A stretch of 7,186 nt of DNA, taken from IMG/VR virus record IMGVR_UViG_2778260995_000005. One strand, written 5' to 3'. A program made the translations under genes and the position numbers. Source of the DNA: a virus (taxonomy: Duplodnaviria; Heunggongvirae; Uroviricota; Caudoviricetes). Shown here one piece after another: positions 1 through 7,186 of this stretch; within the stretch, counting starts at the first letter, position 1, and every line of letters starts with the position of its first letter. The notes under the pieces were generated by a model that was not told the origin of the DNA, made no database searches, and saw only the letters and a list, made by a program, of their open reading frames with translations.

Positions 1-413
1 TTCGGTACCACACAACCGGGATCGACGGGCAGCAGTTCAGCCACTTCGCCAAATGCTTTCACTTTGTAGGCGTAAAAATTTCCCCTCAGACACAGACAGG
101 TGACCACCAGCTCCCAGAACTCCTGCGGCGTCATATAGCTATTGGGATGCGTGGAGATCAGTTTATGCAGACGTTCGCCGGTGGCTCTCTGCTTCAGGCT
201 GCCGTTCAGGTGATACAGATTGCAGGGCAACATCCCGACCGACTCTGCCAGCACTCTGACGCAGGAAAAAACCGCCGTCAGTCGCATGGCTCGCTGACTG
301 CTGATCTGCTTTCCGGTATAGGTGTCGTAGGACAACCCGATGGCATCCGCCAGCTCTGCTGGCGTGGTCACCGGTGCGTCACTTTTTCGTTGAAATAATC
401 CCGAAAAGAACAC
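1..413 (-). CDS. Portal protein, HK97-family, N-terminal part (gene continues past window start)
   Basis: Absent from the ORF track because it has no in-window stop. The minus-strand frame is open from GTG at 413..411 to position 1, bounded upstream by an in-frame TAA at 419..417. Translation [85 protein letters not shown]... has the AVFxCVRxLAE-type N-terminal region I associate with HK97-family portals. A GGAGG Shine-Dalgarno sits 6 nt upstream of the GTG. Position directly downstream of TerL is the canonical portal slot. Confidence 0.7.
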   Translation of the reverse strand, partial: MFFSGLFQRKSDAPVTTPAELADAIGLSYDTYTGKQISSQRAMRLTAVFSCVRVLAESVGMLPCNLYHLNGSLKQRATGERLHKLISTHPNSYMTPQEFWELVVTCLCLRGNFYAYKVKAFGEVAELLPVDPGCVVP

Positions 414-595
414 TATTTACCTCCACCAACAGACAGCTGTGTACGGTCGAGATATCGCGCCACCAGCCACGACCAGAACAGGCACAACGCCCCGGCAACA
501 ACAAACCCCGCCGGGGGATAAATCAGCCAGGCACCATACGCCAGCAAAAGCGCCCCCAGCACGCCCACCAGAGGCGCGAGAATCAGCATGATCAT
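413..595 (-). CDS. Hypothetical small hydrophobic protein (60 aa, two predicted TM segments)
   Basis: ATG at 595..593 is preceded by GAGGT about 5 nt upstream and lies 11 nt after the TerL stop. Codon usage is host-like and CTG-rich. Sequence [60 protein letters not shown] is almost wholly hydrophobic with a charged C-terminus. Its last codons contain the portal SD and its stop overlaps the portal GTG (TAGTG). No family recognised. Confidence 0.5.
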
Positions 596-606
596 AATTA
601 CCTCAG

Positions 607-2340
607 TTAAAGCGAGCGGATCCCATAGGACTCAATGTGGTCAGACAGCGTGTCTTCTTTCTCGTACAGCATGGCTCTGCCAACCGCCATAATCAGCGCA
701 ACTGCACCATCGATTTTGTTTTCCGCCTGCTCTTTGACGGGCTTCACCACATCATCGTTACCCGGAATGGTTTTGCCGACCACGTTGCCGATACACCAGG
801 TCATGATGGGATTGCCATCATGATGAAAGCGCCCCGATTCAATTGCCGCTTCCAGCTCTTTCATCGGGTCGGACATGTTGGTGTAGTTCTGAATGATAGT
901 GATGGGGTTCAGGTCTTCATCAGCAAGGTCATGTGAGAGCCCGGTCGCCCCGAAGGGGTCGATGGGTGACTCGCTGACCGGGCTGATTTTGTTCGCCGCT
1001 TTGGCCTCTTCGAGGATGTAGCGATAATCCACCTCCGCACCATCGGTAACGGTCAGAACGCCCATTTCCACCCATTTCTGAAAGCGTTCGGCTGTCCGGC
1101 GATCTTCATTTTTCTCGACGCTGTACACCGTGTCATACGGTACCCAGAAACGCGGGGCTACACTGTAGTAATGCGTTTTACCGTCAATCTCGCGGGTATA
1201 AAGTCGCGCCATGCTGTTCATATCCAGTTTACGCGCCAGGTCAAAGGCCAGAATGCACGGCTGCCCCTCGAACTGCTCAAGGGACAGTGATTTATCCTCG
1301 CAGCTCTGCCAGCTCACCAGGTTGAAATACGCCGAACGCGCCGACACCCAGATATTGAGGTGTTTTGTTTTAAAGACGTTTGCCAGACGGGCGTTATTTT
1401 TCGCACGCTGCTGCTGACTTAACAAAAATTCGCGATAAACCGACACGCCAATATTTGGATTGGCTTTTTCCAGCACCTGCGGGTCGGTCCAGTCGTCACC
1501 TTCATCAACGGTATAGATGATCCCGAACAGTTCATCGTTAGGCACCGAGCCGTTGAGCATCTCGATGACTTCCCGCCGTTTGTCGTAGCACGGCCCCTCA
1601 ATGTTGTACCCGGCGGTAGTGATAGCCCACATCAGTGGCTGACGTCGCGCCCCCATCCCGGTAAGCATCGTGGTGTAAAGCGCATCTGTGGCGTGCTCGT
1701 GATATTCATCCACCACCGCACAGTGGGGTGATGAACCATCACCGGGGTTACCGATCAGCGGTTCAAAACGCGCACCATCCTCCGGACGGTTCATGTTTGA
1801 GGCGTTAACCTCAATCCCGAACGCTTCCGTCAGCATGGGTGTGCGTTTACACATCAGTCTTGCCGGGCGAAAGACTTCCCATGCCTGTTTCTCTGTCGTG
1901 GCACCGGAATACACTTCCGCGCCGAACTCGTTATCACAGGCAAAACAATACAGGGCGACACCGGCAGAGATTGCCGATTTGCCGTTCTTACGGGGGATTT
2001 CGGTATACACCTCACGGAAGCGGCGCAGCCGGGAGCCTTTATTGACCCAGCCAAACGCGCAGCAGATCACAAAGAGCTGCCACGGCTCCAGCGTGATGGG
2101 CATCCTCTTAAATGCCCACTCACCCTTGGTGTGCGGCAACAGCTGAATAAATTTGGCGGCCCGTTCAGCCAGGTCCTTGTCGAAGCGGTAACGAAACGAC
2201 TTACTTTTTTCCGCCATCAGGTCATCAAGATGGCGCTGGCAGGCCTGAATCACAAACTGGCAGGCCACAATCTTTCCGCGCACGACATCACGGGCATACT
2301 GATTGGCAGCATTTACGTTGGGGTAAGATTTCCGGCTCAT
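607..2340 (-). CDS. terL: Terminase large subunit (HK97-like, Terminase_1 family)
   Basis: 577-aa ORF with a Walker-A-like motif ([10 protein letters not shown]) in the N-terminal ATPase region, and overall size and architecture typical of TerL. Its ATG overlaps the TerS stop as ATGA at 2340..2337. Confidence 0.95.
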
Positions 2341-2831
2341 GATTCGATGATTTTCAGAAACGGGTTAGTGGTTTTCTTCTGCCCCGCCAGGCCAATCAGA
2401 CGCTGACGGCTGCTGGGGTCGAGTCCGAGCATTGCCCCCGTGCTGCTCATCTCGGACTCCTGTTCTTTTTTGGCGGTCAGCTCCGGATTTTTGACCATGC
2501 CGCCCATTGCACCGGTGATGGTGTTGCCCTGTCTGGCAATATTTTTCACGGCACGTCGCCAGAACTCGTAGGCCACGCACCACCGCTCAAGCACCGCGAG
2601 GTCAGTCACGCACAGCAGGCCCTGACCGCAGAGTTCTTTAGTTGTCAGTTGCCACATGATCGTAGCGAGAGGGAGATCTTCTTCAGCGAACCACTCCGGT
2701 GGCTCAACACCTTTGATGGGCGTAAAAACAGGTTCATCTTTATTCAGGGCTCGCTTGCCGGGGTTTCCGGCCAGCGCCTTGCGCGCCGTTGGCTTGGGGC
2801 GACGCCCGGAACGCCCCGCCGTTCCAGCCAT
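2337..2831 (-). CDS. terS: Terminase small subunit (P27 family)
   Basis: N-terminus [34 protein letters not shown] resembles the P27-family TerS signature. Preferred start is ATG at 2831..2829 with AGGAG 8 nt upstream; the track's GTG at 2840 has no usable spacing to an SD. Translationally coupled to terL. Confidence 0.85.
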
Positions 2832-2861
2832 ATGCGGCACTCCTGGTTAAATTTCATTTTT

Positions 2862-2940
2862 CGCGGGTATAAAAAAACGATGGGGCGGGCAGTCCGGAAG
2901 ACGTCAGGTCACAGGGATTTGACCCGCCCCTCCCCTCTGG
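2862..2940. other. Candidate cos/packaging site: GC-rich inverted repeat with adjacent A-tract in the HNH-terS intergenic region
   Basis: Non-coding gap 2841..2956. It contains an 8-bp inverted repeat GGGGCGGG (2882..2889) and CCCGCCCC (2923..2930) flanking a 33-nt spacer with a GACGTC palindrome (2900..2905), plus an A7 tract at 2871..2877. In HK97-type phages cos lies between the HNH gene and terS. On the minus strand the same structure followed by a T-run could instead act as a terminator. Confidence 0.3.
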
Positions 2941-2956
2941 CAGTGGGAACTGGTTC

Positions 2957-3307
2957 TTACTTCAACCGTTCACGGGCCGTCTTCGCCTTATGACACGGCC
3001 AGCACAGGCTCTGCAGATTGCTGTCGGCATCAGTGCCGCCATGCGCTTTAGGGATGATGTGGTCAACGGTTTTCGCCTCACGTACCACACCACCACGCAG
3101 ACATAACTGACACAGTCCTTTGTCACGCTTGAGCACACGTTCACGGATAACATCCCATTTCGAACCATAACCGCGCTGGTGTCTGGACTGGCCCGGCTTG
3201 TATTGCTTCCAGCCTTCACTTTTGTGGCTTTCGCAATAGCCTGACGGGTCAGTTGTGGTATGGCGGCAGCCGCGAACACGGCAGGCTTTTGGGGTTCGTG
3301 GTGGCAT
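2957..3307 (-). CDS. HNH endonuclease (terminase-associated, HK97 gp74-like)
   Basis: Motifs CxxxGC...GYC near the N-terminus and CQLC...DHIIP...N...CWPCH at the C-terminus form a zinc-finger HNH fold. Preferred start is ATG at 3307..3305 (MPPRTPKACRVRGC...) with GGAG 5 nt upstream. The track's longer start at 3376 would read through the terminator hairpin and overlap the upstream gene's stop. Confidence 0.9.
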   Translation of the reverse strand: MPPRTPKACRVRGCRHTTTDPSGYCESHKSEGWKQYKPGQSRHQRGYGSKWDVIRERVLKRDKGLCQLCLRGGVVREAKTVDHIIPKAHGGTDADSNLQSLCWPCHKAKTARERLK

Positions 3308-3316
3308 GCTGGCTCC

Positions 3317-3341
3317 AATAAAAAGCCCCGCGACGCGAGGC
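3317..3341 (-). terminator. Rho-independent terminator downstream of the 67-aa membrane protein gene
   Basis: Minus-strand RNA reads GCCUCGC-GUC-GCGGGGC followed by UUUUUAUU. That is a 7-bp GC-rich stem with one G-U pair, a 3-nt loop and a U-run, about 30 nt after the stop at 3373. Confidence 0.55.
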
Positions 3342-3372
3342 TTAGACAGAAAAAACACCGGATAAGATCTGG

Positions 3373-3576
3373 TCATTCTTCCTTTTTAATAATGACTTCT
3401 CGAGGGCGCAATTGTTGGATAGCACGACAAATACAATATGGAATAACTGCCCATGCTACTCCCATTGCTGCACCTGCAGCCTGTTGTGGAGCACTCTGAG
3501 CACCGAAAACCCCGAGGATTCCTTCAATAAATCCAATAGCACTACACAAAAGACTGATGACCCAGAGAATTTTCAT
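3373..3576 (-). CDS. Hypothetical small membrane protein (67 aa, two predicted TM helices, glycine-zipper-like); moron
   Basis: ATG at 3576..3574 with AAGGAG 9 nt upstream. Sequence MKILWVISLLCSAIGFIEGILGVFGAQSAPQQAAGAAMGVAWAVIPYCICRAIQQLRPREVIIKKEE has two hydrophobic segments, a short polar linker and a charged C-terminus. GC is visibly lower than the flanking terminase and lysis genes. Preceded by a 117-bp AT-rich intergenic region and followed by an intrinsic terminator. Confidence 0.6.
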   Translation of the reverse strand: MKILWVISLLCSAIGFIEGILGVFGAQSAPQQAAGAAMGVAWAVIPYCICRAIQQLRPREVIIKKEE

Positions 3577-3693
3577 AAACCCAAACTCCTTTTAAATAAA
3601 CACATTACTAGGATAATTCTCATAAAATGTTAGTAAAGTATTTTCAGGAAAATAGCGTATCACTGCCTATTTTTGACACTGATGCTGGGATAA

Positions 3694-4068
3694 TTATTCC
3701 GATCGCTGGAGTTGCTCATGATGATACAGAGCGAGAATCAGGTCATAAGACCCTTGCCTGTCTTTGTAACCAGTTTTATCAACCAATTCAGCTTTACTGA
3801 TTCCGGGTAAATCAAGAATCAGATTCGCAACTTCAATTGCCCTTTGGTACAACTTACCGCCTTTTTTCTCCCCATGCAGTGGTTTTACATTCTTCAGGTA
3901 ACCGCTATCCGCCAGGGCGAGAAATGTTGCCCTTGGGCATATCTTCTTTCTTGACGATTCGCTTTCTGTAACCTCTGCGATAGCTGCATCCCATGCATCA
4001 CGAGGAGTCATTGAGCTATCAGCCACCAAATGATAAGCGATTAAAGCAACGTGAGCGTATTGAGACAT
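3694..4068 (-). CDS. Hypothetical soluble protein (~124 aa; 141 aa if the GTG at 4119 is used), unknown function
   Basis: ORF on the late-operon strand immediately downstream of Rz. Preferred start is ATG at 4068..4066 with GGAAG about 5 nt upstream; the GTG at 4119 overlaps Rz by 13 nt and lacks a good SD. No TM segment and no family I can assign. Lower GC than neighbours. Confidence 0.6.
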   Translation of the reverse strand: MSQYAHVALIAYHLVADSSMTPRDAWDAAIAEVTESESSRKKICPRATFLALADSGYLKNVKPLHGEKKGGKLYQRAIEVANLILDLPGISKAELVDKTGYKDRQGSYDLILALYHHEQLQRSE

Positions 4069-4106
4069 AATGCTTCCATATACAAAAATCTTATGATAAG
4101 ACTTTT

Positions 4107-4550
4107 CTAATATGAACACTGTGATCTCACATATTCTTGCAGGCCATTCAATTGGTTAGTTATGGTTTCGATGCGCTCTCTGAGAACGAAATAATCCCGT
4201 TGAGCGGTGTCAGTAAGTCTGGGGCTGGAAGCATCATCCACGCCGGAGGCGGCGGTGGTTTTATGCTTGTCCGGACAGACTGCTTTGACGTGCAGCCACT
4301 TACGACCAGCAGAAACATCAGCACGAAGACTTTCGATAGTCGCGTTAGCATCAGCAAGCTCCTTTGTGTATCTGGCGTCGAGTTCAGCTACATCATGTTG
4401 ACGCTTCTGCATGTCAGCGATGATGGATGTGGCTTTGTCGCGCTGTTCTTTGTAGGTCATGGCGTTATCACGGTAATGATTAACAGCCCATGACAGGCAG
4501 ACGATGATGCTGATAACCAGAGCGGAGATAATCGCGGTTACTCTACTCAT
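4107..4550 (-). CDS. Rz: Rz i-spanin (inner-membrane spanin subunit)
   Basis: [30 protein letters not shown]... closely resembles lambda/phage-21 Rz: N-terminal TM, coiled-coil periplasmic domain. ATG at 4550..4548 overlaps the endolysin stop as ATGA. The track's longer start at 4562 is rejected. Confidence 0.9.
4160..4351 (-). CDS. Rz1: Rz1 o-spanin (outer-membrane lipoprotein), embedded in Rz in the +1 frame
   Basis: [25 protein letters not shown]...KPPPPPAW...PLNGIIS has a lipoprotein signal with lipobox VVSGC and the proline-rich mature region typical of lambda Rz1. ATG at 4351..4349 with AGGAG 7 nt upstream; the track used a TTG two codons earlier. Lies entirely within Rz. Confidence 0.85.
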
Positions 4551-5044
4551 TGTTGCCCCCACAAACAGACTTCACGCTCAATCTCACGGCGAGTCATCAG
4601 CCCTTTCCATTGCTTACCGCCAGCGTATGTCCAGCGCCGTAGCTGATCACATGCGCCTTTGATATCGCCCTGGTTTATTTTGCGAAGAAGTGTCGATGTT
4701 CTGAAATTTCCAGCACCAACGTTGTAAACGAACGAGTAAAGAGCGCCGCGCGTTGTTTCCGGTATATCGACTTTGATGTACGGGTTAATTTGTCTGGCGA
4801 CAGTGGCAAGGTCTTTATTCAGGAGGGCTTTGCATTCTGCTTCGGTATACGTTTTACCGAGCATAATGTCTTTTCCGGTATGCCCGTAACATACAGTCCA
4901 TACACCAACGATATCTTTATATGGTATGTAGCTGACGCCTTCCAGACCATCGTTACCACTTGGGCCAGTGATTAACACAGATGCTATAGCAATAGCCCCG
5001 CCACCAATAGCCGCAGCAACGGCTTTTCGTAATGATGGAGGCAT
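4547..5044 (-). CDS. R: SAR endolysin (phage-21 R21-type lysozyme)
   Basis: N-terminal signal-anchor-release domain [28 protein letters not shown] followed by a T4-lysozyme-like catalytic region (LEG...KD...T). Near-identical by recall to phage 21 R21. Start overlaps the pinholin stop (TAATG). Confidence 0.95.
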
Positions 5045-5259
5045 TATTCACCTCTCGCAGCCTTGCGCTTATCTTCTTTAATCTTGAAATAAAGGTTTGT
5101 CAGGTACGTCAGCAGGCCAAATACCAGGCTACCCAGCACACCTATTGCTGCCCACTGTGAGGGCGTGACTTTATCGAGCAGCTGTAAAAACCAGTAGCCA
5201 GCACTGCCTGCGGAGGTGCCGTAGGCAATGCCCGTTGTTAACTTATCCATAGATTTCAT
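5044..5259 (-). CDS. S: Pinholin (phage-21 S21-type, class II holin) with dual-start motif
   Basis: [71 protein letters not shown] matches S21 by recall. Met1-Lys-Ser-Met4 gives the antiholin/holin dual starts. Two TMDs, the first glycine/alanine-rich and SAR-like. GGAGG 7 nt upstream of ATG at 5259. Confidence 0.95.
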
Positions 5260-5354
5260 AGCCTCACCTCCGCAAATAACGGATGGTGTACACGGTTCGG
5301 AACGAAGAGGAAAGGTATAGAAGTTACATTAGCGTAAGGCTTGAACATCTATTC

Positions 5355-5386
5355 AAAAAGAAAAACGCCAGCGATTATTCTGGCGT
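5355..5386 (-). terminator. Rho-independent terminator between the AraC-family gene and the lysis cassette
   Basis: Minus-strand RNA reads ACGCCAG-AAUAAUCG-CUGGCGU followed by UUUUCUUUUU: 7-bp stem, 8-nt loop, U-rich tail. It lies about 60 nt after the AraC-family stop and about 95 nt upstream of the pinholin ATG. Confidence 0.5.
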
Positions 5387-5447
5387 AGCTGAAAGCATCA
5401 TACAATTATCAAATACGAAAATTACAAAATCATTAAAACGCATCACG

Positions 5448-6179
5448 TTACATCATGTCTTTTTCTAAAAAAAATCTTGATGAATATTGATGGGGAGGAA
5501 CACCAAAATATCTTCTGAAAACACTCACAAAATATGACGTGTTTTCATAACCGCATATCTCAGCAACTTTTCCAACAGAATATAAATTGTAGCTTAATAA
5601 CCTTTCCGCCATCACCATTCGCTCTTCAAGAATTAACTTACTAAATGATAAGCCTTCGTGCTTTAATTTTCTTTTTAACAGACTTTCACTCAGATACAGT
5701 CTTGAAGATATATCACAAAGTCTCCATGCTGCAGATATATCCGTGTGAATAATAGCCTTAACTTTACTTCCTAAACTATTAAGACATCCAAATAAAAAAC
5801 TTTGCACTATTTTCTCTGAAGATAAGATAGCAAGACATGCAAGTGATATTTGATTTCTAACAAAATCCACAGTTCTGCCATCACAATTCAAGCATGCAAT
5901 CAAGTTCTTTAACAATGAAAAATCTTCACATTCCACCATCAAGTATGCCGGATAAAACCTTCTTACAGAAAAAGGTGAGAGTGTGTTGCTTTTAAAGAAA
6001 TCATTAACTGTTTTCTCTTCAACATCTATGATCATTACATGATCTATATTTGATGAAAAAAAATCTTTTAAATTGTAATCAATGAGAACAGCACTTCCTT
6101 TTTTAAACAAAATATCTTCTTTACCAATTCGGACATCAAACGAGTTCAACACCAAAATGATAGAACATATGTATGGCAT
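5448..6179 (-). CDS. AraC/XylS-family transcriptional regulator (AppY/PatE-like), AT-rich
   Basis: C-terminal paired HTH region (WRLCDISSRLYLSESLLKRKLKHEGLSFSKLILEERMVMAERLL...VGKVAEICGYENTSYFVSVFRRYFGVPPHQY) is typical of AraC family. N-terminus MPYICSIILVLNSFDV...ILFKKGSAVLI resembles AppY-like regulators by recall. Preferred start is ATG at 6179..6177 with AGGTGG 5 nt upstream; the track used a GTG at 6188. Markedly AT-rich coding sequence. Confidence 0.85.
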   Translation of the reverse strand: MPYICSIILVLNSFDVRIGKEDILFKKGSAVLIDYNLKDFFSSNIDHVMIIDVEEKTVNDFFKSNTLSPFSVRRFYPAYLMVECEDFSLLKNLIACLNCDGRTVDFVRNQISLACLAILSSEKIVQSFLFGCLNSLGSKVKAIIHTDISAAWRLCDISSRLYLSESLLKRKLKHEGLSFSKLILEERMVMAERLLSYNLYSVGKVAEICGYENTSYFVSVFRRYFGVPPHQYSSRFFLEKDMM

Positions 6180-6487
6180 ATTATCCACCTGATATCATTG
6201 GGGTTACACCAGGTAAGTATAGGTGGAAAATCAATATTCGCCAGTTCAACAATAAGGAAAATTTCATTGCATCACAAGTATAAAATTATGTATTTAACTC
6301 ACAAAGACAAATTATTAAACCAATCTGTTATATTATATATAGCTGCGTGGAATCATAATATTATATATTTTGACTGGCATGTTTACCAACTTTAAGTTGC
6401 ATCTCAATTGTTTCTTCAGCGTAAACAGAGTTTTTATACAAACTGACACTCTGGGTATCATAGTGTAGTTTTTACGATTGTAAATAT

Positions 6488-6518
6488 CCTGCATGCAGGA
6501 ACTCATCCTTTTGGATGA
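6488..6518 (-). terminator. Possible terminator/operator hairpins downstream of the DUF1722-like gene
   Basis: Two adjacent inverted repeats just after the stop at 6531: TCATCC-TTTT-GGATGA (6503..6518) and the 12-bp perfect palindrome CCTGCATGCAGG (6488..6499), followed on the minus strand by an AT-rich stretch. Short stems, so weak as a terminator; the palindrome could be a protein-binding site. Confidence 0.3.
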
Positions 6519-6530
6519 TATCGCATACAA

Positions 6531-7186
6531 TTAATTTACCATCAGTCTTAGAGCCAGTTCGTCCGGATAGGGATCGAAGTAATTCTGTGTAAGCAAGTAA
6601 TCATTAGGATACTCACCCAGATAATGCTTCAGCAGAGTCAACGGCGCAAGAAGAGGTAATGTGCCAGAACGATAGTTAAGTATAACCTCGCTCAACTCTT
6701 TACGCTGGCGTGTACTTAAGTAGTTACTAAAATACCCCTGTATATGCATCAGCACATTCGTGTGATTTTTACGTGATGCAGGTTTTCTGAGAATCGCCAT
6801 CAGCTTATCACGATACACCTCAAAGTATGATTCAAGGTCCGCCCACTCGTGTATTGCAGCCACAAATGGTCCCATATCTTTATAGCCTGCCTGACTATGC
6901 GCCAACAACTGAAGCTTATAACGACTATGAAAAGCTAATAACTCTCTTCTTGATAATTTCTCCTTGTAAAGGTGATTGAGCTCATGCAAAGCAAAAACTC
7001 TTTCAACAAAATTCTCACGAAGCACTGGATCATGTAATCGCCCATCCTCTTCAACCGGTAGCCAGGAAAACTTTTCCATCAAAGTACTCGTAAATAGTCC
7101 CACTCCATCGTAAGCGTAAACTGACCGCCGTATGTAGCCATCAGACGAGAATTGGTAACTTAGACGCCCATCTGATATAGACGGAC
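6531..7186 (-). CDS. DUF1722 (YbgA-like) domain protein, 5'-truncated by the window edge; possibly a DUF523-DUF1722 fusion
   Basis: The minus-strand frame is open from the window end (7186) to the stop at 6531..6533; the track's GTG start at 7103 is internal. The C-terminal region (LLAFHSRYKLQLLAHSQAGYKDMGPFVAAIHEW...YLLTQNYFDPYPDELALRLMVN) matches my recollection of the DUF1722/YbgA family. Moderately AT-rich. Confidence 0.55.
   Translation of the reverse strand, partial: PSISDGRLSYQFSSDGYIRRSVYAYDGVGLFTSTLMEKFSWLPVEEDGRLHDPVLRENFVERVFALHELNHLYKEKLSRRELLAFHSRYKLQLLAHSQAGYKDMGPFVAAIHEWADLESYFEVYRDKLMAILRKPASRKNHTNVLMHIQGYFSNYLSTRQRKELSEVILNYRSGTLPLLAPLTLLKHYLGEYPNDYLLTQNYFDPYPDELALRLMVN

Follow-up and report, generated by a model that had tools for sequence, protein, structure and literature searches.

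A compact membrane-protein cassette with the features of a moron at the right end of an SfI-like Escherichia coli prophage

Introduction

Morons are recognized, following the definition of Juhala et al. 2000 / Hendrix et al. 2000 (PMC3594210), as extra DNA that separates two genes which are neighbors in related phages, with a promoter and a factor-independent terminator of its own, deviant composition, signs of horizontal transfer, and expression from the repressed prophage. HK97 gene 15 is the founding moron, and its product gp15 excludes superinfecting phages at the inner membrane, with a specificity that has been mapped to the tail region of the phage (Juhala et al. 2000; Cumby et al. 2012; reviewed in PMC3594210). 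P22 SieA and T4 Imm are small inner-membrane exclusion proteins that act at DNA entry (PMC10883804, PMC11436027). Here we analyzed a stretch of 7,186 nucleotides of a Caudoviricetes genome (IMG/VR record IMGVR_UViG_2778260995_000005), hereafter the window, which is part of a lambdoid, HK97-like cos prophage of the SfI type from E. coli. It carries a 67-codon gene resembling HK97 gene 15 in length (approximately 60-70 codons), in its apparent possession of a promoter and an intrinsic terminator, and in being inserted between genes that adjoin each other in related phages. The likeness extends to the product, which is predicted to reside in the inner membrane, and to Pantoea homologues found in the gp15 slot. 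However, BLASTP of the protein against HK97 gp15 gave no alignment at E ≤ 100, and gp15 apparently has one N-terminal hydrophobic segment and a polar, charged C-terminal half, unlike the two-helix hairpin predicted here. Moreover, gene 15 is part of the tail operon, whereas the window cassette lies at the lysis/cos junction. SieA and Imm represent the functional class that we tentatively propose for the 67-residue protein, but it differs from them in sequence, with no functional match in the PADLOC and PHROG libraries used.

Other known systems share some of these features. In phage lambda, bor is an accessory gene located between the lysis genes and cos, and Bor is an outer-membrane lipoprotein. 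The cassette occupies the same hot spot before cos and terminase as the bor-type right-end genes and is similarly dispensable, variably present and expected to be expressed from the prophage. Unlike bor, which is oriented in the opposite direction, it lies on the late strand and encodes a predicted inner-membrane hairpin. Class II holins and the S21 pinholin (PF04971) resemble the protein in length (approximately 70 residues), two transmembrane (TM) helices, N-in/C-in topology, charged tail, a helix face of small residues and proximity to endolysin and spanin genes. Hok, Ldr and TisB are, like the 67-residue protein, small hydrophobic products of compact stand-alone units, and they are characterized by a single TM helix, an antisense RNA and a conserved RNA structure.

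Results and Discussion

Genomic setting of the cassette

The 67-codon gene follows the lysis cassette and a DUF6979 gene and precedes the HNH-terS-terL packaging genes, all on the minus strand (Table 1). The 400 bp around the cassette are 100% identical to Shigella phage SfI, and the same segment matches prophages in 52 of 5,426 complete E. coli genomes with an identity of 99% or more. The SfI record ends with cos approximately 75 bp past the HNH gene (PMC3636060). The S21-type holin of the window has the dual-start MKSM antiholin arrangement. On the downstream side, the HNH gene has its own Shine-Dalgarno (SD) sequence (GGAG, 3316-3313) before an ATG at 3307, a start on which PGAP and the SfI record agree. 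On the upstream side, the DUF6979 stop codon (3696-3694) is followed by a 117-nt spacer (3693-3577) before the 67-codon ORF. The DUF6979 gene is a separate accessory unit. We considered and rejected a functional link between the two genes, since they co-occur only in the SfI-type context and the DUF6979 gene has a terminator of its own elsewhere, as in E. coli F11, where different packaging genes follow it. The prophage of E. coli C4 has a Q gene upstream.

Table 1. Features of the cassette and of its neighborhood in the window, in the order of transcription.
Feature	Coordinates	Strand	Evidence or remark
S21-type holin	5259-5044	minus	
Lysozyme (SAR-like endolysin)	5044-4547	minus	
Rz, with Rz1 nested inside	from 4550	minus	
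DUF6979 gene, upstream neighbor outside the cassette	4068-3694	minus	Pfam E = 4e-28
Whole putative moron cassette, promoter to terminator T-run	3645-3317	minus	Comparative conservation
-35-like hexamer TTTACT	3637-3632	minus	Column conservation 0.8-0.9 or more
-10-like hexamer TATCCT, 16-nt spacer	3615-3610	minus	Comparison with relatives
Predicted transcription start	near 3603	minus	
Shine-Dalgarno AAGGAG, 9 nt 5' of the ATG	3591-3586	minus	Read from the sequence
67-codon CDS, predicted two-helix inner-membrane protein	3576-3373	minus	ORF list, PHROG 12304, PGAP
Weak proximal hairpin ACCAGATCTTATCCGGT + GTTTTTT, overlapping the stop codon	3373-3350	minus	Terminator scan, folding
Predicted intrinsic terminator: 9-bp stem AAGCCTCGC/GCGGGGCTT, loop GTC, then TTTTTATT	3343-3317	minus	
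HNH endonuclease (cos-packaging module), downstream neighbor outside the cassette	3307-2957	minus	Pfam HNH E = 3e-16
P27-type small terminase	2831-2337	minus	
Large terminase	2340-607	minus	
YmfR	595-413	minus	

Predicted promoter and terminator of the cassette

A sequence-only reading of this DNA had described a small ORF with its own SD and terminator directly before the HNH gene, and all of these features are indeed present on the minus strand. The near-consensus SD is where that reading saw it, and it is kept in relatives as AAAGGAG or ATGGAG. The terminator hairpin (3343-3323) begins 29 nt past the stop codon, in agreement with the estimate of about 30 nt, and combines a GC-rich stem with a T-run that ends 10 nt before the HNH start codon. 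The same reading had seen no promoter and had proposed to look for a sigma70 promoter in the 117 nt upstream of the ORF; this spacer contains the conserved arrangement TTTACT-N16-TATCCT (3637-3610).

A consensus promoter scan left this pair below its threshold because only 8 of the 12 positions match the sigma70 consensus, and it was revealed by a comparison of 60 non-redundant upstream regions of relatives. The -35/-10 pair is present in 50 of them, with TTTACT in 46 and TATCCT in 38 of these 50; the other -10 variants (TATCAT, TATTCT, TATTAT, TATGCT) always keep A2 and T6. In 49 of these 50 relatives the two hexamers are separated by exactly 16 nt, and this spacer comes in 26 distinct sequences. 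Such a pattern, in which the hexamers and their distance are conserved while the sequence between them is free to change, is what selection on a sigma70 promoter leaves behind. By this comparison the cassette appears to have its own promoter, as expected of a moron, from which it would be transcribed in the lysogen.

The terminator scan returned five sites compared with 1.3 ± 1.2 in shuffled sequences, and the site at 3343-3317 was the strongest (9 pairs, 6 of them G-C). The folding energy of the 65-nt 3' region, calculated on the single sequence, is not exceptional (z = -1.44), hence the functional case for the terminator leans on comparison. A hairpin and T-run follow the gene in 33 sequence variants. 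In an alignment of 21 of the 33, 95% of the pair cells are paired versus 36-64% in slid controls, and none of 500 shuffles (0/500) matched the observed pairing or covariation score. The loops vary freely (GTAA, AAAA, TTAT, ACCA, CTTA and others), a wobble U-G pair becomes U-A or C-G in some variants, and some copies of the cassette have wholly different stems. These observations argue for an own factor-independent terminator, a second feature of morons. The weak hairpin that overlaps the stop codon is a possible first terminator; it is specific to the SfI-type copy and is not conserved in other cassettes. An Rfam search of positions 2800-4200 on both strands gave only chance-level matches.

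Boundaries, mobility and empty sites

The comparative search in other prophages that the sequence-only reading had recommended was fruitful, yielding homologues in 112 viral-contig loci and 17 genome loci. The relatives collected for analysis comprised 45 protein clusters (90% identity), the 17 genome loci and 80 of the 112 viral-contig loci. In 71 non-redundant modules, conservation by column sets in sharply at about 3645, immediately 5' of the -35 hexamer, and is lost past approximately 3317, at the end of the terminator T-run. Between these limits, it peaks at TTTACT, TATCCT, the SD, the codons (with dips at third positions), both arms of the terminator and the T-run. The same cassette occurs across several genera, and its flanks sort into unrelated clusters, 36 upstream and 20 downstream, that form 44 combinations. 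The downstream neighbors include three unrelated packaging modules, namely a lambda Nu1/A-like module, a 163/700-aa terminase pair and an HNH-P27 module.

Related phages and prophages also revealed the site without the cassette. In SfV, Rz1 and a 90%-identical HNH gene are adjacent with no cassette between them, while at this position SfIV and E. coli JNE131328 have 292 bp that contain no gene, and ST64B and E. coli CH458 have other genes there. The HNH gene was found in approximately 1,300 E. coli genomes and the cassette in approximately 51. Moreover, the homology of the HNH gene to those of SfV, SfIV, SfII and ST64B ends at its ATG. The G+C content of the cassette is 0.33-0.46 compared with 0.54-0.63 for HNH and terS, a contrast confined to the HNH side, as the DUF6979 side has a similar G+C content. 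Thus, the cassette is extra DNA between genes that adjoin each other in relatives (SfV, SfIV, JNE131328), and both its composition on the HNH side and its 44 flank combinations point to horizontal transfer. Because it is swapped between contexts and missing in close relatives such as SfV, it has the makings of a classic moron, and every hallmark that can be read from sequence appears to be in place. We conclude that the locus is very probably a moron, an accessory unit that carries its own transcription signals, moves horizontally and is located in the right-end accessory region of a cos prophage of the SfI/HK97 type.

The 67-residue protein

The translated protein (MKILWVISLLCSAIGFIEGILGVFGAQSAPQQAAGAAMGVAWAVIPYCICRAIQQLRPREVIIKKEE) consists of a first TM helix (approximately residues 2-25), a turn (26-32), a second TM helix (approximately 33-53) and a charged tail (54-67). 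The AlphaFold2 model has helices at residues 2-25 and 29-56 (pLDDT 86). The pN/pS ratio is 0.134 overall, with values of 0.227 in helix 1, 0.054 in the core (residues 26-53) and 0.118 in the tail, and synonymous differences are saturated throughout the ORF (pS of approximately 0.62). Judging from these substitution patterns, the gene is real, and what purifying selection preserves is the protein rather than the DNA. The synonymous saturation excludes a conserved overlapping RNA as well as overlapping ORFs on the plus strand. Two such ORFs (3260-3499 and 3412-3633) had been considered as genes and were rejected, since codon-position conservation follows the minus-strand frame.

Helix 1 is variable except for W5, G15 and G19. 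In contrast to it, the turn and TM2 form an invariant motif, SAPQQAAGAAMGxAWAVIPYC, in which A26, A29-P-Q-Q-A-A, A36, A37, A41, V44-I-P-Y-C and A52 are invariant and G35, G39, W42 and A43 nearly so. The GxxxG-like spacing that had been suggested for both helices holds for the second only: GILGVFGA in helix 1 reads GxxGxxG with G19 as its sole conserved glycine, whereas helix 2 contains the zipper G35xxxG39xxxA43. This small-residue face of TM2 probably mediates helix packing or self-association. Some family members carry zinc-ribbon extensions, at the N-terminus in seven and at the C-terminus in seven. Zinc ribbons are cytoplasmic, and their fusion at either terminus implies that both ends of the protein lie in the cytoplasm. 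From this we infer that the helical hairpin has an N-in/C-in topology and that SAPQQ forms its turn in the periplasm.

A large family carried by mobile elements

The protein matches PHROG 12304, a family with no assigned function, over its full length (E = 2.1e-44, residues 1-67 on profile positions 1-67 of 67). Scans against Pfam, NCBIfam and PADLOC gave only sub-threshold chance matches. The Pfam family T4SS_pilin (PF18895) reached 13.9 bits (E = 0.059), short of its gathering threshold of 26.6, and this similarity probably reflects only the general likeness of hydrophobic hairpins; Rv2732c (E = 0.12) and PADLOC PycC (E = 0.026) were likewise at chance level. A profile search of PDB retrieved nothing at E ≤ 1. 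The fold search of BFVD with the AlphaFold2 model retrieved nothing at E ≤ 0.001, as expected of a bare helical hairpin. A full-text literature search for the motif APQQAAGAA found no paper.

A profile search of 1.84 billion representatives uncovered at least 1,129 clusters (50% identity, E ≤ 1e-3), of which 178 at E ≤ 1e-10. The motif [SG]AP[QK][QE]AA is kept in 118 of the 147 best distant representatives, and (V/A/I)(I/V)PY(C/V) follows exactly 16 residues later in 102 of those 118. The family reaches Bacteroidota, Acidobacteriota and Alphaproteobacteria, and some members are fused to a kinase fragment. The distant relatives fused to zinc ribbons suggest a more general membrane role, not necessarily related to phages. 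A detectable homologue is present in only two of 50,697 phage records, those of SfI and of Edwardsiella phage Edno5, and a tblastn search of isolated phages with a Pseudomonas-type member gave no match.

The neighborhoods of the homologues were equally informative. In Pantoea prophages, genes for a homologue and, after it, a 175-aa secreted protein are flanked by those for the tail chaperone G/T and for the tape measure, which is exactly the slot of HK97 gene 15. Buttiauxella and Pseudomonas prophages encode a homologue and a lipoprotein (phrog_914 in Buttiauxella) between gpK and gpI. In a Morganella element, the homologue lies 68 nt after the tape-measure gene, and in Edno5 its start overlaps the stop of a lytic tail/tape-measure-like gene. 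Several distant members are found beside ORFs resembling integrase or recombinase genes. In many diverged phages, the homologue lies 1-2.5 kb after the lysis cassette; most copies, including that of the window, adjoin lysis genes, not tail genes. This recurrence at moron slots and on mobile elements identifies the family as mobile-element cargo.

Proposed expression and function

We consider likely, as a whole, an explanation in which an autonomous moron provides the lysogen with a membrane hairpin, with exclusion as its preferred role. In the lysogen, the weak-to-moderate sigma70 promoter, which the phage repressor is not expected to control, would drive an mRNA of approximately 290 nt, and the strong SD would ensure efficient translation. 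The product would insert into the inner membrane as the N-in/C-in hairpin, with SAPQQ as a tight turn in the periplasm and the short charged tail in the cytoplasm. The terminator would halt transcripts from the cassette promoter ahead of the HNH and terminase genes, whose expression in a lysogen would risk cutting the cos site of the prophage. HNH endonucleases encoded beside cos and terminase genes assist terminase cutting (PMC3592412, PMC9410871), hence leakage of HNH expression in the lysogen would be harmful. Once the prophage is induced, late transcription antiterminated by Q would pass the terminator and HNH would still be made. Late transcription modified by lambda Q is terminator-resistant, and the 67-codon gene is therefore probably transcribed late as well. 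The earlier proposal of expression independent of the late operon is strengthened by the conserved promoter and the mobility of the block among 44 flank combinations, but the "insulation" on which it had been based has to be qualified: the terminator would chiefly act on transcripts from the cassette promoter in a lysogen.

The protein probably benefits the lysogen at the membrane. Our best guess for the benefit, and a tentative one made by analogy, is superinfection exclusion at the inner membrane, in which the protein would block tape-measure-mediated DNA entry as HK97 gp15 does. As the protein has no similarity to gp15 or to PADLOC families, this reading draws on its membrane location, its moron status and the tape-measure adjacency of several homologues. 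It is possible, if somewhat more doubtful, that the moron serves another role in lysogenic conversion, such as helping the cell to withstand envelope stress, modulating a transporter or sensor of the host, or conferring resistance to a toxin or bacteriocin. Architecture and expression logic would then be unchanged and only the benefit would differ, which makes the two roles computationally inseparable. Such a role would agree with the very diverse functions that morons encode (PMC3594210), and a large family that spans phyla and includes zinc-ribbon or kinase-fragment fusions has the look of a generic membrane module. Nevertheless, all contexts examined are mobile elements (prophage tail or lysis regions, and integrase- or recombinase-linked islands), and the repeated adjacency to tape-measure genes is easier to understand if the role is directed at phages. 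This adjacency (the start/stop overlap in Edno5, the 68 nt in Morganella and the position immediately before the tape-measure gene in Pantoea) could also mean that the protein serves the tape measure or tail of its own phage, in DNA entry or assembly. We regard this as very unlikely, because an integral inner-membrane protein made in one cell would have difficulty acting on the next host, because the SfI-type copy, with its lysogen-type promoter and terminator, is remote from the tail genes, and because SfV and SfIV, whose HNH gene is 90-92% identical, lack the 67-codon gene.

Two further roles had been raised by the sequence-only reading alongside exclusion, and both are now disfavored. An accessory lysis function from the late transcript, as an antiholin, a holin-like protein or a timing regulator acting with the S21-type pinholin and the SAR-like endolysin, seems unlikely. 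The gene does share its strand with the spanin genes and begins 0.5 kb downstream of them, homologues follow lysis cassettes in many diverged phages, and size, two TM helices, N-in/C-in topology and a charged C-terminal tail all recall class II holins. Yet the search for holin homology found none in Pfam or PHROGs, where PHROG 12304 was the only match, and an invariant periplasmic turn is atypical of holins. The conserved promoter and terminator also speak against a lysis function, as do the homologues found in tail modules or in elements that lack lysis genes in the vicinity, and SfV and SfIV lyse without the gene. Besides, the window already has a genuine holin whose dual start supplies an antiholin. 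Least probable of all is a membrane-depolarizing effector, either a toxin of the type I toxin-antitoxin kind or an abortive-infection protein, for which one could cite the small hydrophobic product, the glycine/small-residue zipper of TM2 and the separate transcription unit. The sequence-only reading had found no resemblance to Hok, Ldr or TisB by eye, and our results bear it out. The 67-residue protein has two TM helices, and the cassette showed neither an antisense element nor an Rfam match: the scan found no antisense promoter/terminator pair, and the only plus-strand promoter predicted in 2800-4300 is at 4060-4089. The saturation of synonymous sites leaves no conserved overlapping RNA, the SD is strong, and the PADLOC match (PycC) is at chance level.

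Returning to superinfection exclusion, a broader version of it can be formulated, although it is speculative and we are inclined to doubt it. Under this version, the whole family, defined by [SG]AP[QK][QE]AA-x9-(V/A/I)(I/V)PY(C/V), would be a widespread new class of single-gene exclusion or entry-blocking determinants directed against tape-measure-mediated DNA translocation, and the versions in tail modules would be assisted by a periplasmic or lipoprotein partner. If exclusion proved true, the cassette would represent a widespread form of single-gene phage resistance, which would matter for the ecology of prophages and, in phage therapy, for host range in Enterobacterales; if false, it would be one more hypothetical membrane moron.

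The architecture is that of a textbook moron, and the modest novelty of the locus resides in the protein family, which is large, has no curated-family match above threshold, travels as mobile-element cargo and keeps a strikingly invariant motif. The cassette itself is a clean, comparatively validated example whose boundaries, promoter and terminator are delimited by natural swapping among more than 40 contexts, and it offers a useful test case for prophage-expressed genes. Finally, the reference annotation of SfI, in which the 67-codon ORF carries no annotation, misses a gene that PGAP does call, as hypothetical protein WP_000699783.1.

Forms and partners of the hairpin gene

The 67-aa ORF is missing from the annotation of the Shigella phage SfI reference despite its conservation and purifying selection, and no feature at all underlies the match there (NC_027339, 37695-37895). 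Among homologues lying in tail gene regions, an uncharacterized gene for a lipoprotein or a protein with a signal peptide directly follows the hairpin gene, whose stop codon overlaps, or nearly overlaps, the start of this partner. The partners scanned, those outside Pseudomonas, matched phrog_1848, phrog_914, and phrog_13007. Such adjoining pairs suggest two-component versions of the hairpin system. Distant members, from Xanthomonadales and others, carry one or two zinc-ribbon domains fused to the hairpin at either terminus, and one family representative contains a protein-kinase fragment. The hairpin may be a general membrane module.

Accessory units around the cassette

Hairpins of the form (A)GCCTCGC-loop-GCG(G/A)GGC(T), followed by a T-run, close several unrelated cargo units of the accessory region, and this recurring structure may reflect either a hot spot for recombination or a terminator module shared among the units. 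In E. coli F11 (L101), the DUF6979 gene has a terminator of its own downstream (GCCTCGC...GCGGGGC), beyond which lie lambda-type packaging genes. This gene, which SfV, SfIV, and ST64B lack, behaves as an accessory unit of its own. In one subgroup of cassettes, a conserved hairpin-like element stands immediately 5' of the -35 element.

The YmfR-like gene, flanked by the genes for the large terminase and the portal protein, is a second small two-TM gene in this stretch and further membrane cargo within the structural operon. The interval from the Q antiterminator to the holin is a second variable cargo slot, the counterpart of the stx position in Stx phages. Here it holds two genes, one encoding an AraC-type HTH protein and the other a member of the YbgA/DUF1722 family; E. 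coli C4 (L002) additionally has an oppositely oriented lipocalin gene, and tRNA-Asn and tRNA-Thr occupy the position in phage SfI. As for the phage-21-type lysis cassette, its holin has a dual start (MKSM), the N-terminus of its lysozyme is hydrophobic and SAR-like, and Rz contains a nested Rz1 lipoprotein ORF.

Location of the features described (L, compared loci; P, distant protein-family representatives)
Feature	Location	Strand	Remarks
Lysis cassette, phage-21 type	window 5044-5259, 4547-5044, 4160-4357	(-)	
Near-identical terminator hairpins	L100 2851-2991; L101 about 2390-2450; many viral loci		
Conserved hairpin-like element CAGGCATTCACTGAGTGCCTG	about 70-100 nt upstream of ORF		L037-L042, L087
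YmfR-like gene, 60 aa, two-TM	window 413-595	(-)	phrog_502 'membrane protein', moron category
AraC-type HTH and YbgA/DUF1722-family genes	window 5448-6188 and 6531-7103	(-)	also L002 8149-10908
DUF6979 gene	window 3694-4068	(-)	E. coli F11 copy, L101 2453-2827
Distant members, zinc-ribbon-fused or with kinase fragment	P0047, P0050, P0054, P0078, P0082, P0090, P0093, P0177, P0185; L018/L019		
Partner genes 3' of hairpin gene, tail-module copies	L107 5252-5779; L011 6210-6545; L012 6576-6923; L103 5216-5560

Follow-up and report, generated by a model that had tools for sequence, protein, structure and literature searches.

Genes and transcription signals at the locus

The window analysed here, that is, the whole stretch of DNA of 7,186 nucleotides, covers the late region of a lambdoid prophage, and the ORF listing together with Pfam and PHROG matches places all the genes discussed on its minus strand. 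In the order of transcription, we find a YbgA/DUF1722 gene (6531-7103, running off the listed ORF), the gene of an AraC-type regulator of 246 aa (5448-6188; HTH_18/HTH_AraC), a phage-21-type holin gene (5044-5259), a lysozyme gene (4547-5044) and the gene of the Rz i-spanin (4107-4550; Pfam Phage_lysis with E=2e-39, phrog_13 and PGAP coordinates), in which the Rz1 o-spanin ORF is embedded (4160-4357). The gene under study (3694-4068) follows Rz immediately. Further downstream come an ORF of 67 aa with two predicted hydrophobic segments (3373-3576; phrog_12304, of unknown function), located 117 nt past the stop of the target, an HNH endonuclease gene (2957-3307, with the start given by PGAP) and the genes of a P27-type small terminase, terS (2337-2840), and of the large terminase, terL (607-2340). 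Over the segment 3300-4600, the DNA matches the right end of Shigella phage SfI with 99.8% identity. At the sequence level, the host element is shown to be an SfI-like lambdoid prophage with HK97-type packaging, in which the target is the last gene of the holin-lysozyme-Rz/Rz1 cassette.

As stated in the initial annotation of this DNA, the target is co-oriented with the late operon, here holin, lysozyme and Rz, and has no terminator of its own: the interval that separates it from the next gene contains no terminator-like hairpin. Such a hairpin, AAGCCTCGCG-TCG-CGGGGCTT followed by a T run (3343..3323, minus strand), first occurs on this strand between the 67-aa ORF and the HNH gene. We detected no sigma-70-like site on the target's strand anywhere in 2800-5500. 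Since the gene has neither a promoter-like site nor a terminator of its own, we expect it to be part of the late (Q-dependent) transcript, and late-operon expression is what we infer for it. The GC content of the target and of the 67-aa ORF is 39-45%, against 52-60% for the packaging genes.

Other features of the window deserve a short description. The HNH gene is listed as an over-extended ORF of 139 aa (2957-3376), the PGAP start being the ATG at 3307, for a protein of 116 aa. The strong hairpin at 3323-3343 sits in the over-extended 5′ part of this ORF, where it marks off the HNH-terminase module from the genes of lysis and cargo. The 67-aa ORF is annotated in E. coli C4 and is absent from the annotation of the SfI record, despite DNA that is 99.8% identical. 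Directly downstream of the large terminase, a hydrophobic ORF of 60 aa (413-595, minus strand) corresponds to a small protein of E. coli C4, annotated by PGAP as YmfR and encoded in the terminase-portal interval. At the other end of the window, the AraC regulator block (5448-7103, minus strand) is very AT-rich, with 30-34% GC, the adjacent YbgA/DUF1722 gene having about 40-44% GC. In E. coli C4, a lipocalin gene is found beyond the AraC and YbgA/DUF1722 genes. The AraC-YbgA block (5448-7103) occupies the slot between antiterminator Q and holin, which in phage SfI contains two tRNA genes instead. This is the stx-type slot, and the block seems to be a second cargo insertion, of clearly foreign origin.

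Identity of the gene and choice of its start codon

In the ORF listing, the target appears on the minus strand as an ORF of 141 aa read from a GTG (3694..4119), as had been observed initially. Within it, Pfam and PHROG profiles as well as existing annotation delimit a DUF6979 family CDS of 124 aa followed by a TAA stop (3694..4068, stop codon at 3694-3696). The protein is 100% identical to gp63 of Shigella phage SfI (YP_009147511.1) and to E. coli WP_001544773.1, which RefSeq/PGAP names “DUF6979 family protein”, and the target ORF is 100% identical to its counterpart in a prophage of E. coli strain C4. The SfI and C4 proteins have the sequence of the target and, with it, the same W26, K-x-C-P and F-L-x-L motifs.

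Profile-HMM searches, which the initial annotation had recommended, retrieved two families that are both of unknown function. The first is Pfam DUF6979 (PF22399), matched over profile positions 1-126 of 127 with about 98.5-99.1 bits for a cut-off of 27 (E=4e-28). The second is phrog_5039, matched over positions 1-123 of 124 (E=1.3e-68), which is again a full-length match. The target also carries the residues conserved in DUF6979 (W26, K42, C44-P45, F49, L52 and G56) and has the expected size, 124 aa against about 125 aa. These comparisons show the predicted protein to be a full-length member of the catalogued, uncharacterised DUF6979 family. Both the gene and the family are already known, from Pfam, PHROGs, RefSeq and the SfI record. 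The enterobacterial phage subfamily to which the target belongs differs from most of PF22399 in two motifs: LGLCEEG is replaced by LALADSG, and NGQMD by RQGSYD.

A search of the NCBIfam profiles with the target returned nothing. In PADLOC-DB v2, no defence-protein family was matched at E<=1, and the identification of the target as a known anti-phage defence protein was rejected on this basis. Our literature search found no paper naming DUF6979, PF22399 or phrog_5039, and the passages that the terms searched retrieved from the SfI genome paper contain no discussion of this ORF.

Two possible starts had been pointed out, and both are indeed seen in the sequence: a GTG (4119-4117) that overlaps the final Rz codons and the Rz TAG stop (4109-4107), and an ATG (4068-4066) preceded, 4 nt upstream, by a Shine-Dalgarno-like GGAAG (4077-4073, minus strand). 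Several observations favour the ATG. First, neither the Pfam nor the PHROG profile covers the first 17 residues of the 141-aa ORF, their matches starting at residue 18, and the annotated gene has a length of 375 nt in PGAP and in the SfI record. Second, the N-terminus of all family members, from Enterobacterales to archaea, reads M-x-x-Y-[AG]-x-A-A. Third, a Shine-Dalgarno-like GGA is retained in the 4A7, mEp460 and Salmonella copies, and a GGAGG is present at the equivalent place in the Citrobacter and Dickeya homologues. Finally, an in-frame stop precedes the equivalent methionine by 1 codon in the Leclercia homologue and by 10 codons in that of Dickeya, with no alternative start between. 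The 17-codon extension that would start at GTG 4119 (4069..4119, minus strand) is open solely in copies having the same Rz 3′ end, an openness that reflects shared ancestry and not selection. This extension is really the Rz 3′ end plus the 38-nt spacer from Rz to DUF6979. We rejected the GTG start, and the true start is placed at ATG 4068, for a predicted protein of 124 aa.

The gene is under purifying selection, as judged from its dN/dS, which is 0.22-0.31 when the target is compared with its copies in phages 4A7 and mEp460 and in a Salmonella prophage, and 0.19-0.40 over all pairs among these copies. Together with the profile E-values, these values indicate that the ORF is real, far beyond chance.

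Predicted structure and a conserved site

We obtained an AlphaFold2 model of the target from 12 close homologues, with a pLDDT of 89.3 and a pTM of 0.86. The model comprises seven helices (residues 3-18, 22-33, 37-40, 43-54, 72-86, 92-99 and 107-116) and no strands, which shows the predicted fold to be all-helical. The protein appears to be cytoplasmic, with no transmembrane segment, signal peptide or lipobox in its sequence. The structure-based search that had also been recommended gave no match to the model at E<=0.001, with Foldseek, in PDB or BFVD. Sequence and profile searches of PDB chains returned matches at chance level only, with E-values of 0.3 or worse. Two candidate similarities were discarded as chance: a phmmer match to archaeal methyltransferases, suggestive of an MGMT-like protein (E=1), and a caspase-4 motif match to the family profile (E=0.3).

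Over 43 diverse members of the family, the best-conserved residues, W26, K42, C44, P45, F49, L52 and G56, are invariant or nearly so. The conserved positions lie in and around a basic S-S-R-K-K-x-C-P loop that opens helix 4. Conserved polar motifs are found at the starts of three helices: SSRxKGCP at helix 4 and, in most of the family, NKxYA at helix 5 (KLYQRA in the target) and NGQMD at helix 7 (RQGSYD in the target). The site likely to be functional would combine the invariant Trp26 with the basic loop S-S-R-K-K-x-Cys44-Pro45 that lies at the N-terminal end of helix 4. No second Pfam family recurs among the 43 diverse members.

Distribution in phages and prophages

The lysis-cassette query matches 297 phage records, of which only nine carry the target gene, namely SfI (two records), mEp460_4F5, 4A7 (two records), 4C10, D2, 1W and 3W. 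It is also present in 249 of 5426 complete E. coli genomes, with one chromosomal copy each. We examined 48 IMG/VR contigs carrying the same subfamily; in 46 of them, the first gene recognised upstream of the DUF6979 gene is Rz. The 67-aa ORF is found downstream in 18 of these 48 loci, where it is mostly followed by the HNH-terS-terL module; some of the remaining loci have other terminase types or KilA-N genes downstream. An obligate link between the target and the 67-aa membrane ORF was rejected, the latter being present in those 18 loci only.

The surroundings of the gene vary from one element to another. In the lambda-like phage 4A7, no annotated gene follows it on its strand up to the genome end. 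More divergent members of the subfamily keep a comparable location in prophages with different holin, spanin and terminase types. In Salmonella prophages, the order is holin_3_1, lysozyme, Rz, DUF6979, KilA-N and terminase, and in a Leclercia prophage it is holin, lysozyme, DUF2570 spanin, several small ORFs, DUF6979 and Terminase_2/Terminase_6. The Citrobacter copy lies in a degraded prophage with a DUF2514 spanin; in Dickeya, the copy is at a chromosomal site that has no phage genes around it. For more typical members of the family in other viral contigs, we observed the orders endolysin-Rz-DUF6979-terS(-terL), tail-DUF6979-terS and Q-like-DUF6979-endolysin.

The Salmonella copies have further particularities. 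About 185 nt past the resident Rz, and before the DUF6979 gene, the 3′ end of a window-type Rz is present a second time, as a 138-nt duplicate (L097, 6863-7000; L098, 5710-6914). This remnant looks like the recombination scar of an imported cassette composed of the Rz 3′ end and DUF6979. In L098, an IS element (rve transposase) is inserted between Rz and the DUF6979 gene, which is still intact. In L097, a terminator-like, GC-rich hairpin followed by Ts (GCCTCGC-ATTTA-GCGGGGC, 7406-7424), which resembles that of the window, is located directly 3′ of the DUF6979 gene. No promoter-like site was found at the Salmonella copy.

The interval from Rz to cos is a classic cargo slot of lambdoid phages, in which lambda carries bor, and the module junctions of the late operon that DUF6979 occupies in the different phage lineages (after Rz, just before terS, between Q and the holin) are slots of this classic kind. 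Since most phages with the same lysis cassette lack the target gene, and since it is AT-richer than its neighbours, it is optional cargo. Its presence or absence among close phages and its atypical GC content are indeed what is found for morons. Moreover, the cassette works without it in most phages, the gene is associated with at least four terminase types and the family is mostly non-viral, and we thus infer that it is a moron-type accessory gene and not a component of lysis or packaging. In these respects it resembles lambda bor and the stx cargo, located in the Rz-to-cos and Q-to-S slots, which are likewise optional, AT-richer, placed at a late-operon junction and present or absent among near-identical phages. 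There is no sequence relationship between bor and the target. Furthermore, bor is a lipoprotein gene that is carried on the opposite strand with its own promoter, whereas the target is co-oriented with the late operon, appears cytoplasmic and has no promoter-like site in the window. Morons of the Hendrix type are expected to be flanked by a promoter and a terminator of their own; neither adjoins the target in the window, and the Salmonella copy has the terminator-like hairpin but no promoter-like site.

The wider DUF6979 family and its neighbours

An exhaustive HMMER search (E<=1e-3) retrieved 524 representatives at 50% identity, nearly all of 120-140 aa and consisting of the DUF6979 domain alone, and a profile search of the 90%-identity clusters retrieved 1092 proteins. 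The family is present in many bacterial phyla and in archaea (Methanoculleus, Methanolobus, Thermoplasmata), and the majority of its members reside in non-viral loci. Domain fusions gave no clue to function: in three longer members (P0101, 476 aa; P0107, 215 aa; P0082, 179 aa) the additional regions match neither a Pfam domain nor a neighbouring ORF, and a protein of 1629 aa (P0126) is a low-complexity repeat protein and a spurious match.

We sampled the neighbourhood of the gene in 80 genome loci, with ORFs predicted by a simple caller. Clustering by blastp of four genes per side, over genome and metagenome loci, revealed no recurrent partner family, only duplicates of the same element. The immediate neighbours include ZorD, DpdF, DruE, a type IIG RM enzyme, Mrr_cat, HNH, HEPN, GmrSD/GmrSD_N and AAA_21 proteins as well as integrases and transposases, and many loci have housekeeping neighbours. 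When tight coupling is defined as a co-oriented downstream gene at a gap of 45 bp or less, 8 of the 11 tightly coupled partners longer than 100 aa have conflict-effector domains, which makes the association with defence a qualitative one. These eight are a GmrSD protein, in a ZorABCD-DUF6979-GmrSD island; a SIR2_2 protein, itself followed by an Mrr_cat protein; an HNH protein; an AlkZ-like glycosylase; an NYN+CSD protein; a Schlafen AlbA_2 protein; a RiboL-PSP HEPN protein; and a PIN protein. A ninth partner belongs to an unknown family and lies before a McrB-like AAA_5 ATPase, beside an MmeI-like RM enzyme. At larger gaps, the downstream partners are housekeeping genes, such as Tex, RecQ, asd and tannase, which is the pattern expected of a mobile gene inserted between them. 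Altogether, DUF6979 can be described as a free-standing, horizontally mobile single-domain gene of bacteria and archaea.

Two of these settings can be described more closely. In an alphaproteobacterial MAG (L008/L015, contig of 381,976 bp), the genes ZorA, ZorB, ZorC and ZorD of a Zorya type I system, DUF6979 and GmrSD are co-oriented, the DUF6979 stop is about 10 bp from the GmrSD start and an integrase is located nearby. In Methanoculleus and related archaea (L004-L006, L089 and L090), DUF6979 belongs to an integrated element with a tyrosine integrase, a Cdc6-like ATPase and a nucleotidyltransferase. About 330 bp downstream of the archaeal copies lies the gene of a conserved protein of 746 aa, with no Pfam match in most copies; in M. 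bourgensis, this gene is split, and its second part has NHL/PKD matches.

Possible functions of the target and of DUF6979

We propose that the target is a moron-type cargo involved in phage-host or phage-phage conflict, in which it would modulate nucleic-acid- or NAD-targeting effectors or protect nucleic acid, and we estimate the probability of this role at roughly 45%. The proposal is drawn from the mobility of the gene, the lack of a fixed partner and the repeated tight coupling to nucleic-acid- or NAD-targeting effectors. The phage copy would be made with the late operon, as optional cargo after the lysis cassette. The DUF6979 protein would then regulate or neutralise immune or toxin effectors, or shield nucleic acid from them, probably through the conserved Trp26/Lys42/Cys44 site.

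Several considerations weigh against this proposal. First, the folds of the effectors coupled to DUF6979 are unrelated to one another, and this speaks against direct, specific inhibition. Second, the association of DUF6979 with defence is qualitative: its neighbours in many loci are housekeeping genes, and in defence islands genes are often packed closely on one strand with no functional coupling between them. Third, late expression is awkward both for a protein that would protect a lysogen and for one that would counter defences early; packaging of the protein, or its separate transcription, would remove this difficulty. Finally, the persistent position beside lysis cassettes could instead mean a role related to lysis. 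In the window, we found no nuclease or toxin partner adjacent to the target, and the negative results of the PADLOC and literature searches also count against the proposal. For a type II antitoxin, an adjacent toxin would be expected, which the window does not have; some distant members of the family do precede PIN, HEPN and NYN genes.

The proposal can be extended to the whole family. DUF6979 would be a pan-prokaryotic and promiscuous partner, regulator or neutraliser, of unrelated nuclease and NADase effectors, with a helical fold that has no solved relative, and the orphan late-operon phage copies would be a broad factor of counter-defence or inter-phage competition; we regard this extension as rather unlikely. 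Small genes placed immediately upstream of many unrelated effectors are also known for the Panacea/DUF4065 antitoxin domain and for the WYL-type regulators (BrxR/CapW). The target can likewise be compared with two proteins of phage T4, Dmd, an antitoxin mimic, and IPI*, an inhibitor of GmrSD. Both are small phage proteins without a phage partner, and cellular relatives of DUF6979 adjoin candidate effectors, including GmrSD in the Zorya island described above. The comparison is one of pure analogy, as Dmd and IPI* have no similarity to the target in sequence or in fold.

A different possibility, compatible with a role in conflict and also rather doubtful, is that the target is a small enzyme or a ligand binder acting through Cys44 and the Ser/Arg/Lys loop, for example with a thiol-dependent activity or as a sponge for a nucleotide signal. 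Indeed, Cys44-Pro45, Lys42 and Trp26 are (nearly) invariant across bacteria and archaea, helices 4, 5 and 7 begin with conserved polar motifs, helix N-termini commonly bind anions, and one of the neighbours is a SIR2 protein. However, we found no similarity to enzyme families in Pfam or in PDB sequences, and no fold match, and the second cysteine, that of the LGLCEEG motif, is an alanine in the phage subfamily.

Its location also suggests that the target could be an accessory or regulator of lysis, that is, a cytoplasmic factor, made together with holin, endolysin and spanins, that would tune lysis timing or spanin function. It starts 38 nt past Rz in the same transcription unit, Rz is its usual upstream neighbour in related viral loci, and divergent homologues (about 40-65% identity) still follow cassettes of different spanin and holin families (Phage_lysis, DUF2570, DUF2514). 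The 138-nt Rz 3′ remnant that moves with the gene in Salmonella is a further element in favour of such a link. Against this, the gene is missing from most phages with a cassette that is 90% or more identical, and the family is widespread in archaea, in Firmicutes and at chromosomal sites without lysis genes. In other phages the gene is found before holin or beside terS, and its position after Rz is also that of the classic lambdoid cargo slot. A phage lysis protein would be expected to have a transmembrane segment, a signal peptide or a lipobox and to be present wherever the cassette is, and the target has none of the three and occurs in the nine records out of 297. We consider this function as unlikely.

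The initial annotation had suggested a winged-helix-like region in the C-terminal half of the protein, which would make of the target a winged-helix/HTH DNA-binding regulator of transcription. This suggestion does not fit our results. No significant structural or profile similarity to a known wHTH was found, the beta-hairpin wing is absent from a model without strands, and, in place of the tight and fixed turn between helices 2 and 3 of such a domain, there is a loop of seven residues (100-106) whose length varies across the family. Such a regulator seems improbable. The initial observation is confirmed, and the interpretation given with it is supported in part. Finally, an accessory of DNA packaging acting with the downstream HNH endonuclease and terminase, as the position 390 nt upstream of the HNH-terS-terL module, or directly upstream of terS in other phages, might suggest, is very improbable for a gene that accompanies no fewer than four unrelated types of terminase, that also occurs in lambda-type cos phages lacking the HNH, and whose family members are mostly in non-viral loci.

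A role of the target as moron-type cargo in conflict is therefore the explanation that we favour. As it stands, it is a catalogued hypothetical gene in a well-known type of prophage, and as such it is ordinary. Our analysis adds a settled start, a protein that is under selection and confidently folded with no structural relatives found, and a lead that can be tested. If its association with effectors is a functional one, DUF6979 would add a small protein to those known to act in the conflict between phages and bacteria.

Follow-up and report, generated by a model that had tools for sequence, protein, structure and literature searches.

The best-documented way in which phages rewire acid resistance, type III secretion, motility and biofilm formation in E. 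coli is through prophage-borne AraC regulators (AppY, PatE and PsrA/B among them), and those studied to date are from K-12 and EHEC. A further gene that joins this known kind lies next to the lysis cassette in a 7,186-nucleotide stretch of DNA from a virus of the Caudoviricetes (IMG/VR record IMGVR_UViG_2778260995_000005; the whole stretch is hereafter called the window). Its subtype is unstudied, and a literature search found no published work on the subfamily. What is this regulator, does it form part of the phage backbone or of its accessory cargo, and which genes might it control?

An intact AraC-family gene

The gene and its product have the following features.

5448..6179, minus strand: coding sequence of an AraC/XylS-family regulator of 243 aa, PatE/Psr/AppY clade (ORF, profile and alignment evidence)
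6185..6190, minus strand: Shine-Dalgarno sequence AGGTGG, 5 nt 5' of the regulator ATG (read from the sequence)
6056..6063, minus strand: T8 homopolymer in codons 39-42 of the regulator, the site of the T7 frameshift
Residues ~1-135: N-terminal beta-rich regulatory domain
Residues ~136-238: C-terminal double-HTH DNA-binding domain

Translation on the minus strand runs from an ATG at 6179-6177 to a TAA at 5450-5448, and PGAP calls a gene with these same 732 bp as its extent in near-identical genomes. At the base composition of the gene, a run of 243 sense codons would be expected by chance with p ~7e-10. The open reading frame is real, and the coordinates given in the original prediction are exact. 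That prediction had also named a frameshifted or pseudogenised state as grounds for rejection; this was checked and excluded for the window copy, which carries T8 and is in frame and of full length. The Shine-Dalgarno sequence AGGTGG is kept in regulator variants of 54-99% protein identity, whereas the PatE gene has GGGGGG at the same place. An alternative GTG start for the regulator, at 6188, falls within the Shine-Dalgarno sequence.

The predicted membership of the AraC family is borne out by Pfam, in which residues 161-237 score 54.8 bits against HTH_18 (cutoff 33.6) and 44.1 bits against HTH_AraC (cutoff 26.6). As is characteristic of AraC/XylS proteins, the C-terminal domain of ~100 aa contains two HTH motifs, and both the AF2 model and the Foldseek matches place an N-terminal companion domain in front of it, joined to the DNA-binding domain. 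The model (mean pLDDT 81, pTM 0.60) consists of a beta-rich N-terminal domain with six beta-strands and helices (residues 1-135), linker helices, and a seven-helix DNA-binding domain. When the model was compared with the PDB by Foldseek, the top matches were the full-length structures of CsvR, Rns and ToxT, with E 2e-11 to 3e-8 and a TM of ~0.44, which means that the domain orientation is not superposed. The C-terminal half superposes on the DNA-binding domain of GadX (3mkl) with a TM of 0.88-0.92 at 40% identity, and the DNA-binding domains of MarA (1bl0/1xs9) were also matched. A sequence search of the PDB agrees with Foldseek, and phmmer aligns ToxT over residues 22-233.

An accessory slot between Q and the holin

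The original prediction did not say which strand carries the gene; every gene in the window lies on the minus strand. Read as they are transcribed, a YbgA-family remnant and the regulator come first, then holin, lysozyme and Rz, and finally a gene for DUF6979, a small ORF, an HNH endonuclease and the two terminase genes, the small one (P27-type) before the large one. The neighbours of the regulator are listed below.

7110..7186, plus strand: left end of an IS66-family (ISEc23-like) element
6531..7109, minus strand: 3' remnant (DUF1722 part) of a YbgA-family gene, cut by the insertion sequence
5044..5259, minus strand: holin (P21 S / EssD type), first gene of the lysis cassette
4547-5044, minus strand: lysozyme, RrrD-like
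4107-4562, minus strand: Rz spanin gene
4160-4357, minus strand: 65-codon ORF inside Rz at the place expected of Rz1; putative Rz1 (position only)

The stop codon of the regulator is 188 bp upstream of the holin start, and in the order of late transcription the regulator comes ahead of the lysis cassette. Its composition sets it apart from its surroundings: GC content is 31.7% in the gene and 31.9% in the 351-bp spacer upstream of it, compared with 48-50% in the flanking lysis genes and 54-58% in the terminase genes. The gene had been described beforehand as strongly AT-rich and as prophage-borne beside a lysis cassette, and both descriptions hold, with the refinement that its precise place is upstream of the cassette.

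Prophage residence was evident from complete genomes. The 1271-bp locus formed by the gene and its flanks (5260-6530) has matches in 1086 of 5426 complete E. coli genomes (~20%), with an identity of at least 99% in 588 genomes and of 80-90% in 432. Strains in which the window-type regulator occurs include ones not labelled as STEC, from human, animal and water sources. In strain C4, the locus is part of a complete lambdoid prophage integrated beside ybhC, where the genes are arranged as Q antiterminator, lipocalin (on the opposite strand), YbgA-family gene, regulator, essD, rrrD and Rz, followed further on by HNH, TerS and TerL. The same prophage carries a PerC-family gene (26070-26564 of the inspected locus), and no effector genes were found in the 41 kb that were inspected. 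The order Q-lipocalin-YbgA-regulator-holin also occurs in the deposited phage genomes IdasGreatGrand and Lambda_2G7a, whose regulator proteins are 98.4% (tblastn) and 82% identical to that of the window. The locus may still be mobile, given that deposited phage genomes contain it.

More distant variants show how the slot is filled elsewhere. A variant with 84% identity has the Q-lipocalin-YbgA-AraC unit on a backbone with another lysis cassette (DUF1327, lysozyme, DUF2514 and a cold-shock-domain gene). Relatives with 64% and 54% identity lie directly between the Q gene and the holin, where the contig reaches that far, without a lipocalin or YbgA gene, and in the DLP12 prophage of K-12 the quuD-essD slot is occupied by nmpC. 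Judged by gene order, the position of the regulator is to be regarded as the classic Q-S accessory ('moron') slot. A moron in the sense of Hendrix and colleagues is said to be an extra gene between genes that are otherwise adjacent or differently filled, with a composition unlike that of the backbone, a downstream terminator of its own, and its own promoter that is active in the lysogen. The regulator shows the odd composition and the variably filled slot, and it has a downstream terminator that is conserved in the 82% variant.

The window differs from these loci at its upstream end. Whole-window matches stop at 7109 in every genome, and the last 77 bases of the window are the end of a multi-copy element of the IS66 family (ISEc23-like). 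An intact YbgA-family gene encodes 319 aa with DUF523 and DUF1722. In this genome, the insertion removes the DUF523 half of the gene and separates the regulator from the Q region. Co-orientation of the regulator with the late operon, as claimed in the original prediction, stands, but the idea attached to it, that prophage induction could boost expression of the gene, is weakened here by the intervening element.

Promoter-like sites and a conserved terminator

Sequences on either side of the gene contain several candidate control elements.

6180..6530, minus strand: upstream non-coding spacer, 351 bp
6216..6244, minus strand: proximal promoter-like element, with -10 TATACT at 6221-6216, -35 CTGGCG at 6244-6239 and a 17-nt spacer
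6457..6484, minus strand: distal promoter-like site TTTACA-16 nt-TATGAT, 10/12 matches
5355..5386, minus strand: intrinsic terminator between regulator and holin, ACGCCAG-loop-CTGGCGT and then a T-run

Six upstream regions were aligned, that of PatE included (52-99% protein identity), and all of them have TATACTT without any change, 42 nt before the ATG. At the -35 position, 17 nt upstream of TATACTT, the aligned family upstream regions have TGG; the candidate -35 of the window gene, CTGGCG, is weak, with 3 of 6 consensus positions, and PatE has TTGGCA. The distal TTTACA/TATGAT site lies within a block that is conserved in phage Lambda_2G7a. Consensus matches occur in the AT-rich upstream region at the chance rate (7 found vs 6.0 expected), so that the support for the proximal and the distal site is that of conservation. 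We regard the proximal element as a candidate promoter.

Downstream of the gene, the putative terminator comprises a hairpin with a 7-bp stem and 5 GC pairs, followed by a T-run, at 5386-5365 on the minus strand and with a centroid energy of -11.3 kcal/mol. Shuffled sequences gave a mean of 1.0 terminator-like sites expected by chance in the scanned region; hairpin and T-run are nevertheless identical in phage Lambda_2G7a despite the 82% protein identity. A Shine-Dalgarno sequence and a downstream terminator belonging to the gene itself had both been foreseen, and both are upheld.

Two further elements of the leader were considered and set aside. A hairpin in which UCCACCU (6227-6221) pairs with the Shine-Dalgarno sequence appears in the MFE folds of the window gene and of the 82% variant; its z-scores are only -0.95 and -1.19, conservation of its 5' arm does not extend to the 64% variant, and it was dropped as an established element. 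The upstream spacer also contains ATGCCAGT, a 7/8 match to the AppY motif ATGSCWGM (PMC10057817), which is absent from the 82% variant and was treated as a chance occurrence. This match overlaps a predicted -35. An Rfam scan found no RNA families in the window.

A paralogous subtype close to PatE

Relatives of the regulator were compared by full-length alignment, with identities split into the N-terminal and the DNA-binding domain. Locus tags of PatE (z0321) and PsrB (z2104) were taken via PMC10877973 and PMC8565820. The identity of psrB rests on its position in OI-57 and not on a named record, and is supported by its STEC distribution and two copies per genome.

PatE z0321 (AraC gene of EDL933 CP-933H/OI-8): overall 52%, N-terminal 40%, DNA-binding 70%
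Presumed PsrB z2104 (AraC gene in the Q-S slot of EDL933 OI-57): overall 39%, N-terminal 27%, DNA-binding 54%
GadW: overall 33%, N-terminal 24%, DNA-binding 46%
YdeO: overall 31%, N-terminal 22%, DNA-binding 43%
AppY: overall 30%, N-terminal 23%, DNA-binding 40%
GadX: overall 25%, N-terminal 14%, DNA-binding 40%
EnvY: overall 24%, N-terminal 13%, DNA-binding 40%
YbcM: overall 16%, N-terminal 10%, DNA-binding 23%

The gene had been proposed to be AppY/PatE-like, and this proposal fits the alignment, in which PatE is the closest characterised protein, ahead of the presumed PsrB and of AppY. The first recognition helix, SESLLKRKLK, is the same in the regulator and PatE, and several positions of the second recognition helix differ between the two. 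The conserved K169 of the regulator aligns with K170 of AppY, a residue that is needed for DNA binding (PMC10057817).

Orthology to a chromosomal core regulator such as gadW, gadX or ydeO had been named as a finding that would overturn this view. It was checked and excluded: identity to these proteins is 25-33%, and the best NCBIfam model, that of YdeO (NF007407), aligns end-to-end with 128.4 bits against an equivalog cutoff of 348, while the GadX model (NF007432) reaches 85.4 bits against a cutoff of 500 and covers residues 104-238 only. Both scores are far below their equivalog cutoffs, and the regulator is therefore orthologous to none of the core regulators. Among phage protein families, PHROG 1450, annotated as 'unknown function', matches the regulator over its full length (E 5e-107).

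The full-length family appears to be narrow, since an exhaustive phmmer search of 1.8 billion cluster representatives returned only 10 at E 1e-30 or better. The best representative outside the regulator's own cluster has 41% identity, and among the representatives of 50%-identity clusters P0013 is the only one above that value. Because there is a single representative above 41%, we infer that PatE belongs to the same 50% cluster as the regulator. True PatE-type proteins (P0017, PhiR70_1) group apart from it, and on the alignments the regulator is best classed as a paralogous subtype and not as a PatE ortholog. Since identity to PatE falls to 40% in the N-terminal domain, signal input and partners may differ between the two proteins.

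In-frame and frameshifted alleles

A homopolymer within the coding sequence varies between genomes. Among 582 complete genomes with this allele, exact T8 was found in 245 and exact T7 in 234 (~40%); exact T9 was found in none of the 582. T7 splits the regulator into ORFs of 44 and 195 aa, which PGAP marks as a frameshift. In the one T7 example that was inspected, the gene lies within a degraded prophage at the lambda attachment site, and about 14 of 23 sampled T7 rows map to 3.13-3.29 Mb on the minus strand of chromosomes of 4.67-4.85 Mb. As the sampled T7 genomes are mostly syntenic and T9 is absent, the T7 allele appears to be mainly clonal and not phase-variable. The presence of T7 in 234 of 582 genomes implies that the regulator is dispensable in at least one large lineage, and argues against a strong general selective benefit.

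A proposed role in host acid resistance

The characterised relatives have well-defined targets. PatE activates gadE, gadBC and hdeAB and raises acid resistance (PMC10877973). PatE and PsrB share activation of gadE, hdeAB and AR2 genes as well as binding to the hdeA region from -132 to -45 (PMC10877973), and PsrA and PsrB act through GadE and YhiF and on hdeA (PMC10877973, PMC8565820). AppY directly activates gadE, gadY and nhaR (PMC10057817). Activation of gadE and hdeA together with raised acid resistance is thus common to PatE, PsrB and AppY (PMC10877973; PMC10057817).

We consider it rather more probable than a coin toss that the window gene encodes a trans-acting activator of the PatE type, delivered as a moron, whose targets probably are GadE and the hdeAB acid-resistance regulon. 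Its homology suggests a role in lysogenic conversion. We propose that the gene is a self-contained, horizontally acquired moron in the Q-S slot of a lambdoid prophage, and that its product would be a two-domain AraC/XylS activator of the PatE/Psr/AppY/YdeO/GadW clade. In the lysogen, the regulator would be transcribed from its own promoter, for which the family-conserved TATACT -10 is the best candidate. This promoter is probably weak and, because the GC content is 32%, the locus is probably silenced by H-NS. The protein would act in trans on host promoters, the likeliest being those of gadE and hdeAB in the glutamate-dependent acid-resistance regulon, as for PatE, PsrB and AppY, and their activation could lead to higher acid tolerance. 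The conserved terminator might stop moron transcripts short of the holin in the lysogen, whereas upon induction Q-modified RNA polymerase would read through the regulator and the terminator into the lysis genes. The passage of terminators by Q-modified polymerase is established lambda biology.

The genomic neighbourhood could also be taken to mean that the regulator exerts local control over an accessory cassette, mainly over the adjacent genes for a Blc-like lipocalin and a YbgA-family protein and with a lipid or fatty acid as its possible ligand. AraC-family regulators often adjoin their own targets, the three closest variants (99%, 84% and 82%) are always found in the Q-lipocalin-YbgA-AraC unit even though their backbones differ, and the predicted fold resembles Rns, CsvR and ToxT; according to their PDB entry titles, Rns and ToxT were deposited in complex with decanoic acid or an unsaturated fatty acid. 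We nevertheless think this unlikely, given that the distant members (64%, 54%, PatE at 52% and Psr at 39%) have no lipocalin or YbgA neighbour, that every relative with a characterised function works on host genes in trans (PMC10877973, PMC10057817), and that the regulator is still intact in the window, where the YbgA gene has been destroyed by the insertion sequence. More speculative, and with a distinctly smaller chance of being right, is an extension in which lipocalin, the YbgA-family protein (DUF523/2-thiouracil-desulfurase-like + DUF1722) and the AraC protein would constitute a phage-delivered lipid-sensing module: a pocket in the N-terminal domain might bind a fatty acid or lysophospholipid and link lipid cues of the gut to acid-resistance and colonisation regulons in commensal and ExPEC E. 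coli, with T8 as a heritable on/off state. A switch of a more immediate kind, in which slipped-strand mispairing at T8 would turn the regulator on and off within populations, was judged unlikely, and we would give it hardly any weight. The near-equal numbers of T8 and T7 genomes (245 vs 234) and the position of the frameshift exactly within the homopolymer would fit such a switch, but eight T is a short tract for high-frequency switching, no exact T9 exists among these genomes, the T7 genomes look largely clonal and syntenic, and the tract is interrupted in the 82% variant.

The same frameshift raises the question whether the gene does anything at all. It might be silent or decaying cargo, an H-NS-silenced hitch-hiker that is functionless in most hosts and kept by linkage to Q and the lysis module, and the PGAP-flagged T7 allele, the degraded state of the prophage that carries it at the lambda attachment site, the insertion in the neighbouring gene of the window, and the very AT-rich composition are all in keeping with this. 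Against it stand the 245 genomes that retain the exact in-frame T8, the apparently largely clonal nature of T7, the intact regulator in deposited phage genomes, and the fact that full length and DNA-contact residues are kept at 82%, 64% and 52% identity; such conservation indicates purifying selection, and we hold decay to be an improbable explanation. Nor does its location make it a likely component of the phage life cycle. The regulator lies within the late transcription unit, co-oriented and immediately upstream of the holin, where it might conceivably affect lysis timing, late transcription or superinfection exclusion instead of host physiology. This we regard as very improbable: a conserved terminator of its own separates the gene from the holin, its composition is foreign to the phage backbone, and its homologs regulate host genes. 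As related lambdoid phages and DLP12 hold other cargo in this place, such as nmpC, the regulator is not part of the core lysis programme.

If the trans-acting activator that we favour turned on the GadE regulon as PatE does, it would represent a common and transferable factor that modifies survival in gastric acid beyond the EHEC lineage. The subtype is widespread and experimentally tractable, and the natural in-frame T8 and frameshifted T7 alleles provide ready-made comparison strains.

Comparison with known systems

Among proteins of known structure, Rns, CsvR and ToxT are virulence regulators of the AraC family that were solved at full length, and they offer the best match to the predicted two-domain architecture of the regulator, although identity is only 17-20%. 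The chromosomal acid-resistance regulators YdeO, GadW and GadX can be aligned with it over their full lengths, at 31%, 33% and 25%, respectively. Their context is the acid fitness island or the ydeO locus, whereas that of the regulator is a prophage.

AppY, encoded by DLP12 of E. coli K-12, is a prophage AraC/XylS regulator of similar length. It is located at the prophage end beside ompT, and the regulator is not. PsrA and PsrB (z1789 / z2104) are AraC-like regulators on effector-carrying lambdoid prophages of EHEC, and the presumed psrB lies in the Q-to-holin interval, as does the regulator. As Tree et al. 2011 are reported in PMC10877973, the Psr family is found on prophages and is associated with type III effector loci and with Pch/PerC regulators. 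For psrA (z1789), no annotated AraC gene was present in CP-933N/Sp6 of Sakai and of re-sequenced EDL933, where a search with a degenerate motif was also empty. In 726 genomes, most of them STEC, the presumed Psr gene is present at a median of 2 copies, unlike the window type. This distribution fits the published PsrA/PsrB pair and shows the window protein to be a different subtype.

PatE (z0321), from prophage CP-933H / OI-8 of EHEC O157:H7 EDL933, remains the closest characterised relative. PatE-type genes are situated beyond the tail-fibre genes, at the far end of the phage genome, whereas the regulator occupies the Q-S slot; both are prophage-borne and both have a TATACTT -10-like element upstream.

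Results

The regulator belongs to a conserved three-gene cassette, comprising a lipocalin gene, a YbgA-family gene and the regulator gene itself, that lies downstream of Q on differing phage backbones. Blc-like lipocalin and YbgA-family genes accompany the regulator in all three of its closest variants (99%, 84% and 82% protein identity), and the YbgA-family gene combines a DUF523/2-thiouracil-desulfurase-like domain with DUF1722. In the window, this gene is cut by an IS66-family (ISEc23-like) element, leaving the DUF1722 part alone. The 7109/7110 junction was found in none of the complete genomes in the collection, where whole-window matches all end at 7109.

Cassette genes and insertion
L001 (strain C4 prophage) 22424-22948 and 21272-22231: Blc-like lipocalin gene (opposite strand) and YbgA-family gene
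L012 1515-3191 and L017 1927-3603 (other genomes): the same gene pair
Window 7110-7186: left terminus of the IS66-family (ISEc23-like) element, junction 7109/7110

The coding sequence of the regulator contains a T8 tract. Among complete genomes with this allele (582 in all), 245 keep T8, 234 carry a one-base deletion to T7 that frameshifts the gene, and T9 was seen in none. Genomes with the T7 allele appear to be clonal for the most part; a degraded prophage, located at the lambda attachment site, holds the gene in the one example inspected. A second T8 homopolymer lies towards the gene's 3' end (window 5467-5474, gene nt 706-713), where a slip would change only the last ~8 residues.

Tracts and upstream hairpin
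Window 6056-6063: coding T8 tract; gene copies in other genomes at L014 2858-3588 and L016 13926-14656
Window 6221-6227 and 6184-6190, minus strand: arms UCCACCU and AGGUGGA of a candidate anti-SD hairpin in the predicted minimum-free-energy fold

UCCACCU, 30 nt upstream of the SD region AGGUGGA, is its perfect complement, and the two are paired in the predicted fold. Both arms are kept in the 82% variant, with a different loop; the 5' arm is absent from the 64% variant, and the hairpin energy is no better than that of shuffled sequence (z -0.95). If transcription does start at the putative proximal promoter, the 5' arm would lie outside the transcript.

Two accessory ORFs of the function-unknown families PHROG 12304 (a 67-aa product) and PHROG 5039 (a DUF6979 protein) occupy a stretch of 39-45% GC between Rz and the HNH endonuclease.

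Accessory ORFs
Window 3373-3576 and 3694-4119, both minus strand

Discussion

Reviews assign psrA (z1789) to OI-50. The CP-933N/Sp6 annotations of Sakai and re-sequenced EDL933 (L003, L007) contain no AraC-like gene, and the gap from Q to TerB measures just ~240 bp; differences between assemblies and the original EDL933 sequence may be the source of this discrepancy. The early region of the strain C4 prophage that bears the regulator encodes a PerC-family transcriptional regulator (L001 26070-26564). This gene recalls EHEC prophages, in which psr genes are reported to be associated with Pch/PerC regulators (summarised in PMC10877973).
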